Of a stretch of 64,000 nucleotides of DNA, positions 1 through 64,000 are shown piece after piece (positions within the stretch are counted from its first letter, which is position 1; each line of letters begins with the position of its first letter). Under the pieces are notes generated by a model, which worked only from the letters and a program-made list of their open reading frames with translations, ran no database searches and was not told the DNA's origin. This DNA comes from Candidatus Staskawiczbacteria bacterium (GTDB lineage Bacteria; Patescibacteriota; Minisyncoccia; Minisyncoccales; Staskawiczbacteraceae): contig CAIMWV010000015.1 in NCBI GenBank assembly GCA_903845295.1, forward strand, positions 6,354-70,353, written 5' to 3'. Both the position numbers and the translations under genes were made by a program.

Positions 1-1
1 C

Positions 2-142
2 TTGTGCCATATATCTGAATTTGAATCAAAAGAGAAAATGGAAGAGCAGATGAAAGTCGGAGAAACTTACGACTTCCAGGTTTTGTTAATAGAGCCGAAG
101 GAACATAGAATGAGCTTAAAATTAGTAACTACTCCAAAATAA
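2..142 (+). CDS. C-terminal fragment of an S1 RNA-binding-domain protein (5' end outside window)
   Basis: Frame 2 is open from the window edge to TAA 140-142. Translation LCHISEFESKEKMEEQMKVGETYDFQVLLIEPKEHRMSLKLVTTPK resembles the end of an S1/OB-fold repeat. Confidence 0.5.
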   Translation: MCHISEFESKEKMEEQMKVGETYDFQVLLIEPKEHRMSLKLVTTPK

Positions 143-151
143 ACGCATTAA

Positions 152-177
152 AAAATCCTCCACTCGGAGGATTTTTT
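152..177 (+). terminator. Rho-independent terminator after the S1-domain gene
   Basis: aaaatcctcc / actc / ggaggatttt stem-loop followed by a T run. Confidence 0.6.
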
Positions 178-341
178 AATTATAATATGGATATGGCGAC
201 CCCGCACCAATTTCAGCGATGGTTTTAGAAATAGTTAGTTTTTCTGCGAAGCACCTTCGGCTGTCACCAAAGTTATATAAGATTATCTGTAAAATTGGTG
301 AAGGGGTTTCGCGGCGGCAAGGAAATTATATTCCGCCGCTC

Positions 342-376
342 AAAAAAAAGAAGCGTTTGCCGAGAACAAACGCTTC
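342..376 (-). terminator. Rho-independent terminator of G+C-rich cassette 1
   Basis: Minus strand reads gaagcgtttg-ttctcgg-caaacgcttc followed by T8, 54 nt downstream of the stop at 430. Confidence 0.6.
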
Positions 377-429
377 ATGAAACTGATGTGCTGTTGCACC
401 TACTGCTGGCTTCTCGGACCAGCTTGTTT

Positions 430-1491
430 CTAGGCTGCTGCCGCTTCTGCGGCCGCGGCCTTTCTAGCCTTCTTGGTCTTGGGCTTCTTCGCCCGAGACT
501 TCCTGGGCTTGGGCTTCGCCACAGGCGCGGTTTCAGCCGGCGGATTCAGAATGGCATCGAATCCGCGGACCAGCATGTGGCCCAGGAGACCGGTCTTCCC
601 AGCCTTCCCGGAAAAAACCAGGCTGGCCGAGATTTGCGGATGGTGTGCCATTGCCTTCCGCGCATTAGCCTCGGCCACCCCCATACCGCCACCGCCAAGC
701 TCGTTGACCACGTCCATGATCAGCAAGCGGTTGTTATAGTACTTGACGAGCAACCTGCACCCTTGATGGGTGAAGGTCTTTCCGGGCCGCTTCTTGTCAT
801 CCACCATTTCGGGCGGAACATCCAAGAAAAATATCCCGTGCTGGCCGGCAATGGCATCTGTCGAGTCAATGTCAGCCTTGCCGACGAACTCATCAATCCT
901 CTCCTGCCGAAACTGCTTGACCGCCTCCTGCGTCCGGCTACGCATATCCCGATAGAGCTGGCGGAATTCGGCGATGTCCTGTCGGCTGATGGGAAGGCCA
1001 TCCGGGAGATTGTACGACACCCCATAGATGGTCGCTGGCTTCTGCTCGCCGTCCCCGAACTTCTTCCAACCGCCGGGCAGGTCGGCTTGGGGGTCGCGCT
1101 CGACACACTTGACCAGAATACCACGGTCGGCCATCTTCTCGAACATGGCCTTACACTGATCGTGGGTCTGAAAGGTCTGACCCAGTTGGTGCCGGAAGTA
1201 CGCCAGCCAGGCCTCCCGTTGGAGCAGTCTGTCTCCTGAATTCCAGAGGCAGCTGTCGCTGTACAGCCAGTCCTCCAACTCTGGCGCATTCGACAACGCC
1301 TGGCCGGCGGCGTCAGCATCCTCGTACTCCCAGATCGCCGGCATTGCCTCGTCGAACCACTCGCGCAGGGTTTTGATTTCACCCGCTCGGGCCTTTCGCT
1401 CTTCGGCCGCCTTTTTCGCCGAGACCACCTTGGGTCTCGCACGTTTACTGCCCGAGCTCAGCTCGGGGTCTGACTTTTTTGCTGGAGGCAT
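430..1491 (-). CDS. Hypothetical protein, 353 aa, G+C-rich foreign-looking gene with Lys/Arg/Ala-rich tails at both termini
   Basis: Long minus-strand ORF (track 430..1533), trimmed to ATG 1491, which has GGAGG 6 nt upstream. It has its own promoter and terminator. No family recognised. Confidence 0.7.
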   Translation of the reverse strand: MPPAKKSDPELSSGSKRARPKVVSAKKAAEERKARAGEIKTLREWFDEAMPAIWEYEDADAAGQALSNAPELEDWLYSDSCLWNSGDRLLQREAWLAYFRHQLGQTFQTHDQCKAMFEKMADRGILVKCVERDPQADLPGGWKKFGDGEQKPATIYGVSYNLPDGLPISRQDIAEFRQLYRDMRSRTQEAVKQFRQERIDEFVGKADIDSTDAIAGQHGIFFLDVPPEMVDDKKRPGKTFTHQGCRLLVKYYNNRLLIMDVVNELGGGGMGVAEANARKAMAHHPQISASLVFSGKAGKTGLLGHMLVRGFDAILNPPAETAPVAKPKPRKSRAKKPKTKKARKAAAAEAAAA

Positions 1492-1568
1492 GAGCCCCCT
1501 CCTTCCCTGGGCCGTAGCCCAAAAAGATCCCAAACTGTCAAAATGCTTCCTTAACTTAACATAATCAT

Positions 1569-1597
1569 ATTATAGCAAATTTATATGTCTTTGTCAA
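1569..1597 (-). promoter_or_regulatory. Consensus sigma70-type promoter driving cassette 1
   Basis: Minus strand TTGACA (1597-1592), 17-nt spacer, TATAAT (1574-1569), about 70 nt upstream of ATG 1491. Confidence 0.55.
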
Positions 1598-1619
1598 GTC
1601 TCCACCATACAAATAATGC

Positions 1620-1648
1620 TTGCTATAAAACGTATAGATTTATATAAT
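1620..1648 (+). promoter_or_regulatory. Candidate promoter upstream of ftsH
   Basis: TTGCTA, 17 nt, TATAAT. A second extended -10 (TGgTAAATT, 1742-1750) lies 7 nt before ATG 1758. Confidence 0.4.
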
Positions 1649-1757
1649 TTTTTAATAAACCCAATAAATAGCACTGACGGAATAGTGAAGACTCAAGGGT
1701 TTCTACTATTCTTCTGCTTTATTGAATTTATTTTAAAAATATGGTAAATTATTTTAT

Positions 1758-3605
1758 ATGAACCCATTACTTAAAAATTTTATATTTGTCATTTTAATTC
1801 TTCTTGTTGTCGGAGGGATTTTTAGCTTGCTTTATTTCCCGACTTCAACCCCGAATGAAATATCTGCCACGCAATTAATTTCTGATATAAACAATAATAA
1901 AGTCAAAAAAATTACCGTCTCGGGAGATATATTGAACATTGTTTACACTGATAATAAAACCGCGATTTCAATGAAAGAATCCGGCACAGGATTAACGGAC
2001 TTATTGATAAACTTGGGGGTCAACAAAGACAGCCTTCAAAAAGTTGAAATTTCAGAACAGCCGGCCCAGCAGGATTTATGGTCCTGGCTGACCCCGCTTT
2101 TAGTCTTCGGCATTTTGCCCCTAATTGTGTTTGGATTTTTCTTCTGGACAATGATAAGGCAGGCAAAATCCGGCGCAGTTCAGGTATTTGATTTTACAAA
2201 AGCCAAAGCCCGCCTTTTCGGAGCCGAAGGCCATGGAAAAGAAAAAATAACCTTTAAAGATGTGGCCGGATTAAAAGAGGCAAAGGAAGAGCTGGTTGAA
2301 ATTGTTGACTTTCTGAAGTTTCCTAAAAAATATCTGGCAATGGGAGCCAAAATCCCAAGGGGAGTTTTGCTTGTAGGAGCAGCCGGAGTCGGAAAAACCT
2401 TATTGGCAAGAGCTGTTGCCGGCGAAGCCAATGTGCCGTTTTTATCAGTTTCCGGATCAGAGTTTGTGGAAATGTTTGTTGGCGTAGGGTCCGCCCGCGT
2501 CAGGGATTTATTTGCAACAGCAAAAAAATCTGCCCCATCGATAATCTTTATTGATGAATTGGATGCAATCGGGCGCCACAGAGGAGCCGGCATTGGCGGA
2601 GGGCACGATGAAAGAGAACAGACGTTAAACCAGATTTTAGTTGAAATGGACGGATTTGAGAAAGAAACGGGAGTTATAATTTTAGCCGCCACAAACAGGC
2701 CGGATATTTTAGACCCTGCTCTTTTAAGGCCCGGAAGATTCGACAGAAAAATCGTTTTAGATCCGCCGGATGTCCATGACAGAGAGGAAATTCTTAAAAT
2801 CCATTCAAAAGGAAAACCATTGGGAAAAGATGTTGATTTCAAAGAAACTGCCGAGAGAACTCCCGGATTTACCGGAGCTGACCTGGCCAATGTTGCCAAC
2901 GAAGCCGCTTTATTGGCTGCCAGACAAAATAAAACCGTTGTTGACCAGAAAGAATTTTTAGAGGCAATTGAAAAAGTTTTGTTGGGGCCTGAGAGAAAAT
3001 CCCATATTTTATCCAAAAAAGAAAAGGAAATAGCAGCATATCACGAAGCAGGACACGCCTTGGTTTCCACATTTATGCCGGATACAGAACCTGTAAGAAA
3101 AATATCGATCATTGCCAGAGGAATGGCAGCAGGATATACATTGCAAGTTCCATCAGAAGAAAGGAAAATGAAAACAAAAACCGGTTTTATGTCAGAAATT
3201 GCCACCCTGCTTGGAGGTTACTGTGCTGAAAAAATAAAGTTCGGCGAAATGACAACCGGAGCTTCAAATGATTTAAGCAGGGCTTCGGAAATGGCAAGGA
3301 AATTAGTCAAAGAATACGGAATGTCGTCTTTGGGCCCGATTTCTTTTGGCGAAAAAGAAGAGCTGGTATTTTTGGGAAAAGAAATTTCTGAACAAAGAAA
3401 TTATTCTGAAAAAGTTGCAGAAAGAATCGATGAAGAAGTTGACGTAATTATAAAAGGAGCGCAGAAACAAGCAGAGATAGTTTTATTAAAACACAAAAAT
3501 TTATTAGACAAGGTGGGAAAAGATTTGATTGAAAAAGAAACCATTGAAAAAGAAGAATTTGAAAGAATAATCGGTGTCCATAAAAATAACAGCAAAAAAT
3601 CATAA
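1758..3605 (+). CDS. ftsH: ATP-dependent zinc metalloprotease FtsH
   Basis: 615 aa. N-terminal TM helices, AAA Walker A GAAGVGKT, Walker B IIFIDELD, zinc motif HEAGHA. Confidence 0.95.
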   Translation: MNPLLKNFIFVILILLVVGGIFSLLYFPTSTPNEISATQLISDINNNKVKKITVSGDILNIVYTDNKTAISMKESGTGLTDLLINLGVNKDSLQKVEISEQPAQQDLWSWLTPLLVFGILPLIVFGFFFWTMIRQAKSGAVQVFDFTKAKARLFGAEGHGKEKITFKDVAGLKEAKEELVEIVDFLKFPKKYLAMGAKIPRGVLLVGAAGVGKTLLARAVAGEANVPFLSVSGSEFVEMFVGVGSARVRDLFATAKKSAPSIIFIDELDAIGRHRGAGIGGGHDEREQTLNQILVEMDGFEKETGVIILAATNRPDILDPALLRPGRFDRKIVLDPPDVHDREEILKIHSKGKPLGKDVDFKETAERTPGFTGADLANVANEAALLAARQNKTVVDQKEFLEAIEKVLLGPERKSHILSKKEKEIAAYHEAGHALVSTFMPDTEPVRKISIIARGMAAGYTLQVPSEERKMKTKTGFMSEIATLLGGYCAEKIKFGEMTTGASNDLSRASEMARKLVKEYGMSSLGPISFGEKEELVFLGKEISEQRNYSEKVAERIDEEVDVIIKGAQKQAEIVLLKHKNLLDKVGKDLIEKETIEKEEFERIIGVHKNNSKKS

Positions 3606-3622
3606 AGGGATTCCCCCTTTAT

Positions 3623-3696
3623 GGGCCTGTAGCTCAGCTGGTTAGAGCACGGCTCTTATAAAGCCGGGGTCGATGGTTCGAGTCCATCCAGGCCCA
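3623..3696 (+). tRNA. tRNA-Ile (anticodon TAT)
   Basis: Manual cloverleaf: gggcctg/caggccc acceptor, anticodon arm cggct-cttataa-agccg, T arm gatgg-ttcgagt-ccatc. 74 nt, no encoded CCA. Confidence 0.85.
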
Positions 3697-3723
3697 CAAA
3701 ATTGAAAAAATTAGTAAAAATAA

Positions 3724-3796
3724 GGGCGCTTAGCTCAGTTGGTAGAGCATTTACTTGACGTGTAAAGGGTCATAGGTTCGAGTCCTATAGCGCCCA
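3724..3796 (+). tRNA. tRNA-Val (anticodon GAC)
   Basis: Acceptor gggcgct/agcgccc, anticodon arm tttac-ttgacgt-gtaaa, T arm atagg-ttcgagt-cctat. Confidence 0.9.
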
Positions 3797-3892
3797 CCGG
3801 GAATTTAAAAATTTGCGAAAACTATGGGTTTGCCCAGTGATAAACACTGGGCGTCGGGTGTTAATCACCCGACGAGTCCTATAGCGCCCACA
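3797..3892 (+). repeat. tRNA-trailing mini-insert ending in a 19-bp duplicate of the tRNA-Val 3' end
   Basis: cgagtcctatagcgcccac occurs at 3779-3797 and again at 3873-3891. Two hairpins (gcccagtg..cactgggc, gtcgggtg..cacccgac) sit just before the second copy, which ends 1 nt before the RluA-family ATG. Confidence 0.6.
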
Positions 3893-4603
3893 ATGAATAT
3901 AAAAATAATTTACGAAGATGATGATGTTCTGGTTGTTGATAAGCCGGCAGGAATTGTAGTTTTCCCGGAGGGTCAAACCAAAGAAAATACCCTGATTGAC
4001 GCTTTAATTGAAAAATATCCCGAGTTAAAAAACACTGGAGAACAGCCAAGATACGGAATTGTGCACAGATTAGATAAAGAGACTTCCGGGGTTTTACTGG
4101 TGGCAAAGAACAATGAAAGCTTGATTTTTCTGCAAAAACAGTTTAAAAATAGAGAGGTAGGAAAGAAATATGTTTGCTTGGTTGAAGGAACGATAAAAGA
4201 GGACAAAGGAGAGATCAAAACTTTAATTGCCAGATCTCCTAAAGACGGGAGGAAACAAAAAGCTTACTCAGAAAATGGACCTCACCCAAAATCAGCCAGG
4301 GAGGCTATAACAGAATATGAGGTTTTAGAAAGATTTAAAGATTATACACTATTAGAAGTTGAGATTAAAACAGGCAGACGCCACCAAATACGGTGTCATT
4401 TTTCTTATTTACATCATCCGATTGCAGGAGATAAATTATACAGTTTCAAAAATTCAAAGATTCCAAAAGGCCTGATGAGGCAATTCCTGCACTCGGCATA
4501 TTTAAAAATCCAATTGCCAAGTGGAGAAATTAAAGAATTTAAATCAGAGCTGCCGGAAGAATTAAACAACGTATTAAAAAATTTACAGCCGGGCGAACAA
4601 TAA
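3893..4603 (+). CDS. RluA-family 23S rRNA/tRNA pseudouridine synthase (RluD-like)
   Basis: Track ORF 3824..4603 trimmed to MNIKIIYEDDDVLVVDKPAG. Catalytic motif HRLDKETSGVLLVAK. Confidence 0.85.
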   Translation: MNIKIIYEDDDVLVVDKPAGIVVFPEGQTKENTLIDALIEKYPELKNTGEQPRYGIVHRLDKETSGVLLVAKNNESLIFLQKQFKNREVGKKYVCLVEGTIKEDKGEIKTLIARSPKDGRKQKAYSENGPHPKSAREAITEYEVLERFKDYTLLEVEIKTGRRHQIRCHFSYLHHPIAGDKLYSFKNSKIPKGLMRQFLHSAYLKIQLPSGEIKEFKSELPEELNNVLKNLQPGEQ

Positions 4604-4692
4604 TGAATTCGGCGTAAATGAGGCATTAATGTATTCGATATATCAGATGGCCTCATTTCCGAAGTAGTCTTATTCGCTTCGCTCACAAGACC
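4592..4692 (+). promoter_or_regulatory. Two-hairpin leader RNA motif, copy A (abuts rplS ATG)
   Basis: Stem cgtaaatgaggc/gcctcatttccg around a conserved loop aatgtattcgatatatca, then hairpin gtcttat..acaagac, then c-ATG. Homologous to copies at 17996-18096, 28149-28251 and 55112-55201. Confidence 0.6.
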
Positions 4693-5127
4693 ATGATAAC
4701 ATTATTAGAAAAATTCAATAAAGACCAATTAAAAGATTTGCCGGAATTAAGGCCTGGCGATACAATTAAAGTATACCAGAAAATAAAAGAAGGAGATAAA
4801 GAAAGAATCCAGATTTTTGAAGGGTTAATTATTGCTAAAAAGCACGGTAAAGGCATTCCGGCCACAATAACCGTAAGGAAAGTTGTTGATGGAATTGGAG
4901 TTGAAAGGGTTTTCCCCATTCATTCCCCCTCTTTAAGCAAAATAGAGGTTGTAAGGCACGGAAAAGTCAGGAGATCAAAACTTTATTACTTAAGGACAGC
5001 TAAAGGACAAAGAGCCAAGCTGAAGAAAAAAGATTTTGCCGTAGCCATTGCCGAAGAACCAGTTACAGAATCGACAGCTCCAGAAAGCCCAACCGAGACC
5101 AAAACATCTGAAAAAAAGTCTGCATAA
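4693..5127 (+). CDS. rplS: 50S ribosomal protein L19
   Basis: 144 aa. [29 protein letters not shown]...[19 protein letters not shown] is typical L19. Acidic/Thr-rich C-terminal extension. Confidence 0.95.
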
Positions 5128-5142
5128 TAGGGATCTATATGA

Positions 5143-5227
5143 GCGGACGTGGCGAAATTGGCAGACGCACTACCTTGAGGTGGTAGCGCCGCAAGGCATG
5201 CAGGTTCGACTCCTGTCGTCCGCACCA
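5143..5227 (+). tRNA. tRNA-Leu (anticodon GAG), CCA encoded
   Basis: Acceptor gcggacg/cgtccgc, anticodon arm ctacc-ttgaggt-ggtag, long variable arm, T arm gcagg-ttcgact-cctgt. Confidence 0.9.
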
Positions 5228-5231
5228 CAAA

Positions 5232-5418
5232 GGGCGCTTAGCTCAGTTGGTAGAGCACTTCATTTATTCACCCCGTTAAATTTTGGACGATTAGCTCAGT
5301 TGGCTAGAGCGTCTCACTTACACTGAGAAGGTCGCAGGTTCGAGTCCTGCATCGTCCACCAAAAAATATTTAACGGGGCAAGCTGAAGGGGTCATAGGTT
5401 CGAGTCCTATAGCGCCCA
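5232..5418 (+). tRNA. Interrupted tRNA (identity unclear) whose anticodon region carries a 114-121 nt insert containing tRNA-Val(TAC)
   Basis: The 5' half gggcgcttagctcagttggtagagcacttca (5232-5262) and 3' half tgaaggggtcataggttcgagtcctatagcgccca (5384-5418) form a complete acceptor, D, anticodon-stem (cttca/tgaag) and T-arm set. Confidence 0.5.
5285..5361 (+). tRNA. tRNA-Val (anticodon TAC), CCA encoded, nested inside the interrupted tRNA
   Basis: Acceptor ggacgat/atcgtcc, anticodon arm tctca-cttacac-tgaga, T arm gcagg-ttcgagt-cctgc. Confidence 0.9.
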
Positions 5419-5564
5419 CATTATTAATTTTAAGACGCCGAAGGTGTTTTAAAATTAATAAATAATAGGTTCTATGTGGCGAGAACCTATTCCCCGAATT
5501 GTCCCGAGCCAGCAGGCGAGGGAGCAATGCCTTCGGGCAACTCTTCGAGTCCTATAGCGCCCAC
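5419..5564 (+). repeat. tRNA-trailing mini-insert ending in a 21-bp duplicate of the preceding tRNA 3' end
   Basis: ttcgagtcctatagcgcccac occurs at 5399-5419 and 5544-5564. Internal hairpins are present. The 20-nt motif gcaatgccttcgggcaactc (5524-5543) is identical to 14872-14891. Confidence 0.55.
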
Positions 5565-5574
5565 CAAATTTAAT

Positions 5575-5649
5575 GCCGGAGTAGCTCAGTGGTAGAGCAC
5601 TGCTCTGAAAAAGCAGTGGTCGAAGGTCCGATTCCTTTCTCCGGCACCA
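5575..5649 (+). tRNA. tRNA-Phe (anticodon GAA), CCA encoded
   Basis: Acceptor gccggag/ctccggc, anticodon arm ctgct-ctgaaaa-agcag. The T loop reads tccgatt, which is non-canonical. Confidence 0.85.
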
Positions 5650-5653
5650 GGGT

Positions 5654-5725
5654 GCGGGTGTCGTATAGTGGCTATTATGCAACCTTGCCAAGGTTGAGAC
5701 GGCAGTTCGATTCTGCTCACCCGCT
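5654..5725 (+). tRNA. tRNA-Gly (anticodon GCC)
   Basis: Acceptor gcgggtg/cacccgc, anticodon arm caacc-ttgccaa-ggttg, T arm ggcag-ttcgatt-ctgct. The D stem is weak. Confidence 0.8.
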
Positions 5726-5740
5726 CACCGTAGTTTACAA

Positions 5741-5770
5741 AAAACCACCTTTTAATTGAGGTGGTTTTTT
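5741..5770 (+). terminator. Rho-independent terminator after the tRNA cluster
   Basis: aaaaccacct...aggtggtttttt stem-loop with T run. Confidence 0.6.
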
Positions 5771-5803
5771 GGTAGGATAAGATAATAATTAACAATAAAA
5801 AAT

Positions 5804-6145
5804 ATGGAATTAAAATCAGGGACTATAAAACATTTACAGGAGTATGTCGACGCTAAATTAAAGGAGCGAGGATTTGCTGACGAAACATTACATGAGCGTT
5901 TGTTGCTATTAACTGAAGAACTGGGCGAGTTGGTTAATGCTTGCCGCAAAATCTCCGGCATGAATGTCGATAAAAATAGAGACATAACTAATGAGGCGGG
6001 TGAGGAAATTGCCGATATGATAAATTTAGTTTTTGCCGTTGGTATAGAATTGGGTTTGGATATTGAAAAAGAATTCTTAGAAAAGAATGCCAAAGTAGAC
6101 AAACGCATTTACAAAAGGAGTACCAAAAAAATAAAGGGCGGATAG
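5804..6145 (+). CDS. MazG-like nucleotide pyrophosphohydrolase domain protein
   Basis: 113 aa. LLLLTEELGELVNACRK and EEIADMINLVFAVGIELGLD match the small all-alpha MazG/NTP-PPase pattern. Confidence 0.65.
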   Translation: MELKSGTIKHLQEYVDAKLKERGFADETLHERLLLLTEELGELVNACRKISGMNVDKNRDITNEAGEEIADMINLVFAVGIELGLDIEKEFLEKNAKVDKRIYKRSTKKIKGG

Positions 6146-6367
6146 TTCAGTTGATAGAGCACTTCATTATTGAGCCGCAGGGTAGGGCAATTTAGTTGAT
6201 TTCCGCCCTCTCCACCGACAACCTCCGTATAAAGAACCCTTTATTCTCTATAAAATAGGTTTTAACATCATCCACTATCCCGCTCCAATATAAAAAAAGG
6301 TGCATAAACGCCTCTTTTTTGTTAAAATCACACTCTTGACAGCTGATGCTATTTTGTGTTGTAACTA

Positions 6368-6396
6368 TTGACAAGCCCCCTTTTATATGCTAATAT
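6368..6396 (+). promoter_or_regulatory. Promoter of the 3D-domain gene
   Basis: TTGACA, 17 nt, TAATAT, 32 nt upstream of ATG 6428. Confidence 0.5.
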
Positions 6397-6427
6397 ATAT
6401 GTATACTCCTTTGGGAGTTTTTTAATT

Positions 6428-6910
6428 ATGAATACATCAAAAAACAACGCTATTTTAAGGGGGGAAACCCGCTTAACTGGCTGTATATTTGCGGTTATTA
6501 TAATCGGCATCTGCCTTTTAGGGATAATTATGCCTAGGGCAACCAGCGCTGATTTTACTAATACTACTAATGCTTCATATGTGGCTAAAAATACCAGCTG
6601 GGTGCAAAAAGCTGTAAAAACAATCGATGTTGTGGTTACCGCATATTCAAGCACCCCGGACCAGACAGATGATACGCCTTTCATAACTGCGTCCGGAAAA
6701 TATGTGGCAGATGGCATAATTGCAAATAATATGTTGCCCTTTGGAACAAAAATTAGAATACCGGAACTGTATGGTAATAAAGTGTTCACTGTCCAAGACA
6801 GAATGAATAAAAATAAAAGCAAATACCATATAGACATATGGATGCCAGACAGAATATCTGCAATAAATTTCGGGGTAAAAAATGTTGAAATAGAAATTTT
6901 AGAAAGCTAA
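6428..6910 (+). CDS. Secreted 3D-domain (RlpA/MltA-like double-psi barrel) protein
   Basis: Track ORF 6368..6910 trimmed to MNTSKNN. N-terminal TM/signal segment. VVTAYSSTPDQTDDTPFITASG...FTVQDRM...IDIWM is typical of 3D-domain proteins. Confidence 0.75.
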   Translation: MNTSKNNAILRGETRLTGCIFAVIIIGICLLGIIMPRATSADFTNTTNASYVAKNTSWVQKAVKTIDVVVTAYSSTPDQTDDTPFITASGKYVADGIIANNMLPFGTKIRIPELYGNKVFTVQDRMNKNKSKYHIDIWMPDRISAINFGVKNVEIEILES

Positions 6911-6979
6911 TATTCTAAACAAAAAACCGCCGCTAAATGCGCCGGTTTTTTGTTTATATGTGAAGATATATTATTATTT

Positions 6980-7468
6980 TTATTTCTCGGGAATGGGGAT
7001 GTGGGGCACAAGCAAACGGACCTCTCTTATTTGTTTTCCCTGAAAAACTAAGGGTTTTTCCGGATCAAGGTTTAACGTAATAATGGTTCCGGCAGCATTG
7101 CCCTTAATTTCGTCTGGGTCAAAATTACCAGAAATTTTTCTTTTTGCCGACTCTTGGTCAAGAGTAACTTGGATATCTAATTCCTTGGGCCCTCCATGAC
7201 CAGGTTCTTCTTTCGCCGGCCGAACAGAAATATATGTGCGCTGGGCGGGTACAGGATTTTTTTCGCCCTTGCCGATAGCAAAAGGAAGATCCATCATCAA
7301 TCTTCTTAATTCTTCTTCCTCTCTTGATCCCTCCGACAGAAAAGATGAGTTTCCATCTTCCCGAAATTCTTCAAATTGAGGAACAATTGCGTCTCCTCCG
7401 CCTATTACTAATTCTCTATTTTCAGCCCGTTCTTGATCAAGTAACTCGTCAGATGTTTTTCTTGCCAT
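6980..7468 (-). CDS. Hypothetical protein, 162 aa, acidic N-terminal half
   Basis: ATG-initiated ORF filling the gap between a bidirectional hairpin (about 6919-6955) and the tRNA pair. No family recognised. Confidence 0.55.
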   Translation of the reverse strand: MARKTSDELLDQERAENRELVIGGGDAIVPQFEEFREDGNSSFLSEGSREEEELRRLMMDLPFAIGKGEKNPVPAQRTYISVRPAKEEPGHGGPKELDIQVTLDQESAKRKISGNFDPDEIKGNAAGTIITLNLDPEKPLVFQGKQIREVRLLVPHIPIPEK

Positions 7469-7536
7469 AAAAATTTTATTTTAAATTATTTATAAATTCG
7501 ACCTTTGAATCCTTCTCTCTAGGCCTAACTAACTTG

Positions 7537-7619
7537 TGCCCGGGGCGGGAGTCGAACCCGCATGAGGAAAACCTCGCAACATTTTAAGTGTTGTGCGTAT
7601 ACCATTCCGCCACCCGGGC
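7537..7619 (-). tRNA. tRNA-Leu (anticodon TAA)
   Basis: Reverse complement gcccggg...cccgggca, anticodon arm caaca-cttaaaa-tgttg, long variable arm, T arm gcggg-ttcgact-cccgc. Confidence 0.9.
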
Positions 7620-7648
7620 AAGGTACTGCCGCCCTCTTATCAATTTTG

Positions 7649-7720
7649 AGGCCAGGGCGAGAATTGCACTCGCGTATGTTGGTTTTGCAGACCAACGCCT
7701 TACTACTTGGCTACCTGGCC
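7649..7720 (-). tRNA. tRNA-Cys (anticodon GCA)
   Basis: Reverse complement ggccagg...cctggcct, anticodon arm ttggt-ctgcaaa-accaa. T arm gcgag-tgcaatt-ctcgc has a non-canonical T loop. Confidence 0.8.
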
Positions 7721-7741
7721 ATCTAATTTAATTTATCAATT

Positions 7742-8101
7742 TTATGACTTTTTTTCAATATTTGTTTCTTCGCCAGCTTTGACTAAGAGCTCTTCTATCT
7801 TCGCCGCCTTTGCAATTTCTGTTTCTTTAATAAATTTTATTTTGGGAATTGGCCGCATCCTTAATGTCCTGTTGATTTTATACTGGATATCATAAACCGA
7901 TTTATTCAGGGCGCGTATGATTCCCTCGGATTTTTCTTCCGGAAAAACAGAAATATAAGCCTTGGTTTCGATTAAATTTGCCGATGTATCAACTCGGGTC
8001 AGCGTAACCAAAATTTCCGGAGAAAAAGCAAAATCCTTTAAAAGAATTTTGCCGATCTCATGCTGTAACAGCGAATTTACTTTCTCTATTCTATTGCTCA
8101 T
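7742..8101 (-). CDS. rbfA: Ribosome-binding factor A
   Basis: 119 aa. RIEKVNSLLQHEIGKIL...LVTLTRVDTSANLIETKAYISVF. Located directly downstream of infB, as is usual. Confidence 0.9.
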   Translation of the reverse strand: MSNRIEKVNSLLQHEIGKILLKDFAFSPEILVTLTRVDTSANLIETKAYISVFPEEKSEGIIRALNKSVYDIQYKINRTLRMRPIPKIKFIKETEIAKAAKIEELLVKAGEETNIEKKS

Positions 8102-8111
8102 CTTTCAATAA

Positions 8112-9638
8112 TTAAAGTTCTCCCTTTTTTCTTTCTTCGACGTATGCGACCAGTATATCCCCTTTTTCAATTTTTGTATTGCCTTCAAAAAGTATGCCGG
8201 CTTCATCGCCCTTCCTCAATAAATCGATATCTTTTTTATCGCGCTGGAGATTGATTATCCTGCCTGACCCTATTTTTTTGTCGTCTCTGAAAACCTCTAA
8301 TTTTAATCCTTTTTTCAGTTCGCCCTCGGTAATTTTTCCGCCCACGATCTGCCTGTTTTTTTCTCCCCAAAAAACCAGCAATGTCCTTAACTTTCCGACA
8401 TCTTTTCTTGTTATTTCTGCCTCTAAAGTTTTTTCCAAGCTATGCCTCACGTCCTGTATTAATTCATATATTATATCAAATGTTTTAATTCTCAGTTTTT
8501 TCTCCAAATCATTTTTCATAAACTGAAGGACAGTCGGACTAATTTTAACCCTGAATCCGATTATTATGGCTTTTGACATCTCAGCAAGCTTTGCGTCCGT
8601 TTCATTTATTTCCCCGACCTCTGATTTTAAAATACGCAAAGTAGCTTTATCCTGGGGCAAGCTTTTCAGCATACCATCAATCGCCTCCAGCGAACCGAAA
8701 ACATCTCCCTTCAAAATTATATTCAAGACTTTTTTGTTCGGATCAGATTCCAAAACAGTTGAACCAATTTCTCTTTTCGGCTGTTCTGTTCTTATCTTTG
8801 CCATTGCCTCCTCGGCTGTTTTATAGCTTCTGAACTTTTCTCCGACTGCCGGCACTTTTTCAAATCCTAAAATAATAACCGGCTGAGAAGGATTTGCTTC
8901 TTTTATAGGAAGACCCTTAAAGTCCTCCAAATGTTTTATTTTGGCCAAAGCCAAATCCGTGGCGATGATGTCCTTATTTTTCAAAATACCTTTTTTCACA
9001 ATAGCAGTTGCCACGGGCCCTTTTGAACCGTCCATATAGGATTCAATAATCAATCCTTCCGCAGAAACCTCTGTTTCCGATCTTAAATCCTGCAAATCAG
9101 CAACCAGTAATACAACCTCCAACAATTCATCGATTCCTGTCTTTTCTTTTGCCGAGACTTCCACAGCAGGTATTGTCCCGCCGAAAGATTCAACTAAAAC
9201 ATCTATTTTGGAAAGCTCTCCTTTTATTTTTTCAGGATTTGCCGTCGGCAAATCAATTTTATTTAAAACAACAATCATCGGGATTTCAGCCCTTTTTATC
9301 GCCATCACAGCTTCCTTGGTCTGCGGCTGTACTGATTGGGCGGCATCTACAACCAGCAAAGCAATATCAGCAACTTCAGCCCCTCTGGCCCTCATTGCAG
9401 AAAATGCCTCGTGGCCAGGCGTATCGATGAATGTTATTTTTTTCCCTTTTTCCTCAACTTCATAAGCTCCAATATGCTGGGTGATCCCGCCCGATTCTTT
9501 TGAGGTTATTTTAAAATCCCTGATTGCTTCTAAAAGAGAACTCTTTCCGTGGTCAACGTGACCCAAAACAACCACCACTGGCGGCCTGTGCAAAATCTCT
9601 TCTATTTTGGAGGACCCTTTAGGTCGTTTTTTAGCCAT
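8112..9638 (-). CDS. infB: Translation initiation factor IF-2 (short form lacking the long N-terminal region)
   Basis: 508 aa. GTPase motifs GHVDHGKSS, DTPGHEAF, NKID. IF-2 C-terminal domains. Confidence 0.95.
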   Translation of the reverse strand: MAKKRPKGSSKIEEILHRPPVVVVLGHVDHGKSSLLEAIRDFKITSKESGGITQHIGAYEVEEKGKKITFIDTPGHEAFSAMRARGAEVADIALLVVDAAQSVQPQTKEAVMAIKRAEIPMIVVLNKIDLPTANPEKIKGELSKIDVLVESFGGTIPAVEVSAKEKTGIDELLEVVLLVADLQDLRSETEVSAEGLIIESYMDGSKGPVATAIVKKGILKNKDIIATDLALAKIKHLEDFKGLPIKEANPSQPVIILGFEKVPAVGEKFRSYKTAEEAMAKIRTEQPKREIGSTVLESDPNKKVLNIILKGDVFGSLEAIDGMLKSLPQDKATLRILKSEVGEINETDAKLAEMSKAIIIGFRVKISPTVLQFMKNDLEKKLRIKTFDIIYELIQDVRHSLEKTLEAEITRKDVGKLRTLLVFWGEKNRQIVGGKITEGELKKGLKLEVFRDDKKIGSGRIINLQRDKKDIDLLRKGDEAGILFEGNTKIEKGDILVAYVEERKKGEL

Positions 9639-10110
9639 GATAATTGATTGCTTTATTTACAGCTTCAAGTTCCTCATTAGACAGCGCATAATCTGACTTT
9701 CCTTGTTTTATTGTTTTTGTATAAACCCTGTTTCCGTCTTTTACAAACAGGCTGGAAATTAAAAAACCGTTATTTTTGTCATCTAACATTGCGATACAAA
9801 AGCTTTGGTTGCCCCCCATATCATTGAAAGGATTAAATCTTACTACGCTTATTTTTCGGATGGTTGTTTCGCAGATCCCTTCCAGGTTCTTAATTTTTAA
9901 AAAAGCGTCTTCAATTTTTTTCCCTAAATCGTCGTTTTTTTCTTTTTGCGACAATAAAATATCTTTAAAATCTTTTATTTTGCCTTTTTCCAATAGAATA
10001 TCTATTTTTTTATTGGCTTTATAAGAATATACAAACAAAAAAACATTGATAATTAACAGAATAAGAGCTAAGCCACCCGATAATAAAAAAATGGTCGCTT
10101 GTAAAGCCAT
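9631..10110 (-). CDS. DUF4446-like membrane-anchored protein
   Basis: 159 aa. N-terminal TM helix, then VVRFNPFNDMGGNQSFCIAMLDDKNNGFLISSLF, typical of the DUF4446 family. Overlaps the infB start by 8 nt. Confidence 0.6.
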   Translation of the reverse strand: MALQATIFLLSGGLALILLIINVFLFVYSYKANKKIDILLEKGKIKDFKDILLSQKEKNDDLGKKIEDAFLKIKNLEGICETTIRKISVVRFNPFNDMGGNQSFCIAMLDDKNNGFLISSLFVKDGNRVYTKTIKQGKSDYALSNEELEAVNKAINYHG

Positions 10111-10205
10111 GTAATCATATTACTCCCAAATTGACAAAAATTCAATGCCCTTGTGGACATTGTCATGCCATACAAAGCAAGCCGCAGGCATAAGCCCTTT
10201 GATTT

Positions 10206-11174
10206 CTATTTTAAAAAGTTTTCCATTGCTTTTCTTGTCTCAAGCGTGTTTTTAACCTTCATAAGATGCTCTCTGAGTTCTTTAGCGCCTTTAAATCCCT
10301 TTGTATACGCATGAAAGTGTTTTTTTATACTTTCAAATTGCTTGCAGCAACCATCTTTTCCAATATCTTTTTTATGCAAATTATCAAAAATTTCAGCATG
10401 CTCAATAACAGCATTAAGCCGTTCCGAAAGAAGGGGCGACTTCCCAGAAAAAAACCACGGGTTTCCCAAAAGACCACGGCCAATCATAACGCCGTCTAAT
10501 CCTGTTTCGTTTATTAATTTATGAGCCTCTGCAAGCGATTTTACATCACCATTCCCTAAAATTAACGTCTCTGGAGCAATGCGATCTCGAAGTTTTAAAA
10601 TTTCCTGCGCTAATTCCCAATGAGCAGGAGGGGCGGACATTTCCTTTCTTGTGCGAAAATGCACTGTAAGCGCTGCGATGTTTTCCTCGAGAAGCGCGGG
10701 AATCCACTCGGCAATCTGATTCTTATTATATCCAATACGTGTTTTTACCGAAATCGGAATTTTACCTGCTCCCTTCTTTGCCCCCCGAATAATTTCTTTT
10801 GCCAAACCTGGATTTTTAATCAATGCTGCACCTCCTCCTTTTTTCTCTATATCACTATCAGGGCAACCCATATTAATATCAATACCGTCAAAACCAAGTT
10901 TTACAATCTCCGAGGCCGCTTTTTCAAAATATAAAGGGTCTCCGCCAAAAACCTGAGCGACTATTGGGCGCTCTTTCGGCAAAAATTTTAAAATCTCAAG
11001 ACAATAATCTCTTCCCTTAGAAAACAAGCCGTCGGCTGAAACAAACTCTGTCCAAAAAACATCCGGCTTTCCGTATTTTAAAAACATCTGCCGGAATGCT
11101 TCGTCACTCACTCCCGACATCGGGGCCGTAACCATTATTGGCCGTTTTAATTTTTCCCAAAAATTCGTTTTCAT
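10206..11174 (-). CDS. dus: tRNA-dihydrouridine synthase
   Basis: 322 aa. TIM-barrel FMN motifs MSGVSDEAFR, GFDGIDINMGCP, VKTRIG, VHFRT. Confidence 0.9.
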   Translation of the reverse strand: MKTNFWEKLKRPIMVTAPMSGVSDEAFRQMFLKYGKPDVFWTEFVSADGLFSKGRDYCLEILKFLPKERPIVAQVFGGDPLYFEKAASEIVKLGFDGIDINMGCPDSDIEKKGGGAALIKNPGLAKEIIRGAKKGAGKIPISVKTRIGYNKNQIAEWIPALLEENIAALTVHFRTRKEMSAPPAHWELAQEILKLRDRIAPETLILGNGDVKSLAEAHKLINETGLDGVMIGRGLLGNPWFFSGKSPLLSERLNAVIEHAEIFDNLHKKDIGKDGCCKQFESIKKHFHAYTKGFKGAKELREHLMKVKNTLETRKAMENFLK

Positions 11175-11181
11175 GTTTCTT

Positions 11182-11205
11182 AAAAAGCGCTGAAAGCGCT
11201 TTTTA
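11182..11205. terminator. Bidirectional hairpin between tRNA-Ser and dus
   Basis: aaaaagcgct-gaa-agcgcttttt. Confidence 0.5.
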
Positions 11206-11213
11206 TTTTAATG

Positions 11214-11298
11214 CGGAGGGGGTGAGATTCGAACTCACGATACCCTTTCGAGTAACGGTTTTCGAAACCGTCCCGTTAAACCACTCCGGCACCCCTCC
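11214..11298 (-). tRNA. tRNA-Ser (anticodon CGA)
   Basis: Reverse complement ggagggg...cccctccg, anticodon arm acggt-ttcgaaa-accgt, long variable arm. 85 nt. Confidence 0.9.
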
Positions 11299-11388
11299 AT
11301 AAAATTATAATACTTTATAAATATTATTACTTCAACTAAAATGCGGCCCTTCGCCGCATTTTTATTAAATCAGTTTATTCGGCTGTCT

Positions 11389-11808
11389 TTATTCCTCGTT
11401 CTTCACTAAAATTTTATGCCAATCATTGAAGTCATAAATATCATGGGCAATAATGCCGGACACCACTCCCACAAAAAATCTTGGAAGGTAAAAATAATCA
11501 ATAAACCAAACTATCAGCAATAACAAAGCTCCTAAAATCCAGTGGTGCAGATGAATTTTCCATTTTTTCCCGCAATCTATATAAACACAATCAACCTTGC
11601 CGTTTTCAAGCAGATATTTTGAAAAAATCTTAGAGCCGATATACCCTAGGGCTAACCCCAAAGCCAAAAGAAAGGAATAATAAAATGAAGCTACTAATAC
11701 GACTGTTGGCAGATATTTCCTGACTTTTGAGTTATTATTGTCTTTTTTTGCTAATTCTAGGTCTATTAATTTACCGTTTATATCGTTTAATTTATCGTTA
11801 TTTTCCAT
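11389..11808 (-). CDS. Hypothetical integral membrane protein, 139 aa
   Basis: ATG ORF with about 3 hydrophobic helices. No family recognised. Confidence 0.55.
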   Translation of the reverse strand: MENNDKLNDINGKLIDLELAKKDNNNSKVRKYLPTVVLVASFYYSFLLALGLALGYIGSKIFSKYLLENGKVDCVYIDCGKKWKIHLHHWILGALLLLIVWFIDYFYLPRFFVGVVSGIIAHDIYDFNDWHKILVKNEE

Positions 11809-12032
11809 AAAATAATCCCGACTTCCTGATAGAAATCGTTTGACTCTATTAACGTTAAATCTATTTATTATTTATCCATTTTACCATCAGCAAGCACCCT
11901 TGTCCATAGACAGACACCATTTTTATCCCCAGCTATTCCCCATATAAAAAGAGTAAGAATCTGCCCGAAACATGCGCTTTTAGGCCGAAAAACCGCCCTT
12001 TACAGCGATTTTTTGCCGATTCGGTGGTTTGT

Positions 12033-12116
12033 GTGCCCCTAGAACCTCCATTTAAGGTTTAGGAAACCTTCGCCCTATCTTCCCCCCCCACACCAATGCG
12101 CCCTCGGGAGGAATCT
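12033..12116. pseudogene. Rearranged fragments of tRNA-Arg(CCT)
   Basis: gaacctccatttaaggtttaggaaacct.cg.cctatc and gccctcgggaggaatc duplicate parts of the intact gene at 12217-12288 but in permuted order. ccccacaccaatgc is the inverted copy of gcattggtgtgggg at 12287-12300. Confidence 0.5.
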
Positions 12117-12180
12117 CACCGGCAGTTCTCGAAAGCAACAAGGGGGCTGGAGTTTCTCAACCTTCCCAAAGACAATATAA

Positions 12181-12214
12181 AACCTGGGGCGCTAAATAGC
12201 GCCCCAGGTTTTCT
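12181..12214 (-). terminator. Hairpin terminator downstream of tRNA-Arg(CCT)
   Basis: 12-bp stem aacctggggcgc/gcgccccaggtt, loop taaata, T-rich flanks. Confidence 0.5.
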
Positions 12215-12216
12215 TG

Positions 12217-12288
12217 TGCCCTCGGGAGGAATCGAACCTCCATTTAAGGTTTAGGAAACCTCCGTCCTATCCGTTGAACGACGAGGGC
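12217..12288 (-). tRNA. tRNA-Arg (anticodon CCT)
   Basis: Reverse complement gccctcg...cgagggca, anticodon arm gaggt-ttcctaa-acctt, T arm ggagg-ttcgatt-cctcc. Confidence 0.9.
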
Positions 12289-12425
12289 ATTGGTGTGGGG
12301 CAAATTGAACAACAAGGGCTTTGTTTATTTAATACGTTAACACAATTTTTATAAAACTGCAAGTTGCTATTTTATAGATTATTCTGATATAATTATTCAA
12401 TTACTCAATATTAAAATTTAAAAAC

Positions 12426-13466
12426 ATGCCTTTTAAATCACCTATCGTAGAAATCGCAAAAAAAGTTTGTCCGGCGGTAATTACTGTCATAGTTTCAAAA
12501 GACTTGCCGAAAGCAGAGAATTTTTATTCTTTCCCTTTCGGCGGCAAAGAATACGTAATGCCGAAGTTAGAAAAGGGCCAGAAGAGCAAAGTGCAGAAAA
12601 CCACAATTGGCGGAGGGTCGGGGTTTATTATTTCAGAAGATGGTTATGTTTTAACCTCAAACCATGTGGTATCAGACACAACGGCTGACTATACTGTGAT
12701 TGTGGATCCGAAACATAAATATCCGGCCAAAGTTTTGTCACGCAACCCAATCAACGACACTGCTGTCTTAAAAATTGAAGACCATAATAAATTCCCATAT
12801 TTAGAAATGGCGGATTCGAATAAAATTGAACTTGGAGAAGAAGTGGTTGCAGTGGGAAATGCATTAGGTGAATTTACAGATACATTATCATCTGGAATTG
12901 TTTCCGGGCTTTCCCGGTTTATAACCGCGTTTGGAGGAATTGAAAATCAGATGCAAAACTTAAGGGGGCTTATACAAACTGATGCTGCAATTAATCCCGG
13001 CAACTCCGGCGGGCCTTTGATTAATATGGACTGCCAGGTTATCGGCATAAATACCGCCATGATAATGGGCGCTGAAAATATCGGTTTTGCAATTCCCATA
13101 AATTACGCAAAAAAAGATTTAGAGGAAGTCAGAAAATACGGAAAAATAATAATGCCGTTCTTGGGTGTAAAATATGTTTTAATTTCAAAAGAAATGGCAG
13201 AAGCCAACAAATTGCCGGTAAATGACGGAGCTTTGGTGGTACGGGAACAGCTGGGAGAATCGCCGGTAATAAAAGGTTCTGCAGCAGACAGGGCGGGAAT
13301 CAAAGAATGGGATATAATTTTGGCCTGCAATAATGAAAAAATCACCATGAAAAACTCATTGGCGAACATTCTGCAAAAATGCAAAATCGGGGAAGAAACA
13401 ACTTTGACTGTTCTGCGCGACGGCAAAAAAATAAATCTGAAGGCAAAGTTGGAAGAAAAAATTTAA
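12426..13466 (+). CDS. htrA: HtrA/DegP-family serine protease with C-terminal PDZ domain
   Basis: 346 aa. Catalytic His (TSNHVV), Asp (NDTAVLKI), Ser (GNSGGPL). PDZ-like C-terminus. Confidence 0.9.
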   Translation: MPFKSPIVEIAKKVCPAVITVIVSKDLPKAENFYSFPFGGKEYVMPKLEKGQKSKVQKTTIGGGSGFIISEDGYVLTSNHVVSDTTADYTVIVDPKHKYPAKVLSRNPINDTAVLKIEDHNKFPYLEMADSNKIELGEEVVAVGNALGEFTDTLSSGIVSGLSRFITAFGGIENQMQNLRGLIQTDAAINPGNSGGPLINMDCQVIGINTAMIMGAENIGFAIPINYAKKDLEEVRKYGKIIMPFLGVKYVLISKEMAEANKLPVNDGALVVREQLGESPVIKGSAADRAGIKEWDIILACNNEKITMKNSLANILQKCKIGEETTLTVLRDGKKINLKAKLEEKI

Positions 13467-13526
13467 CATCATTTTAACGCCACAATTAAGTGATCACAAT
13501 TTTGTAGAAGTAATCAAAAAAGTCTA

Positions 13527-13555
13527 TTGACAAATATCCTGAAAAGGTATACAAT
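13527..13555 (+). promoter_or_regulatory. Candidate promoter
   Basis: TTGACA, 17 nt, TACAAT, about 100 nt upstream of ATG 13653. Confidence 0.4.
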
Positions 13556-13652
13556 AAAAGTGAAAGATAAAATGTATCTGAGATTTTAAGGGAAATAGCA
13601 AAAAATAAAAGGTCGGATACTTTTGATTTGAAAATTAATAAATTTTAAAAAT

Positions 13653-13982
13653 ATGTTTGACGAAACAAAAATCGGCGGAGGATCGGTTCCTGGAGAAGAA
13701 GGAAAATTTTCCTATACGGAAAAGGAATTAGACGAGAGGAAAAAGGCAAGTGACCGCGGAGATAAACCCAGAGAAGAATTAGTTAAGGCAGCTGAAGAGT
13801 TGAGACAGGAAGAAGAAGCTGCCAAAGCAAGAGGGGAGGCTGCAAAAGCAGAAAAGGAGGCTGCAGAAGCTGCTAGAAAAGCCAAAATAAAAGAACTTGA
13901 AGCAAAAATGGAAGAAAAAAATATAAAGGAATGGGAGAAGGAATGGGGGCCGAGAAAAGAGGAAAAGAAAGAAGCTGCATAA
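13653..13982 (+). CDS. Hypothetical Lys/Glu/Ala-rich coiled-coil protein, 109 aa
   Basis: ATG ORF with low-complexity charged sequence. No family recognised. Confidence 0.5.
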   Translation: MFDETKIGGGSVPGEEGKFSYTEKELDERKKASDRGDKPREELVKAAEELRQEEEAAKARGEAAKAEKEAAEAARKAKIKELEAKMEEKNIKEWEKEWGPRKEEKKEAA

Positions 13983-14062
13983 AAATAAAACCGCCTTTAC
14001 TCTATGAGGCGGTTTTATTTTGCTTTTATTCTGCTGGCTTGCTAAGCTATTTTATTATTACT

Positions 14063-14461
14063 TTATTCTGTCGTTGTGCCGTCAAATTCTTCTTCGCTTG
14101 CCTCTGCCTCGGCTTTTGTTACCCGCACAATGCCATCTTTATGGTGGGCCGGGGAATAAATGGTGTAAAGTTTCAGACTTTCTGTTTTAGAGACATTAAT
14201 GATATTGTGCTGAGAACCGGCAGGCACAACCACTGCTGTGCCATCTTGAATTTCATATTCATTCCCGTCAATGATGCATTTACCCTGGCCTTTTTCAAAA
14301 CGGAAAAATTGGTCGTTGTCTTTATGGACCTCCATCCCGATTTCTTCATTTGGAGCCAGAGACATCAAAACCAGCTGGCTGTGTTTTGAAGTGTAGAGAA
14401 CCTTCCTGAAATTTTCGTTCTCCAATGTATCTTTTTCTATATTTGAAACAAATCCTTTCAT
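14063..14461 (-). CDS. Cupin-domain protein
   Basis: 132 aa. GMEVHKDNDQFFRFEKGQG...GTAVVVPAGSQHNIIN matches the two cupin motifs. Confidence 0.75.
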   Translation of the reverse strand: MKGFVSNIEKDTLENENFRKVLYTSKHSQLVLMSLAPNEEIGMEVHKDNDQFFRFEKGQGKCIIDGNEYEIQDGTAVVVPAGSQHNIINVSKTESLKLYTIYSPAHHKDGIVRVTKAEAEASEEEFDGTTTE

Positions 14462-14483
14462 GTTTATGTTTTTTTAATAATAT

Positions 14484-14560
14484 TGGTGGGCGGCTAACGG
14501 GATTCGAACCCGTACTGAGACTGCCACAGAGTCTTGTGCTGCCATTACACCATAGCCGCC
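14484..14560 (-). tRNA. tRNA-His (anticodon GTG) with G-1, CCA encoded
   Basis: Reverse complement g-gcggcta...tagccgc-c-cca, anticodon arm agact-ctgtggc-agtct. The extra 5' G pairs with C73. Confidence 0.9.
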
Positions 14561-14578
14561 ATAAATAAAATCTACCTG

Positions 14579-14649
14579 TCGGGGTGCCCAGATTCGAACT
14601 GGGGCTAAACGCTCCCAAAGCGTTCGTGCTACCGCTACACAACACCCCG
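14579..14649 (-). tRNA. tRNA-Pro (anticodon TGG)
   Basis: Reverse complement cggggtg...caccccga, anticodon arm aacgc-tttggga-gcgtt, T arm cccag-ttcgaat-ctggg. Confidence 0.9.
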
Positions 14650-14682
14650 ATATATTATAGATAATATAGCAAAAAATCAACA

Positions 14683-14711
14683 TTGTCAAAGGAAAAATTT
14701 TGTGATAATAT
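14683..14711 (+). promoter_or_regulatory. Promoter of the tRNA-Arg/Gly unit, sharing its -35 with a divergent promoter
   Basis: TTGTCA, 17 nt, TGaTAATAT on the plus strand. The minus-strand TTGACA (14689-14684), 17 nt, TATTAT points at tRNA-Pro/His. Confidence 0.45.
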
Positions 14712-14724
14712 ATTAGTTAATTCA

Positions 14725-14796
14725 GCCCTCGTAGTTAAATGGATATAACTCTAGCCTTCTAAGCTGGTGTTGGAGGTTCGATTCCTCCCGAGGGCA
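14725..14796 (+). tRNA. tRNA-Arg (anticodon TCT)
   Basis: Acceptor gccctcg/cgagggc, anticodon arm ctagc-cttctaa-gctgg, T arm ggagg-ttcgatt-cctcc. Confidence 0.9.
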
Positions 14797-14914
14797 CAAA
14801 GCCTGGATTTAAATACAAAGCAATTCGAGGGAGGATGAGAACCTCCACCCCCGGATTGCGAGCGAAGCGAGGCAATGCCTTCGGGCAACTCGGTTCGATT
14901 CCTCCCGAAGGCAC
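14797..14914 (+). repeat. tRNA-trailing mini-insert ending in a 23-bp (1 mismatch) duplicate of the tRNA-Arg(TCT) 3' end
   Basis: ggttcgattcctcccgagggcac at 14775-14797 versus ggttcgattcctcccgaaggcac at 14892-14914. The second copy is preceded by gcaatgccttcgggcaactc (14872-14891), identical to 5524-5543. Confidence 0.55.
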
Positions 14915-14917
14915 CAT

Positions 14918-14988
14918 GCAGGTATCGTATATCGGTATTACCTTAGCTTTCCAAGCTAATGAGAGGGGTTCGACTCCCCTTACCTGCT
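14918..14988 (+). tRNA. tRNA-Gly (anticodon TCC)
   Basis: Acceptor gcaggta/tacctgc, anticodon arm ttagc-tttccaa-gctaa, T arm agggg-ttcgact-cccct. Confidence 0.9.
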
Positions 14989-14997
14989 CAAAATGCA

Positions 14998-15024
14998 GAA
15001 ACCACCTTAACGGGTGGTTTTTGT
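14998..15024 (+). terminator. Rho-independent terminator after tRNA-Gly(TCC)
   Basis: aaaccacc-ttaacg-ggtggttt followed by T run. Confidence 0.6.
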
Positions 15025-15074
15025 TTTATCTTTTTTATGATAAAGTAAGATAAATAAAGATTAACCATAAAACC

Positions 15075-15602
15075 ATGACAGATAAATTTATCAATTTATA
15101 TGATTTTATAGATTTCGCCAGGGCTAACCGAAAATATCCGGACAATACGGCAAATAATTTGAAATCTGCTCTAAAAATTTTTGAGAAAGAACTGAATGCG
15201 GAAGAACTTAAGTCTATAAGCATGGTAGAGGACAGCATAGGAGAAATTTTTAGGAGCTTAGTGATTGCAAATAAAAACAAAAGCATTTTATCTTTGAATA
15301 CCTACAAGGCCCGCCTGCTTAAAGTTATAAAAGACTACAAAAAATATGGCGCAGAACCCGGCAAAATACAAAATTGGGTTGTAAAAATAAAGAAATCCAC
15401 ACCCCTGTTAATTAAGAAAGATAAAACAGATAAAAAGAATATAGAATTATCTAATCTTATCCATACTCCTGTGGAGAAACTCCACAAGATAGATATTTCT
15501 TTTGACTGTGACACGGTTAAAATTTCGATTCCAAAAGACATTAGCGCCAAAGAAGTTAAAATGATAAAAGGTGTCCTGGACTCCTTAACGACTAGAGATT
15601 AA
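15075..15602 (+). CDS. Hypothetical protein, 175 aa
   Basis: ATG ORF with AT-rich native composition. No family recognised. Confidence 0.55.
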   Translation: MTDKFINLYDFIDFARANRKYPDNTANNLKSALKIFEKELNAEELKSISMVEDSIGEIFRSLVIANKNKSILSLNTYKARLLKVIKDYKKYGAEPGKIQNWVVKIKKSTPLLIKKDKTDKKNIELSNLIHTPVEKLHKIDISFDCDTVKISIPKDISAKEVKMIKGVLDSLTTRD

Positions 15603-15647
15603 TAATGGTCGCAATTTTGGCTGTTTTTTGGTATAATATACAAAAAC

Positions 15648-16382
15648 ATGGCGACACTTATTATACTACTTTCGATAGCAACATTTGTTTCCACTCTTCT
15701 GGGCGGACTCTTTGCCGTTAAATTTAAAAATAAACTCCACTATATCATGGCTTTTGCCTCAGGAGTTTTGCTTGGAGTTGTAGCATTTGATATTTTCCCG
15801 GAAATTATTGAACAGGTTAAAACTTATAACTTTAATTCTGTTGAAGCTATGATTGCTTTAGTCTTGGGCTTTTTAATTTTCCACATATTAGAAAAAAGCA
15901 TTTTAATACAGCATTGCCATGAAGAGGAATGTGCTGCCCATCACAAACATCCGCATATAGGAATTGCCTCTGCTTTGGCTTTAGCCGGCCACAGTTTTAT
16001 GGACGGAGTCGGTATCGGACTCGGTTTTCAGGTCAGTCCTGTCGTAGGATTATTGGTTGCGGTTGCTGTTATTTCCCACGATTTTACAGATGGTATGAAC
16101 ACGGTGACATTGATGCTCAACAATAAAAATACTGACAGAAATTCCAAAATATTTCTGCTTTTAGATTCTGTAACGCCTGTTTTGGGAGCTGCATCAACTT
16201 TATTTTTTAAAGTTTCCCCTCATTTTTTGGTTTTATATTTGGGATTCTTCGCAGGATTCTTGCTTTACATCGGAGCATCGGACATTTTGCCGGAAGCCCA
16301 TTCGCAGCACAGCTCTTATAAATTAATGGGCCTGACAATTCTAGGCACATTATTCATTTTTATCATCACCCGTTTTATTTAA
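15648..16382 (+). CDS. ZIP-family divalent metal transporter (ZupT-like)
   Basis: 244 aa, about 7-8 TM helices, His-rich loop HCHEEECAAHHKHPH, motif HSFMDGVGIG...SHDFTDG. TATAAT at 15632-15637 lies 10 nt before the ATG. Confidence 0.85.
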   Translation: MATLIILLSIATFVSTLLGGLFAVKFKNKLHYIMAFASGVLLGVVAFDIFPEIIEQVKTYNFNSVEAMIALVLGFLIFHILEKSILIQHCHEEECAAHHKHPHIGIASALALAGHSFMDGVGIGLGFQVSPVVGLLVAVAVISHDFTDGMNTVTLMLNNKNTDRNSKIFLLLDSVTPVLGAASTLFFKVSPHFLVLYLGFFAGFLLYIGASDILPEAHSQHSSYKLMGLTILGTLFIFIITRFI

Positions 16383-16462
16383 AATTATTATGTCTCCATT
16401 TCAAATCAAAAACTCAGTCATATGGCTGAGTTTTTGGTGTTTTGTACTTTATGTTTTATGAT

Positions 16463-17995
16463 TTACCTGGCATATTCTATTACTCTGTTTTCCCTAATAA
16501 CCACAACTTTGACTTCCCCGGGGTATTTCAATTCTTCTTCAATTTCTGCTGCTATCTGCTTAGCTATTTTTGCAGCTCCCAAATCGTCAACCCTGTCTGA
16601 TTTCACGAATACGCGTATTTCCCTTCCCGCCTGGATTGCATATGTTTTTTCAACGCCTTCAAATTTGTTTGCAATATCCTCTAAATCTTTCAATCTCTGC
16701 AGATAATTTTCCAACGTATCCTTTCTGGCTCCCGGGCGCGAACCAGAAATTGCATCGGCTGTTTTCACGATTACAGCCTCCAATGTTTCTGCGGGATAAT
16801 CTTCATGGTGGGCCCTCATTGCTTTTATAATGGCTTCCGACTCGCCAAACTTTTCCAAAATCTTAATTCCAATTTCAATATGGGAACCCTGTATCTGCTG
16901 GTCAATTGCTTTGCCAATATCGTGCAAAAGTCCTGCTCTTTTTGCAATCTGGCTGTTTGCCCCCAGTTCTTCTGCCATTGTTTCTGATATCAAAGCAACC
17001 TCCATTGAATGCATCAAAACATTCTGGCCATAGCTTGTTCTGTAATGCAATCTGCCTAAAATCTGGATGAGCTTCTCGTTTAATCCGATAACCCCTACCT
17101 CATAAGATGCTTTTTCACCGGCTTCTTTTATTTTGACTGCAATTTCCGCCTTGGCTTCTTCAACTTTTTCTTCAATTTTAGCCGGCTGGATTCTGCCGTC
17201 TGCAATTAATTTGTCCAAAGCAACTTTGGCAATCTGCCTTCTGATCGGATTGAATCCTGAAATAACAACTGACTCGGGAGTTTCGTCAACAATCAGCTCA
17301 ACGCCGGTTAATTTTTCGAATGCCCTGATATTTCTGCCTTCTTTGCCGATAATCCTGCCCTTTAATTCTTCATTGGCGAGAATTACTGTTGTTGTTGTCA
17401 GTTCCTGCGCCTGAGAAACCGCGCATTTTTGGATTGCTAAAGTAACAATTTCTTTTGCCCTATTTTGCAATTTTTCCTGGTTTCCCTCCTCCAGCTTTTT
17501 CATCCTCGCTAAAATTTCTTTTTCGTTTTCAATTTCAACTAATGCCAGCAATTCTTTTTTGGCATCCTCTCTTGAAAGCTGGGCTACCTTTTCCAGTTTG
17601 CCTTCCGCCTCGAGCCTCAATTGTTCCAAGCTTTCTTTTATGGTTTTTAGCTTTTCTCCTTTAGTTTGAAGCTCTTTTTCTTTTTCCTCAAAAGAAATGA
17701 TTCTTTCAGCCAGCAAACTTTCTCTGTTTAATAAAAGCTGTTGGGCTTTTAAAAATTCCCTCCTTCTTTCATCAACGTCTTTTTGAGCCCTTTCTACAAT
17801 GTCGGAAGCCTTTTTCTCTGCATTCCTCACCATTGCAGTCGTCTCTTCTTTAACGTCTATAACTTTTTTCTGCAATTTCGCTTCAAGCGTGCCGGCTCTT
17901 CTTTTTGCCAGGTTTTGCCTGACATAATATCCCAAAATAGAACCTGCAATCAAAGCCACTGCAGCTATAATTACCGATAAAAATGTTTGATCCAC
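16463..17995 (-). CDS. rny: Ribonuclease Y
   Basis: 510 aa. N-terminal TM helix, coiled coil, KH domain (GRIIGKEGRNIR), HD domain (LLHDIGK). GTG start at 17995. Confidence 0.95.
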   Translation of the reverse strand: MDQTFLSVIIAAVALIAGSILGYYVRQNLAKRRAGTLEAKLQKKVIDVKEETTAMVRNAEKKASDIVERAQKDVDERRREFLKAQQLLLNRESLLAERIISFEEKEKELQTKGEKLKTIKESLEQLRLEAEGKLEKVAQLSREDAKKELLALVEIENEKEILARMKKLEEGNQEKLQNRAKEIVTLAIQKCAVSQAQELTTTTVILANEELKGRIIGKEGRNIRAFEKLTGVELIVDETPESVVISGFNPIRRQIAKVALDKLIADGRIQPAKIEEKVEEAKAEIAVKIKEAGEKASYEVGVIGLNEKLIQILGRLHYRTSYGQNVLMHSMEVALISETMAEELGANSQIAKRAGLLHDIGKAIDQQIQGSHIEIGIKILEKFGESEAIIKAMRAHHEDYPAETLEAVIVKTADAISGSRPGARKDTLENYLQRLKDLEDIANKFEGVEKTYAIQAGREIRVFVKSDRVDDLGAAKIAKQIAAEIEEELKYPGEVKVVVIRENRVIEYAR

Positions 17996-18096
17996 GGTCT
18001 TGTGAGCGAGGCGAACAAGATTGCTTCGGAAATTAGACCCTGATATATCTTATACATTGTGGGTCTAATTTACGCTGAACACCTTACGCTTCGCTG
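17996..18096 (-). promoter_or_regulatory. Two-hairpin leader RNA motif, copy C (abuts rny GTG)
   Basis: Sense strand: cgtaaattagaccc-acaatgtataagatatatca-gggtctaatttccg, then gtcttgt-tcgcctcgctc-acaagac, then c-GTG. Confidence 0.6.
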
Positions 18097-18111
18097 TTTA
18101 ATTTTTCTAAT

Positions 18112-18137
18112 AAATAAAACTCACTTTGCTCAGTGAG
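18112..18137 (-). terminator. Terminator downstream of clpP
   Basis: Minus strand ctcact-gagcaa-agtgag followed by ttttatttatt. Confidence 0.5.
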
Positions 18138-18173
18138 TGTGCATAAGATACATTCAAATTTTACGGAGGTTTA

Positions 18174-18755
18174 TTATTTTCCGCCTATTACTTCATCAAT
18201 CAGTCCGTATTTTTTGGCTTCTTCTGCGGTTAAATAAAAATCCCTGTCAGTGTCCTTTTCCACCTTGGTTATGGGCTGGCCTGTATGCGAAGACAGAATT
18301 TTATTTAATTTTTCTTTCATCAGCACAATCTGCTTTGCGGTAATTTCAATGTCTGCCGCCTGTCCCTGCATGCCTCCGGCAACCTGGTGCAAAAGTATTT
18401 CGGCATTAGGCAGGGAAAATCTTTTCCCCTTGGTGCCTGCCGCCAAAATAACTGCTGCCATTGAAGCCGTAAGCCCTATGCAAATGGTAGAAACAGGGCA
18501 TTTCAAATACTGCATTGTATCATAAATCGCTAACCCGGCCGTAACCGAACCTCCTGGGCTGTTTATGTAAAGCTTTATGTCTCTTTTTGAGTCTTTCGAT
18601 GCTAAATAAAGCATCTGGGCAATAACCACATTTGCGTTCATATCTGTAACTGGACCCGCAAGAAAAATAATGCGCTCTTCTAAAAGCCTTGAAAATATAT
18701 CGTATGCGCGCTCACCGCGCTGTGTTCTTTCTACAATAGTTGGTACTATTGGCAC
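18174..18755 (-). CDS. clpP: ATP-dependent Clp protease proteolytic subunit
   Basis: 193 aa. RIIFLAGPV..., active-site context [11 protein letters not shown] and [11 protein letters not shown] start. Confidence 0.95.
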
Positions 18756-18800
18756 GTTATTATATTGTTAATTTTTAATGATTAATTTTTAATTTTAAAA

Positions 18801-19559
18801 CTACTTCGTAAATTTAAAAGTGGAAAGCATCTCGTTGTAGATTGTTTTGTATCCGCTATCTGTCGAATTCAGATCTAGATTTGACCCCAAACCGTTTGTA
18901 TGAATATAAATGGGAGATTCTGGACTATTCATCCCACAAGTCTGTCTGCAATTTAATAAACTATTTCCAGCAAGAGGACAAAACGCAACGCCATCAATGT
19001 TGCAACTAAATTTTTGGTATGTCCATGACGATGGATATTTGACCGAAATACCTAAACTTATATCTGTATATGTTTTCCAGCCAGCGGTTTGGTCGGTCGG
19101 CATAACAATGCTGAAGTTATTATTGCTCTCATCATAAACAGACGCATCTCCATATTTGCTTATCCTTACCTTGAAGTCATTCCCACTTACCCCTGCTCCC
19201 TGTGTAGGCGGTAATAACCAGCTATAAGTGCCATTGTTATTAATTTGTGAAACTATGTTCAAGTAAAAATTTACTCCTCGGTATAAATCAATATTAATAT
19301 AAGGAATATTCGATGTTCCTGTTGATGTCCAAGTTATATTATGTGTTTCTCCTATTACCCACGCCTCTCCTCCATTTGGCGAAGTGACGGTAATTGAAGG
19401 CTGAGCGGTTTGGTTATTTTGATTTTGATTTTGCTGCGTTTGAACAACTGGTTGTGTTTTTGGCGCAAAATATTGATAAGCAAAAAAACCTGCTACAACT
19501 ACAAGCACGACTATAACTACTACTAATATTACGGAAGCAACTCCTTTTTGGGTTTGCAT
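18801..19559 (-). CDS. Secreted/membrane-anchored hypothetical protein with C-terminal DQTAGWK...STFKFTK module
   Basis: Track ORF 18801..19610 trimmed to ATG 19559 (MQTQKGVASVILVVV...) to avoid overlap with tig. The C-terminal ~100 aa are paralogous to two modules in 40739..42271. Confidence 0.65.
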   Translation of the reverse strand: MQTQKGVASVILVVVIVVLVVVAGFFAYQYFAPKTQPVVQTQQNQNQNNQTAQPSITVTSPNGGEAWVIGETHNITWTSTGTSNIPYINIDLYRGVNFYLNIVSQINNNGTYSWLLPPTQGAGVSGNDFKVRISKYGDASVYDESNNNFSIVMPTDQTAGWKTYTDISLGISVKYPSSWTYQKFSCNIDGVAFCPLAGNSLLNCRQTCGMNSPESPIYIHTNGLGSNLDLNSTDSGYKTIYNEMLSTFKFTK

Positions 19560-19563
19560 ATTT

Positions 19564-20856
19564 TTATAATTTTGACGAAAAATTTTCCAATATCTGGAAT
19601 ATCTTTTCATTATGAATTACTCCCTTAGTATACTCTTTTAATTGCTCAATGTCAATCTTTGCTAACTGCTCTTTAGAATAATTTTTGACGGATTTTGTGA
19701 CCTCTTCTTCAACTTCTTTATCAGAAACTTCAATATTTTCTTTCTTCCCAAGCTCTCTCAAAACCAAAAATCCTCTAAGTCTTTTCTCGGCTTCCTTCTG
19801 ATAGGTTTCTTTTATTTCTGCCTCTGTCTTTTTTATGGAAGCTAAATATTCTTCAAATGTAATCTTTATACTTTGTGCAATTTTATTTTTTAAATCTTCC
19901 AGCAATCTTTCTTTTTCATATTCTACCATTGCTTCTGGCATTTCAAACTTTGCTTTCTCGGCAATTTTGTCCAAAATTTCCGCTCTTATCCTTTGTTTTT
20001 CAGCTTCCTTTTTTTCCGTTGTTATGCCTTCTTTCATGCCGGTTTTTAGCGCCATCAACGAATCGAAAGCCCCTAATTCTTTTGCAAATTCATCGTTAAT
20101 TTCCGGCAATTCCATTTTTTGGACTGAAATTATTTTGACTTTGAAAACTCCTTCTTTTCCTGCCAGATCTTTTTTCGGAGAATCATCAGGAAACTTTACA
20201 GAAATTTGTTTTTCTTCGCCGGCTTTCATTCCAATAATGCCATCCTCAAACCCCTTCATAAATCCGCCTTCGCCTAAAATAAACTTGTCATCAACTTCCT
20301 TGCCCCCATTTATATCCTTGTTCTGGTATTTAATTTCAACAAAATCTTTTTTCTCAGCCGGCTCGTTTTTTAATGTAAGCTTTGCCCTGGTCTTTTGCAG
20401 GTAATTTAAAGTATCCTGAACTTCTTCTTCTGTCACAGAAATTTCTTTGCCTGCCCGCGCAGGCAAGCCCTTCACGGTTTTGGCAATTTGTTTATAATCA
20501 GGCAACTCGACATCGGGCAAAACAGTAATAACTGCCTTAAATATAAAAGGAGAACCCTGGGCTACTTTTACAATTGAAACTTCCGGCTGGCCAACCGGCT
20601 CCAATTTGCTTTCTAAAATATATTTTGAATAAGTTTCCCTAACTGCACAATCTCCGGCCTCCATTAAAAGCGACTCTGGTTTTATTTTATCTTCAACCAT
20701 TTTGTTTGGAGCTTTGCCAGCCCTGAATCCATCAACCTTAACATGCTGTTTCAAATGCCCCAAAGCATGCTCAATATGATGTTTAAATTCCTCTTCTGTA
20801 AGTTCAAATTCAATCTCAACTTGAGATTTTGGTAATTTTTTTTGATTTGTTTTCAT
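19564..20856 (-). CDS. tig: Trigger factor
   Basis: Track ORF starts at TTG 20871; ATG 20856 (MKTNQKKLPKSQVEIEFEL) is preferred. Domain order is ribosome-binding N-domain, FKBP-like PPIase, C-terminal domain. Confidence 0.9.
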   Translation of the reverse strand: MKTNQKKLPKSQVEIEFELTEEEFKHHIEHALGHLKQHVKVDGFRAGKAPNKMVEDKIKPESLLMEAGDCAVRETYSKYILESKLEPVGQPEVSIVKVAQGSPFIFKAVITVLPDVELPDYKQIAKTVKGLPARAGKEISVTEEEVQDTLNYLQKTRAKLTLKNEPAEKKDFVEIKYQNKDINGGKEVDDKFILGEGGFMKGFEDGIIGMKAGEEKQISVKFPDDSPKKDLAGKEGVFKVKIISVQKMELPEINDEFAKELGAFDSLMALKTGMKEGITTEKKEAEKQRIRAEILDKIAEKAKFEMPEAMVEYEKERLLEDLKNKIAQSIKITFEEYLASIKKTEAEIKETYQKEAEKRLRGFLVLRELGKKENIEVSDKEVEEEVTKSVKNYSKEQLAKIDIEQLKEYTKGVIHNEKIFQILENFSSKL

Positions 20857-20942
20857 TGATTTTATGAACAAATGAATAAAATCATCCTGAGGCTTGCGCG
20901 GATATATATTTTTTTCATTGCGCGCGAATCGAAGGAATGCCT

Positions 20943-21230
20943 TTATTCGGGAACATTTTTCTCATTAAGCTCTTTTACTAATTTTTCTGCAATTTTTTTT
21001 CGCTCCGGACTAAATAAGGCAATGACTTCACATGCTTTTGCCAAACTGACAGAAAAATCTATTTTTAAAATCAAACATTTGTCCTCGATATTTATTATAT
21101 GATAATAAAAATTATCTTTATTTATTTTTTCCATAAGTTTATTTGTCCTCTTAAATTTTCCGCAAAAAATTTTGGAGGATTTAATATTAATATTGTCTAA
21201 TTTAACATTTTTTTTGTAATAAATCAACAA
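20943..21230 (-). CDS. Hypothetical small protein (start uncertain)
   Basis: 95-aa ORF, very AT-rich. An internal ATG (MEKINKDN...) is an alternative start. No family recognised. Confidence 0.3.
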   Translation of the reverse strand: MLIYYKKNVKLDNINIKSSKIFCGKFKRTNKLMEKINKDNFYYHIINIEDKCLILKIDFSVSLAKACEVIALFSPERKKIAEKLVKELNEKNVPE

Positions 21231-21260
21231 AAAGCGGGCCTGCGGGCCCGCAAAATCCCG

Positions 21261-21291
21261 AACGGCTCAAATGGAAGAAATGAGCCGTTCG
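21261..21291 (-). terminator. Hairpin immediately after the wHTH reading frame
   Basis: gaacggctca-aatggaagaaa-tgagccgttc, a 10-bp stem. Confidence 0.45.
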
Positions 21292-21858
21292 CTAGATTGC
21301 TTGATAAAAAGTTTCATGTCCGGTTTTGCCAACCTGCTTAATCCTTCCCTGCCTTTCTAGTTCGTCAAAATATCTTGCTGCCGTAGCTTGAGAAATTCGT
21401 AAAAGCTTGCACGCCTCCGCATTAGTAATTTTATTTTTTTGTTTTGCAAACTCTAAAATCTTATCCAGCTTCTTTTGCTTACGCCCGGCAATTACAGCTT
21501 TACATTTCTACAAAAGTACTGAAAGTGGGTTAGTCGGCCTTAGTGCCTCGCTCGCAACCGGCTCGCCTGCCTGCGCAGGCTCGCTCGCCGGCGTTTCCAC
21601 AATTGGCTCTGTTTTCGCTTTATTTGAGTCTAAATTGGCCTCTGCCTGGGCTTCTATTTGAGATGGTACTTCTGCCGATTCCGACTCCAAACCCGCCTTT
21701 GGTGCTTCTACGGCCTCCGAAGCATTACCGCCCTCCGGCGTTACCTCCAGTTCACCCGAATCCTGCACGGGCTCATTTGCAACTGGCTCCTCCTTTGCCA
21801 TGCCGGAGCCTTCGGCGGAGGCTGGTGTGATTGTTGAATTGCTTGAATCGTCTGCCAT
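21292..21858 (-). pseudogene. Acidic disordered region plus winged-helix DNA-binding domain, interrupted by an in-frame TAG
   Basis: ORF 21508..21858 (Pro/Ala/Glu/Ser-rich) ends at TAG 21510-21508. The same frame continues for 71 codons (KCKAVIAGRKQKKLDKILEFAKQKNKITNAEACKLLRISQATAARYFDELERQGRIKQVGKTGHETFYQAI) with no start codon of its own. Confidence 0.5.
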
Positions 21859-21862
21859 AAAA

Positions 21863-23005
21863 TTATTTCATAAAAGCATTCAAATATCTAGAGTAAACAT
21901 ATGTTCTGTCATAAGTTCCTTTCTCTTCTTTTGTATCTAATATGCCAAGTTTTATAAAACGATCAACTACTCCTTGAGCTCCAGCCCTTGTAAAACCAGT
22001 CCATTTCATAATGACACTAGTGGAAACTATTGGGTCAGCAAATAAATGAGAAAGCACTAAAACACCACTTTCAGATTCGCGCTTAGCCAATGCCTGAATT
22101 TTTAACATATCATTATCTCTTAATTCTCTTATTTCTTTTGAAATTTTTATTGATTCATTCGCGGTATCAATTATTCCGTCAAGAAAAAAATCAAGCCATG
22201 CGATGATTTCTCCCTCATGGTACCCGTTCAAACGAGAATAATAAACTTTTTGATTTTTCTTAAAATAAGAAGAAAGAAATAATACGGGCCTCTCGAGTAA
22301 TTTTCTTCTACACATAAGCATTGTAACTATTAAGCGACCCGTTCTCCCATTACCATCCAAAAATGGGTGTATGGTTTCAAATTGTGCATGCACTAAACCA
22401 ACATGTATCAAGGGAAGAGTTATTTTTTCATCACGTAAAAAATTTTCGAAATCACCTAAGGCTCTATGCATCTCATCAACGGGGGGTGGTACAAAAAGCG
22501 CATTGAAAGGAGACGTTCCGTTAATCCAATTTTGTCTTTCCCGAAACTCTCCGGGATTAGCCGGCTGTGTTGCTCTAGCTCCTGTCATTAATTGTTCGTG
22601 TATCTCTTTAATGAGACGAAGAGAAAGCGGGAAATCGTTTAGTCTTTTAGTTCCATAATTTAAGGCCTTAATATAATAAAGAATGTCATCTGCATCTGTT
22701 TCATTTACAGAAATACCAACATCTTTTTCGATAGCATCAACTATAGTTGCTTTTGTGCCTTCAATTTGAGCAGACGAGGTCGCATCTTTTTTAACGAACA
22801 TATGCAAGAAAAATTCAACGTCTGGTAAGATGTGCGTTATACCATCTAATTTTCCTATAAGCCCGCGTGCTTCGTCGGCCTTCGCCAAAAGAGTTGGAGG
22901 AAAACTGAAAATTCCTTTGGGAGGGAAAGGATTTGGGATAAAAGCCGAAGAGCCATCTTTTTGCTTTATATTTTTGCCTATTTCTATTTTCATTATAGTT
23001 TGCAT
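21863..23005 (-). CDS. Fic-family protein (AMPylase-type Fido domain) with C-terminal wHTH
   Basis: 380 aa. Canonical Fic motif HPFLDGNGRTGR and the N-terminal Fic_N-type region. Confidence 0.9.
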   Translation of the reverse strand: MQTIMKIEIGKNIKQKDGSSAFIPNPFPPKGIFSFPPTLLAKADEARGLIGKLDGITHILPDVEFFLHMFVKKDATSSAQIEGTKATIVDAIEKDVGISVNETDADDILYYIKALNYGTKRLNDFPLSLRLIKEIHEQLMTGARATQPANPGEFRERQNWINGTSPFNALFVPPPVDEMHRALGDFENFLRDEKITLPLIHVGLVHAQFETIHPFLDGNGRTGRLIVTMLMCRRKLLERPVLFLSSYFKKNQKVYYSRLNGYHEGEIIAWLDFFLDGIIDTANESIKISKEIRELRDNDMLKIQALAKRESESGVLVLSHLFADPIVSTSVIMKWTGFTRAGAQGVVDRFIKLGILDTKEEKGTYDRTYVYSRYLNAFMK

Positions 23006-23153
23006 CTTTTAATACTTATATACTATATTACACTTTAGTATACATTAAGTCAACACTCATATACTAGTTTGAACGAGCCGTGGTTATTTCTCAATTAATT
23101 TTTATTTCCTCAGTTTACAGAAGCCCGGCATCTGCGAGCGAAGACATCCAACT

Positions 23154-23191
23154 GTTAGCAGAAATTACGCTATCGCGTAATTTCTGCTAAC
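23154..23191. repeat. Perfect 17-bp stem hairpin in a G+C-rich intergenic patch
   Basis: gttagcagaaattacgc-tatc-gcgtaatttctgctaac. One arm resembles 54883-54899 in the cassette-3 leader. Confidence 0.6.
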
Positions 23192-23261
23192 ACCCACCTT
23201 GCCCGTCCGAAGTCCCAATCAAGTCGTGGACGAAAAATAATTCTGTTTTCATTTTTTATTT

Positions 23262-23612
23262 TTATTTTTTAGAAAAGCTGATGTAAAGATATGCTCCAAA
23301 AACCCAAAGAGGAATTATAAGATTAGGAAAGGGGTCTTCATACATTAATCTCTGTATGTCGGTTTGTAAGAAAACAATCAAAAAAGCAACGACCAAAGCC
23401 ACTATTTCCATAGTTTTTCTTGTTGTAGTGGCTTCAACCATATTTAATTTTCTTCTTTTAGCCGACCGATATGCCAATACTCCTAAAATAATAACTGCTC
23501 CGGCTATGCCAAGACTGCTTGGAGTGGTAATGCCCCCAGCAAGGGCAACAATGCCAATTCCGAGAGCTATGGTAGACCATAAAAATCTTTTATCGCCTAA
23601 AAAATTTGCCAT
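23262..23612 (-). CDS. Hypothetical membrane protein, 116 aa
   Basis: ATG ORF with 3-4 hydrophobic helices. Confidence 0.55.
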   Translation of the reverse strand: MANFLGDKRFLWSTIALGIGIVALAGGITTPSSLGIAGAVIILGVLAYRSAKRRKLNMVEATTTRKTMEIVALVVAFLIVFLQTDIQRLMYEDPFPNLIIPLWVFGAYLYISFSKK

Positions 23613-23713
23613 ATATTTATTAATTAGTTTATATTATATTATCTTACTCCTCCCAAACCCGCTAAACAAGCAAAAAGCCGCCTATAGCGGCTTTTTTATT
23701 CGAAATCCACTGC

Positions 23714-24031
23714 TTAATTTTTAAAGAATGGCAATCTTTCCAAAATGAATTTTCTTTTCCTATTCAAATGTTCTAACCCATACTGATATTTTTCTACTGC
23801 GGCTTTTATTTGTCTTTCCATAAAAACCGTGGTGACGTCTTTGCCCTTTGTCCCCGATTTAATAGTATCTATTTCTTTTTGTTTTTGTGTTTCAATTCTC
23901 TCAATTTTTATTTCATAAAGCATAACCCTTAATAAACTAAACATTATATAAAAAACTCCAAATAAAAAAATAAAAGATGCCACATCTAAACTGGTTTCTC
24001 TAAAAAATTCCTTTATTACAAACCAATCCAT
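23714..24031 (-). CDS. Hypothetical membrane-anchored protein, 105 aa
   Basis: ATG ORF with one N-terminal TM helix and a charged C-terminus. Confidence 0.5.
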   Translation of the reverse strand: MDWFVIKEFFRETSLDVASFIFLFGVFYIMFSLLRVMLYEIKIERIETQKQKEIDTIKSGTKGKDVTTVFMERQIKAAVEKYQYGLEHLNRKRKFILERLPFFKN

Positions 24032-24040
24032 AAATTTATT

Positions 24041-24616
24041 TTATAATCCGAATAAATAACTAGCTATACTAGAGCCTACTCCAACCAGTAAAAATGCGTA
24101 TAAAAAGTCGAACCAAAAAAACCTTAGTGCATTTGCAATCCACATTACTGCAACAAAAATGAAAGCCAAATAATGAAGAATGTTACCACTTGTCTTAATT
24201 TCTTTTTTACTTGTTTCCCAAATGTTTTTCATATCGTGATTACTGGGAAAGGCATTAACTCCAGCAGAAACACCGACCCACATTAAAAATATCCATATAA
24301 TTGATTCAGATGAAAAAAATGAAGCAAAAATGGTTAGAACTATTGAAGCTAAAGAATTTATAACCAATGGTCCGACTGAAATCCAAAAAGTTTGTGTATA
24401 TTTTTTGGGCTCTTCGTGTATTACATATCCAGCTGGTTTTCCACTAAAAGAAAAACGATAATATACCACCTTTTCTACACGAACCCTAGTCCATTCACAG
24501 AATTTTTTATGAGACCATTCGTGAATAATGACTCCGGGAAATGTTAATAATGATATTAAGTAGCCGGGTATTATAAACATAATTTTTATTTTTAATAATA
24601 GAATTAAACTAATCAC
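24041..24616 (-). CDS. Membrane protein with HExxH motif (DUF3267 / putative zincin-like)
   Basis: 191 aa. HEWSH motif after the first TM helix and multiple TM helices. Start uncertain (alternative MFIIPGY). Confidence 0.5.
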   Translation of the reverse strand: MISLILLLKIKIMFIIPGYLISLLTFPGVIIHEWSHKKFCEWTRVRVEKVVYYRFSFSGKPAGYVIHEEPKKYTQTFWISVGPLVINSLASIVLTIFASFFSSESIIWIFLMWVGVSAGVNAFPSNHDMKNIWETSKKEIKTSGNILHYLAFIFVAVMWIANALRFFWFDFLYAFLLVGVGSSIASYLFGL

Positions 24617-24645
24617 CCCGCGCTTTTTAGGCGCGGGGCAAGATT

Positions 24646-26625
24646 TTATACTAGAAACGCTACGATCAGCAAGGCCACAATATTTAGAACTTTAATCATT
24701 GGGTTAATAGCTGGCCCTGCTGTGTCTTTATAGGGGTCACCAACTGTGTCGCCGGTGACTGCGGCTTGGTGGGCAAAACTTCCTTTTCCGCCATAAGCCC
24801 CGCCTTCAATATATTTTTTGGCATTGTCCCAGGCAGCGCCTCCGGTTGTCATCGAAATTCCGACGAATAATCCTGTAACAATGGCTCCTATTAATAATCC
24901 GCCCAAAGCTTCCGGTCCTAAAATAAATCCGACTAAAATTGGGGCTGCAACCGGAATCAAAGCCGGCAAAAGCATTTCTTTAATTGCGGCTTTTGTAACA
25001 ATATCAACCGCTTTTCCATATTCCGGTTTTGCGGTTCCTTCCATTAAGCCTTTTATTTCTTTAAATTGCCTTCTGACTTCCTCAACAACTTTCCCGGCTG
25101 TTTTTCCGACGGCTCCCATCAAAAATGAAGCAAATAAATAAGGAAGCAGTCCGCCGATTAAAAGTCCTGCAATAACCTGGGGATTTGTCAAAGAAAAATT
25201 TATTGAGCCGTTTATGCTGACTTTTTCTGAATATGCGGCAAACAAAACCAAAGCCGCCAATCCCGCTGAAGCGATTGCATATCCTTTTGTAACTGCTTTT
25301 GTTGTGTTTCCCACTGCATCCAATGCATCTGTAATTTTTCTGACGTCTTCTGGCATTCCTGCCATTTCTGCAATTCCGCCGGCGTTGTCTGTAATCGGGC
25401 CATAAGCATCAACTCCTACAACAATTCCCGAGATTGAAAGCATTGCCATTACAGCCAATGCAACTCCGTAAATTCCGGCCAGCCAGAAACTTATAATTGT
25501 CCCGAAAGCAATCAGTAAAACCGGATAAGCGGTTGACTGCATCCCTAATCCAATTCCCCTGATTATATTTGTAGCGTGTCCGGTTTCAGATGCCTTGGCA
25601 ATCGATTTTACCGGGCCATAGCTTTTTGATGTGTAATATTCCGTGATGACAAACATTCCGGCTGCAATTACCAAGCCAACTAGTGTTGAGAAATAAAGAT
25701 TTGTGGCGGAAGTTATCTGGCCTGCCATATACCTTGAAATAACAAAATAAAATGCGACTGCCGATAAAATCACTGTTGCAACAACTCCCTTATACATTGC
25801 CCCCATTATATTCTGCTTTTTCCCGAGTCTGACAAAATAGCTTCCGACAATTGAAGTCAAAATTGAAACGCTGCATAAAATTAAAGGCAGTAAAACAAAT
25901 TGGGGAGATATCGGATACAATAAGGCTCCCAGAATCATAGTGGCGACAATTGTGACGCTGTAAGTTTCAAAAATGTCAGCTGCCATGCCGGCACAGTCTC
26001 CAACATTGTCTCCAACCTGGTCTGCAATAACTGCCGGGTTCCTCGGGTCGTCCTCCGGAATTCCTTTTTCAACCTTTCCCACCAAGTCGGCTCCCACATC
26101 TGCCGCCTTTGTATAAATTCCTCCGCCAACCCTGGCAAAAACAGAAATCAAGCTGGCTCCAAATCCCAGCCCGATCAATCCTGTTATTCCTGTTAAAAAA
26201 TAATATCCTGAAACCGCCAATAATCCTAAGCTCACAACCATCAGGCCCGTAATTAATCCTCCCTTAAAAGAAATATCTAAAGCTTTTGCCAAACCTTTTT
26301 TTGCGGCCTCTGCAACCCTGGTGTTTGCTTGGGTTGAAACAATCATCCCGATAAATCCCGAAACTCCCGACAAAACAGCCCCGATTAAAAATCCAATTGC
26401 AATTTTCCATCCCATAAAAAATAACAGGATGAATAAAATGATTCCCACGATGCTTATTGTTAGATATTGCCTTTTTAAATAAGACATTGCGCCTTCCTGC
26501 ACTGCCTGGGTTATTGCCACTGCTTTGTCTCCGGCAGCCGGCGATTTTTTTATCTGTGAAACCAGAAACCAGACAAACACAATCGCAAAAAGCGAAACTA
26601 TAATCGGAAAATATATGAGACTCAT
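24646..26625 (-). CDS. hppA: Membrane-bound proton/sodium-translocating pyrophosphatase
   Basis: 659 aa, about 15 TM helices. Signature motifs [49 protein letters not shown]. Confidence 0.95.
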
Positions 26626-26738
26626 CGAACTTTTATAATTACTAGGGAGGGAGAAGTGAAAAACTGCGGACAGTTTTGCACTTCGACCGAGCGAAGTAAT
26701 TATATTAAATTGCTTTAGCTATTTAATATTTTAAAAAA

Positions 26739-28148
26739 TTATTTAGCTTCAGTTGGATTTTCCGCGGGCTTTTCTTCAACAGCCGCATCCACTTCGCTTG
26801 GTTCTGCCGGTATTGCCTCTCCGTCTGTCCCAACTTTTTCTCCTTCGGCTTCGCTCGGGGCGGGTTCTTCCTTAGTTTTTTTAGCCTTGCCCCGCGTAGC
26901 CTTGGCGGAGTGGGGTTTCTTTTCCTTTTTTGGTTTTTCCTCTTTTTTATCTTCCTTTTTTTCTTCTTCCTTGGCAACTTCTTCCGCTTCAGCGCCCTCG
27001 GCGATTTCCTCTGCTGTCTTTTCTGCTGTTTTAATATCTATTTTCCAGCCGGTTAAATTGGCGGCCAGACGGACATTCCTGCCGTCTTTGCCGATGGCCA
27101 ATGAAAGCTGGTCTTCTGGCACAAAAACCGTGGCTGTATTTTTATCTTCAACTTTTACCCCGACGATTTTTGCCGGAGATAACGCATTAGCAATAAATTT
27201 TTCCGGCTTTTCTTCCCAAGAAATAACATCAATTTTTTCTCCGCCTAATTCATTTATAACTGCCATGATTCTTGTTCCTCTCTGACCAACACAAGCTCCA
27301 ATTGGATCAACTCCTTCTTCATTTGAAACAACTGCAATTTTTGTACGAAATCCCGGCTCTCTGGCAATTGACTTTATCACAACAACTCCGGAAGCGACTT
27401 CCGGCACTTCCAGCTCGAATAATTTTGAAATTAATTTTGGATAAGCCCTTGAAAGCATTACAACCGAACCTTTCGGAGTATCCTCCACTTTCATTATATA
27501 AAGTTTCAGGCGCTGGCTTGGCCTGTAAAATTCTCCGGGAATCTGTTCATCCCTGTTTAAAATTCCCAATGTTTTCCCGATGTCCACAAAAACCGTATGG
27601 CCCTCGACTCTCTGCACAATTCCTGAAATAATTTCCCCTTCTTTTGACCTGTATTCTGAAGAAATTGTTTCTTTTTCCGCTTCCCTTATTTTTTGCAATA
27701 TGACCTGCTTTGCAGTCTGGGCCGCAATCCTGCCATAATCCTGCTTTGAAACCAAAGGAATTTCAATCTCTTCCCCAGCCTTGATTTTCGGATAATCTTT
27801 TTTGGCATCAGCCAGCATTATATGTTTTTCGGGATTAAAAACATATTTTTTAGGCGGCTCTTCGCCTGCTCTCGCCTCATCCTGCGGAATCATTTTATTT
27901 TCTTTCATTTCTTCAATTTCCTCGTCTGTATAAAGCATTGAGTTATCCACAACTAATTTTATCTGCCAAAACTTAACATCGCCCGACACCGGGTTGAATT
28001 TGGCCTTAATTTTCTGTCCCTTTTCGCCGTAGTCTTTTTTATAGGCAGTGGCGATTGCCGCCTCAATTGTTTCTATCACCTTTTCCGGTGAAATTCCTCT
28101 TTCCTCTGCTATTTGAGCCAATGCTCCCTTAAAACCTTTTATGTCCAT
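26739..28148 (-). CDS. nusA: Transcription termination/antitermination factor NusA with Lys/Glu-rich C-terminal tail
   Basis: 469 aa. NusA N-domain, S1 domain, two KH domains (GACVGQRGTRI, AIGKDGRNVRLA). Confidence 0.95.
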   Translation of the reverse strand: MDIKGFKGALAQIAEERGISPEKVIETIEAAIATAYKKDYGEKGQKIKAKFNPVSGDVKFWQIKLVVDNSMLYTDEEIEEMKENKMIPQDEARAGEEPPKKYVFNPEKHIMLADAKKDYPKIKAGEEIEIPLVSKQDYGRIAAQTAKQVILQKIREAEKETISSEYRSKEGEIISGIVQRVEGHTVFVDIGKTLGILNRDEQIPGEFYRPSQRLKLYIMKVEDTPKGSVVMLSRAYPKLISKLFELEVPEVASGVVVIKSIAREPGFRTKIAVVSNEEGVDPIGACVGQRGTRIMAVINELGGEKIDVISWEEKPEKFIANALSPAKIVGVKVEDKNTATVFVPEDQLSLAIGKDGRNVRLAANLTGWKIDIKTAEKTAEEIAEGAEAEEVAKEEEKKEDKKEEKPKKEKKPHSAKATRGKAKKTKEEPAPSEAEGEKVGTDGEAIPAEPSEVDAAVEEKPAENPTEAK

Positions 28149-28251
28149 GGTCTTGTGAGCGAGGCGAACAAGACTACTTCGGAAATGAGGCCATCTGATA
28201 TATCGAATACATTAGTGCCTCATTTACGCTGAACTCATTATTCGCTCACCG
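28149..28251 (-). promoter_or_regulatory. Two-hairpin leader RNA motif, copy B (abuts nusA ATG)
   Basis: Sense strand: cgtaaatgaggc-actaatgtattcgatatatcagatg-gcctcatttccg, then gtcttgt-tcgcctcgctc-acaagac, then c-ATG. Confidence 0.6.
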
Positions 28252-28318
28252 TTTTTTTTAAAAAAATATGCCCGTGGTCAGACGGACAAGTTAACTCATT
28301 AATTCCAATTCTTATATC

Positions 28319-28347
28319 AATATAGCAAAAGCCAACATATGTGTCAA
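28319..28347 (-). promoter_or_regulatory. Promoter of the nusA leader
   Basis: Minus strand TTGACA (28347-28342), 17 nt, TATATT (28324-28319). Confidence 0.5.
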
Positions 28348-28415
28348 GAAACAAAAAAGAGCCCGACAGATATCGAGCCCCTGCTAAAACGTGCAATGAG
28401 CAAATGGTGCAACTT

Positions 28416-28571
28416 TCAGTGGTCGTGAACGTCGACGCAATCGTTCTTGCAGGCGCGATAGATCAGCCAAAGAAAGGAAGCTATCATGACTGCTACAAAT
28501 ATCCATATTGCCAAGTCCTTGTTAGGATCTTCGTTTCGCCCGATTGCTTCAATTACTTTCATGACACACAT
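28416..28571 (-). CDS. Small membrane protein, 51 aa (cassette 2, gene 4)
   Basis: Not in the ORF track (<60 aa). AGGAGG 8 nt before the ATG. MCVMKVIEAIGRNEDPNKDLAIWIFVAVMIASFLWLIYRACKNDCVDVHDH has one TM helix. Confidence 0.5.
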   Translation of the reverse strand: MCVMKVIEAIGRNEDPNKDLAIWIFVAVMIASFLWLIYRACKNDCVDVHDH

Positions 28572-28604
28572 GGCCTCCGCCTCCTTTCCGGCTCTTTAGA
28601 AGCC

Positions 28605-28757
28605 TCAGTAGTCGCCATAGTAATCTTCTTCACGGGTAACGTACCAAATCCCGACGAGAAAAGCGAGCAGAAACAAACCGCACAACACTAATTCCGCCCT
28701 AGCCTTGCCGGGATCCATTTCTTGCAGCGTTTCCGCAATTACCGGCAGGATGTTCAT
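28605..28757 (-). CDS. Small membrane protein, 50 aa (cassette 2, gene 3)
   Basis: Not in the ORF track. AAGGAGG 4 nt before the ATG. MNILPVIAETLQEMDPGKARAELVLCGLFLLAFLVGIWYVTREEDYYGDY has one TM helix. Confidence 0.55.
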   Translation of the reverse strand: MNILPVIAETLQEMDPGKARAELVLCGLFLLAFLVGIWYVTREEDYYGDY

Positions 28758-28786
28758 GTTGCCTCCTTTCCCAAGCTCCCGAGGAG

Positions 28787-29191
28787 CTAAGCGTTAAACC
28801 GCGTGCGCCAGATGCTCTCCACCCGGCTAGGCTGGCTTGCTTCCTTCCGTTCCGGCCGGTCTTTCTTTTTCCTTTTCGGTTCGCAGGGTTTCACTATCCC
28901 ATGGAACACGCCCCGCCCGTGAAGAACTCGCAAAACCTTCAGCGCCCTTTCCACGTGTTTGATGGCGTGCCCGTTGGCTCGGAAAAACTTTTGCAGAGCC
29001 GCCCTGGCTTCTTCTTGCTTTTGATTGTTTCCCTGGTCAGCTTCCAAGGCCCCGCGGGCTTCGGTAAAGTCGCTGAAGAAAACAAACATGTCATCGCAGG
29101 CGTCTTGGGCGTCGGCCAGCGCTTCGTTATTCACGAGCGTCACGTAATCGTCGAAGCTTTCGCACCTCTTACCGTTCCGCATCTTAAACAT
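28787..29191 (-). CDS. Hypothetical protein, 134 aa, acidic N-half and basic C-tail (cassette 2, gene 2)
   Basis: Track ORF 28787..29260 trimmed to ATG 29191, with GGAGG 5 nt upstream. Its start overlaps the upstream stop by 8 nt (ATGTTTAA). Confidence 0.65.
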   Translation of the reverse strand: MFKMRNGKRCESFDDYVTLVNNEALADAQDACDDMFVFFSDFTEARGALEADQGNNQKQEEARAALQKFFRANGHAIKHVERALKVLRVLHGRGVFHGIVKPCEPKRKKKDRPERKEASQPSRVESIWRTRFNA

Positions 29192-29522
29192 TAAGCCCTC
29201 CTCCCTTTTCCTGCCTGCGGCTGTGTGCCCAGCAATTGCGGCACATGCCGCTGCCGCCATCGGGGTTTGTCTCCGTAAAATCGTTTTTGCACTTCCCGCA
29301 CTTGCCCTCCCTGTTCAATTCCTTCCATTTCATATCTATCACGATGTATTTCTTCTCTTCCCCTCCGCCGTAATATTTCATCACAACGAAGGATATGAAA
29401 AACATCGTCAGCGCGCCTTCAATCAACTGGTCTCTGACAGGCAACCCTCGCGTGAGAGTTAACAATCCCACAGAAACCGCAGTGATTGAAAGGGCGTAAA
29501 GAATCGCTTTCCACGTCTTCAA
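29184..29522 (-). CDS. Membrane protein with C-terminal CxxC...CxxC zinc-ribbon, 112 aa (cassette 2, gene 1)
   Basis: TTG start with AGGAGG 6 nt upstream. Two TM helices, then KCGKCKNDFTETNPDGGSGMCRNCW. Confidence 0.65.
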   Translation of the reverse strand: MKTWKAILYALSITAVSVGLLTLTRGLPVRDQLIEGALTMFFISFVVMKYYGGGEEKKYIVIDMKWKELNREGKCGKCKNDFTETNPDGGSGMCRNCWAHSRRQEKGGGLNV

Positions 29523-29572
29523 GTCGCGCCTCCTTTCAAAGAGCTGTTTAAGTTTGAACCTTAACCAGTTTC

Positions 29573-29601
29573 AGATTAAGGCAGTTTATGGTATGTGTCA
29601 A
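29573..29601 (-). promoter_or_regulatory. Candidate promoter of cassette 2
   Basis: Minus strand TTGACA (29601-29596), 17 nt, TAATCT (weak -10). Confidence 0.4.
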
Positions 29602-29906
29602 CCTTCTGAAATCGTAATCCCAAAATAACGGATTTCTCCTAACTGCGCAGGCAGGGATTTTTTTACAAAAGAAAAAGCACTCAAAGAGTGCCTGGGGAAG
29701 GGAATGAGGTTGCGGGGGATTAGATTTATGGTTTAGCATGAAAGGATGGTGAGTGAGGAAGGTGGCAGCAGAACTGCCGAGGTGTTACTGAAGATTAAGT
29801 TGTAAAATAGCTTGGTTGAAGAGCTCCTGGTTCGATGTTGGAACCTTGTAGACGATTTTGCTTGCGGCTACGGTTCTCTCTTCTTCCAACTTAATTATCA
29901 CATAAG

Positions 29907-29941
29907 CAAAAACCCGCGTCAATAGCGCGGGCACTTTTTTT
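29907..29941 (-). terminator. Terminator downstream of yraN (bidirectional form)
   Basis: cccgcg-tcaatag-cgcggg with an A run on one side and a T run on the other. Confidence 0.55.
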
Positions 29942-29949
29942 GTTCAAAA

Positions 29950-30363
29950 TTATTTATCCTTTACAATATTCTCAAAAAAATCAACTTTTGGAATTTCATT
30001 ATTTATGGAAATTGCTATTATATCTATCTGGCAAGGATAATTTTGCGGAAACTTATTTTTTGAAAGCCAGATTTCAGCTAAGCTTATATATTTATTCTGC
30101 TTTTTATAGTCAACCCTCTGCTCAGGAAAAAAATCTTTGCCTTGTTTAGACAAAGATTTTACTTCAATGAAATGAATTGCCCGCCCTGAGGACGCCGAAG
30201 GGTTTTTCCTAAATAGATCCCCAAATTTCCATCTTTTTTGGGCAATAATATCGATTTCTCCAAAGTTTATCCTATAGTTTCTCCCTATGATTTTATACCC
30301 GTTCTTAACAAGATATTCACAAGCCAAATCCTCTCCAAATTTTCCTAAATCCCTTGTATCCAT
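29950..30363 (-). CDS. yraN: YraN-family (UPF0102) endonuclease-like protein with an in-frame G+C-rich insert
   Basis: 137 aa. GEDLACEYLVKNGYKIIGRNYR..GEIDIIA...HFIEVKS. Insert NPSASSGRA is encoded by 30179-30203. Confidence 0.8.
   Translation of the reverse strand: MDTRDLGKFGEDLACEYLVKNGYKIIGRNYRINFGEIDIIAQKRWKFGDLFRKNPSASSGRAIHFIEVKSLSKQGKDFFPEQRVDYKKQNKYISLAEIWLSKNKFPQNYPCQIDIIAISINNEIPKVDFFENIVKDK
30179..30203. repeat. G+C-rich mini-element copy (inside yraN)
   Basis: gcccgccctgaggacgccgaaggg is the reverse complement of the CCCTTCGRC..CTCAGGGC consensus. Confidence 0.6.
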
Positions 30364-30364
30364 C

Positions 30365-31336
30365 TTATTTAATAACGTTTAATGGCGGATATAACTGTTT
30401 ATCAATCGTTCTTACAAAACAAGAATGCCCAGCTGGATGATCCCAATTGGAAATTTTATCCATTGTATACGTATAAATAGGAGAAGGGCTATTCTTGTTG
30501 GTGGCTTTATTGAAATTAGCGCACAATTCAAACGATAATTGGCTCTCGGATGTTATAATATATTCGTAAGGAGTATTTGTTTGCGGATCTAATGGCGCAG
30601 TAAAACCGGAAATGGAATCATTCAAATCTTTTAGGGTTGCGGGCAATACCTGTTTTCTCTGCCAATAATTTATTATGTTTGATTGGATATTCTGTAAGTC
30701 AGAAATCTTTTGCTGGTCAAACTGCATTAATCTTGCAGTCGCAGGCGAGCCGACTATAAAAAATGCTCCGACAACGCAGGCCAAAACCACGATTCCCGTG
30801 GCCCAGGCAAAATATTTTGCTGACTTTGTCGGTGTTTCGCGCCTTACATCATCTAAATAATATCCAAAAACGACTCCGGCCACCAAAAGCACTGATAGCG
30901 CTTTTAAAATAAACCTTGCTGTAATTTCTCCTCCTAAAAACGTGTTTATAACGCTTACTAAATCTCCGATAATCACCAATGAAGCAATAAAAAGAGTCAG
31001 ATATATCAGCCATTTTCTTATTTTTGATTCTCTGACTGCAGACTCCCTCCTGTAAATTTTATTTAAATACCAAGAAACAAGGATAAAAACAGGAAAGACT
31101 ATTATCAATGAGGAGACTGCGAATCTGATAGGCCCAGCAAAACCCATATACCCATAATATCCGTTCAAAATATCGGGAAAATAATAATTTATGTATTGCC
31201 ATAAAAGCGTGACAAAGCTTACTGCTGACCAATAAAGCGTGACTACTGCCAACAGATGCAAAAATAAATCTCTTGGAATATTTCTTCCTCGCCCTGAGCC
31301 CGTCGAAGGGTTTGGCATTGATTCTGTGTTTTCCAT
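30365..31336 (-). CDS. Multi-pass membrane protein (DUF5671-like) with extracellular C-terminal domain
   Basis: 323 aa with about 6 TM helices. The N-terminus carries an in-frame G+C-rich insert (PNPSTGSGRG). Confidence 0.6.
   Translation of the reverse strand: MENTESMPNPSTGSGRGRNIPRDLFLHLLAVVTLYWSAVSFVTLLWQYINYYFPDILNGYYGYMGFAGPIRFAVSSLIIVFPVFILVSWYLNKIYRRESAVRESKIRKWLIYLTLFIASLVIIGDLVSVINTFLGGEITARFILKALSVLLVAGVVFGYYLDDVRRETPTKSAKYFAWATGIVVLACVVGAFFIVGSPATARLMQFDQQKISDLQNIQSNIINYWQRKQVLPATLKDLNDSISGFTAPLDPQTNTPYEYIITSESQLSFELCANFNKATNKNSPSPIYTYTMDKISNWDHPAGHSCFVRTIDKQLYPPLNVIK
31291..31310. repeat. G+C-rich mini-element copy (inside 30365..31336)
   Basis: gccctgagcccgtcgaaggg. Confidence 0.6.
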
Positions 31337-31432
31337 ATTTTTATTGCTACTTACACGTGTAAGTACATATGTAAGTAGTAAAATTAATTTATTTTTTTAT
31401 TTCAAAATTTAATTGTATATTTTTTTGCGTAA

Positions 31433-31706
31433 GGGCCACGAAACGGAATTAGAATTAAGTTTTAGAAGCCAAAAAATGAAAATGATTTCAAGGCGCGACT
31501 AGGAGGTTGTAACCTCTGCGTTACGCCGACGAAGTCGCAACGCAGAAATCATTCATTTTTTGGCTTCCCTTCGGGCGGGCGAATTAAGTCAATCTTCATC
31601 GTTGCTCGTCGCGAACAATGCACATAGGCATTAGGTTCGCTCCTCGCGCCTCGAATATTGCCTTAATTCGCTCCGCTAAAATAATTTTAATTCCGTCTCG
31701 TGGCCC
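31433..31706. repeat. 274-bp concentric inverted-repeat element overlapping the NUDIX 3' end
   Basis: The outer 20-nt arms gggccacgaaacggaattag (31433-31452) and ttaattccgtctcgtggccc (31687-31706) match 18/20. Inner arms are 31465-31489 and 31545-31567. Further hairpins lie inside. Confidence 0.6.
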
Positions 31707-32128
31707 AAAAATGCTTTTATCATCTTTGCGCTTGGCGGGAAAACTTTATCCGGCAGGTTGTCTAAACCAAACCATTTCCATTCTGTTATTTCTTCGGGTT
31801 CCATTACCCCTTGCTCGCCCTCAAAGTCCTGGCATAAAAATCCAACGGTAACATAATGATTATCTTTTACAATTTCATCTGCAACGCTGATTACTTTTAT
31901 TTTGTCTTTGTTAATTTTGATGTTCGTCTCCTCTAAAACCTCCCTGTAAGCTCCATCTATCAAAGTTTCCTGGAAATCAAGCTTGCCTCCGGGCATTGTC
32001 CACGTACCCTCGCCATGGAGATCGCTTGAGGCTTTTTCTGCGTCATCATTCCTTTTGCCGAGTAAAACTTTATTGTTTTTTAAAACCATTACGCCCACGC
32101 CAACTTTAGGCCTTTGTTTTTCTTCCAT
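31676..32128 (-). CDS. NUDIX hydrolase
   Basis: 150 aa. Nudix box GGKLDFQETLIDGAYREVLEETN. TATAAT lies 11 nt before the ATG. Confidence 0.9.
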   Translation of the reverse strand: MEEKQRPKVGVGVMVLKNNKVLLGKRNDDAEKASSDLHGEGTWTMPGGKLDFQETLIDGAYREVLEETNIKINKDKIKVISVADEIVKDNHYVTVGFLCQDFEGEQGVMEPEEITEWKWFGLDNLPDKVFPPSAKMIKAFLGHETELKLF

Positions 32129-32316
32129 ATTTTAAAAAAATTATAATTTCTGGCATTCACCCCCGCTTCGCAGAGACGGGAGGATGCCAGCCCGTAGCGT
32201 AGGGTCGCGAGATTTATCCGCGAAGCGGAAAATCCCGACCTAGCGGAGGAAATTACATAAATCCAGCAATTTTTTGAAACTTATATTTCGCTTCGCGAAT
32301 TTCAAAAAATTGATAA

Positions 32317-32360
32317 GGTTCTTTCCCTTCGGAAAGAACCCCGCCGCTCTGTCGGCGGGG
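32317..32360 (-). terminator. Tandem hairpins downstream of the DUF2207 gene
   Basis: ccccgccg-ctctgt-cggcgggg and ggttctttcc-cttc-ggaaagaacc. Confidence 0.5.
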
Positions 32361-32379
32361 ATTTCTATTTTTTATTTTA

Positions 32380-34137
32380 TTACCATCCGCCGCCGCCACC
32401 GCCTCCGCCGCCACCGCCCGATCCCCCCGAGCCTCCGGCGCCCGAAGATCCGCCGACGTTACTGGATATATTTGTGGTTATGCTGTTTAACTGGCTTGTG
32501 AAACTGTTCACATTAAAATTAGCCGAAAACGATCCGACAAACCAAACCGGATGGTAGTTTTTGAAATAATCTTCTCCATATATCAATTGCATTTTCTTTG
32601 CCCACAATTCGGCAATCCCAAAAATAATTGCGTATGGTAAAAACTTGTCGAAAATATTTTCTTTCTCATAAAATTGCTGGCGGTAATTTTCCGCTTGTTT
32701 CATATACAGTTCAAATCCTTTTATTTTAAAAAGCAAATCCACGCCTTCCTGCGTACGTTTTGGCATAATGACGGCAAACAAAATAAAAATAATTCCGGAA
32801 ATAAAAATGCTTAAAAATAATTTTTCAGAAAAGATGAGCATCCAGAAGCAAAGCCAAATTAGGACTATTCCGTAGACAAAAAAATAAACTGAATATTTTT
32901 TGCTTTCTTTTACGGCCCAACCTTTTTCTATAATATCATTCTCCGCCGATTTTTTTATTCCAGCTAAATCTTTATAAAAATTATTCCTTAAACTGGAAAG
33001 CTTGACGCTGTCCTGGCCTGATTTAAAAAGGCTTTCAAGCAAAACTTTTTCTGTCGGCGTTACTTTGTTTAAATCATAGCTTTCCAATTTTTTTTTCAGC
33101 ACGATGTCTTTTTCCTTAAAAAACAGAATTTTTTCTTCCGTTTGTTCTATGGTAATAAATTTTCTGACTGCCAAATCTACAATTGCGGCTGTTATAAAAT
33201 TATTTTTCCACTTTCCGTGAGATAAAACCATGCCCATTTGAATTGGAGTTATATTGTCTGGTATTCCGAATTCCGGCGGAATAGGCTTTTTCATTTTCGG
33301 ATCTTTCCCGTATTTTCTCCATTTTGAAAAAGAGGAAATAAAAACTGCAAGTGGAATTAAAAAAGATAAATCCCAAAAATAATCTCCGTATTGTTCCCAA
33401 AACGTTGGAATATATGGAGTAAAAATATTTTTGGGAAAAGTCACAGAAACCGTCAACCCCTCATCTGGCTGGAAAACAGGAAACTGGGCGGCGGGAACAG
33501 AATTAAAATTTAAAACGTTATTAGAATCCCAGAAGTAGGTTGCCAAACTTCTATCCTTCGACCCGAGCGGCCCGTCATAATAATCCACTTTTGCATTTTT
33601 ACTGTTTACTTCCTGAGGGAAGCTTATTTTTGCTGAAAATTTGTCTGTTCCGATATCCCAAAAATTTCCCAATAGATTCCAGTACAGTTCGTCAAAATCT
33701 TTATTGCCAAACCTCACGGCATTTTTAACCCTATATACAATTCTATAATCGTTTACTCCGCTGACAGTCACATTCGGATCTCCGATTTTCCAGGTAATTG
33801 TATGGTTAAAACCGTCTCCTATTGTTTCGTACTGGTATGGCTTTCCATTGAAATCTGTGATACTGACCAGTTCAATCGGCGTTTTAAAGGTTCCAACATT
33901 TGTCCTGGTTTCTGTCGGCAAAACCCTGAAGATTCCGTGTTTGTCGGGCAGATCTCCGCAATCAGCAGTTATGTTTTCAGTAATAAGCAAAGACGAGTCC
34001 TTGTTTACTGCAATGTTGGTATCAAAATTCTTTATATACCAGTCAGTAATATCTGCAGTATCTCTTGCAAAAGCAACTTGGCCGGCAAACAAAAAAGAAA
34101 CAGCTAAAGAGAATATAATAAAATATTTTTTGAGCAT
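32380..34137 (-). CDS. DUF2207-family membrane protein with poly-Gly C-terminus
   Basis: 585 aa. Signal peptide, large extracellular N-domain, 3 TM helices, tail GGSSGAGGSGGSGGGGGGGGGGGW. Confidence 0.75.
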   Translation of the reverse strand: MLKKYFIIFSLAVSFLFAGQVAFARDTADITDWYIKNFDTNIAVNKDSSLLITENITADCGDLPDKHGIFRVLPTETRTNVGTFKTPIELVSITDFNGKPYQYETIGDGFNHTITWKIGDPNVTVSGVNDYRIVYRVKNAVRFGNKDFDELYWNLLGNFWDIGTDKFSAKISFPQEVNSKNAKVDYYDGPLGSKDRSLATYFWDSNNVLNFNSVPAAQFPVFQPDEGLTVSVTFPKNIFTPYIPTFWEQYGDYFWDLSFLIPLAVFISSFSKWRKYGKDPKMKKPIPPEFGIPDNITPIQMGMVLSHGKWKNNFITAAIVDLAVRKFITIEQTEEKILFFKEKDIVLKKKLESYDLNKVTPTEKVLLESLFKSGQDSVKLSSLRNNFYKDLAGIKKSAENDIIEKGWAVKESKKYSVYFFVYGIVLIWLCFWMLIFSEKLFLSIFISGIIFILFAVIMPKRTQEGVDLLFKIKGFELYMKQAENYRQQFYEKENIFDKFLPYAIIFGIAELWAKKMQLIYGEDYFKNYHPVWFVGSFSANFNVNSFTSQLNSITTNISSNVGGSSGAGGSGGSGGGGGGGGGGGW

Positions 34138-34151
34138 TTTTTTAATTTAAT

Positions 34152-34391
34152 TTACAAAAATCTTTTGTTCGTGAATGCATATCCCGAGCTCGATTTAAGA
34201 TATCTTTCAAAATCGTATGCTTTTTTCTTGCTTAAAAAAGCGCAGTACCAAATTAATTCATATGGTCGCTTTGGATTAGAATATTTAGCATTCCCAGAAT
34301 TATGTTCTTTAATACGCCTTTTCAAATCAAAAGTGACTCCAAAATATCTGCTCTTATCTTTTTCGCTTTGCAAAACATAAACGTAAAACAT
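34152..34391 (-). CDS. GIY-YIG nuclease-family small protein
   Basis: Track ORF 34152..34568 trimmed to MFYVYVLQSEKDKSRYFGVTFDLKRRIKEHNSG...; the longer form would overlap tRNA-Ala. Confidence 0.8.
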   Translation of the reverse strand: MFYVYVLQSEKDKSRYFGVTFDLKRRIKEHNSGNAKYSNPKRPYELIWYCAFLSKKKAYDFERYLKSSSGYAFTNKRFL

Positions 34392-34508
34392 TGGAACTGC
34401 CCCACTCCGCCAAGGCTTCGCGGGGCACCACTTCGCTTTTTGAAAATTATTTTTCAAAAATTGTTTAGTGCTTGCACCGCGTAGCTCCGAACGAAGAGAG
34501 GAGCGAAG

Positions 34509-34582
34509 TGGTGGACCTGGGGAGAATCGAACTCCCGCCTCAGCAATGCGAATGCCGCGTAATGCCACTTTACTACAGGCCC
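34509..34582 (-). tRNA. tRNA-Ala (anticodon CGC), CCA encoded
   Basis: Reverse complement gggcctg...caggtcca-cca, G3:U70 pair, anticodon arm cggca-ttcgcat-tgctg. Confidence 0.9.
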
Positions 34583-34602
34583 GTTGGAATATCTAATAAA
34601 TG

Positions 34603-34625
34603 CCCTCCGGCGCATCGCTCAGGGC
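34603..34625. repeat. G+C-rich mini-element copy (intergenic)
   Basis: ccctccggcgcatcgctcagggc. Confidence 0.5.
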
Positions 34626-34685
34626 ACTTCGCTTTACTAACTCTTTGCAGTTGCCTGCATTGAGCGAGCGAAGCGAGTCGAAGTG

Positions 34686-34756
34686 TCGGGGTACTGAGAT
34701 TTGCACTCAGACTAAATCCTCCCGAAGGACTCGTGCTACTGTTACACTATACCCCG
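34686..34756 (-). tRNA. tRNA-Pro (anticodon CGG)
   Basis: Reverse complement cggggta...taccccga, anticodon arm agtcc-ttcggga-ggatt. T arm ctgag-tgcaaat-ctcag has a non-canonical T loop. Confidence 0.85.
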
Positions 34757-34833
34757 TTATATAAACCTACATCATTATTAAAAATTGTAAATTTAAAATT
34801 AAAAATTCCAAAATTTCCAGCTGGAAATTTTGG

Positions 34834-36348
34834 CTACGTTACCCAATATTTTTGTTTCGTCATTTCATCTTCTTTGGTTTCAATTTCCGATTTTTCTTCT
34901 TTTGATTTTTCTGCCATTTTTTTCAATTCTTTATCCGGCAATTTTCCTAATTTCAAAGCCTCTTTTTCCAAGAATTCTTTGGTATTTTTTTTAGGATCAT
35001 CTAAAACGTAACCCAATAGCACATCTAGGGTCTGGCCTATTCTTGGTCCTGGCTTTATGTTTAAAATCGACACCAGATCATTTCCGTTGATTTCCAGCAT
35101 TTTGGCAGAAATGGGGTCTTTGGAAACTTTTTCAATCAGATATTTTAAGTGCCTTAATTTATACGGTTCGGCTTTCGGCACCCCCGACCCTATTCTGTCA
35201 GCCTGGCGCACCTGCAAAAGCTCTTCCATGTTTTCCAACCCTACATTTTTTACCAATCTCCGCACAGATGCATCTTTGACCTCGTCAACATTGTAATAAA
35301 ATAAATGGTATCTTACAAGCTTGGTTATTTTCTCAACATCTTTTTTGGGAAATTTCAAATTATTTAGAATTTGGAAAGCCATCCTGGCCCCCACAATTTC
35401 ATGGTTATAAAAAGTCGCGTTTTCCCCCTCCCCGGATTTAGCTTTAGGTTTTCCAATGTCATGCAACAAGGCGGCCAATCTCACATGCATATTAAATTTT
35501 TTCTTTGCAGTATATTCCAAAGATTTTATTGCGTGCTGGTAACAGTCGTAAATATGGTGTTTGTTCTGCGAAACGCCGTAATTATCCAGAAGCTCGGGCA
35601 CAATATATTTTAACAGCCCTAGTTCCCTCAGCAATTCGATTCCCGCCGAAGGCCCTGAGGACATTCGGCTGAGCTCAGTCGAAGCCCCTGTCGAAGGGTC
35701 TGCCATTATTATTTTTACAAATTCGTCCCTGATTCTTTCTTTAGAAATCGCTTCCAGCCAGATGCTATTTTTTTTAATTGCCTCGGCGGTATTTTTTTCA
35801 ATTGCAAAACCCTTCGACCCGCTCAGGGCAGGTCCAAGCGTTGTTGCAAACCTTACAGCCCTCAGCATTCTTAAGGCATCTTCATCAAATCTTTCCTCCG
35901 GATTTCCGACAGTTTTTATTATCTTGTTTTTCAAATCTTTTTGTCCATCAAATAAATCAACAATTTTCTTTTTCTCATCCATCGCCATCGCATTTATGGT
36001 AAAATCCCTCCGGCTTAAGTCATCCTCAAGAGTTTTGGCATATTTTACTTGGTCAGGATGTCTTTTATCAGAATATTTTGCCTCAAGCCTGTAAGTTGTA
36101 ATTTCAATTTCCGCCAATTCAGGGCTTTTGCTGCCGGTTCTTGCGGTAACTGTCAAAAAATTATTTTCATAAAAACTATTGGGAAACACTTTTTGGATTT
36201 CTTCGGGCTTAGCATTAGTTGTAACATCCCAGTCTTTCGGTTCTATGCCAAGTAAAAAATCGCGCACGCATCCGCCCACGACATACGCCTCGTAACCTGC
36301 TTTTTGCAAATCTTGGATTATTTTTTTTACTTCTTTAGGAATAGCCAT
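34834..36348 (-). CDS. cca: CCA-adding enzyme / poly(A) polymerase-family nucleotidyltransferase with HD domain
   Basis: 504 aa. GGCVRD...DWDV head domain, RDFTINAM, HD motif LLHDIGK. Contains two in-frame G+C-rich inserts. Confidence 0.85.
   Translation of the reverse strand: MAIPKEVKKIIQDLQKAGYEAYVVGGCVRDFLLGIEPKDWDVTTNAKPEEIQKVFPNSFYENNFLTVTARTGSKSPELAEIEITTYRLEAKYSDKRHPDQVKYAKTLEDDLSRRDFTINAMAMDEKKKIVDLFDGQKDLKNKIIKTVGNPEERFDEDALRMLRAVRFATTLGPALSGSKGFAIEKNTAEAIKKNSIWLEAISKERIRDEFVKIIMADPSTGASTELSRMSSGPSAGIELLRELGLLKYIVPELLDNYGVSQNKHHIYDCYQHAIKSLEYTAKKKFNMHVRLAALLHDIGKPKAKSGEGENATFYNHEIVGARMAFQILNNLKFPKKDVEKITKLVRYHLFYYNVDEVKDASVRRLVKNVGLENMEELLQVRQADRIGSGVPKAEPYKLRHLKYLIEKVSKDPISAKMLEINGNDLVSILNIKPGPRIGQTLDVLLGYVLDDPKKNTKEFLEKEALKLGKLPDKELKKMAEKSKEEKSEIETKEDEMTKQKYWVT
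35642..35699. repeat. Compound G+C-rich mini-element (inside cca; encodes DPSTGASTELSRMSSGPSAG)
   Basis: cccgccgaaggccctgagg...gagctcagtcgaagcccctgtcgaaggg. Confidence 0.6.
35810..35829. repeat. G+C-rich mini-element copy (inside cca, opposite orientation; encodes ALSGSKG)
   Basis: cccttcgacccgctcagggc. Confidence 0.6.
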
Positions 36349-36443
36349 CTTAATTGAATTTTGAATTTAGTATTTTGAATTTTGAATGGAATTTAGAATA
36401 TTGAATTCTGGATTCTTTATTCTATTCTGGATTCTGACTTCAG
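36349..36443 (-). repeat. AT-rich AGAAT-repeat upstream module, copy 1 (abuts cca ATG)
   Basis: The sense strand ctgaagtcagaatccagaatagaataaagaatccagaattcaatattctaaattccattcaaaattcaaaatactaaattcaaaattcaattaag-ATG is homologous to 56307-56406. Confidence 0.6.
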
Positions 36444-36475
36444 AATACTATATTTTAATCATATTATCCTAAAAC

Positions 36476-36504
36476 TTGTGTTTTTTCAATTTTTTATGTA
36501 AAAT
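36476..36504 (+). promoter_or_regulatory. Promoter of tRNA-Arg(TCG) and the pilin-like gene
   Basis: TTGTGT, 17 nt, TGTAAAAT (extended -10). Confidence 0.4.
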
Positions 36505-36533
36505 AATACAATTATTAGCATTTTTAATTTCGT

Positions 36534-36605
36534 GCCCCTGTGTTGAAATGGATATCATCTTTGCCTTCGAAGCAAAGGTTGAGGGTTCGAGTCCTTCCAG
36601 GGGCA
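36534..36605 (+). tRNA. tRNA-Arg (anticodon TCG)
   Basis: Acceptor gcccctg/caggggc, anticodon arm tttgc-cttcgaa-gcaaa, T arm gaggg-ttcgagt-ccttc. Confidence 0.9.
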
Positions 36606-36614
36606 CAAGAAAAT

Positions 36615-37028
36615 ATGAAAAAAATATTTTTATTGATTATTTTATTATCAATAATTTTTGCACCTGTTTTTGCAAGCGCCGCAGGATTAGTGCCATGCAC
36701 TGGAGCTGTAACTTGCACAGGCACGGCTCCCAATCAAACCTGTACAACCGATTGCACTATAAGCGCGTTTTTTACCCTGATTTTAAATATTTATAATTTC
36801 ATAGTACAAGATATAGCCACGCCATTGGCAATATTATCAATCTCAATCGGAGGAATTATTATGATGATTTCAGCCGGCAATCCAAACCTATTAGGGCTTG
36901 GCAAAAAGATTTTTTATGCTGCAATCATCGGATTGGTTTTGGTTTTCTGTTCATGGTTGATAATTAATTTTATAATGCAGGCGGTCGGATATACCGCCAA
37001 TGGAGGAGCCTGGTCAAGCCTTCCATAA
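36615..37028 (+). CDS. Small secreted two-TM pilin-like protein (TrbC/VirB2-style T4SS pilin family common in CPR)
   Basis: Track ORF 36540..37028 trimmed to MKKIFLLIILL. Signal peptide, then AAGLVPCTG...C...C motif, then two hydrophobic helices. The ATG is 9 nt after the tRNA. Confidence 0.6.
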   Translation: MKKIFLLIILLSIIFAPVFASAAGLVPCTGAVTCTGTAPNQTCTTDCTISAFFTLILNIYNFIVQDIATPLAILSISIGGIIMMISAGNPNLLGLGKKIFYAAIIGLVLVFCSWLIINFIMQAVGYTANGGAWSSLP

Positions 37029-37081
37029 ACCCGCGCCCCCTAGCAATTGGTTTAAAAATCGTTTAGTATCACTTGTGCCCA

Positions 37082-37154
37082 GCCCTCATAGCTCAGCTGG
37101 TAGAGCAGTTGCCTCTTAAGCAATTGGTCACAGGTTCGAATCCTGTTGAGGGCA
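37082..37154 (+). tRNA. tRNA-Lys (anticodon CTT)
   Basis: Acceptor gccctca/tgagggc, anticodon arm gttgc-ctcttaa-gcaat, T arm acagg-ttcgaat-cctgt. Confidence 0.9.
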
Positions 37155-37155
37155 C

Positions 37156-37428
37156 ATGTTCTATGTTTATTTTTTATTTTTAAATAACCAAAATATTTAT
37201 AAAGGATTTACTGCCGATTTAGAAAGAAAAATCGAATAACACAAAACAGGAAGGGTTGCATCAACAAAAAATAAAAATCCGACGCTTATCCACTATGAAG
37301 CCTATCTGCTAAAAACAGATGCGGAAAGGCGCGAGAGATTTCTCAAAACTACTGAGGGCAGAAGATTGCTTAAACAACAATTAAAAGATTTACTAAATAA
37401 ATTAGGTTCGTCAGGTCATTCGACCTGA
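37156..37428 (+). pseudogene. GIY-YIG nuclease gene with in-frame TAA (37237-37239), inserted at the tRNA-Lys 3' end
   Basis: MFYVYFLFLNNQNIYKGFTADLERKIE*HKTGRVASTKNKNPTLIHYEAYLLKTDAERRERFLKTTEGRRLL... parallels the intact copy at 34152..34391. The stop replaces the conserved Glu (GAA to TAA). Confidence 0.7.
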
Positions 37429-37466
37429 CGCCCAGTCGGATGACTGGGCGAATCCTGTTGAGGGCA

Positions 37467-37495
37467 CCCTTCGACTCGCTTAGCTCGCTCAGGGC
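37467..37495. repeat. G+C-rich mini-element copy (intergenic)
   Basis: cccttcgactcgcttagctcgctcagggc. Confidence 0.5.
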
Positions 37496-37580
37496 GAACT
37501 TCTTTACAAAAGAACAAAATTAGAGTATATTATATCTATTATTAACCTTGGACGCCGGAAGCGCCCTTGTATATTAAAAA

Positions 37581-37850
37581 ATGTCGTTAACAACAAAAGA
37601 AAAGACAAAAATAATAAAAGACGTTAGTGAAGACGAAAAAAATACGGGCTCTGCTGATGTGCAGATTGCTTTGTTATCAAAAGCAATAGACAAGCTGGTT
37701 TTGCATCTGAAAAAACACCCTCAAGATGTGCATTCAAAAAAAGGGCTTATCACAATGGTCATAAAAAGGAAAAAACAATTGGCCTATTTGAAAAAAATAT
37801 CTGAAAAAAGATATTCGGCTATCATCAAAAAAATCGGATTAAAAAAGTAA
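37581..37850 (+). CDS. rpsO: 30S ribosomal protein S15
   Basis: 89 aa. GSADVQIALLSKAIDKLVLHLKKHPQDVHSKKGL. TGTATATT lies 5 nt before the ATG. Confidence 0.95.
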   Translation: MSLTTKEKTKIIKDVSEDEKNTGSADVQIALLSKAIDKLVLHLKKHPQDVHSKKGLITMVIKRKKQLAYLKKISEKRYSAIIKKIGLKK

Positions 37851-37874
37851 ACAAATAAATCATAAGGAAATCGC

Positions 37875-38378
37875 ATGCAGCCAAAACCAAAAGAGCAGAG
37901 AGTAGAGGTGCTCATAGACGTACAAAATTTGTATTATTCAGCAAAAAACCTTTACCACTCGAAAGTCAATTTTCAGGAAGTTTTAAAACAGGCAGTTGCC
38001 GGTAGAAAGTTTATTAGGGCTTTTGGTTATGTAGTGCGTACAAAAACTGGCGAAGAAGCGCCATTTTTTGATGCATTGAGCAAAATTGGAATTGAAACAA
38101 GAGTAAGAGATCTGCAGGAGTTTTATGGAGGAGCGAAAAAGGCTGACTGGGATGTCGGGATTGTAATTGATGCGATAAGAACTGCTCCGGGATTAGACGT
38201 AATTGTTTTAGTGTCAGGCGACGGAGATTTTATTCCCTTGGTAGAGTATTTAAAAAACTTTGGGAAAAGAGTTGAAGTGGTTGCATTTGGCAGGACAACT
38301 TCAGCAAAACTAAAAGAGGTTGCCGATGAGTTTATCGATTTAGATGAAAATGTTGCAAAATTTTTGTTGAAAAAATAA
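37875..38378 (+). CDS. NYN-domain (LabA/DUF88-like) protein
   Basis: 167 aa. VEVLIDVQNLYYS...DWDVGIVIDAI...VIVLVSGDGDFIPLVEYLK. Confidence 0.75.
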   Translation: MQPKPKEQRVEVLIDVQNLYYSAKNLYHSKVNFQEVLKQAVAGRKFIRAFGYVVRTKTGEEAPFFDALSKIGIETRVRDLQEFYGGAKKADWDVGIVIDAIRTAPGLDVIVLVSGDGDFIPLVEYLKNFGKRVEVVAFGRTTSAKLKEVADEFIDLDENVAKFLLKK

Positions 38379-38493
38379 TTATTAAAAAAATAAAATTACT
38401 GCGAAATTTAAGAAGCGTACGGCTATACGAAAGTGCTGGAGTAATCCAACTTTTTGGTATATTCGTACTAATTCGTATTTCGCAGCCAAATAG

Positions 38494-40641
38494 ATGGCAG
38501 TGAAAGATAAGTTCGAAATCAAAGTGGGTGAAAAACCCATAATAATTAAAACTACAAACTGGACGGAGCAGGCGTCCGGTTCTTGTTTGGTCCAGTGCGG
38601 GGAAACAGAAATTCTGGTAACCGCTGTCCTTTCTCCGTTTACAAGGGAAGGAATGGATTATTTTCCTTTAACGGTTGAATACGAGGAAAGGTTTTATGCT
38701 GCGGGAAAAATATTCGGCTCGCGCTTCATGAAAAGAGAAAGCCGGCCGACAGACGAAGCAGTTTTGAATGCGAGAATGATTGACAGGGCAATAAGGCCTT
38801 TATTTCCGAAAGATTTCAAAAAAGAAGTACAGGTTGTTGTCACTTGCCTTTCATGGGATGGAGAAAATGACCCAGATATTTTAGGCATGGTCGGAGCATC
38901 TTTTGCTTTATCAATTTCAAATATCCCTTGGAACGGGCCTTTAGGAGCCATAAGGGTCAGCAGAGTCAACGGGGAATGGATGTTCAATCCAAGCTACAAC
39001 CACAAAAAAGGAAGCGATATGGACTTAACATTATCGGCCATTGAAAGGGACGGAGAAATTTTAATCAACATGATTGAAATGGGAGCTAAAGAAGTTTCAG
39101 AAAAAGATGTTTTGCAGGCTTATGAGGTCGCCAAAAAAGAATTGAAAAAAATAATCGACGTCCAGATTCAGGCGGTAAAAAAAATCGGCAAAACAAAAGA
39201 TGAATTTATGCCCGCGGTTGAATCAGATATTGATAACGAAATAAAAGGATTTTTGGGAGATAAATTGGAAAAAGCGGTTACCGATGCGCCGAATCAGGAA
39301 AAAAATCTTGGGACCACTGAAACATTGAAGCAGGAAATTATAAAATATCTAGAGGAAAGGCATCCCGGAGAAGGAAAAGAAAAACAGGTTTTGGCTTTTG
39401 TCGAGAGAGAAATTGAATCTATTATTATAAAAAATATAATCGAAAAAGACCACAGGCCGGACGGCAGAAAATCAACCGAAATAAGGCCCTTATCGTGCGA
39501 AGTCGGTGTTTTGCCCAGGACCCACGGCTCAGGGGTTTTCTACAGGGGTTTGACAAGGGTGCTTTCAATTTTAACTTTGGGCGGGCCGGGAGACCAGCAA
39601 ACATTGGAAGGCATGGAAATTGTCGGAAAGAAAAGATTTTTGCATCATTATAATTTTCCGCCATTTTCTTCCGGAGAAACGGCTCCTATGAGAGGCCCGA
39701 AAAGAAGGGAAATCGGCCATGGGGCTTTGGTTGAAAAAGCATTGTTGCCCGTAATCCCCGATCCTGAAAAATTTCCTTATACGATAAGAATTGTTTCTGA
39801 AGTTGTTTCTTCAAACGGCTCAACATCACAAGCTTCTGTTTGCGCCTCAACTATCGCTTTAATGGATGCCGGAGTGCCGATTAAAGAACCTGTTGCCGGA
39901 ATTTCAATTGGTTTGGCAAAGGATGAAAAATCCGGAAAATATAAAGTTTTAACTGATATCCAGGGCCCCGAAGACCACTTCGGTGACATGGATTTTAAAG
40001 TTGCAGGAACTAAAAATGGAATCACCGCAATACAAATGGACGTTAAGATAGACGGCATTGATAAAAAAATTATAGAAGAGGCTTTAGACAGGGCAAAAGA
40101 TGCAAGATTAAAAATACTTGATATAATAAAGAAAGAAATACCTGAGCCTAGGAAATCTTTATCGCCCTATGCCCCGAAAATATTTATTTTGACGATAAAC
40201 CCTGCAAAAATCGGCGAGGTTGTAGGCCCTAAAGGAAGCGTGATAAATAAAATAATTGAAGAATGCTCGGTAACAATTGATATAGAAGATACGGGCTTGG
40301 TATTTATTACAGGCCAGGACGAAACCGGCGTTGAAAAAGCCGTGAACTGGATTAAGGGAATTGTAAGAGAAGTCCAGGCTGGCGAAGTATTCCAGGGAAA
40401 AGTTGTAAAAATTATGGACTTCGGAGCCTTTGTTGAAATATTGCCGGGAACAGACGGACTGGTACATATATCAAAATTCGTCCCCTACCAGTTGAAATCC
40501 GTAAAAGACATCGTGAAAGAAGGCGACACAATACCGGTGAAAGTAATGTCTGTAGATGAATTGGGCAGGATAAATCTTTCAGCAATTGACGCGGGATTCA
40601 AACCAAAAGAGCCCAAAAAAGGATTCTTCGAAAAAAAGTAA
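38494..40641 (+). CDS. pnp: Polyribonucleotide nucleotidyltransferase (PNPase)
   Basis: 715 aa. Two RNase PH domains, then KH and S1 domains (GEVFQGKVVKIMDFGAFVEILPGTDGLVHISK). Confidence 0.95.
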   Translation: MAVKDKFEIKVGEKPIIIKTTNWTEQASGSCLVQCGETEILVTAVLSPFTREGMDYFPLTVEYEERFYAAGKIFGSRFMKRESRPTDEAVLNARMIDRAIRPLFPKDFKKEVQVVVTCLSWDGENDPDILGMVGASFALSISNIPWNGPLGAIRVSRVNGEWMFNPSYNHKKGSDMDLTLSAIERDGEILINMIEMGAKEVSEKDVLQAYEVAKKELKKIIDVQIQAVKKIGKTKDEFMPAVESDIDNEIKGFLGDKLEKAVTDAPNQEKNLGTTETLKQEIIKYLEERHPGEGKEKQVLAFVEREIESIIIKNIIEKDHRPDGRKSTEIRPLSCEVGVLPRTHGSGVFYRGLTRVLSILTLGGPGDQQTLEGMEIVGKKRFLHHYNFPPFSSGETAPMRGPKRREIGHGALVEKALLPVIPDPEKFPYTIRIVSEVVSSNGSTSQASVCASTIALMDAGVPIKEPVAGISIGLAKDEKSGKYKVLTDIQGPEDHFGDMDFKVAGTKNGITAIQMDVKIDGIDKKIIEEALDRAKDARLKILDIIKKEIPEPRKSLSPYAPKIFILTINPAKIGEVVGPKGSVINKIIEECSVTIDIEDTGLVFITGQDETGVEKAVNWIKGIVREVQAGEVFQGKVVKIMDFGAFVEILPGTDGLVHISKFVPYQLKSVKDIVKEGDTIPVKVMSVDELGRINLSAIDAGFKPKEPKKGFFEKK

Positions 40642-40738
40642 GCGAATAACAATGAGCTTACCCAGCACTAATTTCCGTTGTAAGTGTGATATAGATTCAC
40701 TAATTATGGAAATTAGTGCTGGGTGCTAGTAAACTCGC
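40642..40738 (+). promoter_or_regulatory. Structured leader with a perfect 17-bp stem, a distant relative of the two-hairpin leader family
   Basis: acccagcactaatttcc (40660-40676) pairs with ggaaattagtgctgggt (40708-40724). The 5' flank gcgaataacaatgagctt resembles copy B. Ends at ATG 40739. Confidence 0.45.
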
Positions 40739-42271
40739 ATGCAGAATAAATATCTTAAAATTTTATTAATTGCATTAATCATTGCTTTTATTGTTCCACA
40801 AATAACCTTGGCTGCCTGGTATAATCCGTTCAGCTGGCACTTTTGGGGCAATTTTTGGAACTATTTTTTCCACAAACAAACGCCTGTGACACAGCAAGTT
40901 CCGCTGACGTCGGGAACGCTTAGAAATGCAACTATCACATATCCTAATCCATACGATACCTCTAAAAATGATACTTTCACTCTTAGTGGAGGCCATGCCA
41001 TAATTTATGATGCTGGAAATATAAAGCCCCGCGCTTATGATGTGGCTGCAACTGCTGTCGGTAATCTCAATAGCGATGGCATGGCTGAAGGAGTTATTGG
41101 GATTTATCAAGGATATGGCGCAAACATAATCGTACCAATCGTTTTTGTTTTTTCTGATAAAAATGGAGTGCTGACACAAATTGATTCTGTTTTGCCCGAT
41201 GCGTCAATTTGGAATAGCGAAACCCAGATAAAATCTATTTCCATAAATAATGGTGTTCTTTCAGTTAATCTTCTTGTCCTAGCTGAAAAAGACCAATCAT
41301 TGCCCCATTACCAGCAACAAGCATCAATAGCAAAAACTGTCCAATATAAACTTATAGATGGAAAATTGATTTTACAACCAACCGACCAAACCGCCGGCTG
41401 GAAAACATTCGTAGGCGTAAACGTGGGCGTTTCGTTTTCGTTTGAATATCCTTCTTCTTGGACTTATCAAAAAGTTAGCTGCAATTTAGATTACATCGCG
41501 TTTTGTCCTCTTGTCGGAAATAGTCCGTCAAATTGTGGCATGACTTGTGCAATGAACAGCCCTAATGCATCGATTTATCTTTACACATTCCAAGGGAGTC
41601 CGGCTATCGGCGTAGCTTCTCAAAATATCAAATATTGGGCAGAACCAAATGCAAGCTTAAATTTGTGGGATAATAAATATAAAGAAATTTATACAGAAAT
41701 GATTTCCACTTTTAAATTTATAACACCAACCGACCAAACCGCTGGCTGGAAAATATACACGAACTCTCAATATGATTTTTCATTATCGTATCCATCCGAT
41801 TTTGCAAACGTAAATGATTTAACGGCCACACAGCAAAATTCACTTCAAACATATATGGAAGTGTGCTTTCGTAACAATAACAATCCGAACGAAACAGATT
41901 TTTGTTATATAGGCAACCAAACATCGGATGGATTCGCAGCTGCTTCTCTAAATATAGCCGCCAGTGCATCCACGACTATGCAAGATTGCGAGAAGTCAGA
42001 AGGATATGGACCAGATGGTGAACAAGCCCAAACCCAACCGACAACGATTAATGGTATTATTTTTTACAACGCTCAACTTGCTGACGCTGGTCTAGGCCAT
42101 TATGTATCGACAGATTCTTACAGAACATATCACGGAGGAACGTGTTACACAATAGATTTAAATATTGAGTCTGACCGAGGCGTTTCAGAAAAAGGACTCA
42201 GTGCTGATTTTTCTTCCATGATGCACTCTAAGTTAAAATCAATTATTTCCACTTTTAAATTTACTAAATAG
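40739..42271 (+). CDS. Secreted hypothetical protein with two DQTAGWK...STFKF modules
   Basis: 510 aa with a signal/TM segment. Internal repeats start at PTDQTAGWKTF and PTDQTAGWKIY. Ends STFKFTK, like 18801..19559. Confidence 0.65.
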   Translation: MQNKYLKILLIALIIAFIVPQITLAAWYNPFSWHFWGNFWNYFFHKQTPVTQQVPLTSGTLRNATITYPNPYDTSKNDTFTLSGGHAIIYDAGNIKPRAYDVAATAVGNLNSDGMAEGVIGIYQGYGANIIVPIVFVFSDKNGVLTQIDSVLPDASIWNSETQIKSISINNGVLSVNLLVLAEKDQSLPHYQQQASIAKTVQYKLIDGKLILQPTDQTAGWKTFVGVNVGVSFSFEYPSSWTYQKVSCNLDYIAFCPLVGNSPSNCGMTCAMNSPNASIYLYTFQGSPAIGVASQNIKYWAEPNASLNLWDNKYKEIYTEMISTFKFITPTDQTAGWKIYTNSQYDFSLSYPSDFANVNDLTATQQNSLQTYMEVCFRNNNNPNETDFCYIGNQTSDGFAAASLNIAASASTTMQDCEKSEGYGPDGEQAQTQPTTINGIIFYNAQLADAGLGHYVSTDSYRTYHGGTCYTIDLNIESDRGVSEKGLSADFSSMMHSKLKSIISTFKFTK

Positions 42272-42339
42272 TGTTTAAAAATTTAGATATTTAAAATTGA
42301 TTAAAAATTTGAAATTATAAATTAAAAATTTTCGTTGAT

Positions 42340-43428
42340 ATGGTAACTGCAGACGAAGAATTACAAGCTAAAGAATTTTTAAAGAGGGCTGAAATAAGGA
42401 CAATGAGAAAGGACCTGCAGGCCCTGAGAGAGACTGATGCGCTGAAAGAAAGAGATAAAATTGCCAAAATAAAAACTTTGGAAGAGCAGAGAGCAGAACA
42501 GGAAAAACAACTGCAGACAAAAGAAGCTGTAAAAGCTGCTGAAGAAAAAGTGGGGAGAGAAGAGATTCTGCAAAAAAACGAGGGAGAGGAAAGGATAGCA
42601 GAAAAAGATCTGAAAGATTATGCCACAGAACAGGAGCGCCAGCAGATATTTTTGATTGAATCCCAGCGCCTCGCTTTTGAAAAGCAAGTTGATGCAATTG
42701 ATAAAGTAAAGGATCCGGCATTGAAATTGGAAAAGAATAAATTGCTATTGCAAAAACGCGACCAGCAGGCAAAATTGAATTCTATTTTAGAAGAGGAAAG
42801 GAAACTGGAAACCGATGAAAAATTTATTATAGAAAAAGAGCAGACAACCACTATTGCATCCCAAAGAAAAAGTTTGGAACAATCAAAGGCAGACGAAGAC
42901 AAAAAAATACAGGACGTTGAAAGGAAGAGATGGGAAGCCGAAAAACAAATTCAAGATACAGACAGCAAGGTAAGCCAGGTGGATATATCTTCGGAAAGCC
43001 TCGTAACAGAAAAAAACGGGCTCCGGGACAAAATTTTAGGAGCAGACAAGTCATTAAGAGAAATTTATTCTGTTGTTATGGCCAGAGAGGAAGAAAAAAG
43101 AAGAGGCCAGGCCGCCGAGCAAATAGCCAAAAGAGAAGCCCTGTCAAAAGTAAGGCTTGAACAAAAAGAGAGGGTGCAAAGGCAACAATGGTCTGGAGCA
43201 TCAACATCCGCGCCTAAAAAACCCTTGGAAATTCCGGTTCCGGTGCCTGCAAAACAAAAACTGGCGAGATCATTTGAGGCCGAAGAGGAACAAAGAAGAA
43301 AATTTTTACAGGACGTAGAGCTGGGAACAAGCAAAAACCAAGGCCAGCCGATGCAAAAAACATTTGTGCAGCCCCAGCAAGCAACACAAACTGCTCCCCC
43401 ACCGCCAATACCGCCTAAAAAACTATAA
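42340..43428 (+). CDS. Hypothetical Glu/Lys/Gln-rich coiled-coil protein with Pro-rich C-terminus
   Basis: 362-aa ATG ORF with low-complexity charged repeats. Confidence 0.55.
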   Translation: MVTADEELQAKEFLKRAEIRTMRKDLQALRETDALKERDKIAKIKTLEEQRAEQEKQLQTKEAVKAAEEKVGREEILQKNEGEERIAEKDLKDYATEQERQQIFLIESQRLAFEKQVDAIDKVKDPALKLEKNKLLLQKRDQQAKLNSILEEERKLETDEKFIIEKEQTTTIASQRKSLEQSKADEDKKIQDVERKRWEAEKQIQDTDSKVSQVDISSESLVTEKNGLRDKILGADKSLREIYSVVMAREEEKRRGQAAEQIAKREALSKVRLEQKERVQRQQWSGASTSAPKKPLEIPVPVPAKQKLARSFEAEEEQRRKFLQDVELGTSKNQGQPMQKTFVQPQQATQTAPPPPIPPKKL

Positions 43429-43446
43429 ATAAATTAAAATAAAAAA

Positions 43447-43809
43447 ATGGACAAAAAACTAATCGAAGAGTTAAAGAAAAAACTAGAATTGGAAAAAAAA
43501 TCCCTGCAAAAAGAGCTGGAAAGTTTTGCTACAGAGGATCCTAAGCTAAAGCACAATTGGGATACAAAATACCCAAACAGGGAAGATGGCGATAAAGATG
43601 AAGAGGCCGATGAAGTCCAGGAGTATGACAATAAACTGTCCTTAGAATATAGCATGGAATTAAAGTTAAAAGATGTAAGTAATGCTTTAGAAAAAATTGA
43701 AAAGGGCGGATATGGAATTTGCGAAAACTGCGGTAAAAAAATCGATGAAAAAAGATTACTTGCCTGCCCTGAAGCAAAAACCTGTCTTAGGTGTGGGAAA
43801 AATAGCTAA
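43447..43809 (+). CDS. DksA/TraR-family C4 zinc-finger protein
   Basis: 120 aa. CENCGKKIDEKRLLACPEAKTCLRCGK preceded by a coiled-coil region. Confidence 0.75.
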   Translation: MDKKLIEELKKKLELEKKSLQKELESFATEDPKLKHNWDTKYPNREDGDKDEEADEVQEYDNKLSLEYSMELKLKDVSNALEKIEKGGYGICENCGKKIDEKRLLACPEAKTCLRCGKNS

Positions 43810-43859
43810 AATAAATATAAGGGTCGTATTTCAATTAATTTTAATTATCAAAAAATATT

Positions 43860-44078
43860 ATGATTATGAAACCCGAACAAGAACCATCTCCCCAAGATTT
43901 AACAAGAGAAGAAGATGTAACTTCATTGATGATATCAAGCAAAAACGAAGAAGAATGGAATAATAATTGTGACAAAATAAAAGCGGCAAACAATAAAGAT
44001 TATCCCAAATTTTGGTATGAAAAAATAGTATTATCCGGATTAGCGAATAAAGTACAAAAATCTTGGGAGAAAAAATAA
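43860..44078 (+). CDS. Hypothetical protein, 72 aa
   Basis: ATG ORF followed by terminator 44082-44109. Confidence 0.45.
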   Translation: MIMKPEQEPSPQDLTREEDVTSLMISSKNEEEWNNNCDKIKAANNKDYPKFWYEKIVLSGLANKVQKSWEKK

Positions 44079-44081
44079 AAC

Positions 44082-44109
44082 AAAAAACCGGGATTAGTCC
44101 CGGTTTTTT
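44082..44109 (+). terminator. Rho-independent terminator
   Basis: aaaaaaccggga-ttag-tcccggtttttt. Confidence 0.65.
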
Positions 44110-44134
44110 GTTTTGTGTGGTAAAATATAAGAAT

Positions 44135-45655
44135 ATGCCAAGCAAAGTTTTTTCAGGAGCCATAAACGGACTAGATGCGCAGTTGGTGGAAGTGGAGGTT
44201 GATGTGGCGCAGGGATTGCGTTCTTTTTCTATTGTCGGGCTTCCTGATAAGGCAGTAAAGGAATCGGAAGACAGGGTTGATTCTGCGATAAAAAGCGCGA
44301 AATTATTGTCTCCGCACAGTAGAACTTTCAAGGTTTTGGTGAACTTGGCGCCCGCTGATTTAAAAAAAGAAGGTTCTATTTATGATTTGCCAATTGCTTT
44401 GGCATTTTTAATTGCATCAAAACAAACAATCTTCAATCCGGCAGACAAAATATTTTTAGGCGAGCTGTCCCTTGATGGAAAATTAAGGCCGATAAAAGGC
44501 GCCCTGTCTTTTGCTTTACTGGCTAAAAAGCTCGGAGTCAAAGAAATAATTTTACCGAAGCAAAATGCCATAGAGGCTTCCCTGATAAAAGATGTAAAAG
44601 TTGTCGGCGTAGATTCATTGGCCGAAACCCTGGCCTACTTGGAACAAAGAATACAAATTCCGGGAATGAAATTCAAAGAAGAACAAGTTGTTTCAAATCC
44701 TGATTATCAAATTGATATCGGCTGGGTAAAAGGGCAAGAATATGCAAAAAGAGCTTTAGAAATTACAGCTGCCGGCTCGCATAATTTATTTATGTTTGGG
44801 CCTCCCGGTGGAGGAAAAAGTTTGCTGGCAAAAGCTTTGCCGTCAATCTTGCCGAAATTAAATTTTGCAGAGTCTTTGGAAGTTACAAAAATTTACAGTA
44901 TTGCCGGCCTTCTGCCGGAAAACCAGGCACTCATAAATTTCAGGCCTTTCCGCTCGCCTCACCACATTTCTTCTGAAGTTGCCTTGATCGGCGGAGGAAA
45001 TCCGCCCAGACCTGGCGAAATAACCCTGGCTCATCGCGGAGTTTTATTTTTAGACGAATTTCCGGAATTTCACAGGGATGTTTTAGAGTCTTTGCGCCAG
45101 CCGATTGAAGAAGGGAAAATAACTGTCTCGCGGGCAAAAAACACTTTTACTTTTCCTTCCAGATTTATGCTTATAGCCGCCTCCAACCCGTGCCCTTGCG
45201 GATATTTTAATGACCCGGAAAAACCATGCACCTGTTCTCCCTCTCAAATTTCAATGTACAGGAGAAAAATGTCCGGACCCTTAATGGACAGAGTTGATTT
45301 ATTCATTGAAGTGCCGGCAGTAAAATATGAAAAATTGACTGCTGATTCCGCTGAAAATCAGAGCCAGGCTATAAGGGAAAAAATTGAGAAAGCCAGAGAA
45401 AAACAAAAAGAAAGGTTTGCCGGCGATAAAATCTTAACAAACTCTGAAATGAACATCCCTGAAACTAAAAAATATTGCGGGCATGATGAGCAGTCTCAGA
45501 ATCTTTTGAAAAAATATGTTGATTCGGGAAAATTATCTGCCAGAGGATATCACAGAATTTTAAAAGTTGCCAGAACTATTGCTGACTTGGCTGATTCTGA
45601 TAAAATCCAACATGAGCATATTGCCGAGGCCTTGATGTATAGAATTAGAGATTAA
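44135..45655 (+). CDS. comM: YifB/ComM Mg-chelatase-like AAA+ ATPase
   Basis: Track ORF 44063..45655 trimmed to MPSKVFSGAINGLDAQLVEVEVD. Walker A GPPGGGKS, Walker B GVLFLDEF. TAAAAT lies 8 nt before the ATG. Confidence 0.9.
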   Translation: MPSKVFSGAINGLDAQLVEVEVDVAQGLRSFSIVGLPDKAVKESEDRVDSAIKSAKLLSPHSRTFKVLVNLAPADLKKEGSIYDLPIALAFLIASKQTIFNPADKIFLGELSLDGKLRPIKGALSFALLAKKLGVKEIILPKQNAIEASLIKDVKVVGVDSLAETLAYLEQRIQIPGMKFKEEQVVSNPDYQIDIGWVKGQEYAKRALEITAAGSHNLFMFGPPGGGKSLLAKALPSILPKLNFAESLEVTKIYSIAGLLPENQALINFRPFRSPHHISSEVALIGGGNPPRPGEITLAHRGVLFLDEFPEFHRDVLESLRQPIEEGKITVSRAKNTFTFPSRFMLIAASNPCPCGYFNDPEKPCTCSPSQISMYRRKMSGPLMDRVDLFIEVPAVKYEKLTADSAENQSQAIREKIEKAREKQKERFAGDKILTNSEMNIPETKKYCGHDEQSQNLLKKYVDSGKLSARGYHRILKVARTIADLADSDKIQHEHIAEALMYRIRD

Positions 45656-45662
45656 TACCAAT

Positions 45663-45698
45663 AAAAAACAGAGCGGGCAAAGCCGCTCTGTTTTTTTT
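45663..45698. terminator. Bidirectional terminator between comM and the M23 peptidase gene
   Basis: aaaaaa-cagagcgg-gcaaag-ccgctctg-tttttttt. Confidence 0.65.
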
Positions 45699-45701
45699 GA
45701 A

Positions 45702-46868
45702 TTATTTATAACTTATAGTTGAACCCTTTGGGTATACTGCTAAAGGATTTCTGGCTCCCACAACCTCAAAGTGCAAATGGCATCCTGTAGAATTGCCGGC
45801 GCCCGCCATACCCAAGGCTCCGCCCATAAAGGCGATATTTTGGCCGGTATAAACCTTGTCTCCCGGTTTCACCAGCAAGGTCATAAGGTGGCCATAATAG
45901 GTGACAGTTCCATTGCTGTGCAAAATTGTTATATGATTTCCCATGCCTCCGTTCCAGCCGCCATTAGAAACAGCTCTCTGCACGACGCCGGCAGCCGCCG
46001 CATATATAGGAGTCCCGCATTTATTGGCAATATCAACAGCATTATAATAATGAAGCCCTTGTGTGATGTGTCCCTGCGTCGGAAAGATAAAGAACCCATT
46101 GGCTAAAGGAATTTGATTATTTATTATCGGGCTGGATTTTTTAGGCATCACTCCTCCCGGTACGATTAAAATATCGCCGATATAAATATCATCTTGATTG
46201 GCTAAATCGTTGTAAGAAATTATTTCATCTGCTTGCGCCTTATAAGTTTGGGCAATTCCTGCTAGAGTATCTCCAGATTTTATAACATGCAAAATGCCGT
46301 CTACGGGCAAAATAACTAAACTTTGGCCAACTTTAACTGTTGATGAACTTGCAAGGTCATTTGCCCAGAGCAAAGTATTGACAGAGATATTATTTGCACC
46401 TGCTATAGACTGCAAAGTGTCGCCCGGCTGGACAACATAGTTGGCTACATCTTTTTGATCTTGAATGCTCCCTCCGAACGCATCTCCTAAAACTTTTCCG
46501 GACACGACGCATGTAGTGGCTACTCCGCAAAGAGTATTATCTTGCATTATTTTCAGATCCGGGGTTTCCAAAGGAATCGCATTCGCCTGGCTGGAAAACA
46601 AAGTATCTCCAGATGACCCGAGGGGCGCCCCGGTCACCCCATTGCTGGGTTTAAAAAAAGAGTTGGAAAAAACCATGTGGCTTGAGCCCAAATTAACTGA
46701 ACTATCGCAAGATGCATATATCGCCGAGAACAAAATAACAGAAACTAATCCAAAATAAAATAAAGGATTTTTGAATAATCCTCTTAAATCAGCCCATTTC
46801 TGCATATTTTTTACAGAGAGCCAAATCGCTTTTATCCTTATTAAAATTTTTCTGATTATCTTCAACAA
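45702..46868 (-). CDS. LysM-domain M23-family peptidoglycan endopeptidase
   Basis: 388 aa with an N-terminal TM helix. Two LysM repeats (YVVQPGDTLQSIA..., HVIKSGDTLAGIA...). M23 motifs HYYNAVDIA, GHL, CHLHFEV. Confidence 0.85.
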   Translation of the reverse strand: MLKIIRKILIRIKAIWLSVKNMQKWADLRGLFKNPLFYFGLVSVILFSAIYASCDSSVNLGSSHMVFSNSFFKPSNGVTGAPLGSSGDTLFSSQANAIPLETPDLKIMQDNTLCGVATTCVVSGKVLGDAFGGSIQDQKDVANYVVQPGDTLQSIAGANNISVNTLLWANDLASSSTVKVGQSLVILPVDGILHVIKSGDTLAGIAQTYKAQADEIISYNDLANQDDIYIGDILIVPGGVMPKKSSPIINNQIPLANGFFIFPTQGHITQGLHYYNAVDIANKCGTPIYAAAAGVVQRAVSNGGWNGGMGNHITILHSNGTVTYYGHLMTLLVKPGDKVYTGQNIAFMGGALGMAGAGNSTGCHLHFEVVGARNPLAVYPKGSTISYK

Positions 46869-46955
46869 GATACATTAAATTTACCATTTAAAAACCGGCC
46901 AGTCAAATAGTTATGCACAACAAACACAACTGCTTTTATATGCTATAATATTCCA

Positions 46956-47798
46956 ATGGAACTTACCTCTCCGAAAACACTAAAAGAGCTTCTTTCAAAA
47001 TATGAAACCCGGCCATCAAAAGGACTGGGCCAGAATTTTTTAATCGATAAAAAAGTCTTAAAAAGGATTATCGAGTCAGCTGATATCAAACCAAATGATA
47101 TTATTCTGGAAGTTGGGCCCGGCGCAGGCACACTGACCCAGGAGCTAGCCCGGAAAGCTAAAAAAGTTATTGCTGTTGAAAAAGACAGAACAATGATTGA
47201 AATTCTAAAAGAAACATTAAAAGATTTTAATAATGTAGAAGTTGTTCAAGGTGATATTTTAAAGCTGAATCTTGAACACTACACCCTAAACCCTTATAAG
47301 ATTATTGCAAACATACCATATTATTTGACATCTCCTTTGATCAGAAAATTTCTTGAGGAAAAAAATCAGCCGCAAGAAATGATTTTAATGCTTCAAAAAG
47401 AAGTGGCTCAAAGAATTTGTGCAAAACCGCCGCAAATGAGCTTGCTGGCGGTATCTGTGCAATTTTATGCTGAGCCGAAAATTATTTCTTATGTTTCAAA
47501 AAATTGCTTTTGGCCGCCGCCAAAGGTTGATTCAGCAATAATAAAAATTAAACCACAGATTAATACAGAAAAAAAACAGATCGATGCGGATTTATTTTTT
47601 AAAATTGTTAAAGCCGGGTTTTCCCAGCCCAGAAAGCAATTAGCCGGAAATTTATCAAAAATCTTGAAAATTGACAAAGAAAAGACGACCGCATGGTTGC
47701 TTAAAAATAATATTAAGCCAAACCAACGGGCAGAGACGCTAAATGTTGAAGATTGGATAAGATTGGCAAAAACAGGAAAAGTTGTTATAATCACATAA
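46956..47798 (+). CDS. rsmA: 16S rRNA (adenine1518/1519-N6)-dimethyltransferase
   Basis: 280 aa. GLGQNFL, SAM-binding ILEVGPGAGTLT, NIPYYLTSP. Confidence 0.9.
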   Translation: MELTSPKTLKELLSKYETRPSKGLGQNFLIDKKVLKRIIESADIKPNDIILEVGPGAGTLTQELARKAKKVIAVEKDRTMIEILKETLKDFNNVEVVQGDILKLNLEHYTLNPYKIIANIPYYLTSPLIRKFLEEKNQPQEMILMLQKEVAQRICAKPPQMSLLAVSVQFYAEPKIISYVSKNCFWPPPKVDSAIIKIKPQINTEKKQIDADLFFKIVKAGFSQPRKQLAGNLSKILKIDKEKTTAWLLKNNIKPNQRAETLNVEDWIRLAKTGKVVIIT

Positions 47799-47830
47799 AA
47801 GATCAAATAAAAATTAATTGCTAAAAAATT

Positions 47831-48208
47831 ATGGCTGAAACACTAAGACCAAAAAGCGAAAAATTAGAATCGGAACAGACTCCAGAAATAGTCGTGGATC
47901 AAGCTGCAAAAGAGGTTGTATCCACGGCCGAATTTCAGGAGGCGGCTTCCGCTGATGCTACTTCCGAACGCACAAAAAACCCTGAAAGCTGGCTGAAAAC
48001 TAAATCTAAAGAATTTTTTGATCCAAGGGCTAATTTGAATGCTGCCAAGACAGCTGCTGGGTTAGGAATTTTTTCTGTTTTTAAAATGTTTGGGGCCCTT
48101 ATAAAATTTGCAAAGGAAGCAATAATGAGAAAAGGAGAGGTTGGGTTTGGAAAGGGATTTGAAATTGGAGAAAAAATATTTGGAAGCGAAAAAAAAGATA
48201 AAAGTTAA
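47831..48208 (+). CDS. Hypothetical protein, 125 aa
   Basis: ATG ORF. No family recognised. Confidence 0.45.
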   Translation: MAETLRPKSEKLESEQTPEIVVDQAAKEVVSTAEFQEAASADATSERTKNPESWLKTKSKEFFDPRANLNAAKTAAGLGIFSVFKMFGALIKFAKEAIMRKGEVGFGKGFEIGEKIFGSEKKDKS

Positions 48209-48217
48209 TTCATATAA

Positions 48218-48493
48218 ATGGCATCTAAAAAAAATTTAAAGGAGCTATCAGCGTCTCAAATAGATTTAAGTTCAAGGATTTTTGATTTAGTGATTGGCCG
48301 AGTTTTAAAAGGGGCCTATTCGGGGTTTGACGAAAAAACTAAAAAAGAAATGGATGAAACCTTCCTTTCAGACAACGACAAGGAAAAAGAAAAATTTATT
48401 AAAAAAAATATACCAAATTTTAAAAAACTTTTTGAGGAAGAAGCAAAAAAGATTGAGGAAAAAATCAAGGCAGAGATAGAACAGAAAATTTAA
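48218..48493 (+). CDS. Hypothetical Lys/Glu-rich protein, 91 aa
   Basis: ATG ORF. No family recognised. Confidence 0.45.
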   Translation: MASKKNLKELSASQIDLSSRIFDLVIGRVLKGAYSGFDEKTKKEMDETFLSDNDKEKEKFIKKNIPNFKKLFEEEAKKIEEKIKAEIEQKI

Positions 48494-48617
48494 AAAACAA
48501 TTACCAATTAGCGCTAGATGTGGACAACTTGAGCGTTTTTTTATTTCCCTGCGAAAACGTTAAACATTAAGAATTGGATTGGCCCTTGTTTTTGAATTTA
48601 TGTTATAATAAATAAAT

Positions 48618-49226
48618 ATGTTAAATATCAGTTTCTATTTATATATATTTGTTCTGATTATATGGCTTATCTATATATTTAATTCTTTCTATCAAAATTA
48701 CCGGATGAAAAAATTTATACCCAGCAAAACCATAGAAGTTTTAACTATTCCTTTTTACATTTTTTCTACATTATCTTTTTATCTCTTAACCAGAAACATT
48801 ATAATTATTATTTCAACTGGCAATAGAGAAAAATTTATAAATTTAAATTCGTTATGGCCGATAATTTTAGTTATCACAGGAATAGTATTTTGCTCCTGTT
48901 CTGCAATTCTTTATATCTATGCCAATTTTTTCGAAAAATCTTTTCCAAGCTGCATAACCGCGGAAAATAACAAGCCGCTTGAAGGATTATATAAATATAT
49001 CCGCCATCCTTCATATTACATATTCTTTTTTATAACTTTCGGGAATGCTCTCTGCTTATTAAGTCTGCCACTTTTCATATTGGCATGCATAAATCATATT
49101 TGTCTTTATTTTTATTATATGATTGAAGAAAATCAAATCAGGAAAACAAATGCTGATTATGATAAATATTTGAAGATAAGCAACAGGTTCTTGCCGAATT
49201 TTTTTAAAATGCCGGCTATCAACTGA
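48618..49226 (+). CDS. Membrane methyltransferase-like protein (ICMT/PEMT-type fold)
   Basis: 202 aa with 4-5 TM helices. GLYKYIRHPSYY motif as in isoprenylcysteine carboxyl / phospholipid methyltransferases. Confidence 0.5.
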   Translation: MLNISFYLYIFVLIIWLIYIFNSFYQNYRMKKFIPSKTIEVLTIPFYIFSTLSFYLLTRNIIIIISTGNREKFINLNSLWPIILVITGIVFCSCSAILYIYANFFEKSFPSCITAENNKPLEGLYKYIRHPSYYIFFFITFGNALCLLSLPLFILACINHICLYFYYMIEENQIRKTNADYDKYLKISNRFLPNFFKMPAIN

Positions 49227-49278
49227 TAAAGATTAATGCTTTATCTATTATTTGTGATATAATTATTATAATTAAAAC

Positions 49279-50025
49279 ATGATTAAAAAGACTGAGGCAA
49301 TGTTCTTTCGGGTTTCAGAAAATATATTCATAAAATATTATAAGGCCGGTGAAAAATTAAAAGATTTTTTATCGCCAATTTTTAATCCGGAAAATAAGGA
49401 AAGAGGCCTTGTAATTTCGGGTACCACACTGCTTATTGTTGGAATAGCAGCAGCAGTATTAGCCGGAGTAGGGTATGTATCCGTAAAAAATACCGTAGCA
49501 GGAGCGGAAGCAGATTTTTTTACCGCTTTAGTTTTAGGAATAGGTTTAGTGTTTGTGATGCTTGGCCAAGCAGTTTTTGGTTTTGCCGCCGGTTTTTTAA
49601 CAAGAGTTTTAGACCCACAGTTCATAAATGGAGCCATTACTAGCAATCAGGTATTCTCAACTGTATGGGGAAACGTCAGGGATTTAGCTAATATGATTAT
49701 TGTTATGGGATTTGTTGTTGTGGGAATAGCCACCGCATTAAGAATCCAGGAATATGCGGCAAAGAAAATTTTATGGCGGTTAATATTAATTGCTCTTGTA
49801 ATTAATTTTTCCGGCCTGTTTTGCGGGCTGATAATTGATTTATCAAATATAACAATGAACGGACTGCTTGGCGGCAGCAGTGCCCAAACAAACATTGAGT
49901 CGATATCTCTTGCTATTACAAATTATGTAAATAATGCGCTTGGAGAAACCGCAAAATTAATGCCCGGTGGCGGCATAATCTCAACTCCCCCAGCTCCTGC
50001 AGCTCCTGCAGCTGTTGGCAGATAA
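49279..50025 (+). CDS. Polytopic membrane protein, possible N-terminal part of a VirB6/TrbL-like channel component
   Basis: 248 aa with 5-6 TM helices. The Pro/Ala tail STPPAPAAPAAV resembles the N-terminal linker of 51397..52911. Confidence 0.5.
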   Translation: MIKKTEAMFFRVSENIFIKYYKAGEKLKDFLSPIFNPENKERGLVISGTTLLIVGIAAAVLAGVGYVSVKNTVAGAEADFFTALVLGIGLVFVMLGQAVFGFAAGFLTRVLDPQFINGAITSNQVFSTVWGNVRDLANMIIVMGFVVVGIATALRIQEYAAKKILWRLILIALVINFSGLFCGLIIDLSNITMNGLLGGSSAQTNIESISLAITNYVNNALGETAKLMPGGGIISTPPAPAAPAAVGR

Positions 50026-50146
50026 ACTCCTGCCTCGCCGCCCCAATAACGCTAAAGCAGAAGCTCTTAATATTTCTGACTAGATAAATTTATTAAAGAG
50101 TTTAGAAAAAGAATAAAAATATTTTTATCAATAATTTTAAACCATT

Positions 50147-51244
50147 ATGACAGTAAAAAATAATTTAATTTGGGTAGGGGCGTCTCTTGCGGTGTTTTTG
50201 TTTTTAATTAGTTTCGGAAATAAAACTTTACTTTATATGAATACGGCGGATTTAATTGGCAGCCTTGGCAGCCAATGCGCTCCTAATTGGCAGTGTAACT
50301 CTTGGACTGAATGCAACTCTCGGGGCGAGGCATACAGGCAGTGTGCAGATATAAATAATTGTATGAGGGCTGTTTCTCCCGATACCAGTCGTGATTGTGT
50401 GCTGACGCCGGAAATGCTGACTTCTTATCAGAATGATTACGAAAATAAACTTTTAAATATCGGAGGCGATACCTCTAAAATAAAAGTTGATTTTACCGGG
50501 GGAATAGGGGAACAAAATAGCGGGGACTGCCAGTATATTAACGACACAAGCCCAATTTGCTATTATTTCAATCTTCCCGGCAATATGTCTATCAAATTTT
50601 CGAACAGCCAGGCATCAGGAGATTCGTCCCAGGGGGAAATGACCTTTATAAACGGAGATACAAATAAAAAACTGATGACAGGGATAGGATCTTTAAAAGA
50701 CCCTCTTAATAAAATTTCGGCGGGATTTTATGTTTATCCGACTAATTCCGAAAATATTTTTTATATTGTCGGCGATAAAACAATAGAAAATAATATTATG
50801 TCCTGGAAAGAAATTTATTTTGATGTGTCAAAACAGGATATCGTTTTTTATGCAGATGCCGGCGTGAATTTAGGAGGGACAAACGTAAGTTTCGTTAATA
50901 TTAAAAAAGGCGCCCAGAAAGAATATGATATTAATGTAAATCTGCCCAGTTCTTGCACTTTTCCTGAAAAATATGGATTAAACGGCATTTTTGTGAACAA
51001 CGTAAATAATAGCGTATTTCCCAATTCCCTGTCATTTGATTGCAATCAAGACGGACAAAGCTATTCAGACTCAATTGAGGTCGAACCGCTTGCGCTAAGC
51101 AGCGATTTTAAAACGCTCCATTTATTTGTGCATAAATTTAAAAACGACGGCCTTAAAAATAATGGCCCTGAAAAAGATGGCACAGATTGGCATTACTTAT
51201 TTGGTTTAACTGGCGGCACAATAACATTTGCGCCAAATAATTAA
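50147..51244 (+). CDS. Secreted hypothetical protein with N-terminal Cys-rich motif
   Basis: 365 aa with a signal/TM anchor, then CAPNWQCNSWTECNSRGEAYRQCADINNC. Confidence 0.55.
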   Translation: MTVKNNLIWVGASLAVFLFLISFGNKTLLYMNTADLIGSLGSQCAPNWQCNSWTECNSRGEAYRQCADINNCMRAVSPDTSRDCVLTPEMLTSYQNDYENKLLNIGGDTSKIKVDFTGGIGEQNSGDCQYINDTSPICYYFNLPGNMSIKFSNSQASGDSSQGEMTFINGDTNKKLMTGIGSLKDPLNKISAGFYVYPTNSENIFYIVGDKTIENNIMSWKEIYFDVSKQDIVFYADAGVNLGGTNVSFVNIKKGAQKEYDINVNLPSSCTFPEKYGLNGIFVNNVNNSVFPNSLSFDCNQDGQSYSDSIEVEPLALSSDFKTLHLFVHKFKNDGLKNNGPEKDGTDWHYLFGLTGGTITFAPNN

Positions 51245-51396
51245 ATAAAAAAACCTTTAAGTTTTTGGGCAAGTGACGATTAACGATAGCCGCCGGAATA
51301 TGACCTGCGAAAAATTTTATAGAAAAAAAGATAAAATATTCTTAATAATGCGATCAATAAAAAAATCAAAAAAGATTTAAACAATAATCTTAACTT

Positions 51397-52911
51397 ATGC
51401 CAAAATTTTTTTCAATTTTAAAAAACAAAAAACTAATATTTTTTGTTTTTCTAATTTTTACATTTTTAGCACTAACTTTTCCTGAAATAACTATCGCTGT
51501 TAACGGTGGACCCGTAATGAATGGTTTGTTACCATCGACCCCAATATCAGCACCAACTCCCGCACCGGTTACAGCCGCCGTTAAAGAGCCTGGGAAATTT
51601 TTGTTAAATTGCATCTTATTTTTTTGCATGTTGGTATTTGCGGCATACACGTTTGCGATTATGGCTGTTTTGATTGCTGCAAGATATGCCGTACTTGCCG
51701 CGCTTTATATACTTTCGCCATTGGCTTTTGCTTTTTGGATTTTTCCTGCGTCCAGATTAAAGAAATACCACTCACAATGGTGGGACGAATTTTTAAAATG
51801 GTGCTTTGTGGGAGTTTTTGCCTCATTTTTTATTTATTTGGCAACAAAAGTAATAGATGCCTCAACCAAAAGCGGGAAGTTAGACACTTTCCCTCTTTTC
51901 GTTGCTTTTATCTTTATTATAGTCGGTTACAAGATGATCCGCAAAACTGGTGGAATAGCAGATATAGCAGCTGGCGCAATTAAAGGAGTTGCAACCGGAG
52001 GAGCTGGGCTTGCTATGGGAGCAGTGGTAGGGGCGGGAGGGATAGCAATGAATAGATTAGGTAGGACAGCAACCGGACAAAGAGTAAAAGAGGCAGTTAG
52101 CGACAGAGTGGCCAGAATTCAAGAAACTCTTGGCGCGCCAGAGGGCCATGCAGCCCAGCAAAGAACGGCCAGGGAGCGTGCTGCAGCAACACAAGTAAAT
52201 GCTCTGCGAACATCTTCAGCCCAAGGAGACAGAAATAGATACGAACAACTTGTCAGAACCGGCCAAGGAGCAATGGGAGCAGCAGCTGTTACTACAGCCA
52301 ATGAGCACGGCGACCTTGGCAGATTATATGATCTGAATACCGATAATGGACTTAACCAAGCTAATAATCGCGTGGCCCATGCTCAAGCATTCGGACATGA
52401 AAGAGGTGAATTTGAAAGAAGAAATTATCAATTAAGAGGTGTTAACGAAGGAGCAATAGGCGCTTACGCAACTGCTCATCCCAATGTTGACCCAGCCAAT
52501 ATTCCAGCTACATTAAGGAGAGAACAGCTCGCAGAAAACCTCCCAACAATGACTGCTCCCGAATTTGGAAGAATTAATCATGAGGATCTTGGCGGTCCTG
52601 GCGGCTATCAATTTGTAAGAGATAACTTTACTCCCCGCATGATAGATCGAATAGGAGTTACAGGAAACGCTGATTTGATAGGTGCTGTAAATGCCCATGC
52701 GCCACAAATGATAACCGAAGCTGCTGCTGCAGGTGCTAATGGCAACCAAGGAGAATTTAACAGATTAAATGAAAGAATAATTGCGATTGCAAGATTGCCC
52801 GGAGCTCATCTGCCAAATAATCCTCCTCCGCAAACAAATGCATATCCGCCAAACAATGTTAATATACCTCCTCCAGGTCCAGGTCCAAACCCATATATTC
52901 CTCTGCCATAA
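51397..52911 (+). CDS. TrbL/VirB6-like polytopic membrane protein with Gly-rich loop and long soluble Pro-rich tail
   Basis: 504 aa with a signal segment and about 5 TM helices (LAALYILSPLAFAFWIFP..., WCFVGVFASFFIYL...). GGIADIAAGAIKGVATGGAGLAMGAVVGAGG. Confidence 0.55.
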   Translation: MPKFFSILKNKKLIFFVFLIFTFLALTFPEITIAVNGGPVMNGLLPSTPISAPTPAPVTAAVKEPGKFLLNCILFFCMLVFAAYTFAIMAVLIAARYAVLAALYILSPLAFAFWIFPASRLKKYHSQWWDEFLKWCFVGVFASFFIYLATKVIDASTKSGKLDTFPLFVAFIFIIVGYKMIRKTGGIADIAAGAIKGVATGGAGLAMGAVVGAGGIAMNRLGRTATGQRVKEAVSDRVARIQETLGAPEGHAAQQRTARERAAATQVNALRTSSAQGDRNRYEQLVRTGQGAMGAAAVTTANEHGDLGRLYDLNTDNGLNQANNRVAHAQAFGHERGEFERRNYQLRGVNEGAIGAYATAHPNVDPANIPATLRREQLAENLPTMTAPEFGRINHEDLGGPGGYQFVRDNFTPRMIDRIGVTGNADLIGAVNAHAPQMITEAAAAGANGNQGEFNRLNERIIAIARLPGAHLPNNPPPQTNAYPPNNVNIPPPGPGPNPYIPLP

Positions 52912-52932
52912 TTATAAAAAATTTATAAAAAA

Positions 52933-53577
52933 ATGAATGAACAAAAAAATAATGTACGCGTGTTATTTACGGTCAAAGCAAATTCTGGTCTTAATGACAT
53001 AATAAAAAAATTTGGCTTGGAAGAAACCATGGAAGAGTCTGTGAAAAGAATGCAAAAAGGAAAACTTGCAAAAATGGTTGTTATTGACCATTTATCCAAA
53101 GATTTTGCATTAGGGACTATATCAGAAAAAGATTTGGTCAGCTCTTTAAAAGATGATTTAGAAATTTCTCAACAAACAGCAGGGCAAATTTCAAAAGATA
53201 TTTTGACTAATATTATTCCTTTTTTGGAAAAGGTTCCCGAAGAAAAATTGAAGGACCCTGCTTTTGTGGAAGAACTTGTTAAAAAAGTTTTGGGAGAAAC
53301 AATGAAAGAAAAACCTTTGATTTCTAAAATAGAAACTCCCGGGCAAGAACCCTTCGGCACGGCTCAGGGCAAGAAAGATATAGATCTTTTTCCTAAAATT
53401 AAACCCGATGAAAATATTACCAAACCAACAGAAAAAAATACTTCAGTGCCAGAGAAAGAGCTGGGTGGAGGAACCGCACTTCAATCAAAAAAAATTAAAA
53501 AACCGCTTCCAAAAGAATCTGCGCCCCAAATAAAACAAACAAGGGGACCAGACAATTATCGCGAACCGATTGGGTAA
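52933..53577 (+). CDS. Hypothetical protein, 214 aa (contains an in-frame G+C-rich mini-element)
   Basis: ATG ORF. The segment EPFGTAQGK is encoded by 53350-53370. Confidence 0.55.
   Translation: MNEQKNNVRVLFTVKANSGLNDIIKKFGLEETMEESVKRMQKGKLAKMVVIDHLSKDFALGTISEKDLVSSLKDDLEISQQTAGQISKDILTNIIPFLEKVPEEKLKDPAFVEELVKKVLGETMKEKPLISKIETPGQEPFGTAQGKKDIDLFPKIKPDENITKPTEKNTSVPEKELGGGTALQSKKIKKPLPKESAPQIKQTRGPDNYREPIG
53350..53370. repeat. G+C-rich mini-element copy (inside 52933..53577, third reading frame)
   Basis: cccttcggcacggctcagggc. Confidence 0.6.
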
Positions 53578-53590
53578 AAAATTGCAATAG

Positions 53591-53624
53591 AAAATGGCAA
53601 ACACAATCGTGTTTGCCATTTTTG
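53591..53624. terminator. Bidirectional terminator shared by 52933..53577 and the SPFH gene
   Basis: aaa-atggcaaacac-aatc-gtgtttgccat-tttt, a perfect 11-bp stem. Confidence 0.7.
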
Positions 53625-53653
53625 ATTCCATTTGCTGGAACCCTTTCGCTCCC

Positions 53654-54808
53654 TTAGTTGGGCGTCCTCTTCAAGGGATCCCATTTAGGATATTTGCCAT
53701 TTCTGGCAAAGTGGTCCGCAGCAGCTTGCTCATACGGCGCTGGATCCACCGGCATATTGGATCTTCCTCGCTGACGAGGTCCTTGGCCGCCTTGCTGTCC
53801 GTCGCGATTTCCACCGCCGCGCTTGCCTTGACCGCCGACTAAGATGCCTGCGCCTCCGCCACCGCCGCCGACGACCGCAGTGGTTGCATTTTCGAGGCCG
53901 TGAACCTCTAGATTTTGACCTCCGGCCTTCAAATAAGCCCTCTTGGCCAATTCGTCCTGCTTCTTGGTAATTTGTTCCGGAGAAGCGCCAGGATGGGCCT
54001 TTTTCCAGGCTTCTAATGCCTGGTTTGTATCATCAAGCCGAGTGGCGCTTGCCGCTGCCTCATGTACGGCGGCCTCTTTTTCCTTCTGGGCCTTGTATGG
54101 TGCCAGTGTGGTGTCCCGCCATCCTGGCGGGGGATCAATGCTGGCCAGTTCCACTGACTCAACCTCAATCCCGTACGTATCCCTCAGCTCAACAATCACC
54201 GAGGGCTTTCCACTTTCGCGGGGGGCATTCATTGCCTCCCACAAACGCTGCCCGAACACTTTCACGGCGCTTCCCGCTGGCACATTCTGGCCAGTAATTT
54301 GCTCCCAAGAAACCTCCGTGAAAACTTGACGCAAAGCTGAGATGACTAGGGTGATCGTCGTGACGTACCAATCGCTGGCCACAAAGAAGGCCTTGGATGG
54401 ATCCGCCATCCGTGCATGCGTCGCGATCACCCCCGTCAAGGGCAACCCATGAGAATCCTCTTCATCCTTGAAGGGGATAGCATATGGGTATCTGGTGCTC
54501 TTAAAGCTGGTGATGTTGGAATCGTCATGATCCTCAACGGTGACGTCGCCGTCATCTTTCACCACACATTTTTTGAACACCATCTTCCTGGAGTAAAGAG
54601 TGTACACTCCTGGCCACCCCAGCCAGTGAAGACCGGGTCCGAGTGTTATGTGGTAGCAGCCCAGCCGCATTACCACCTTGTACCAACCCTGCTCCACCTT
54701 GGTCCAAAGGAAATTGCGCTTGGCAAGCCCGAGGACGGCATAGAAGCCAAGCAAAGCCACCAGCACGATTGCGGCCAGCGACACCAGAAACTCCTCAAAA
54801 AAGTCCAT
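53654..54808 (-). CDS. SPFH/band-7 (flotillin/prohibitin-like) membrane protein with Gly/Arg/Gln-rich tail; G+C-rich cassette 3
   Basis: 384 aa. ATG with GGAGG 6 nt upstream. N-terminal TM helix, a central region with an SPFH-like pattern, coiled coil KAQKEKEAAVHEAAA, tail GGGGGGAG...GKRGGGNRDGQQGGQGPRQRGR. Family call is from pattern memory only. Confidence 0.65.
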   Translation of the reverse strand: MDFFEEFLVSLAAIVLVALLGFYAVLGLAKRNFLWTKVEQGWYKVVMRLGCYHITLGPGLHWLGWPGVYTLYSRKMVFKKCVVKDDGDVTVEDHDDSNITSFKSTRYPYAIPFKDEEDSHGLPLTGVIATHARMADPSKAFFVASDWYVTTITLVISALRQVFTEVSWEQITGQNVPAGSAVKVFGQRLWEAMNAPRESGKPSVIVELRDTYGIEVESVELASIDPPPGWRDTTLAPYKAQKEKEAAVHEAAASATRLDDTNQALEAWKKAHPGASPEQITKKQDELAKRAYLKAGGQNLEVHGLENATTAVVGGGGGGAGILVGGQGKRGGGNRDGQQGGQGPRQRGRSNMPVDPAPYEQAAADHFARNGKYPKWDPLKRTPN

Positions 54809-54971
54809 GTTCCACCTCCAAAAAAAGAGTTAAGCTTCGAATCGTTGATGGTCTGCGCAGGACAATCCCGCGCTAAACCCGTCGCGTAGTAATTTCTGCT
54901 GAAAAAAATCTAGGCAAATCACTACGTGACAGGTTTAAAAGACCATTTTTCTCAATGTTCTTGTTATATAA

Positions 54972-55000
54972 AGCATAGCATATTATTTTAATCTTGTCAA
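54972..55000 (-). promoter_or_regulatory. Candidate promoter of cassette 3
   Basis: Minus strand TTGACA (55000-54995), 17 nt, TATGCT (54977-54972), with a roughly 160-nt structured leader. Confidence 0.45.
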
Positions 55001-55048
55001 GATTTAAGCTCTTAAATTACGGCTTCCAATTCTGTGCAATAACCCCTA

Positions 55049-55078
55049 TTGCCTATGCTTTTTTATACGTGATATAAT
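55049..55078 (+). promoter_or_regulatory. Candidate promoter of the PrgI/VirB4 operon
   Basis: TTGCCT, 18 nt, TGaTATAAT (extended -10). Confidence 0.4.
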
Positions 55079-55111
55079 AACAAAATAAGTATAATAAAAA
55101 ATTAACAGAAA

Positions 55112-55201
55112 AAGGTGTTCAGCGGAAATTAGACCAGCAATGTATAAGATATATCAAGGTCTAATTTCCGAAGCAAATCTGCTCGCCTCGCTCGCAGACC
55201 C
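55112..55201 (+). promoter_or_regulatory. Two-hairpin leader RNA motif, copy D (abuts GTG of the PrgI-like gene)
   Basis: cggaaattagacc-agcaatgtataagatatatcaa-ggtctaatttccg, then tctgc-tcgcctcgctc-gcaga, then ccc-GTG. Confidence 0.6.
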
Positions 55202-55609
55202 GTGGAACAATATCCTATACCACAATTTATTGAATCAGAGAGCAAAATTATTTCGTTCATGTCATTTAAACAATTTTTTTACCTTGTGGGAGCCGGGCTC
55301 ATCTGTTTTTTCCTGTATTTTATTTTGCCCCGCGTTCTTTTTTTTATAGTTAGCGCTATAATTTTTCTTGCTGCAATAGTACTCGCCTTCGGAACAATGG
55401 GCGGCACTCCCATACTAAATATAATTTTAGGATCGATTGGTTTTTCAATGGGCGGCAAAGATTATACATGGAAAAAGAAGGAATCCCCCTACCCTTTCAA
55501 ACCGATAAAAAGGACTCAGATTAAAAAAATAGAACAAGGCCCTGTTTTACAGGCCCAAACAAGCCAATTAAAAAGAACGCGCACTGCGATAGAAATGCGC
55601 ACTAAGTAA
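55202..55609 (+). CDS. PrgI/VirB3-like small membrane protein of a type IV secretion system
   Basis: 135 aa. MEQYPIPQFIESESKIISFMSFKQFFYLVGAGLI followed by two TM helices. Located two genes upstream of VirB4. Confidence 0.6.
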   Translation: MEQYPIPQFIESESKIISFMSFKQFFYLVGAGLICFFLYFILPRVLFFIVSAIIFLAAIVLAFGTMGGTPILNIILGSIGFSMGGKDYTWKKKESPYPFKPIKRTQIKKIEQGPVLQAQTSQLKRTRTAIEMRTK

Positions 55610-55627
55610 TTAAAAATTCATAACTAT

Positions 55628-56290
55628 ATGCCAGAATCAGCTACACAAGCATTTTTAGAAGTACAAGACATAAGAGAGGGAATTTTAATTTTAAAAAACA
55701 ACTCTATAAGAGGGATTTTAATGGTCTCTTCTATAAATTTTGCATTGAAATCGGAGGAAGAACAAACAGCCATAATTTTCGCTTTTCAAACTTTTTTAAA
55801 CTCTTTGGATTTTTTCTGCCAGATTGTAATTCAATCGAGAAACATAAACATTACTCCGTATTTAGACGGTTTGAAAGATTTAGAGGAAAAGCAAACTAAC
55901 GAATTATTAAGGAAACAAACATCATCATATAGAGAATTTATAAAAAATATGGTTGTGGGAGACACGGTCATGACAAAAAACTTTTATATTGTCATTCCTT
56001 ATAACCTTATGGAAATTTTCGGAATGAAAGGAGCGGCAAAACAGTTTGGCATTTTTAAAAAAGAATCCGGAGGGCAGCAGGGACAAGCTATGAAAGACGA
56101 TGAATTTCAAAGGGCCAAAACGCAGCTCTGGCAAAGGATGGAATATGCATCAATGGGTTTAAGAAGGTGCGGGTTGGAGGCCGTGCCTTTAACAACGCCG
56201 GAGCTTATCGAACTTTTCTGGTCCATACACCATCCGGATCAGGCAGAAGTTGGATACTATCCGGAGATATTGCCGGAATTGCTCAAATAA
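55628..56290 (+). CDS. Hypothetical T4SS-associated protein, 220 aa
   Basis: ATG ORF between the PrgI-like and VirB4 genes. No family recognised. Confidence 0.55.
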   Translation: MPESATQAFLEVQDIREGILILKNNSIRGILMVSSINFALKSEEEQTAIIFAFQTFLNSLDFFCQIVIQSRNINITPYLDGLKDLEEKQTNELLRKQTSSYREFIKNMVVGDTVMTKNFYIVIPYNLMEIFGMKGAAKQFGIFKKESGGQQGQAMKDDEFQRAKTQLWQRMEYASMGLRRCGLEAVPLTTPELIELFWSIHHPDQAEVGYYPEILPELLK

Positions 56291-56306
56291 TAATGAACTC
56301 CGTATC

Positions 56307-56406
56307 GTGAAGTTAGAATACAGAATAGAATACAGAATAAAGAACTCTGAATCCAATATTTAAAATTCTATTCAAAATACTATATACTAAATTCAAAATT
56401 ATATTT
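56307..56406 (+). repeat. AT-rich AGAAT-repeat upstream module, copy 2 (abuts virB4 ATG)
   Basis: gtgaagttagaatacagaatagaatacagaataaagaactctgaatccaatatttaaaattctattcaaaatactatatactaaattcaaaattatattt-ATG. Confidence 0.6.
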
Positions 56407-58209
56407 ATGCCATCATTTTTAAATAATCTTTTAGGCAAAAAACAAGAAGATCTGACAGAACAAATTTTTCAGGAAGAGGCTTTTGATGTAAGAGATATTA
56501 TAGCTCCGCCATATATCGGAGTAATGCAAGACCATATAAAATTGGGCGAAAGGTTTGCCAAGTCTTTTTTTGTTTTTTCTTATCCCCGATATTTAAATAC
56601 CGGCTGGTTCACGCCTGTCATTGATTTAAATACCCCCATGGATGTTTCATTCTTCATACACCCCGTCAGCAGCGAATTGATTTTAAAAAAATTAAGAAAA
56701 AAAGTTACGGAGGTTTCGTCAGAAATATTAGAAAGAGAAGAAAAGGGATTGATCAGAGATCCCGCCCTGGAAACTGCATATAAAGATATTGAAACCCTTA
56801 GGGACAACTTGATGACGGCCCAAGAAAAGATGTTCAGGCTGGGTATTTATATCACAGTCTATGAAACTTCTGAAAAAGAACTGCGCGATACAGAACTTAC
56901 TTTAAGGTCAATTTTTGAATCCAGGTTAATTTATATAAAACCTGCTCTATTTAAACAAAAAGAGGGATTTATTTCCTGCAATCCTTACGGTATGGACTTG
57001 CTAGAAGTCCATACTCCTATGGATACAGAACCCCTGTCAACTTGTTTCCCTTTCATCTGTTTTGATTTAAGCTCTAATGAAGGAATTTTATATGGCATAA
57101 ACAGGCACAATAATTCTTTGGTTTTATTTGACAGATTCAGCTTGGAAAATGCGAATATGGTGGTTTTTGCAAAATCCGGCGCAGGAAAATCCTTTGCTAT
57201 AAAATTAGAAATTTTAAGATATCTGATGCAGGGAGTCGATTGCATAATTATCGACCCGGAAAACGAATATGAATTTTTAGCGGATGCGGTGGGCGGTTCA
57301 TTTTTAAAAATTTCCTTGACTTCTCCAAACCATTTAAACCCTTTTGATTTACCCCTCCCCGGCCCCGATGATAATCCGGAAGATATTTTACGGTCTAATG
57401 TCATAAACCTGGTCGGGCTTTTAAGAATCATGCTGGGAGGATTAACGCCGGAAGAAGACAGTATTTTAGACGAAGCCCTTACGGAAACTTATGCCGTAAG
57501 GGATATCACCCCGCAATCAGACCCAAAAACCTGGGCAAACAGCACGCCTTTAATGTCTGACTTCCAGGAAATTTTAGAGAGCATGACCGGAACAGAATCT
57601 TTGGTTAATCGCATTAAAAAATTTACCAAAGGGACTTTTTCTGACTTCTTCAACCAGCAGTCAAATATTTCTATGGACAAAAGTTTTGTTGTTTTTGGGA
57701 TAAGAGACATGGAAGAATCTTTAAGGCCTATCGCACTGTACATTGTTATGAGATATATCTGGAATATGGTCAGGTCAAAATTAAAAAAAAGAATTCTGGT
57801 TATTGATGAGGCGTGGTGGCTGATGCAATCAGATGACGGAGCTTCATTCCTTTTTGGCTTGGTAAAAAGAGGCAGAAAATATTGGCTGGGGGTTACAACT
57901 ATTACTCAAGATGTGGGTGATTTTATGAAATCTGATTACGGCAAAGCAATTGTCACAAACTCATCCCTGCAGTTTTTAATGAAACAATCAACTGCTGATA
58001 TTGATTCCGTACAAAAAACTTTTACCTTGACGGAACAAGAAAAAAATCTATTGATTGAAGCGGCGGTCGGAGAAGGGTTATTTTTCGCCGGCAGAAAACA
58101 TGTATATCTGCAGGTGGTTGCCAGTCAGACAGAGAACCAAATAGTTACAACTAATCCTCAAGAAGTTGAACAAAATAGAGAGGAAAAAAGAAACTTAGGG
58201 TCTGTTTAA
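56407..58209 (+). CDS. virB4: VirB4/TraC/TrsE-family type IV secretion ATPase
   Basis: 600 aa. Walker A AKSGAGKSF, Walker B RILVIDEAWWLM. Size and motif order fit VirB4-type ATPases. Confidence 0.9.
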   Translation: MPSFLNNLLGKKQEDLTEQIFQEEAFDVRDIIAPPYIGVMQDHIKLGERFAKSFFVFSYPRYLNTGWFTPVIDLNTPMDVSFFIHPVSSELILKKLRKKVTEVSSEILEREEKGLIRDPALETAYKDIETLRDNLMTAQEKMFRLGIYITVYETSEKELRDTELTLRSIFESRLIYIKPALFKQKEGFISCNPYGMDLLEVHTPMDTEPLSTCFPFICFDLSSNEGILYGINRHNNSLVLFDRFSLENANMVVFAKSGAGKSFAIKLEILRYLMQGVDCIIIDPENEYEFLADAVGGSFLKISLTSPNHLNPFDLPLPGPDDNPEDILRSNVINLVGLLRIMLGGLTPEEDSILDEALTETYAVRDITPQSDPKTWANSTPLMSDFQEILESMTGTESLVNRIKKFTKGTFSDFFNQQSNISMDKSFVVFGIRDMEESLRPIALYIVMRYIWNMVRSKLKKRILVIDEAWWLMQSDDGASFLFGLVKRGRKYWLGVTTITQDVGDFMKSDYGKAIVTNSSLQFLMKQSTADIDSVQKTFTLTEQEKNLLIEAAVGEGLFFAGRKHVYLQVVASQTENQIVTTNPQEVEQNREEKRNLGSV

Positions 58210-58324
58210 GTTTAAATTTTTATAAAAAACGTAAATACTTGGTAAGGAGGCATCCCTGACTAAAAACCGAACTTTTGATTCTGAGGAATTAAATAAATTT
58301 TTTAATTAAGAAGGCAATAAAGCG

Positions 58325-61300
58325 ATGATCTTTTGCAAAAAACTTTTTTTCTTTATTTGTTTGAGCTGCGTTCTTTTGCTAAACGCCAGTTTTGTTTTAG
58401 CGCTCGAGGTTACTTATCCGACTATAAATATTTTTGGCCAAAGTTTTTCATTCAATAATGCCGATGCCACAAGCACTAATGCTCTTGGTAAATTCGTCTG
58501 CTATCTTTTCGGATTAGGAACGGATATAGCTGCTTTCATAGCTGTTGTTGTGATAGCTTGGGGCGGAATTTATTATCTGGTTTCTTATGGAAGGGGAAAA
58601 TTTACAGATGAAGGCAAAGATTGGATAAAAGCCGGAGTTTTAGGGCTTTTAATAGTTGTTTGTGCCTCTTTAATCGCTTATACAATTAATCCGGGCCTAA
58701 ATACTTGCAAGCTCGGAATTCTATCAGTAATCAACTTAACTTCTTCGGTTATTCCTCCTCCACCGCCGAACGTACCTATTACCACCTATAAAGAAATTCC
58801 TATCGGAACTTTAACTGAAGCTCTTTTAACTAGAACAATGGATTGTTATGGTTTTGACCAAAGCGGCAATCCTGTTGATGGAGACCAAGAATCAGACGAT
58901 GGAAAAAACGCGGCTCCAACATATTTAGACCACGACAGGGCAGATTGCCTGGCGCAATTAGTTGACGGCGCTCAAAAAAAATCTCAAATTATTGCCAGTT
59001 TATCAGATGAAATAACCAAATTAATGAATAAGTGCAATTGCCAGACCTATGGCAAATGTGAGAACAGCTGCGGAGGACAATGCGACCAACCAACAACTTG
59101 CCGTGAGCCCCCCGGTTATAAGTGTACCGGTGCATGTGTAGGTATTGCCTGCCAATCTCCGCCATTTTCAACAACCCCGCCGCCGCCGGATTGCTGTCCG
59201 ACAACTTCTGGAGTTATAGACCCAACAACGAATAAACCATTGATAGATCCAACGACAGGTAAAGAATTATCAGTTAAGGGGCAGATTGAACACGGTCCGA
59301 TAAGTGTGGCTATTGATCTTAATGCAGTAGCGGGTGGAGCCGGCGCTGTCACGCTACCACCTACTGCTGCCAGCAGAGAAACTGGCGGACCTTGTAAAAC
59401 TCAAACTGTAGATTATAAAGGATTAGAGGAGCTTAGGTCAGATTATAATAATAATTATGGCTCAATAAAAAATGCAGTTGAAACAACTGCTCGAATAAAT
59501 GGAAAACAAGTGACAATCATTAAAACCGGGAAATGCGGAACGTGTGATTCTACTGCTGCAGATTATGCAACTTGTAAAGATAAATTAGATAAATGCAAAA
59601 AAAACAGCGAATGGGGCAAATTAAAATTAATCGACCAGCTCGCATATTTAAAGGGTAAAATAGACAGTTGGGCAGATGACAGCAAAATTAAAGACGATAA
59701 ACAGGCATTAGACCGGGCGAAGTCTGAGCTAGGCAGCTGTTATTTAGCAATACCCTATATTGACCTTGCCCAAACTTATGAAATTACAAGACAACAAAAT
59801 AAAATTATTCTTAAAGACCCGGAAACATTTTCCGACCCCGTAACCAATAAGCCAATAGATGCATCAAAATATTGCCAGGGGTTCAATTATGATAAATCCA
59901 GCTGTTTTAAAAAATGCAATGACTTGTGCCCCGACACAAGCACCAAGGCGATGGCGTGTTATGCCGGCTGCACCGCTTGTCCTAGCAATTGTTCATCTTG
60001 TGATCCCAATGCAGCAGATTATAATGATTGCATAAACCAAAAACAGGCGTGCGAAAAAAATTTATCTAATTGCCGAAACAAACAAGAAAGATGCATAGAA
60101 AACTGTTATAATTCAAGGCCTTGCCCAAATACATCCGGCGATAACCCTCCTAAAACTTTCGGCGTAACTAAATGCAACCCCAATTCAGCCTGTCAAAGCG
60201 GACAAATTTGCAGTGATAACGGGACTGGCACTACTACTTGTGGTGGTGTTGTAAATAATGGCACCCCTTGTTCTCCGGGCGTAGACACAAGTTGTCCAGG
60301 CGGACAGACGTGCAATCCCAATACCAGCACTTGCGGGAGTGATAATTCTACAGATACTCCTCAAGACTGCATAAGCTCCTGCCAGAACAACTGCTCGGCT
60401 GACTGCTCTAAAAAATATTTGCCGTGTTCTGACGAATATAATTTTTGCCAAAACCAGTGTGAAAATAACGGACAATGTGTTTTAGACAATGCCTCAGATT
60501 GCCTGTTTAATACTGCTAAATTCCAGCAATGCGGGCAAGCGGCGAGCCAAGGTGTTGACCAAGGCAATATAAATTATTGCATTAATAATGCTTATCTGTG
60601 CAAAAACGGGTCTGATGAATATGCCGGCTACTCAGATTGCGTTGATTCGTCTATCAGCGGATGTCCGGCAAATAAATATTCCTCATCTTTTCTTTATGAC
60701 TCCTTTATTAATGATGCTCCGGGCTGTGAAAAATGCCCTTATCCATATGATTCACCCGAACCTGGCACTGCTTGTTACAGCAGTACGGCTAAACCTGGTG
60801 TTTCTTGTCTAAATCTGTGCCCTGAAACTACAAAATGCCCGGCCTCTTCTAAATGTCCCGACTGCTCATGCGACCAAATAGATCAAACCCTTAAATTTTC
60901 TGTACCTAATATATCAACTTCTGATGCGAGCGCAGGGCCGATTAACGCCGGCTATGAGGGTTATAGCACACAAACACAAAAAGTTTCTGCATATCAAATT
61001 GTAGGGCCCCAATGCAACGGATATTCTTATAATGACGACCCATTAACTTTTTATTGCGAAGATGTTGTATGGAATGACCCAGGCAGGGAAGGACTTGGCA
61101 AAACGCCGATAGGGGCAGAAAGAATTTGCTCTAAAGGACAAGATGTGCCGGTCGGACAAACGGTTGACGATGCCGAAAATTGGGCTGACGGATTGATTAA
61201 AAGTGCAGATAAAATGGACCAGGATATACAAAAAGTTCTCACCCAAGCTATAAATATAGGCAATGCTAAGAAGCAAACAAACGGAGTACAGGATTATTGC

Positions 61301-61996
61301 AAATGCGCTGCAAAATTTGATTTAAATTCTCCCCACCCGGCTCCCGAAGTTGCTGGCGGGCCAATCTGCAAAACCGGCTGCCAATACAGCGAAACTCATG
61401 TGCCCGAACAGACACAGGAGGTTCCCGATACAATGGATGATGAGGGAAATGTTATACTTGGATACACAATAACGATACTTGACCATTGGGAATGCGCTTG
61501 CACATTCACGCCTTGCAGCGGAAACCCGTGCCAGCAGATCACAGATTATATATCAATGCTTTGGAATGATTATAGACAACTAAAACTTGATTTTATAGAT
61601 TTTTATACGACTATGCTTGCAGAACCCAGAAGTGATATTATGAAGGAATTGACCTATTCAAGAAAAACAACCAATGATTGCAGTTTAGTAGGCAGCACAA
61701 ATGGTTTATTAAGCGAGAGGCTGTTAAATTGCACAAGGGTTGAAGATGAAATAATCTCTCCTATTAATACGAATAAAATGACAAAAGAAGAATTGGCCGC
61801 CCTTGTCCATATTGACCCCAGCCAAATAGGCATTCCCGGCAATAATACTTTAGACGGTTATTGTTATGGAAAAAAGATGGGCAAGGTTTTAATTCCATCG
61901 GTAGATTTAAATTTAACCGACAATTGGTTCTGCTGCCAGGAATATAGCAAAAACCCAACGACAAACAATAATCCTATCTATAATATACAAAAATAG
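58325..61996 (+). CDS. Giant cysteine-rich surface protein with N-terminal pilin-like module
   Basis: 1223 aa. Signal peptide, ALEVTYP motif, two hydrophobic helices (pilin-like), a PPPPP linker, then about 1000 aa densely populated with Cys (many CxxxC / CxC spacings). Confidence 0.75.
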   Translation: MIFCKKLFFFICLSCVLLLNASFVLALEVTYPTINIFGQSFSFNNADATSTNALGKFVCYLFGLGTDIAAFIAVVVIAWGGIYYLVSYGRGKFTDEGKDWIKAGVLGLLIVVCASLIAYTINPGLNTCKLGILSVINLTSSVIPPPPPNVPITTYKEIPIGTLTEALLTRTMDCYGFDQSGNPVDGDQESDDGKNAAPTYLDHDRADCLAQLVDGAQKKSQIIASLSDEITKLMNKCNCQTYGKCENSCGGQCDQPTTCREPPGYKCTGACVGIACQSPPFSTTPPPPDCCPTTSGVIDPTTNKPLIDPTTGKELSVKGQIEHGPISVAIDLNAVAGGAGAVTLPPTAASRETGGPCKTQTVDYKGLEELRSDYNNNYGSIKNAVETTARINGKQVTIIKTGKCGTCDSTAADYATCKDKLDKCKKNSEWGKLKLIDQLAYLKGKIDSWADDSKIKDDKQALDRAKSELGSCYLAIPYIDLAQTYEITRQQNKIILKDPETFSDPVTNKPIDASKYCQGFNYDKSSCFKKCNDLCPDTSTKAMACYAGCTACPSNCSSCDPNAADYNDCINQKQACEKNLSNCRNKQERCIENCYNSRPCPNTSGDNPPKTFGVTKCNPNSACQSGQICSDNGTGTTTCGGVVNNGTPCSPGVDTSCPGGQTCNPNTSTCGSDNSTDTPQDCISSCQNNCSADCSKKYLPCSDEYNFCQNQCENNGQCVLDNASDCLFNTAKFQQCGQAASQGVDQGNINYCINNAYLCKNGSDEYAGYSDCVDSSISGCPANKYSSSFLYDSFINDAPGCEKCPYPYDSPEPGTACYSSTAKPGVSCLNLCPETTKCPASSKCPDCSCDQIDQTLKFSVPNISTSDASAGPINAGYEGYSTQTQKVSAYQIVGPQCNGYSYNDDPLTFYCEDVVWNDPGREGLGKTPIGAERICSKGQDVPVGQTVDDAENWADGLIKSADKMDQDIQKVLTQAINIGNAKKQTNGVQDYCKCAAKFDLNSPHPAPEVAGGPICKTGCQYSETHVPEQTQEVPDTMDDEGNVILGYTITILDHWECACTFTPCSGNPCQQITDYISMLWNDYRQLKLDFIDFYTTMLAEPRSDIMKELTYSRKTTNDCSLVGSTNGLLSERLLNCTRVEDEIISPINTNKMTKEELAALVHIDPSQIGIPGNNTLDGYCYGKKMGKVLIPSVDLNLTDNWFCCQEYSKNPTTNNNPIYNIQK

Positions 61997-62019
61997 TTTT
62001 TAAATAATAAAAAAAAGAT

Positions 62020-63207
62020 ATGATAAAAAAAACAAAATATAAACATTTTTTATTTAATTGTTCCAAAATTACAAGAAGTGGGGCGACTGTTTGTTTTTTA
62101 GCCTTTTTTGTTATTTTACTTTTTAGGGTCAGCGGTTTTGCACACGCTCTAGAAGTAACATATCCCAACCTTACTGGTTTTGGTTTGCCGCCTTTAAATG
62201 CTAATTCCAGTATAGTTGATTATGTCAAATATTTTTTTGGTGCGGGCGTTTATGTGGCTGGAATTTTAGCTCTTATATCTTTTGCCATAGGCGCCATCGG
62301 ACTGATAAATCCCAGTCCCGAATCTCATAATGAATCAAAAGAAAGGATGAAGGGCGCTGTTTTAGGACTAGTGTTAACGGTTGCTGCTTTTATAATTATG
62401 AGAACAATCAATCCCACGCTCGTCTCGCCCACTTTAACTGGGCTGACGCCAGTTACGCTACCGACGGCAACTAAATCGCCCGGTATTTACTATGACTCAG
62501 ATAGTGGTTGCGGTGCGGGCGGGTCTGAGGTGGGGCCAGATACTGTTCAACAAAATGATTTATCAAATGTTAACCTTCCTGGTAGGGTTATAAATGCTAT
62601 TAGGATTATTAATGACCCGGAAAATAATATTTATTATGGTGTTATTCTTCATGATAGTTATGGACTTGATAAAGGGGGAGCTTGCATCAGACCAATAATA
62701 AAGTCTGACCCGTGCCGGCAACCCAAAGGCTGCTGTGTCCGTGTTGATTCAAGCCCGAATTCAATTGATATTTTTAAAGTAAATAAAAACCCCTCAACCT
62801 CTGGAAATGGCGTAACTTTTTATAGTGAGACATTTGGTAACGCTGGAAGGGGTGGCAAATTCGTAGTGACAAATGAAAAAATACCTTCCAATTATCTGTT
62901 TATTGCGAAGACTGATATGAAATTTGATTATGCGGGCAGCTCAGCAGACCAACCATATAGAGACGCTTATGTTACCTTCGCAGACAGGCCGGGAAGTATG
63001 ATATCAAGCAGCAGTAACTATTTAGTCGCCCTCTATGCCAACGTAAATATGGCGATACATACGGATACCGGGGGCGCTATAGTTCCGAGCCTATTTCCAT
63101 ACTGCCAGACATTTAATGGAGGAACTGTTGAAGAATTAGCTGCACAACCGATTATACTTGAAAATAAAACAATAGATGCTGTTTATATAATTCCCATGAA
63201 ACCATAA
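62020..63207 (+). CDS. Pilin-like N-terminal module fused to a secreted domain (paralog 2)
   Basis: 395 aa. The ALEVTYP motif and helix pair are as in 58325..61996. The C-domain is paralogous to the next gene. Confidence 0.65.
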   Translation: MIKKTKYKHFLFNCSKITRSGATVCFLAFFVILLFRVSGFAHALEVTYPNLTGFGLPPLNANSSIVDYVKYFFGAGVYVAGILALISFAIGAIGLINPSPESHNESKERMKGAVLGLVLTVAAFIIMRTINPTLVSPTLTGLTPVTLPTATKSPGIYYDSDSGCGAGGSEVGPDTVQQNDLSNVNLPGRVINAIRIINDPENNIYYGVILHDSYGLDKGGACIRPIIKSDPCRQPKGCCVRVDSSPNSIDIFKVNKNPSTSGNGVTFYSETFGNAGRGGKFVVTNEKIPSNYLFIAKTDMKFDYAGSSADQPYRDAYVTFADRPGSMISSSSNYLVALYANVNMAIHTDTGGAIVPSLFPYCQTFNGGTVEELAAQPIILENKTIDAVYIIPMKP

Positions 63208-63225
63208 AATCACAATATAAATTTG

Positions 63226-64000
63226 ATGATAAAAAACTTTACCCTGACACAAAAAATTTATGCTGGATTTTTTTTAGTTTTCTTTTTATCCACTGGTTTT
63301 TTTTATTTATCAATAAATAAAGCTTCTGCTTTGGAGGTACAATATCCTGTGCTATCGGGCATAAATTTAAACACTGAGGCAAATCTTACGCTACCCAAAT
63401 ATGTATTATATCTGTTTAATGCTGGGATGTTCCTTGGTTTCTTTTCCGTTTTTATCTCTATAACTATTGCAGGGGCAATGTATTTTTTATCTCCTGTGAG
63501 CGCTGAATTACGGGCTGATGCCAAAGACAGGTTTTTTGGAGCGATGTCGGGGCTGCTTATTTTGGTGCTGACATATTTGATTATAACCACCATAAATCCC
63601 CAGCTTAGCATTTTTAACCCTAATAAACTGCCATCGGCGCCGCCACCGCCAGCAGCAAAAAAAGCTCCTGGTGTTTATTTTTATCAATCTGACTGTTCTG
63701 ACAATAGCATCCAGCCTAATACGTCGAACGTCCCGGACTTTGGCGCGCTCAAAAATAAAATAAATTCGGCGAATATTGTGCAAGATGCAGACAATGGAAT
63801 TTCTTATATATCAATGCTATACAGCAACACTAACCTTTGGGGGCAATGCCAAGAGGTTGACCCGACAATAACAGGCTGCCAGTCTTTAGGTTCTTTCGCA
63901 TCAAAATCTTCCTCGGCTTCTATTTATCAATATGATTTCCATCCTGAAAATAATAATCCTTCCGATGGTGGAGTATATTTTTTCCGCAAATCTTGTTTCA
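63226..64000 (+). CDS. Pilin-like N-terminal module fused to a secreted domain (paralog 3; 3' end outside window)
   Basis: Not in the ORF track because no stop is reached. My manual translation from ATG 63226 is open to the window end: MIKNFTLTQKIYAGFFLVFFLSTGFFYLSINKASALEVQYPVLSG...TINPQLSIFNPNKLPSAPPPPAAKKAPGVYFYQSDC... Confidence 0.65.
   Translation, partial: MIKNFTLTQKIYAGFFLVFFLSTGFFYLSINKASALEVQYPVLSGINLNTEANLTLPKYVLYLFNAGMFLGFFSVFISITIAGAMYFLSPVSAELRADAKDRFFGAMSGLLILVLTYLIITTINPQLSIFNPNKLPSAPPPPAAKKAPGVYFYQSDCSDNSIQPNTSNVPDFGALKNKINSANIVQDADNGISYISMLYSNTNLWGQCQEVDPTITGCQSLGSFASKSSSASIYQYDFHPENNNPSDGGVYFFRKSCF

Follow-up and report, generated by a model that had tools for sequence, protein, structure and literature searches.

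In a 64,000-nt stretch of DNA from Candidatus Staskawiczbacteria (Patescibacteria), referred to here as the window, the 3' end of a tRNA-Val(GAC) gene is present a second time immediately before the start codon of an RluA-family pseudouridine synthase gene. The locus raises the question of whether this second copy is a tRNA-like mark at which RNA processing would create a leaderless mRNA, as the initial annotation had proposed, or has another origin. The explanation favored here, at a probability of about 0.7, is that the region at 3798-3891 records the invasion of the tRNA-Val(GAC) gene by a mobile element and is not a purpose-built tRNA mimic. The features of the locus are as follows.

3623-3697, + strand: tRNA-Ile(TAT), from ARAGORN, Rfam (72.9 bits) and synteny in relatives
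3724-3798, + strand: tRNA-Val(GAC), intact and presumably functional (ARAGORN; Rfam, 70.7 bits)
3772-3797, + strand: proximal repeat copy, the T-arm and acceptor 3' strand of the working tRNA-Val
3798-3823, + strand: locus-specific 26-nt spacer between the repeat copies
3824-3831, + strand: displaced T-stem 5' strand and start of the T-loop, ATGGGTTT (ATAGGTTC in the working tRNA-Val)
3832-3872, + strand: 41-nt double-hairpin module, alpha subtype (covariance model R1, 59.3 bits)
3873-3891, + strand: distal copy, comprising the displaced T-loop 3' part, T-stem 3' strand, acceptor 3' strand, discriminator and a C
3893-4603, + strand: RluA-family pseudouridine synthase gene (PF00849), with which relatives align from residue 1

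These features lie in a conserved gene order, FtsH/tRNA-Ile/tRNA-Val/RluA, of which tRNA-Ile(TAT) is the first tRNA gene. The discriminator of tRNA-Val(GAC) is A3796, and CCA is not encoded. The 19-mer CGAGTCCTATAGCGCCCAC, previously annotated at the 3' end of this tRNA (3779-3797) and again at 3873-3891, is indeed present at both positions, where shuffling of the window gives an expectation of 0.00 matches; two more exact copies, at 5401-5419 and 5546-5564, had been overlooked. The distal copy ends as had been described, with the discriminator A3890 followed by C3891 and A3892, and the RluA ATG occupies 3893-3895. Once the hairpins are excised, the repeat proves longer than 19 nt and spans the T-arm and acceptor 3' strand with 25 identities, 1 mismatch and 1 gap over 27 columns; upstream of the distal copy, with the module removed, no further alignment to tRNA-Val was found. 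The arrangement is that of a tRNA-Val gene carrying a replacement 3' end, with the native 3' end shifted downstream: the T-arm and acceptor 3' strand are doubled, the proximal copy completing the working tRNA and the distal copy retaining the old junction with RluA. The distal copy is itself split, at TTC^GA of its T-loop, by the 41-nt double-hairpin module.

The older state of this junction is preserved in relatives. In at least 16 related loci, the RluA ATG follows an intact tRNA by 1-10 nt and the duplicate is absent; the tRNA is tRNA-Val(GAC) in 15 and tRNA-Ile in one (L006). The spacing is 1-3 nt in 9 of the 16, e.g. ..GCCCAC|ATG, and in two loci (L008 and L031) the junction reads CACA|ATG, as it does at the distal copy in the window. 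Judged from these uninterrupted genes, tRNA-Val abutted the RluA start codon ancestrally: because the start codon directly follows an intact tRNA in relatives, the adjacency is older than the duplication, and the distal copy keeps the ancestral tRNA/RluA junction.

The coding start of RluA also bears on the layout. The product matches PF00849 with E = 1.8e-34, and in public gene calls it starts at ATG 3824, within the displaced T-stem, giving a 259-aa protein with a 23-residue N-terminal extension. Since relatives start at the position of 3893, this extension is probably spurious and 3893 probably the true start. The exact 236-aa form is absent from the records, where the 259-aa call is present on two contigs; the genome is contained in the samples ERZ1426843 and ERZ1426835. 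The earlier description of the 75-nt spacer as free of ORFs therefore holds for free-standing ORFs but overlooks ATG 3824, which shares the RluA frame. The 26-nt segment at 3798-3823 bears a weak likeness, in the same register, to the first ∼30 nt of RluA (21 identities, 5 mismatches and a 3-nt gap over 29 columns), with a score that was reached by 24 of 5000 shuffles and by 0.65% of window segments. No likeness of this type was found in the spacers of other family members tested.

The two hairpins, described previously, are present at 3832-3852 and 3854-3872, with G3853 between them, and comparison with other loci indicates that together they form one conserved module. Their location within a T arm, also noted before, can now be given precisely as TTC^GA of the displaced T-loop. 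Searches of metagenomes and genomes yielded 38 instances of the module, comprising 25 distinct sequences in two subtypes and lying in many metagenomes and in unrelated contexts in many Patescibacteria. The search pattern behind most copies prescribed stem 1 as well as part of stem 2, so the columns concerned are invariant by construction. The left flank ends in TC in 36 of the 38 instances and the right flank begins with CGA in 34; the insertion point is TTC^GA of a T-loop in almost all copies, duplication of C or of CG being indistinguishable from sequence, and modules lie in either orientation relative to the tRNA. A recognisable tRNA 3' fragment adjoins 33 of the 38 modules, and an intact tRNA lies 10-255 nt upstream of 26. 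The tRNAs next to these modules belong to at least 12 species (Val GAC/TAC/CAC, Arg GCG/CCT, Ser CGA, Ala, Ile, Glu CTC/TTC, Gln and Lys), to which Leu TAG is added by the cassette loci described below and Leu GAG by a diverged variant.

Both stem-loops are maintained by compensatory changes, the outer stem columns being those fixed by the search pattern. Stem positions are paired in 99.7% of the cells of the module alignment; pair 25:39 varies between G:C (19 sequences) and A:U (5), pair 23:41 also covaries, and the innermost pairs of the stems, which are C:G, G:C or T:A, both covary. In the predicted fold, the old T-stem closes the two hairpins into a three-way junction (ΔG of −38.9 kcal/mol, z = −4.65). 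Rfam searches of the window (gathering thresholds) and of 3500-6400 and three related loci (E-value thresholds) gave no family for the element, the type-A scaffold or the L19 leader. With no family match, and with covariation confined to the hairpins, a role of the scaffolds as ribozyme or guide RNA was rejected. An integron attC-like site was likewise set aside, the core GTTRRRY not being matched by GTTCGAA.

Tandem arrays of dead end, module and spacer are present in L081, L086 and L101, and L103 contains a dead tRNA-Gln copy truncated at the module. In L066, L079, L082 and L112, the displaced end differs from the end of the working tRNA, which fits replacement by a foreign allele. Among relatives, the tRNA-Val site itself holds an alpha module in L094 and L102 and another insert, of 70 nt, in L001; in L002 and others it is empty. 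No pair of loci was found that differs solely by the presence or absence of the module, and we therefore infer its own mobility from its distribution. Transposition of the IS200/IS605 single-strand type is unlikely, given that the flanks are constrained on either side (TC...CGA) and that the module is found in both orientations. Five redundant T-arm copies or displaced tRNA ends are present in the window.

One of these lies beside tRNA-Lys and links the module to a nuclease gene. The stem GCCCAGT...ACTGGGC, which had been reported as common to this element and to the tRNA-Val locus, occurs in the window only at 3832 and 37430 (0 expected). The sister element comprises the following.

37082-37155, + strand: tRNA-Lys(CTT), host of the ORF-bearing sister element
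37156-37428, + strand: GIY-YIG (UPF0213-type) gene, a pseudogene (PF01541)
37411-37449, − strand: double-hairpin module, beta subtype, in the opposite orientation (R1, 61.5 bits)
37449-37467, + strand: displaced tRNA-Lys 3' end, identical to 37137-37155 (repeat family D20)

The pseudogene has TAA at 37237-37239 in place of a codon for glutamate in homologues (GAA in L066). The cassette (37156-37449) terminates in the inverted module, which provides the last codons and stop of the ORF, and near-identical cassettes after tRNA-Arg and tRNA-Leu elsewhere likewise end in the module; the module is thus the terminal part of small GIY-YIG (UPF0213) cassettes situated immediately 3' of tRNA-Lys, tRNA-Arg and tRNA-Leu. 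GIY-YIG ORFs with 78-87% protein identity were found in L066-L072 and L112-L119, representing seven distinct cassette contexts. Each context begins right after ..GCAC of a different tRNA, and in six of the seven a complete module and then a displaced tRNA end come last; the hairpins are partly deleted in the seventh (L069-L072, with the sequence read in L070). In L085, an alpha module follows the GIY-YIG ORF. The cassette nuclease is a 90-aa UPF0213 protein consisting of the catalytic domain only.

At tRNA-Val, no endonuclease ORF lies between the repeat copies, in contrast to the sister element, where it is a pseudogene, and to the cassettes of L066-L072 and L112-L119. Nor were transposase, integrase or nuclease genes found inside or beside the tRNA-Val/RluA copy. 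Each locus has a spacer of its own; alignments of the tRNA-Val spacer with GIY-YIG ORFs were not significant, and its descent from such an ORF was rejected. That the same inverted module ends the GIY-YIG cassettes argues that the element at 3798-3891 is an ORF-less member of a family of tRNA-invading elements.

A model for the origin of these loci would be the following. A nuclease, most likely the GIY-YIG enzyme of the cassette, would cut tRNA genes in the T-loop; repair or recombination would then bring in a replacement 3' part, leaving the old 3' part behind, and the essential tRNA would survive because the replacement is supplied. The cut site of the old 3' part would be taken by the module. 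Solo modules, such as that at tRNA-Val, would represent ORF-less family members that are non-autonomous or decayed. RluA would still be cotranscribed with the tRNAs, the folded relic now forming the 5' leader of its transcript.

The competing proposal, that the distal copy is a selected tRNA-like punctuation mark whose cleavage by RNase Z or RNase P yields a leaderless RluA mRNA, draws on a pattern that is real in the clade. The GIY-YIG ATG (37156) lies 1 nt past the tRNA-Lys discriminator and the pilin ATG (36615) 9 nt past that of tRNA-Arg(TCG), as had been observed. Distances from tRNA ends to start codons, which the initial annotation had wished to see measured genome-wide, were compared in a sample of 325 tRNAs biased toward RluA loci; for 19 of them, an ORF of 60 aa or more opens with ATG 1-3 nt past the discriminator. 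In this RluA-biased sample, ORF starts number about 6 per position at 1-3 nt as against about 1.1 at 4-60 nt, and the 19 abutting ORFs belong to at least 8 unrelated gene families. All 10 GIY-YIG cassettes whose 5' junction was read start directly after ..GCAC. The statement that the organism lacks SD sequences is borne out by SD-like motifs before 7 of 56 genes, which is the 10.8% background level. A consensus scan found no sigma-70-like promoter or terminator between tRNA-Val and RluA; a promoter inside the element was rejected, the −10-like TATAGC in the T-stem not being conserved among relatives. Taken together, the enriched abutment, the lack of SD motifs and the absence of a promoter or terminator make cotranscription followed by tRNA 3' processing to near-leaderless mRNAs plausible. 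The punctuation idea is thus partly supported, tRNA/ATG abutment being an enriched and conserved pattern across the clade, but this support does not extend to the duplicate at 3873-3891, which is not tRNA-like and whose position is inherited. This copy lacks its own acceptor 5' strand, and 41 nt stand in place of its T-loop; ARAGORN made no tRNA call in 3799-3892, and Rfam gave no tRNA match there even at E ≤ 5. No tRNA or cloverleaf directly precedes the start codon at the RluA duplicate, whereas an intact tRNA does so in relatives, and ancestry fully accounts for the adjacency. Homologous displaced fragments in other loci lie 6-31 nt from the next ATG and have often diverged from the working tRNA, and the module is found in dead arrays as well as in either orientation.

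Two observations lend the punctuation mark some further weight. Identity to the working tRNA-Val is 100% over the distal 19 nt, whereas the possibly co-duplicated, RluA-like spacer is only ∼80% identical to its counterpart, a contrast that may point to gene conversion or to selection acting on the distal copy. In addition, the minimum-free-energy fold of tRNA and element pairs the acceptor 5' strand with the distal copy, so that a large alternative precursor ending at A3890 is thermodynamically possible; by way of exception, this pairing might still permit 3' processing at A3890. On balance, the view that the duplicate is a tRNA-like element selected for punctuation is not supported and appears unlikely, and the copy would instead have arisen with the insertion of a mobile element.

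The remaining alternatives dispense with this type of element. Integration targeted to tRNA genes classically leaves direct repeats of a tRNA 3' part that start in the T-arm, and the locus might accordingly be read as the remnant of a conventional integrase island in the tRNA-Val T-loop, with the repeats as attL and attR and the interior almost wholly deleted; a repeat at tRNA-Leu in L001 that reaches into the terminator (at least 55 nt) would suit such a history. That reading is very improbable. No integrase gene or fragment lies in the 75-nt spacer according to ORF lists and gene calls, which covered the window and part of the related loci, and the gene between the repeats, where there is one, encodes the 90-aa GIY-YIG nuclease; among the called genes at cassette loci, none adjoining a cassette is a recombinase gene, and one rve-domain gene lies ∼1.5 kb upstream in L070. 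Moreover, in dozens of unrelated contexts the same 41-nt module occupies one and the same dinucleotide of the T-loop, in either orientation, which independent deletions would not bring about. It is also very improbable that the locus is a local accident without any mobile system, in which slippage or unequal crossing-over duplicated ∼53 nt from the T-arm to about codon 9 of RluA and unrelated hairpins were acquired later. The weak likeness of the spacer to the RluA start, in the right register, speaks for such an event, as do the tandem arrays, which show that unequal recombination acts on these units. It leaves unexplained why redundant T-arm copies are so common in the clade, why a conserved sequence interrupts them at the same TTC^GA and why they are linked to GIY-YIG ORFs. 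As a general rule, tandem duplication including the downstream flank is weak at tRNA-Val and fails in the other loci tested. Least credible of all is an intron-like role for the hairpins, whose removal from a second 3' half of tRNA-Val at the RNA level would yield a second tRNA isoform. The insert does lie within a T-loop, and the old T-stem closes a neat junction around it in the predicted fold. Against this, an intact tRNA or intact 3' part lies upstream of most module copies (33 nt upstream at tRNA-Val), no tRNA present as a sole copy was seen to carry the module, the module-bearing copy in L103 lacks its 3' end, and we know of no bacterial splicing system for such a site.

Invasion of the tRNA gene by a mobile element, the preferred explanation, has partial parallels elsewhere. 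By analogy, the closest appear to be the mobile ORFs of fungal mitochondria that duplicate the 3' end of a gene. In Allomyces macrogynus atp6 and in Glomus atp6, atp9, cox2 and nad3, such ORFs carry in a replacement 3' end, giving the order host 5' part, replacement 3' end, endonuclease ORF and displaced native 3' end, and the gene is uninterrupted in relatives (PMC3630166). The cassettes at tRNA-Lys, tRNA-Arg and tRNA-Leu have the same layout. They differ in that the host is a bacterial tRNA gene, so that there is no reading frame to preserve, in that the nuclease is a 90-aa UPF0213 protein and in that a double-hairpin module marks the junction; the tRNA-Val copy differs further in having no ORF at all.

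The module itself recalls the double-hairpin elements of Allomyces mitochondria, reportedly described by Paquin, Laforest and Lang (2000) as short, G+C-rich units of two adjacent stem-loops, present in many copies and with signs of mobility. The likeness lies in the short two-stem-loop form, the multiple copies and the signs of mobility; the present module differs in being bacterial, in its strict target (TTC^GA of tRNA T-loops) and in its tie to GIY-YIG cassettes. It has no sequence relationship to the repetitive hairpin elements known from mitochondria, double hairpins included (PMC2800124). A GIY-YIG nuclease gene among tRNA genes is also found in phage T4, where SegB, a free-standing homing endonuclease in the tRNA cluster, cleaves a tRNA gene region in a related genome and favors the transmission of its own locus (PMC2330249). 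SegB is larger than the UPF0213 proteins, which are candidate nucleases for tRNA genes, and lacks the tRNA-end duplication and the hairpin module.

With tRNA-targeted integrative elements, the present family shares a displaced tRNA 3' part that forms a direct repeat from the T-arm; in both, the tRNA stays intact because the incoming DNA supplies its 3' part. Here there is no integrase, the insert measures 75-290 nt and not kilobases, and a conserved insert lies inside the displaced T-loop. Mobile insertions with homing endonucleases have been described in rRNA genes of CPR bacteria (PMC11270868), so that essential structural RNA genes are hit in the same bacterial radiation; those insertions interrupt their genes and involve another nuclease family, whereas the tRNA here is kept intact by duplication. 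Mitochondrial tRNA punctuation shares with these loci a coding start 1-3 nt past a tRNA 3' end, a spacing too short to hold a promoter or SD sequence. The organism here is a bacterium, its punctuation is a prediction, and the element adjacent to RluA is a tRNA fragment only. Neither T-loop hairpin modules nor tRNA-linked UPF0213 cassettes were found described in a literature search, and the same holds for tRNA punctuation in bacteria.

A broader proposal can be put forward tentatively, and may well not hold in all its parts. UPF0213-type GIY-YIG nucleases and the 41-nt module would together constitute an undescribed class of tRNA-gene-homing elements in Patescibacteria, which would cut the T-loop at TTC^GA, keep the essential tRNA by duplicating or replacing its 3' part and be expressed, with neither promoter nor SD sequence, as leaderless mRNAs freed by RNase Z trimming of the host tRNA. 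Processing of tRNA 3' ends might then act as a bacterial form of punctuation that sets many mRNA 5' ends in the clade, and the displaced end beside RluA could still serve through alternative acceptor pairing.

The finding turns an odd repeat into a testable system, in which a short element would invade the most conserved loop of tRNA genes with the precision of a single dinucleotide. The widespread UPF0213 GIY-YIG proteins may thereby gain a first biological role, and the mitochondrial invasion of genes with a spare end would have a bacterial counterpart. The model would account for the five displaced tRNA ends in the window, perhaps also for the nested tRNA there, and for the mis-called N-terminal extension of RluA in public gene calls. 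Finally, the conserved 1-3 nt spacing from tRNA to start codon, in a lineage free of SD sequences, makes "tRNA punctuation in bacteria" a testable idea.

The window has a G+C content of 39.6% and contains 18 tRNA genes. The 19-mer CGAGTCCTATAGCGCCCAC, for which no matches are expected in shuffles, was found at the end of tRNA-Val(GAC) and again just before the start codon of the RluA-family pseudouridine synthase (PF00849). Sequence comparison and shuffling thereby confirmed the duplication claimed by the initial annotation, which had lacked two further exact copies (5401-5419 and 5546-5564). The relevant features are:

3724-3798, working tRNA-Val(GAC), ending in the proximal 19-mer copy (3779-3797)
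3832-3852 and 3854-3872, two hairpins
3873-3891, distal 19-mer copy (displaced tRNA end), with discriminator A3890 and C3891
3892, A
3893, ATG of RluA
37411-37449, the same double-hairpin module after tRNA-Lys, in reverse orientation

When the hairpins are left out, the repeat comprises the whole T-arm and the acceptor 3' strand, with 25 identities, one mismatch and one gap (ATGGGTTT/CGAGTCC.. against ATAGGTTC/GAGTCC..), and the two copies show no similarity further upstream of the T-arm. The GCCCAGT/ACTGGGC stem was indeed shared with the tRNA-Lys element, being common within the window only to the studied hairpin and 37430-37449. Public gene calls choose for RluA an ATG at 3824, which lies inside the displaced T-stem in the same frame and would add 23 residues (MGLPSDKHWASGVNHPTSPIAPT) coded by the module and the displaced tRNA end (3824-3892). 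The RluA start in relatives is the equivalent of 3893, and the N-terminal extension is probably an annotation artefact.

RluA relatives, at up to 85% protein identity, assign the window to Candidatus Staskawiczbacteria (Patescibacteria), and the gene order FtsH, tRNA-Ile(TAT), tRNA-Val(GAC), RluA is kept in many of them, with the intact tRNA abutting the start codon. Among the loci compared (numbered with L, from related genomes and metagenomes), the junction reads ..GCCCAC/ATG in L002, L003, L004, L005 and L035, CACA/ATG in L008 and L031, and CACC/ATG in L013 and L006 (in L006 the neighbouring tRNA is tRNA-Ile); a gap of up to 10 nt is present in L012, L014, L015 and L034. None of these relatives has a duplicate tRNA end, which identifies the "CAC-A-ATG" of the distal copy as the ancestral tRNA/RluA junction. 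Judged from this comparison, the additional 94 nt were acquired later, by insertion or duplication, and adjacency to the RluA start is older than the duplication. The tRNA-Ile with anticodon TAT (3623-3697) is conserved beside tRNA-Val across the clade; such an anticodon for reading AUA is unusual among bacteria.

The two hairpins form one module, which is mobile to judge from its distribution. Metagenomes were scanned for hairpin 1 together with the beginning of hairpin 2; of the 39 stretches retrieved, ∼12 were chance matches in G+C-rich coding DNA. With a relaxed pattern, 38 real instances (25 distinct sequences) were obtained from metagenome, genome and cassette loci, in two subtypes:

alpha, 41 nt, including 3832-3872: GCCCAGTG-ATWAA-CACTGGGC-G-TCGGGTG-TTYAT-CACCCGA
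beta, 39 nt: GCCCAGTC-ATYC-GACTGGGC-G-TC(G/A)GGT(C/T)-GNAT-(G/A)ACC(C/T)GA

Pairing was found in 99.7% of cells of the alignment, the outer stem columns being fixed by the search pattern and carrying no evidential weight. The stems are maintained via compensatory changes: at pair 25:39, 19 sequences have G:C and 5 have A:U, and the innermost pair is C:G, G:C or T:A in 15, 8 and 1 sequences for hairpin 1 and in 12, 7 and 4 for hairpin 2. When 796 kb of related genome loci were searched with a covariance model of the module, only three strong copies emerged, and the window holds two of these.

TC closes the left flank of the module in 36 of the 38 instances and CGA opens the right flank in 34, which places the insertion site at TTC^GA of the T-loop (positions 56/57), where C or CG is possibly duplicated. 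Both orientations relative to the tRNA were found, which fits a palindromic TCGA target. A tRNA 3' fragment lies at one flank in 33/38 instances, and 26/38 have an intact tRNA 10-255 nt upstream with respect to the direction of that tRNA. The tRNAs concerned are Val (GAC, TAC, CAC), Arg (GCG, CCT), Ser CGA, Ala TGC, Ile TAT, Glu (CTC, TTC), Gln CTG and Lys CTT, to which cassette loci add Leu TAG; a diverged variant lies 3' of tRNA-Leu GAG in L039. An alpha module occupies a displaced tRNA-Val(GAC) T-loop in L094 and L102, as at the studied site, with different spacers. Tandem arrays of dead end, module and spacer were present in L081, L086 and L101, and L103 carries a dead tRNA-Gln copy truncated at the module.

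Between tRNA-Lys and its module lies a 90-codon GIY-YIG gene (PF01541), the ATG of which is 1 nt past the discriminator and which is inactivated by a TAA at 37237 in place of a glutamate codon in homologues (GAA in L066). The protein belongs to the UPF0213 family, consisting of the catalytic domain only (PDB 1ywl and 1zg2, function unknown), and has at least 237 homologues, many on short contigs. Cassette ORFs with 78-87% identity were found in L066-L072 and L112-L119, in seven distinct contexts:

tRNA-Arg(GCG): L066/L067; L068; L117/L118
tRNA-Arg(CCT): L112-L116
tRNA-Leu(TAG): L069-L072; L119

In all seven the ORF starts directly after the tRNA ..GCAC. In six contexts it terminates in the module, behind which lies a displaced tRNA 3' end; the exception is the L069-L072 context, where the L070 sequence shows part of the hairpins deleted and the ORF continuing into the displaced end. 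L085 has a forward alpha module 3' of a GIY-YIG ORF. Displaced and working tRNA ends are identical in the window and L117 and clearly different in L066 and L112. In L112 both acceptor-stem strands differ from the stem implied by the displaced end, indicating that the whole tRNA was replaced. A mirror arrangement, on the tRNA 5' side, is present in L034 (3505-3852), in which an old tRNA-Val 5' fragment, broken off in the D-loop, precedes hairpins, a GIY-YIG ORF and a complete tRNA-Val, the ORF stop overlapping the tRNA start. Upstream of RluA in L008 and L046, a D-loop-cut old tRNA 5' fragment, hairpins and a complete tRNA were observed.

No cassette lacks the module, which is incomplete in a single one of them, and the ORF accompanies ∼1/5 of module copies. 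An ORF-bearing minority beside ORF-less copies is what autonomous elements and the short forms derived from them usually show, and region 3798-3891 belongs to the ORF-less part of this tRNA-invading element family.

The target position, the displaced-end architecture, empty sites, repeated occurrence at a range of tRNAs and physical linkage with GIY-YIG genes were all observed. A putative mechanism would have a nuclease cut the tRNA gene in the T-loop and repair or recombination supply a replacement tRNA 3' part, the old part being left behind and the module filling the cut site. The closest known architecture is a fungal mitochondrial mobile endonuclease ORF, with which a foreign C-terminal gene part is inserted and the native part left downstream (PMC3630166). 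The nearest analogue of the module is provided by mitochondrial double-hairpin and other hairpin repeats (PMC2800124). T4 SegB is a GIY-YIG homing enzyme within a tRNA cluster (PMC2330249), and homing-endonuclease insertions are known in rRNA genes of CPR bacteria (PMC11270868). The literature searched contained no account of modules in T-loops, of UPF0213 cassettes linked to tRNAs or of tRNA punctuation in bacteria.

Between the studied spacer and the RluA start there is a weak similarity in register: the 29 aligned columns hold 21 identities, 5 mismatches and a 3-nt gap, a score that 24 of 5000 shuffles also reach. This similarity would fit a ∼53-nt duplication from the T-arm into RluA. Such resemblance to the downstream flank was not general at the other family loci tested, and the spacer showed no significant similarity to GIY-YIG ORFs.

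Other tRNA-associated elements were also observed. A foreign-type tRNA-Val(TAC) lies between two halves of the lineage's own tRNA-Val(TAC) (5232-5264, 5285-5361, 5386-5419), the halves being separated at the anticodon loop and the inner tRNA enclosed by an 11-bp stem (CCCCGTTAAAT/ATTTAACGGGG); the lineage type is intact in L003, L005, L006, L014 and L034, and in L038 and L041 a tRNA-Ile(TAT) is nested likewise. A degenerate tRNA-like sequence at 6136-6209 (Rfam tRNA 17.5 bits, E = 3.9) is 89% identical in its 5' half to that of tRNA-Val(TAC) (5232-5264), exactly so over GAGCACTTCATT, up to the anticodon loop, and diverges beyond. Inserts of a second kind, ∼70 nt, occupy displaced T-arms at 5466-5564 (outer tRNA-Val(TAC)) and 14827-14914 (tRNA-Arg(TCT)), sharing an identical 20-mer, GCAATGCCTTCGGGCAACTC (5524-5543 and 14872-14891); L001 has this kind, not the module, after tRNA-Val(GAC). 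Downstream of tRNA-Arg(CCT), on the minus strand (12031-12115), a displaced 3' end occupies 12096-12115 and part of a pseudo-tRNA, ending GGTTC/TAG/GGGCAC, occupies 12031-12079; the TTC/TAG junction recurs in relatives' displaced T-loops.

A conserved ∼100-nt scaffold (GGGGTCGGG..CCCGTGTAGGAAAT..TTCAAAAC..GTTTTGAAGGAG..CGAGCGAC), with two hairpins and 7 covarying pairs, lies between an antisense copy of the host tRNA T-arm and a displaced sense 3' end in L001 (3 copies), L007, L008 (2), L009 (2), L024 (2), L027 and L028, where the copy looks circularly permuted. It had no Rfam match in scanned loci L009, L024 and L028; a strong LOOT RNA match at L009 7567-7684 (RF03000, 82.8 bits) is unrelated to the tRNA elements. 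A hairpin-rich leader of ∼85 nt is repeated at 4604-4692, 28149-28235 (minus strand), 17996-18080 (minus strand) and around 10816 in L007, ending exactly at the start codons of three genes, namely L19, an ORF of 470 aa and an ORF that begins with GTG. Rfam was run on the 4604-4692 copy and gave no match at E ≤ 5; this leader may be another element defining mRNA 5' ends.

The initial annotation had proposed that RNase Z/P cleavage at tRNA or tRNA-like ends yields leaderless mRNAs. The window and 65 related loci, a biased sample because the loci were picked through RluA, contain 325 tRNAs; 19 ATG ORFs of at least 60 aa start 1-3 nt past the discriminator and only 64 at positions 4-60, an enrichment in keeping with that proposal. 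Ten of the 19 are RluA orthologues; the others represent at least 8 other gene families and sit 3' of tRNA-Val, tRNA-Ile and tRNA-Ser. All 10 GIY-YIG cassettes in which the 5' junction was read start 1 nt past the discriminator. SD-like motifs precede 7/56 window genes, which equals background. The ATGs at 15648, 44135, 46956, 48618 and 49279 are each preceded, at 6-10 nt, by a TATAAT-like box, and many transcripts of this organism are probably leaderless or near-leaderless.

Clade-wide abutment and background SD levels thus favor the proposal in part, but its extension to the distal copy is not supported, as this is not tRNA-like. In the predicted RNA fold of the distal element, a T-stem encloses the two hairpins (dG −38.9 kcal/mol, z = −4.65). 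In the minimum-free-energy fold of tRNA plus element, the acceptor 5' strand pairs with the distal copy, making residual processing at A3890 at most conceivable. No promoter-like or terminator-like site was found on the plus strand between tRNA-Val and RluA, the nearest promoter-like sites being at 3529-3587, upstream of tRNA-Ile. It is a reasonable inference from these sequence patterns that, in this clade, tRNA 3' trimming of cotranscripts would release near-leaderless mRNAs.

Follow-up and report, generated by a model that had tools for sequence, protein, structure and literature searches.

A multi-copy structured leader enclosing the start codons of its downstream genes in Staskawiczbacteria is without a match among catalogued RNA families and probably controls translation start

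Structured leaders in the window

The window, that is, the whole stretch of 64,000 nucleotides analysed here, carries four copies (A to D) of a structured leader before rplS, rny, nusA and a PrgI-family gene, at the positions given in the initial annotation and each in the sense orientation relative to its downstream gene. Pfam analysis confirmed the downstream genes as L19, RNase Y, NusA and the PrgI family, and a TraG/VirB4-like ATPase gene comes after the PrgI-family gene. A covariance model constructed from 83 family members scored the four copies at 100.6-137.8 bits and, with the filters off, gave no further significant match in the 64 kb. The pattern TTTCCGAAG-N9-TCGCNTCGCTC matched all four window copies exactly, while 0.03 matches were expected from shuffles. 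A pattern match at 46565 sits within an ORF and was dismissed as chance. The region preceding ATG 40739 (40640-40738), listed earlier as a looser relative, reached only 11.8 bits (E = 0.37) and its membership is unsupported.

Copy A (4591..4695, plus strand, 100.6 bits) includes the rplS start ATG (4693-4695), and the stop TAA (4601-4603) of the upstream RluA-like ORF falls inside its 5' flank. Its hairpin 1 (P2, 4613..4661) is formed by cgtaaatgaggc and gcctcatttccg and has the conserved U.C mismatch; hairpin 2 (P3, 4664..4694), with the loop tcgcttcgctc (4674-4684), has G4664.U4694 and U4665:A4693 at its foot, A4693 being base 1 of the ATG. Copy B (17993..18096, minus strand, 137.8 bits) includes the rny start GTG (17995-17993) and consists of the 5' flank cagcgaagcgtaaggtg (18096-18080), hairpin 1 (18027..18074) with the arms cgtaaattagaccc and gggtctaatttccg, and hairpin 2 (17994..18024) with the foot G18024.U17994 and C18023:G17995 and the loop tcgcctcgctc (18014-18004). 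Copy C (28146..28250, minus strand, 117.6 bits) includes the nusA start ATG (28148-28146), with the 5' flank ggtgagcgaataatgag (28250-28234), hairpin 1 at 28180..28228, and hairpin 2 at 28147..28177 carrying the foot G28177.U28147 and U28176:A28148 and the same loop as copy B, tcgcctcgctc (28167-28157). Copy D (55105..55204, plus strand, 129.1 bits) includes the start GTG of the PrgI-family gene (55202-55204) and the box aaggtg (55112-55117), and a promoter-like TTGCCT-18-TATAAT lies upstream (55049-55078). In its hairpin 1 (55123..55170) a G-C pair replaces the usual U.C mismatch, and its hairpin 2 (55173..55203; loop tcgcctcgctc, 55183-55193) is of a AAAUCUGC/GCAGACCC subtype with three A.C positions and the foot pair C55174:G55202. 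The grouping of the stems had previously been swapped: aaatgaggc/gcctcattt is common to the rplS and nusA copies and aaattagacc/ggtctaattt to the rny and PrgI-gene copies.

Architecture and covariation

Besides the four window copies, Staskawiczbacteria-like (CPR) contigs contain about 110 distinct ones, identified by a metagenome scan and model searches. The module is about 105-120 nt long. Its 5' part is a purine-rich flank or box (AGCGA.CGAA and/or AAGGYG), followed by the invariant junction UUCAG-CGU ... CCG-AAG; the top of hairpin 1 varies, and hairpin 2 carries the invariant CU-rich loop UCGCCUCGCUC. Homology runs 15-25 nt beyond the 5' limit first proposed and takes in a purine box (AAGGUG or AAUGAG) together with an AGCGA..CGAA flank. 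About 30% of the copies have the non-SD box AAUGAG. The palindrome GATATATC in the loop of hairpin 1, earlier regarded as conserved, is not conserved family-wide, and hairpin 1 may be short, long or interrupted by inserted hairpins. The junction and the U.C mismatch are retained in the short-hairpin variants, as is commonly seen where a conserved core is combined with a peripheral stem that can be dispensed with. Small hairpins are nested within hairpin 1 and loop 2, and the sequences of hairpins 1 and 2 show no relationship. The motif was also considered as a coding leader peptide or uORF and rejected, because a 2-nt loop indel shifts the frames between subfamilies and the 5' trinucleotide is often no start.

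The compensatory changes that had been noticed among four copies are genuine across about 110. Covariation analysis of 83 copies revealed that 94% of cells were paired in both hairpins, as against 30-41% in slid controls, and that two-sided changes occurred in 13 pairs (134 cells); the observed values were reached in none of 500 shuffles. Cognate hairpin 2 arms gave -5.25 kcal/mol versus -2.02 kcal/mol in the comparison, and pairing was cognate-specific in 81 of the 83 copies.

Start codon within the fold

Contrary to the earlier description, the motif does not end 1 nt before the start codon; bases 1-2 of the start codon form the foot of hairpin 2. The association with start codons itself was confirmed, as the register is fixed in 95/96 copies, with the start codon at +8 nt from the loop UCGCCUCGCUC and in sense orientation. 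Start codons of the family copies (n = 96) were GTG in 84, ATG in 9 and TTG in 3, in contrast to the window overall, where ATG starts 48/56 ORFs. The called starts are the first in-frame starts and match the N-termini of orthologues, and the orientation is always sense. The base after CCGAAG covaries with start-codon base 1 (C:G 72, U:A 7, A:U 2), and RNAalifold alone predicted the start-codon pairs 102:132 and 103:131.

The lack of an SD at the start is not distinctive, because SD-less starts are ordinary in this genome: any 4-mer SD core was detected in 9/56 ORFs, and the upstream GC content is 0.26. The anti-SD motif is missing in about half of Parcubacteria (PMC9297842). The 16S 3' end was sought in all fetched loci and was not found.

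Pairing of the 5' flank and the A.C oppositions

Complementarity between the 5' flank and loop 2 amounted to -9.2 kcal/mol, compared with -4.9 kcal/mol for shuffled flanks (z = -2.2). Box and loop 2 were paired in 83% of cells, a value that carries almost no information on covariation, since the search pattern had dictated the sequence of loop 2; among pattern-independent copies a few compensatory flank-loop cases were present. These data suggest that the 5' flank pairs with loop 2. Since about 30% of the boxes are AAUGAG, which is not an SD, the box is better explained as a partner of loop 2. Nearest-neighbour ensembles without pseudoknots gave hairpin 2 a probability of only 0.07, because the flank competes for its 5' arm. 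Invasion of that arm by the 5' flank, the outer helix of minimum energy, was rejected since a swap test gave no cognate advantage.

Counts of the sense-strand oppositions indicated an excess of A.C over G.U (29 vs 6 in core pairs, 70 vs 31 overall), and A.C oppositions are conserved at the foot of hairpin 2, with A-U or G-C in their place in a few copies. This excess makes the complementary strand more stable: it folds better in 83/83 copies, with hairpin 2 at -11.9 vs -5.8 kcal/mol, the reverse of the normal pattern for a purely sense-strand RNA helix. Conserved sense-strand wobbles were also observed, namely G102.U132 and a U.G in the box-loop pairing.

Gene set, operon positions and searches against known families

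More than 60 distinct gene families are preceded by the motif. The downstream genes form a wide housekeeping set (ribosomal proteins, EF-Tu/G, DnaK/J, GroES, RecA, SSB, aaRS, mraZ-rsmH), together with division genes, an SDR and a NUDIX protein, so that the regulon of RNA-metabolism genes envisaged at first is unsupported. GC skew tracks gene orientation, and replication direction and gene orientation are thus inseparable.

Successive cistrons carry one copy each in mraZ/rsmH/ftsL-like (L214), rpsL/fusA/tuf (L202) and ssb/rpsR (L171) arrays. A same-strand upstream ORF ends within 60 nt in 48/112 copies, which leaves no space for a promoter, and copies on each cistron without promoter space favour a cistron-by-cistron, post-transcriptional action. 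For either strand, an internal promoter was rejected, as a consensus scan found no sigma-70-like site and many copies are intercistronic.

A search of the whole window against Rfam 15 at the gathering threshold returned tRNAs only, and a search of three copies with E up to 10 returned noise only (<=18 bits); no Rfam family fits, in agreement with the initial annotation, which did not recognise the motif as any described leader or riboswitch class. The L19 leader model RF00556 gave no match at E up to 10 in window positions 4540-4720, upstream of rplS. A literature search did not find such a motif described for Parcubacteria/CPR. A scan of genome contigs with the loose pattern GATATATCA-N8-22-TTCCGAAG gave 117 matches, all by chance and none a true copy, and a scan of viral contigs with GTTCAGCGTAAATNAG likewise gave zero true copies.

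A related family of long inverted repeats, the type B element, has the same GCCUCGCU box and was found once in front of a terminator-like hairpin and also 10 nt upstream of a tRNA gene.

Patchy distribution and copying

Six syntenic nusA-rny loci of close relatives (NusA 75-95% identical) lack the element at nusA and rny, where plain AT-rich leaders and ATG starts are found, and 17-21 kb of synteny in close relatives contained no copy. The empty leaders indicate that the module is dispensable at these genes. Paralogous copies within this genome are 93% identical and orthologous copies 70%, the rplS and nusA copies of the window being 92.9% identical, which indicates that the element is also a proliferating repeat. 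The proposal of a functional RNA rather than a selfish repeat therefore holds in part: the motif is structured and covarying, but the six loci of relatives are empty and paralogues are each other's nearest copies. Comparison of filled sites (window nusA and rny) with empty ones (L119, L118) revealed no target-site duplication. A 3-bp duplication seen in the four window copies (ATG..ATG, GTG..GTG) breaks down in the larger set and was discarded.

Proposed working and alternative explanations

The leader is unmatched by catalogued RNA families and probably controls the translation start of these genes. The reading that we favour, at about an even chance, is that of proliferating cis-acting mRNA leader modules that gate translation initiation in an SD-poor lineage and are copied from gene to gene. 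Under this proposal the module would act as an initiation gate for individual cistrons where most genes lack an SD. In the folded state the start codon would lie at the foot of hairpin 2, with its first two bases paired with the G-N after CCGAA, and initiation would require either opening of the foot or recognition by a reader of the invariant junction and loop. Candidates for the reader or opener are a protein, the ribosome or a condition; that the action is at the level of translation, which way the effect runs and that a trans-acting factor exists are what we infer. The 5' flank or box may set the balance between these states by pairing with loop 2, in a pseudoknot or in a competing helix, while two or three conserved A.C oppositions would keep the foot weak. 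The module has spread between genes within genomes, by gene conversion or by some mobility mechanism, and would persist where it provides a working start site, mostly at highly expressed housekeeping genes. The placement of type B before a tRNA gene and a terminator-like hairpin is unexplained by a purely translational role.

A MITE-like or selfish repeat is the first alternative and in our judgement rather unlikely. Selection on the hairpins would then act on the DNA itself, or on the complementary strand, in favour of the repeat's own propagation, and copies would survive before genes by bringing a usable start codon, the mRNA-side helix staying weak near the start. Such a repeat would agree with the patchiness among close relatives, the closer identity of paralogues (93%) than of orthologous copies (70%), the small hairpins nested in hairpin 1 and loop 2, the type B inverted repeats that also precede a tRNA gene, and the A.C excess over G.U on the sense strand with the more stable complementary strand in 83/83 copies; against the latter, the sense-strand wobbles G102.U132 and box-loop U.G are conserved. 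The ends are complementary and resemble terminal inverted repeats, the 5' flank complementing the loop 2 region, yet the 5' end comes in three variable types and the 3' end in a single invariant one, which would be unusual for true TIRs. Orientation and distance to the gene do not vary as in such repeats, for 95/96 copies adjoin the start codon in sense and in one register (+8), which is unattainable by random insertion. Two filled/empty comparisons were without target-site duplication, the flanking target is not conserved beyond the start codon, and no transposase is known to be linked to the motif.

An RNA processing or stabilising module, in which RNase Y, RNase III, RNase J or self-cleavage cuts in or near the motif so that every cistron acquires a defined 5' end, hairpin-protected or leaderless, appears distinctly unlikely. 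Operons of highly expressed genes have one copy per cistron in intercistronic position, hairpin 1 need only be a stable stem, and the 103:131 pair sets a precise boundary at base 1 of the start codon. The motif also combines a conserved core with a pseudoknot candidate and a high copy number per genome, a combination typical of small ribozymes. However, no Rfam ribozyme or processing-site model matches even at E = 10, and the paired start-codon base, being on the 3' strand of the helix, would seem to misfit RNase P geometry.

The architecture resembles that of a riboswitch in having an invariant junction, loop 2 and U.C mismatch, a variable hairpin 1 and the start codon in hairpin 2. A sensor in which the junction and pseudoknot bind a small molecule, or a protonated A+.C at the foot of hairpin 2 senses pH or temperature, and which switches translation of a growth-related regulon, is nevertheless improbable. 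The conserved core with its variable peripheral stem, the two competing pairings of the loop 2 region, the start codon within the switching helix and the conserved A.C oppositions (A-U or G-C instead in a few copies) are compatible with it, but the downstream genes have no metabolic theme, the element is missing at the same genes in sister genomes, and the competing helix does not covary with the 5' arm of hairpin 2. A cis-antisense RNA from the opposite strand, spanning the start codon, is very improbable, because although the complementary strand folds better in all copies (hairpin 2 -11.9 vs -5.8 kcal/mol), its promoter would fall among the first codons, which vary, of >100 different genes, no antisense promoter within the element emerged from the consensus scan, and the start-codon register has no obvious antisense-strand reason.

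A bolder form of initiation gating, which we put forward as unlikely, is a portable SD-independent initiation device of a Parcubacteria clade, whose junction and CU-rich loop would be read by the ribosome or a dedicated factor. The start codon would sit in a deliberately marginal helix with tandem A.C (possibly A+.C), one signal (pH, energy state or a protein) would tune the whole highly expressed set, and the device would have spread by copying before genes that need it. If true, it would be a bacterial counterpart of the shared eukaryotic 5' leader code (TOP, IRES-like leaders).

CPR bacteria are uncultured and have reduced ribosomes, and the anti-SD sequence is missing in many of their lineages; to our knowledge, how start sites are chosen and tuned in them is an open question. 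The motif is a concrete handle on this choice, with more than 100 copies, strong covariation and the start codon within the fold, and it is present on the genes with the heaviest expression and, within operons, on each cistron. Should the motif gate or recruit initiation, it would represent a new kind of shared translational control, and also a regulatory RNA spreading genome-wide like a mobile element. As a selfish repeat, it would show instead that an element can live exactly at start codons without killing essential genes.

Comparison with known systems

Several known elements were compared with the motif and set aside. An IS200/IS605-derived PATE or REP element, for which a conserved target of four or five nucleotides beside one end and similar sub-terminal hairpins at both ends would be expected, was rejected given the gene-specific flank past the start codon and the unrelated hairpins 1 and 2. 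For integron attC sites, GTTCAGC and GTCTAAT misfit RYYYAAC ... GTTRRRY in an alignment by eye, and the genes that follow the motif are syntenic core genes. Rfam gave no match to a small self-cleaving ribozyme (hammerhead, twister, pistol, hatchet, HDV-like), an rrn/nut boxA (GCUCUUUAACAA-like) was rejected by inspection since GCCUCGCUCACAAGA is without a U-tract, and K-turn, hammerhead core and IS200/IS605 target readings did not fit the alignment by eye.

The pseudoknotted translational operators of ribosomal proteins in Escherichia coli, rpsO/S15 and the alpha operon rpsM/S4 (GUG start), act at the initiation step and are single-gene and autogenous, bound by the encoded protein. The motif resembles them in that its initiation codon is part of a folded leader in which a pseudoknot may form. 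It differs in lacking an SD beside the start codon and in preceding dozens of unrelated genes per genome, with gain and loss among close relatives; autogenous operators are operon-specific, while the motif precedes >60 gene families. E. coli rpsA has an SD-less structured initiation region and T4 gene 38 a split ribosome-binding site bridged by a hairpin, and in both initiation depends on a specific fold and not on an adjacent SD. Similarly, an SD-like AAGGUG lies far upstream in the motif with hairpins between the box and the start, but the motif is multi-copy and about 30% of the copies have the non-SD AAUGAG box.

Neisseria Correia elements are MITEs co-transcribed with neighbouring genes. 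REPINs (PMC8049555) are short structured repeats and served as a further comparison. Like both, the motif is a short structured multi-copy repeat with subfamilies, patchy spread and a probable influence on adjacent genes; elements of the Correia/REPIN type, however, have short targets, either orientation, varied distance to genes and TIRs with TSDs, whereas the motif is in sense, in one register and without TSD. Putative mobile promoters ('promoter propagation'; Matus-Garcia et al. 2012, PMC3488235) share with the motif the highly similar upstream regions before non-homologous genes in one genome, while the unit copied here is, unlike a mobile promoter, a structured leader that includes the start codon, is often intercistronic and has no promoter consensus inside.

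Structure of the leader motif

The four similar stretches described in the initial annotation, each running into the start codon of its downstream gene, were present in the window, and Pfam identified the genes 3' of them as those for L19, RNase Y, NusA and a PrgI-family protein, with a TraG/VirB4-like ATPase gene after the PrgI-family one. The ORF starts at these copies are correct, as the N-termini match those of the orthologues in relatives. The copies are homologous, as had been proposed, but homology reaches 15-25 nt farther 5' than noted, and the pairing of copies by their stems had been swapped: the real pairs are rplS with nusA and rny with the PrgI gene. The pattern TTTCCGAAG-N9-TCGCNTCGCTC matched the four copies and, with three mismatches, one site within an ORF, the shuffled-sequence expectation being 0.03 matches.

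A metagenome scan with this 19-base pattern gave at least 120 contigs and 124 matches listed, about 108 of which carry the whole motif; the remaining 16 were discarded as chance matches in GC-rich DNA. A covariance model of 83 distinct copies recovered all four window copies (100-138 bits) and, with filters off, nothing significant beyond them in the window; the looser relative suggested before ATG 40739 scored 11.8 bits (E = 0.37), which gives no support for counting it in the family. The motif belongs to no described family: Rfam 15 gave no match, whether at gathering thresholds or with E allowed to reach 10, in line with the initial annotation, which had recognised no described class in it, and a literature search on Parcubacteria/CPR found no description of such a motif. 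None of the viral contigs scanned carried it.

Both hairpins were paired in 94% of cells, and the covariation persisted as copies were added, with double-sided changes at 13 pairs (134 cells) among the 83 copies. Observed covariation values were attained in 0 of 500 shuffles, and control structures shifted by 1-3 columns were 30-41% paired. Hairpin 1 can do without its top; its base (C-G, G-C and next a U.C mismatch) does not vary, and neither do loop 2 and the junction nucleotides. RNAalifold, unaided, prolongs hairpin 2 into the start codon, placing the G of CCGAAG opposite the U of the codon and pairing the following base with its first base. That pair is C:G in 72 copies, U:A in 7, A:U in 2, U.G in 1 and C.A in 1, so that GTG, ATG and TTG starts each have a matching partner base. 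Among the matches listed, the start codon lies 8 nt past loop UCGCCUCGCUC in 95/96 copies and is GTG in 84; ATG starts 48 of the 56 ORFs of the whole window. Two copies in relatives have lost the canonical start: at L118:15941-15949 the called start is an in-frame ATG within the hairpin 2 3' arm, 6 nt upstream, and at L140:7700-7730 no ATG occurs until 11 nt past the usual position.

The model search of related contigs yielded additional copies that do not fit the 19-base pattern. Some of these variants have a short GC hairpin instead of hairpin 1, others bear additional hairpins within loop 1 or 2, and one subfamily reads UCCAGCGAAAAU ... AUUUUCGAGG at its junction. Several copies hold a small conserved hairpin, approximately cctgcaaccatct..a.a...tatagaaggttg, inside the hairpin 1 loop, a repeat nested within a repeat (L130:7640-7799, L144:1912-2103 with two in tandem, L144:3857-4049, L226:3683-3840, L237:785-940, L159:586-762, L214:2209-2365 and L146:4362-4517, all contigs of relatives). 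A different hairpin is inserted in loop 2 at L202:7764-7928.

The 5' flank occurs in three types, AGCGA.CGAAUAA-, AGCG-UA-AGGYG and GAG-UA-AGGYG, each complementary to loop 2. The energy of the flank/loop 2 duplex was -9.2 kcal/mol versus -4.9 with shuffled flanks, with z < -1 in 90% of copies, and the AGGYG box was paired with CGCCU in 83% of cells. Since loop 2 is fixed by the search pattern, flank-loop covariation can be judged only in the few pattern-independent copies, where compensating changes were CGCCUUGCU with AGCAAGGUG, UUUUGCU with AGCAA, and CGCUUC with GAAGUG. Pseudoknot-free folding favoured an outer helix that takes up the 5' arm of hairpin 2 as a further partner of the flank, leaving hairpin 2 a probability of 0.07; a swap test of this invasion gave no cognate advantage, whereas the hairpin 2 arms were strongly cognate-specific. 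On these energies, compensations, folding and swap results, flank-loop pairing, as a pseudoknot or as a competitor, is likely but unproven. A 19-bp perfect hairpin at 40640-40738 (+), between pnp and the next ORF (-42.5 kcal/mol, z = -8.4), has a 5' side, AGCGAAUAACAAUGAG, like the type I flank and arms like those of hairpin 1, without hairpin 2.

Downstream genes and initiation context

The downstream genes form a broad housekeeping set: ribosomal proteins confirmed by Pfam (L11, L19, L31, S12) or assigned by N-terminal sequence (L10, L28, L33, S14, S18, S21), EF-Tu, EF-G, TrpRS, SerRS and a class II aaRS, the chaperones DnaK, DnaJ, GroES and trigger factor, RecA, SSB and GyrB, NusA, GreA and RNase Y, and SecG, MraZ, RsmH, fructose-bisphosphate aldolase and more. 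Relatives carry one copy per cistron in mraZ/rsmH/ftsL-like (L214), rpsL/fusA/tuf (L202) and ssb/rpsR (L171) clusters. In 48/112 copies the junction lies no more than 60 nt past the end of a same-strand upstream ORF, the stop of an RluA-like ORF falls within the flank of the window rplS copy, and scanning found no promoter consensus inside the element. Together these features argue for an element acting post-transcriptionally, cistron by cistron.

By its NusA homologues the organism falls within Candidatus Staskawiczbacteria (Parcubacteria, CPR). The genome is SD-poor, with any 4-mer SD core before 9 of the 56 window ORFs and upstream regions of 26% GC. The anti-SD motif is absent from about half of Parcubacteria (PMC9297842), and no 16S 3' end was found in the loci examined. 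Near-perfect SDs at normal spacing precede two window ORFs, ggaggtgg before ATG 54808 (54808-54830, minus strand) and aaggaggc before TTG 29522 (29522-29545, minus strand), and an anti-SD unused by most genes may therefore persist in the ribosome; most window ORFs have an AT-rich leader without SD. At L210:5296-7285, in a relative, nusG is followed by the motif, rplK (TTG start) and a deaminase-like ORF instead of rplA, which fits the Parcubacteria lacking uL1, a lack connected with anti-SD motif loss (PMC9297842). At about 36000-36600 the window genes turn from minus to plus strand at the cumulative GC skew minimum; a replication origin may lie there, uncertainly, since skew follows the coding strand.

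Turnover among relatives and other leader elements

In six syntenic nusA-rny loci of relatives, whose NusA is 75-95% identical, nusA and rny both start with ATG behind AT-rich leaders. Five held no motif copy in a model search with filters off, while the sixth, L118, has one copy in 21 kb, at another gene (L118:15828-15949). Three IS1595-family transposase ORFs lie in L118:4138-9172, at most 6 kb upstream of nusA. Among other relatives, L236 has a different-subtype copy at nusA and L155 a copy at rny. At 92.9% identity, the window rplS and nusA copies are mutual nearest neighbours, whereas the nusA copy and its L236 orthologue are only 70% identical. Judged from this patchiness, and from paralogous copies being closer than the orthologous one, the module is copied within genomes with fast turnover. 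A MITE-like selfish repeat is unlikely, if the strongest of the alternatives; filled and empty nusA/rny sites, when compared, revealed no target-site duplication.

A second repeated leader, type B (GCUCGGCAAyAAACUUUUUUC - variable hairpin - AAAAAGUUyAUUGCCUCGCU), was observed in relatives without the motif and on some contigs with it (L298:5486-5557, L298:13829-13901, L291:19283-19357, L140:1234-1315, L198:736-829, L236:1007-1097 and L291:1-80), and was absent from the window. It is a long inverted repeat, without an Rfam match, and at its 3' end it is similar to the motif's loop 2 region. In relatives, 7-8 nt separate its box from the ATG of nusA and rny; type B was also seen upstream of a tRNA gene, at a distance of 10 nt, and in one case ahead of a terminator-like hairpin. 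The GCCUCGCU box, common to both families at about -8 to -17, may be their functional core. Between a TTGACA-17-TATATT promoter and the motif farther downstream, the window nusA leader further contains tgtccgtctgaccacgggca, a terminator-like hairpin with a T-run after it (28288-28269, minus strand); kept in relatives without the motif, it looks like a nusA attenuator.

Strand asymmetry and interpretation

On the mRNA strand, A.C/C.A oppositions outnumbered G.U/U.G in the helices, 29 to 6 in the core pairs of the MAFFT alignment and 70 to 31 overall in the model-based alignment. Two hairpin 2 foot positions are A.C in about 75/83 copies, the remainder being A-U or G-C, and the AAAUCUGC subtype has three such positions. 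Because A.C exceeds G.U, the complementary strand was the better folder in 83/83 copies (hairpin 2, -11.9 versus -5.8 kcal/mol). The excess could reflect a helix at the start codon that is weak by design and conditional, selection acting on the opposite strand, as DNA or antisense, or host selection loosening an imposed structure. The conserved wobbles G102.U132 (alignment columns) and box-loop U.G are sense-strand features.

We favour, at even confidence, a leader module that acts on the sense strand as a gate to translation initiation and has multiplied before the housekeeping genes of an SD-poor CPR clade. That the paired hairpins serve as a processing, stabiliser or ribozyme module is improbable, and that they sense a small molecule or pH is slightly more so. 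An antisense RNA, for all the better folding of the complementary strand, is very unlikely, because its promoter would fall in variable coding sequence, and nothing would then explain why the motif keeps so strictly to the sense orientation and to one register. Nearest in kind to the motif are structured translational operators and gene-adjacent MITEs or 'mobile promoters' (PMC3488235); unlike these, the motif alone combines a fixed start-codon register, start-codon pairing, multi-gene spread and one-per-cistron placement.

Follow-up and report, generated by a model that had tools for sequence, protein, structure and literature searches.

Identity of the nested tRNA locus

A 64,000-nucleotide stretch of a Patescibacteria genome (Candidatus Staskawiczbacteria bacterium, contig CAIMWV010000015.1; hereafter the window) contains a complete valine tRNA gene lying between two halves of another tRNA gene. 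This raises the question of whether the outer halves form a functional interrupted tRNA, or whether they are a gene broken by an insertion. The original prediction favored a functional tRNA with clamped halves, like archaeal split or intron-containing tRNAs, and offered a gene killed by a tRNA-carrying mobile element with inverted repeats as a fallback. We first reexamined the sequence, and the predicted arrangement was confirmed at all coordinates, apart from one small correction: the spacer after the left arm is ttt (3 nt), not tttt. The interpretation was only partly supported, since the comparative data described below support the fallback and not the headline reading.

All features are on the forward (+) strand. 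The 5′ half of the outer gene (5232-5262) comprises the acceptor strand gggcgct, the D arm, position 26 and the anticodon-stem strand CTTCA. The 3′ half comprises TGAAG, the variable loop (gggtc), the T arm, the acceptor strand agcgccc and A73 at 5384-5418, preceded by position 38 (C) at 5383. Outside the anticodon arm, the halves are identical to tRNA-Val(GAC) at 3724-3796, as predicted. The inner, or cargo, gene is tRNA-Val(TAC) with discriminator A and an encoded CCA (5285-5361), which was called by ARAGORN and scored 74.2 bits against the Rfam tRNA model RF00005 (threshold 29). Left of it lie the junction motif TTTATTCA (5263-5270), which forms the single-stranded 5′ side of an internal loop, and the clamp arm CCCCGTTAAAT (5271-5281). 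Right of it lie the spacer AAAAAT (5362-5367), the clamp arm ATTTAACGGGG (5368-5378) and the junction motif CAAG (5379-5382). The two arms form a perfect 11-bp inverted repeat.

We next tested whether this arrangement could arise by chance. The minimum-free-energy fold of 5225-5425 reproduced the nested double cloverleaf at -69.9 kcal/mol (z = -4.9), and 0 of 200 shuffles folded as well. Among 123 tRNA genes in the window and the loci collected for comparison, excluding L042-L048, only these cassettes had a flanking inverted repeat of 10 bp or more. The architecture also recurred in two other lineages, indicating that it is more than chance.

Uninterrupted alleles at the same site

To determine the origin of the outer gene, we compared the window with related contigs (designated by L numbers), using the conserved order L19, tRNA-Leu(GAG) (5143-5227 in the window), Val(TAC), Phe and Gly to identify orthologous loci. 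Contig L004, of the same species, had 100% identical flanks: L004 1-789 matched 4478-5266 and L004 792-881 matched 5383-5472 by BLAST, with 2 nt (CA) in place of window 5267-5382. The outer halves are identical to L004 755-785 and 792-827, and the L004 allele is a normal tRNA-Val(TAC) with loop TTTACAC, called by ARAGORN and scoring 74.2 bits with Rfam. The insertion is therefore 116 nt long relative to the empty allele and replaces C36 and A37 of the resident gene. Note that the boundary is ambiguous, because TTTA at 5263-5266 may be either positions 32-35 of the old loop or the first 4 nt of a conserved 120-nt unit, in which case positions 32-37 were replaced. An intact copy of the outer tRNA elsewhere had been set beforehand as a condition refuting a functional interrupted gene, and it was found here at the population level.

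Eight other related lineages also carry the uninterrupted gene at the syntenic site (uninterrupted loci: L021/22, L023/25, L026, L027-29, L033, L035 and L042-46), as do three Patescibacteria genomes from GTDB with the same anticodon arm. The 5′ half in the window is 100% identical to the orthologous genes in L021, L023 and L026. On the other hand, the insert is present in the independent assemblies L001 and L003, and two further contigs have the same gene spacing. We considered L003 as a diverged strain carrying the insert, but its mismatches cluster in 4417-4480, so it is essentially the same strain.

We also considered a chimeric join of two tRNA-Val genes during metagenome assembly, since tRNA genes share short repeats and contigs of this species often break in this region. 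However, the same junctions appeared in independent assemblies from different samples and assemblers (the window, L001 and L003; L020 from JGI and L030 from ENA; L031 from NCBI and L032 from Logan), the linker sequences occur nowhere else in the window, and the L004 junction yields a perfect tRNA matching the related species. An artifact is therefore very unlikely.

Examination of intron and split tRNA models

We then asked whether the outer gene could still yield a functional tRNA, either by splicing of the insert or as two halves held by the 11-bp helix after excision of the inner tRNA. In favor of this, the nested double cloverleaf is the predicted minimum-free-energy fold, the outer stems are intact in the window and in L020, with compensatory differences between the two, the junction motifs and clamp are strongly conserved, and Patescibacteria carry tRNA introns in the anticodon loop, including at position 35/36 (PMC13011429). 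However, because C36 and A37 are missing, no single excision restores TAC, and all 8 possible 7-nt loops gave CAA, TAA or TAT anticodons on a Val-type body. The outer gene was not called by ARAGORN, with or without intron mode (0-300 nt), and had no Rfam hit at E ≤ 1. No group I or group II intron or any other Rfam family covered the insert at E ≤ 1 (group I: window 3000-8000), and no group I hit was obtained at E ≤ 0.1 in L030 and L031; a weak permuted-tmRNA hit (23 bits against a threshold of 47) was dismissed. The insert ends in G as group I introns do, but the junction follows A35 rather than U and ligation would not restore the mature sequence. In addition, between the 5-bp anticodon stem and the 11-bp helix there are 8 unpaired nt on the 5′ side and 5 on the 3′ side, so that no 3-4-3 register of a bulge-helix-bulge motif is possible. 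Neither a splicing endonuclease nor an RNA ligase appeared among about 40 ORFs scanned against Pfam in the 64-kb window, which is only part of the genome.

The cargo has the same anticodon, so the outer tRNA would be redundant, and in L031 the outer gene has decayed while its cassette is intact. The compensatory differences in the outer stems are already present in the uninterrupted relatives, indicating that they predate insertion. Intact outer halves in the window and L020 fit recent insertion but do not by themselves exclude some RNA-level role. Taken together, a functional interrupted or split tRNA is not supported, and we regard it as very unlikely.

The cassette in three lineages

To examine whether the insert occurs elsewhere, we searched for related loci, and two more carrier lineages were found, for a total of only three, in a single large genome scan and a single large metagenome scan. 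The second case, L020 (identical to L030), is a distant relative whose L19 is 68-74% identical to that of the window. Its outer tRNA differs in acceptor stem, D loop and anticodon stem (TCGCG/CGCGG), yet the cassette is the same: cassette identity is 116/120 (96.7%) and the cargo tRNA is 73/74 identical, whereas orthologous tRNAs are 66-84% and the outer halves 76.5% identical. L034, an uninterrupted relative of L020, has stem TCGCG and loop TTTACAT, so L020 shows the same event, in which TTTA[CA]T became TTTA[TTCA...CAAG]T with the host nucleotide at position 38 (T in L020 and L034, C in the window) retained.

The third case, L031, has a diverged cassette, with linkers 39/42 conserved. Its outer gene has a 38-nt hairpin insertion in the D loop and three broken stem pairs. 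In its clamp, one pair shows a compensatory A:T to G:C change and one is a C.A mismatch. All 21 cargo stem pairs are intact in all three lineages, with 6 compensatory changes, and TTTATTCA and CAAG are invariant in all three cassettes. L020 and L031 have AAAAT as the 3′ spacer. Possible older linker remnants around the L031 outer gene were not significant (p about 0.2-0.26).

These data bear on whether the nested arrangement is ancient, vertically inherited and lost in most lineages. The linkers are more conserved than the cargo stems between the window and L031 (39/42 against about 80%), showing purifying selection on the linkers, which could in principle also explain the 96.7% identity between the window and L020. 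However, on an L19 tree each of the three carriers has cassette-free nearest relatives, so that this view would need at least five independent losses, each restoring a perfect 7-nt TAC loop although 2 nt are missing and no template exists; the Val(GAC) paralogue has a different anticodon arm. Cassette divergence far below host divergence at neutral cargo positions was seen for two lineages, and presence and absence are polymorphic within 100% identical flanks. Ancient inheritance is therefore unlikely.

Our best reading, to which we assign a probability of about 0.72, is that the locus is the resident tRNA-Val(UAC) gene, interrupted by a small, non-autonomous cassette that encodes no protein, spreads horizontally, inserts with nucleotide precision into the anticodon loop of tRNA-Val(UAC) genes whose stems differ, and supplies the replacement tRNA. 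Its conserved unit of about 120 nt consists of TTTATTCA, an 11-bp arm, 3 nt, a complete tRNA-Val(UAC), 5-6 nt, the complementary arm and CAAG. Of this reading, the spread is what the comparison shows, whereas the consequence for the host and the role of the clamp are inferred from sequence alone. In this view, the outer gene can no longer make a decoding tRNA; the cargo tRNA is probably co-transcribed with the L19-Leu-Val-Phe-Gly cluster, released by RNase P and 3′ processing, and takes over reading of GUA and GUG, so that the host then depends on the cassette. No promoter or terminator consensus was found inside the cassette. The clamp arms and junction motifs, as the conserved ends of the element, probably serve mobility, and at the RNA level they would form a helix that keeps the cargo cloverleaf folded apart from the outer halves.

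Search for a mechanism of movement

We next looked for an enzyme that could move the cassette. The 116-nt insert contains no ORF, and about 40 Pfam-scanned ORFs in the window included no integrase, transposase, homing endonuclease or reverse transcriptase; no integrase was found among neighboring genes at any of the three loci. A trans-acting recombinase, transposase or reverse transcriptase, not identified here, may be responsible. A LAGLIDADG endonuclease ORF lies between L19 and tRNA-Leu in L031, L033 and L035, but it is also present where the Val gene is intact and absent from the window and L020. Furthermore, only one cassette copy and no other clamp arm was found in the 64 kb, and the window has 61 TTTACA sites without a cassette, leaving target choice unexplained.

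The junctions fit no textbook mechanism, as there is no target-site duplication and no att-type direct repeat, and 2 target nucleotides (CA) are lost in two lineages. Conservative site-specific recombination at the shared TTTA predicts ...CAAGTTTACAC at the right junction, whereas ...CAAGC was observed. Neither a serine-recombinase-type dinucleotide crossover (CA or TT), nor IS608-type insertion 3′ of TTAC, nor IS91-type CTTG/GTTC targets fit the junctions. The arms match integron core sites (GTTRRRY / RYYYAAC) and the outer half of the E. coli dif XerD arm (GTTAAAT), but the insertion boundaries are not at G|TT and the target is not dif, so these may be coincidence. Homologous recombination or homing with co-conversion was rejected, because the 5-bp stems next to the cassette stay host-specific.

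In viral contigs, the inner and outer tRNA patterns and the right linker gave no hit, and single hits for the left linker, the clamp repeat and the type C motif look like chance (an RBS plus start codon, and coding sequence). A phage genome collection gave only generic tRNA similarity.

We also considered whether the 116 nt are an immobile deletion remnant of a larger integrative element, such as a prophage or integrase island, that carried a tRNA-Val and integrated into the anticodon loop. In favor of this, integrases of one subfamily reportedly cross over in tRNA anticodon loops (Williams 2002), the genome of the window shows elsewhere att-like duplications of tRNA 3′ ends next to small conserved elements, and mobile elements disrupt tRNA genes in archaea (PMC3293823). 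However, two distant hosts carry the same unit (120 and 117 nt, counted TTTATTCA to CAAG) with identical ends, which independent deletions would not produce. Given this, and the absence of a flanking direct repeat of the loop and of a nearby integrase at the three loci, a remnant is unlikely.

Comparison with known systems

Full-text literature searches found no report of a tRNA gene nested in a bacterial tRNA gene. Integrative elements that target tRNA genes (tyrosine-integrase prophages and islands, including the subfamily that crosses over in the anticodon loop) likewise insert site-specifically, sometimes in the anticodon loop, preserve tRNA function with sequence they bring, are polymorphic, and target the same gene in different hosts. 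However, they carry only the displaced 3′ part of the same tRNA, rebuild the target gene, leave att direct repeats, are kilobases long and encode an integrase, whereas here a whole, different tRNA gene is brought and the target is destroyed. Group I introns in bacterial tRNA anticodon loops, including the position 35/36 introns of Patescibacteria (PMC13011429), share the phylum, the loop, the nominal position after nucleotide 35, a patchy distribution among relatives, and host genes missed by standard tRNA finders. They differ in that the present insert has no detectable ribozyme core, is about half the minimum size, is preceded by A rather than U, and leaves exons that cannot be rejoined into the original loop.

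Archaeal split and intron-containing tRNAs (Nanoarchaeum split tRNAs, bulge-helix-bulge introns), and functional RNAs inside tRNA introns such as the box C/D RNA in archaeal pre-tRNA-Trp, share the formal architecture of two halves held by a helix next to the anticodon stem with a second functional RNA embedded between them. Here, however, there is no bulge-helix-bulge motif, the organism is bacterial with no known splicing endonuclease, the exons lack part of the anticodon, and the outer gene decays in one lineage. In a Caldiarchaeum population, tRNA gene disruption by a mobile element (PMC3293823) also gives heterogeneity at a tRNA locus through an insertion that brings tRNA sequence, but that case is archaeal, involves a 1.8-kb element with a recombinase, produces introns and scattered fragments, and does not place a complete tRNA inside the anticodon loop of its cognate gene.

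MITEs, REPINs and other small palindromic non-autonomous elements resemble the cassette in being roughly 100 nt without an ORF, in having inverted repeats that fold into a long hairpin, in insertion polymorphism, and in the related cargo-less repeats of at least one host genome (L020). However, the inverted repeats here begin 4-8 nt inside the left end and 4 nt inside the right end, there is no target-site duplication, one copy occurs in 64 kb, the target is strictly one tRNA loop, and the unit carries a tRNA gene, which no bacterial MITE or REPIN is known to do. The hairpin geometry fits a REPIN, although no RAYT (Y1 transposase) gene was seen among the window ORFs scanned, which do not cover the whole genome.

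Possible significance and related repeats

If our reading is correct, an essential single-copy tRNA gene can be replaced in place by a tiny selfish cassette, a route for horizontal replacement of tRNA genes, and for host dependence on the cassette, that has not been described in the literature searched. tRNA finders report a normal tRNA-Val here, and miss both the broken gene around it and the foreign origin of the presumed working copy. Given that the same loop positions are hit in genes with different stems, without duplication and with removal of 2 nt, known recombinases, transposases and introns do not obviously account for the insertion, and the enzyme could reveal a new targeting mechanism. 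A further possibility, which we consider tentative, is that this is a previously unrecognized class of bacterial mobile element, a clamp-hairpin repeat with a complete tRNA as cargo that homes with single-nucleotide precision into the anticodon loop of the cognate tRNA gene, whatever the stem sequence, and by destroying the resident gene makes the host dependent on the cargo. Repeated rounds could then replace resident tRNA genes in turn, since the window's cargo type is the decayed outer gene in L031, although how the cargo type came to differ between cassettes is unexplained.

The cassette may belong to a family of clamp-hairpin repeats that acquired a tRNA. On the 14.5-kb contig L020, two Y-shaped repeats without a tRNA have the same arm sequences, one of the repeats matches the left linker at 19 of 22 positions, and their folds have z-scores of -5.2 and -7.1. 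The tRNA loci in these very small genomes are hotspots for several families of small structured insertions.

Structure of the nested tRNA locus

We first examined the sequence of the locus in the window. Positions 5232-5262 and 5384-5418 form the acceptor stem, D arm, anticodon stem (CTTCA/TGAAG), variable loop and T arm of a tRNA, and outside the anticodon arm this tRNA is identical to tRNA-Val(GAC) at 3724-3796. Between the two halves lie TTTATTCA, the arm CCCCGTTAAAT (5271-5281), TTT, an intact tRNA-Val(TAC) with CCA (5285-5361), AAAAAT, the arm ATTTAACGGGG (5368-5378) and CAAGC. The inner gene was called by ARAGORN and was scored at 74.2 bits by the Rfam tRNA model. The minimum-free-energy fold predicted for 5225-5425 is the nested double cloverleaf, with z = -4.9 and 0 of 200 shuffles folding as well. 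Furthermore, among 123 tRNA genes in the window and the loci collected at that stage, only these cassettes have a flanking inverted repeat of 10 bp or more. The observation made in the original prediction, that a complete tRNA-Val(TAC) gene is nested inside the anticodon region of another tRNA gene, was thus confirmed.

We next asked what the outer tRNA is. Contigs encoding exactly the same ribosomal protein L19 (window 4693-5127) were looked up, and four contigs of the same species were obtained. Two of them, L001 and L003, carry the same insert. On the other hand, a third contig, L004, is 100% identical to the window over 789 nt upstream and 90 nt downstream, but has only CA where the window has 5267-5382. 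The gene in L004 reads CTTCA TTTACAC TGAAG across the anticodon arm, was called as tRNA-Val(TAC) by ARAGORN and was scored at 74.2 bits by Rfam, indicating that the outer tRNA is the resident tRNA-Val(UAC) gene and that the window carries an allele in which 116 nt have replaced C36 A37.

The original prediction had compared the two outer halves, held together by the clamp helix, to archaeal split or intron-containing tRNAs. However, no excision of a single segment can regenerate TAC, since the eight possible 7-nt loops give CAA, TAA or TAT anticodons on a Val-type body. ARAGORN in intron mode did not call the outer gene, and Rfam found no group I intron. In addition, the 8-nt/5-nt internal loop between the anticodon stem and the clamp cannot form a bulge-helix-bulge motif. 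The interpretation in the original prediction was therefore only partly supported: the split-tRNA reading was rejected, whereas its alternative, a tRNA-carrying mobile insertion, was supported.

Uninterrupted genes in related lineages

To compare the locus among relatives, we used L19 and the surrounding gene order. The named L19 homologues pointed to Patescibacteria, near Candidatus Staskawiczbacteria, and the order L19, tRNA-Leu(GAG), tRNA-Val(TAC), tRNA-Phe, tRNA-Gly is conserved. The Val(TAC) gene is uninterrupted in the loci L021/22, L023/25, L026, L027-29 and L042-46, whose L19 is 91%, 90%, 87%, 80% and 74% identical to that of the window, respectively. In the four closest of these lineages, the gene is identical or nearly identical to the outer gene of the window. 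The gene is also uninterrupted in the further loci L033 and L035, as well as in three Patescibacteria genomes from GTDB that have the same anticodon arm.

Two further nested cases

A metagenome scan for the anticodon arm of the inner (cargo) tRNA found a single contig, L020, which is identical to the ENA contig L030. The L19 of L020 is only 68% identical to that of the window, or 74% over ungapped columns. Its outer tRNA differs from that of the window, with the acceptor GGGCGGT/ACCGCCC, a different D loop and the anticodon stem TCGCG/CGCGG. Nevertheless, the same cassette sits at the same place, in the order TCGCG, TTTATTCA, CCCCGTTAAAT, TTT, the tRNA, AAAAT, ATTTAACGGGG, CAAG, T and CGCGG. 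The cassettes of L020 and the window are 116/120 identical (96.7%), while the five neighbouring orthologous tRNAs are 66-84% identical and the outer halves 76.5%. L034, a relative of L020, has the uninterrupted gene with stem TCGCG and loop TTTACAT, indicating that L020 shows the same replacement of C36 A37, with the host's own nucleotide kept at position 38. Because the host-specific 5-bp stems abut the cassette in both hosts, homologous recombination or homing with co-conversion cannot explain the transfer, and the insertion must be site-specific.

The third case, L031, is a GenBank MAG supported by the Logan contig L032. Its linkers differ from those of the window at only 3 of 42 positions, two of which form a compensatory A:T to G:C change in the clamp. 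Its cargo tRNA is about 80% identical to the cargo of the window, and every stem difference is compensated. Its outer gene, which is 85-89% identical to the cargo type of the window, has decayed: broken pairs are found in the acceptor, D and anticodon stems, and a 38-nt perfect hairpin (CGCCCTCCTAAGTTTTCTGAAAGAAAATTTAGGAGGGT, L031 2543-2580), another small palindromic insertion into a tRNA loop, is inserted in the D loop. Across the three lineages, the cargo stems are paired in 100% of cells, whereas the outer stems have 5 unpaired cells. Four of these are in L031 (three in broken stem pairs and one in the T stem), and the fifth, in L020, is also present in the functional Val(GAC) paralogue of that genome.

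We then examined the distribution of the cassette on a neighbour-joining tree of L19. Each of the three carriers has cassette-free nearest relatives. Only these three carrier lineages were found, with the genome-collection and metagenome scans limited to one each. Vertical inheritance would require many independent losses, each of which would have to recreate a perfect TAC loop from a sequence lacking two of its nucleotides, with no template available. Three gains is the simpler history. The within-species polymorphism points the same way, as does a cassette far more similar than its surroundings. These results make horizontal spread well supported.

Inferred function and mobility of the cassette

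The comparisons establish directly that the insertion destroys the resident gene, that the cargo is a complete, well-formed tRNA-Val(UAC) in every case, that the ends of the unit are conserved more strongly than the cargo stems, and that the insertion point is the same in genes with different stems. What follows is inferred from sequence alone. The cargo would be transcribed as part of the tRNA cluster; no promoter or terminator consensus lies inside the unit. It would be released by RNase P and 3' processing; a CCA-adding enzyme, RNase Y and PNPase are encoded in the window. It would then become the only reader of GUA and GUG, so that the host could not lose the cassette, although this is inferred from 64 kb of a larger genome. 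In this view, the outer halves are relics that later decay, as in L031. The clamp and junction motifs would be recognition sites for mobility, and may also form an insulating or processing helix in the precursor. We estimate the probability of the main explanation, a mobile tRNA-carrying cassette inserted into the resident tRNA-Val(UAC) gene, at 0.72.

We also looked for an enzyme that could move the unit. No integrase, transposase, homing endonuclease or reverse transcriptase was found among about 40 ORFs of the 64-kb window. A free-standing double-motif LAGLIDADG-type ORF (about 220 aa) lies between L19 and tRNA-Leu(GAG) in one clade (L031 1781-2440; L033 3516-4184; L035, L036, L039, L040) and overlaps the start of the tRNA. 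However, it is absent from the window and from L020, and its occurrence in L031, L033 and L035 does not track the cassette. The loop sequence alone cannot be the target, because the window has 61 TTTACA sites without an insert.

A possible lead came from L020, which contains two Y-shaped repeats (12214-12290 and 14463-14535). They have the same arm sequences (CCCGGTTAAAT ... TTTAACTGGG) but two small hairpins in place of a tRNA. One matches the left linker at 19 of 22 positions, for which we estimated by hand a chance expectation of about 10^-3 in all the DNA analysed. The repeats fold with z-scores of -5.2 and -7.1 and match no Rfam family, and none of them occurs in the 64-kb window. The cassette may therefore belong to a clamp-hairpin repeat family that acquired a tRNA. 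L020 also carries a diversity-generating retroelement (11856-13346), with Avd on the minus strand and a reverse transcriptase on the plus strand, and one of the two Y-shaped repeats sits in the avd-RT spacer; this position alone does not connect the reverse transcriptase with the clamp repeats or the tRNA cassette.

Comparison with known systems

The closest functional analogy is an integrative element that targets a tRNA gene and compensates for the damage it causes. Those elements rebuild the target with a partial copy, leave att repeats and encode an integrase, and none of these features was found here. Group I introns of Patescibacteria occupy the same loop, including position 35/36 (PMC13011429), but the defining core and exon restoration are absent from the present locus. 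Archaeal split tRNAs and bulge-helix-bulge introns share only the formal architecture. MITEs and REPINs share the small size, hairpin shape and polymorphism, but not the missing target-site duplication, the strict single target or the tRNA cargo. An archaeal population study describes tRNA disruption by a 1.8-kb recombinase-bearing element (PMC3293823). Full-text literature searches found nothing on a tRNA gene nested inside a bacterial tRNA gene. We regard the cassette as a mobile element that, like those already described, targets a tRNA gene and compensates for the disruption, but for which we could find no precedent in the following respects: a whole tRNA as cargo, a size of 116-120 nt, insertion into the anticodon loop of the cognate gene, loss of 2 nt at the target, and recurrence in three lineages with the cargo type of one being the outer gene of another.

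Other small elements at tRNA loci

The tRNA loci in these genomes collect several families of small palindromic elements. In the window, the 18-nt 3' end of the Val tRNAs (GAGTCCTATAGCGCCCAC, from the T loop to position 74) occurs four times (3780-3797, 3874-3891, 5402-5419 and 5547-5564), once in each Val gene and once about 95-145 nt downstream of each, with 0 expected by chance. These look like att-type duplications made by small insertions at tRNA 3' ends. An element that we call type B consists of two adjacent hairpins of about 41 nt (GCCCAGT..ACTGGGC GTCRGGT..ACCYGAC) and is present at window 3832-3873 (+) and 37409-37449 (-) and in the 3505-3527 region (-) of L020. It is inserted exactly between T-loop positions 56 and 57 (GGTTC/GAxTCC, the slash marking the site) of a partial tRNA copy downstream of an intact Val(GAC), Lys(CTT) or Val(TAC) gene, occurs in either orientation and leaves no duplication. 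In L002, a contig of the same species, the sequence upstream of the pseudouridine synthase gene (L002 1-32, compared with window 3861-3892) differs completely from the type B element plus tRNA 3' copy of the window, suggesting that this site is polymorphic too.

For a second element, type C (CCCCGAATTG ... GCAATGCCTTYGGGCAACT hairpin), the loci are window 5469-5545 and 14828-14890, the site after tRNA-Leu(GAG) in L020, L021 2627 and L023 4161. It is always followed by a copy of the T-loop-to-3'-end of the upstream tRNA, which is Val, Arg(TCT) or Leu depending on the locus. L021 lacks the whole 148-nt unit after Val(TAC) that L023, L026 and the window have, indicating an insertion polymorphism between species. 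Another small hairpin family (ACTTCGAC...GTCGAAGGG) lies next to tRNA genes, downstream of Val(TAC) in L021, L023, L026 and L027 and at about 37480-37520 (-) in the window. Other Patescibacteria carry short 5' fragments of tRNA-Val followed by hairpins just upstream of their intact Val(TAC) genes (L019 2627-2680; L010 1925-1960 (-)).

A tRNA-like relic is located at window 6137-6213. Its 5' half is 89% identical to the 5' half of the outer Val(TAC) gene through CACTTCATT, and unrelated sequence follows, ending in a strand complementary to its own acceptor start (GGGCGGA...TCCGCCC). The relic overlaps the end of a 113-aa ORF and is 92.6% conserved in L023 and L026. In addition, a 97-nt repeat, 95% identical between its two copies, lies in inverted orientation in two intergenic regions of the window, before L19 (4598-4694 (+)) and next to nusA (28146-28242 (-)). 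Finally, a tRNA-Ile with anticodon TAT (window 3623-3697) is conserved next to Val(GAC) across the clade, with orthologues in L020, L021, L023, L027, L033 and L035. Most bacteria read AUA with a lysidine-modified CAT tRNA, so that a UAU tRNA-Ile is unusual.
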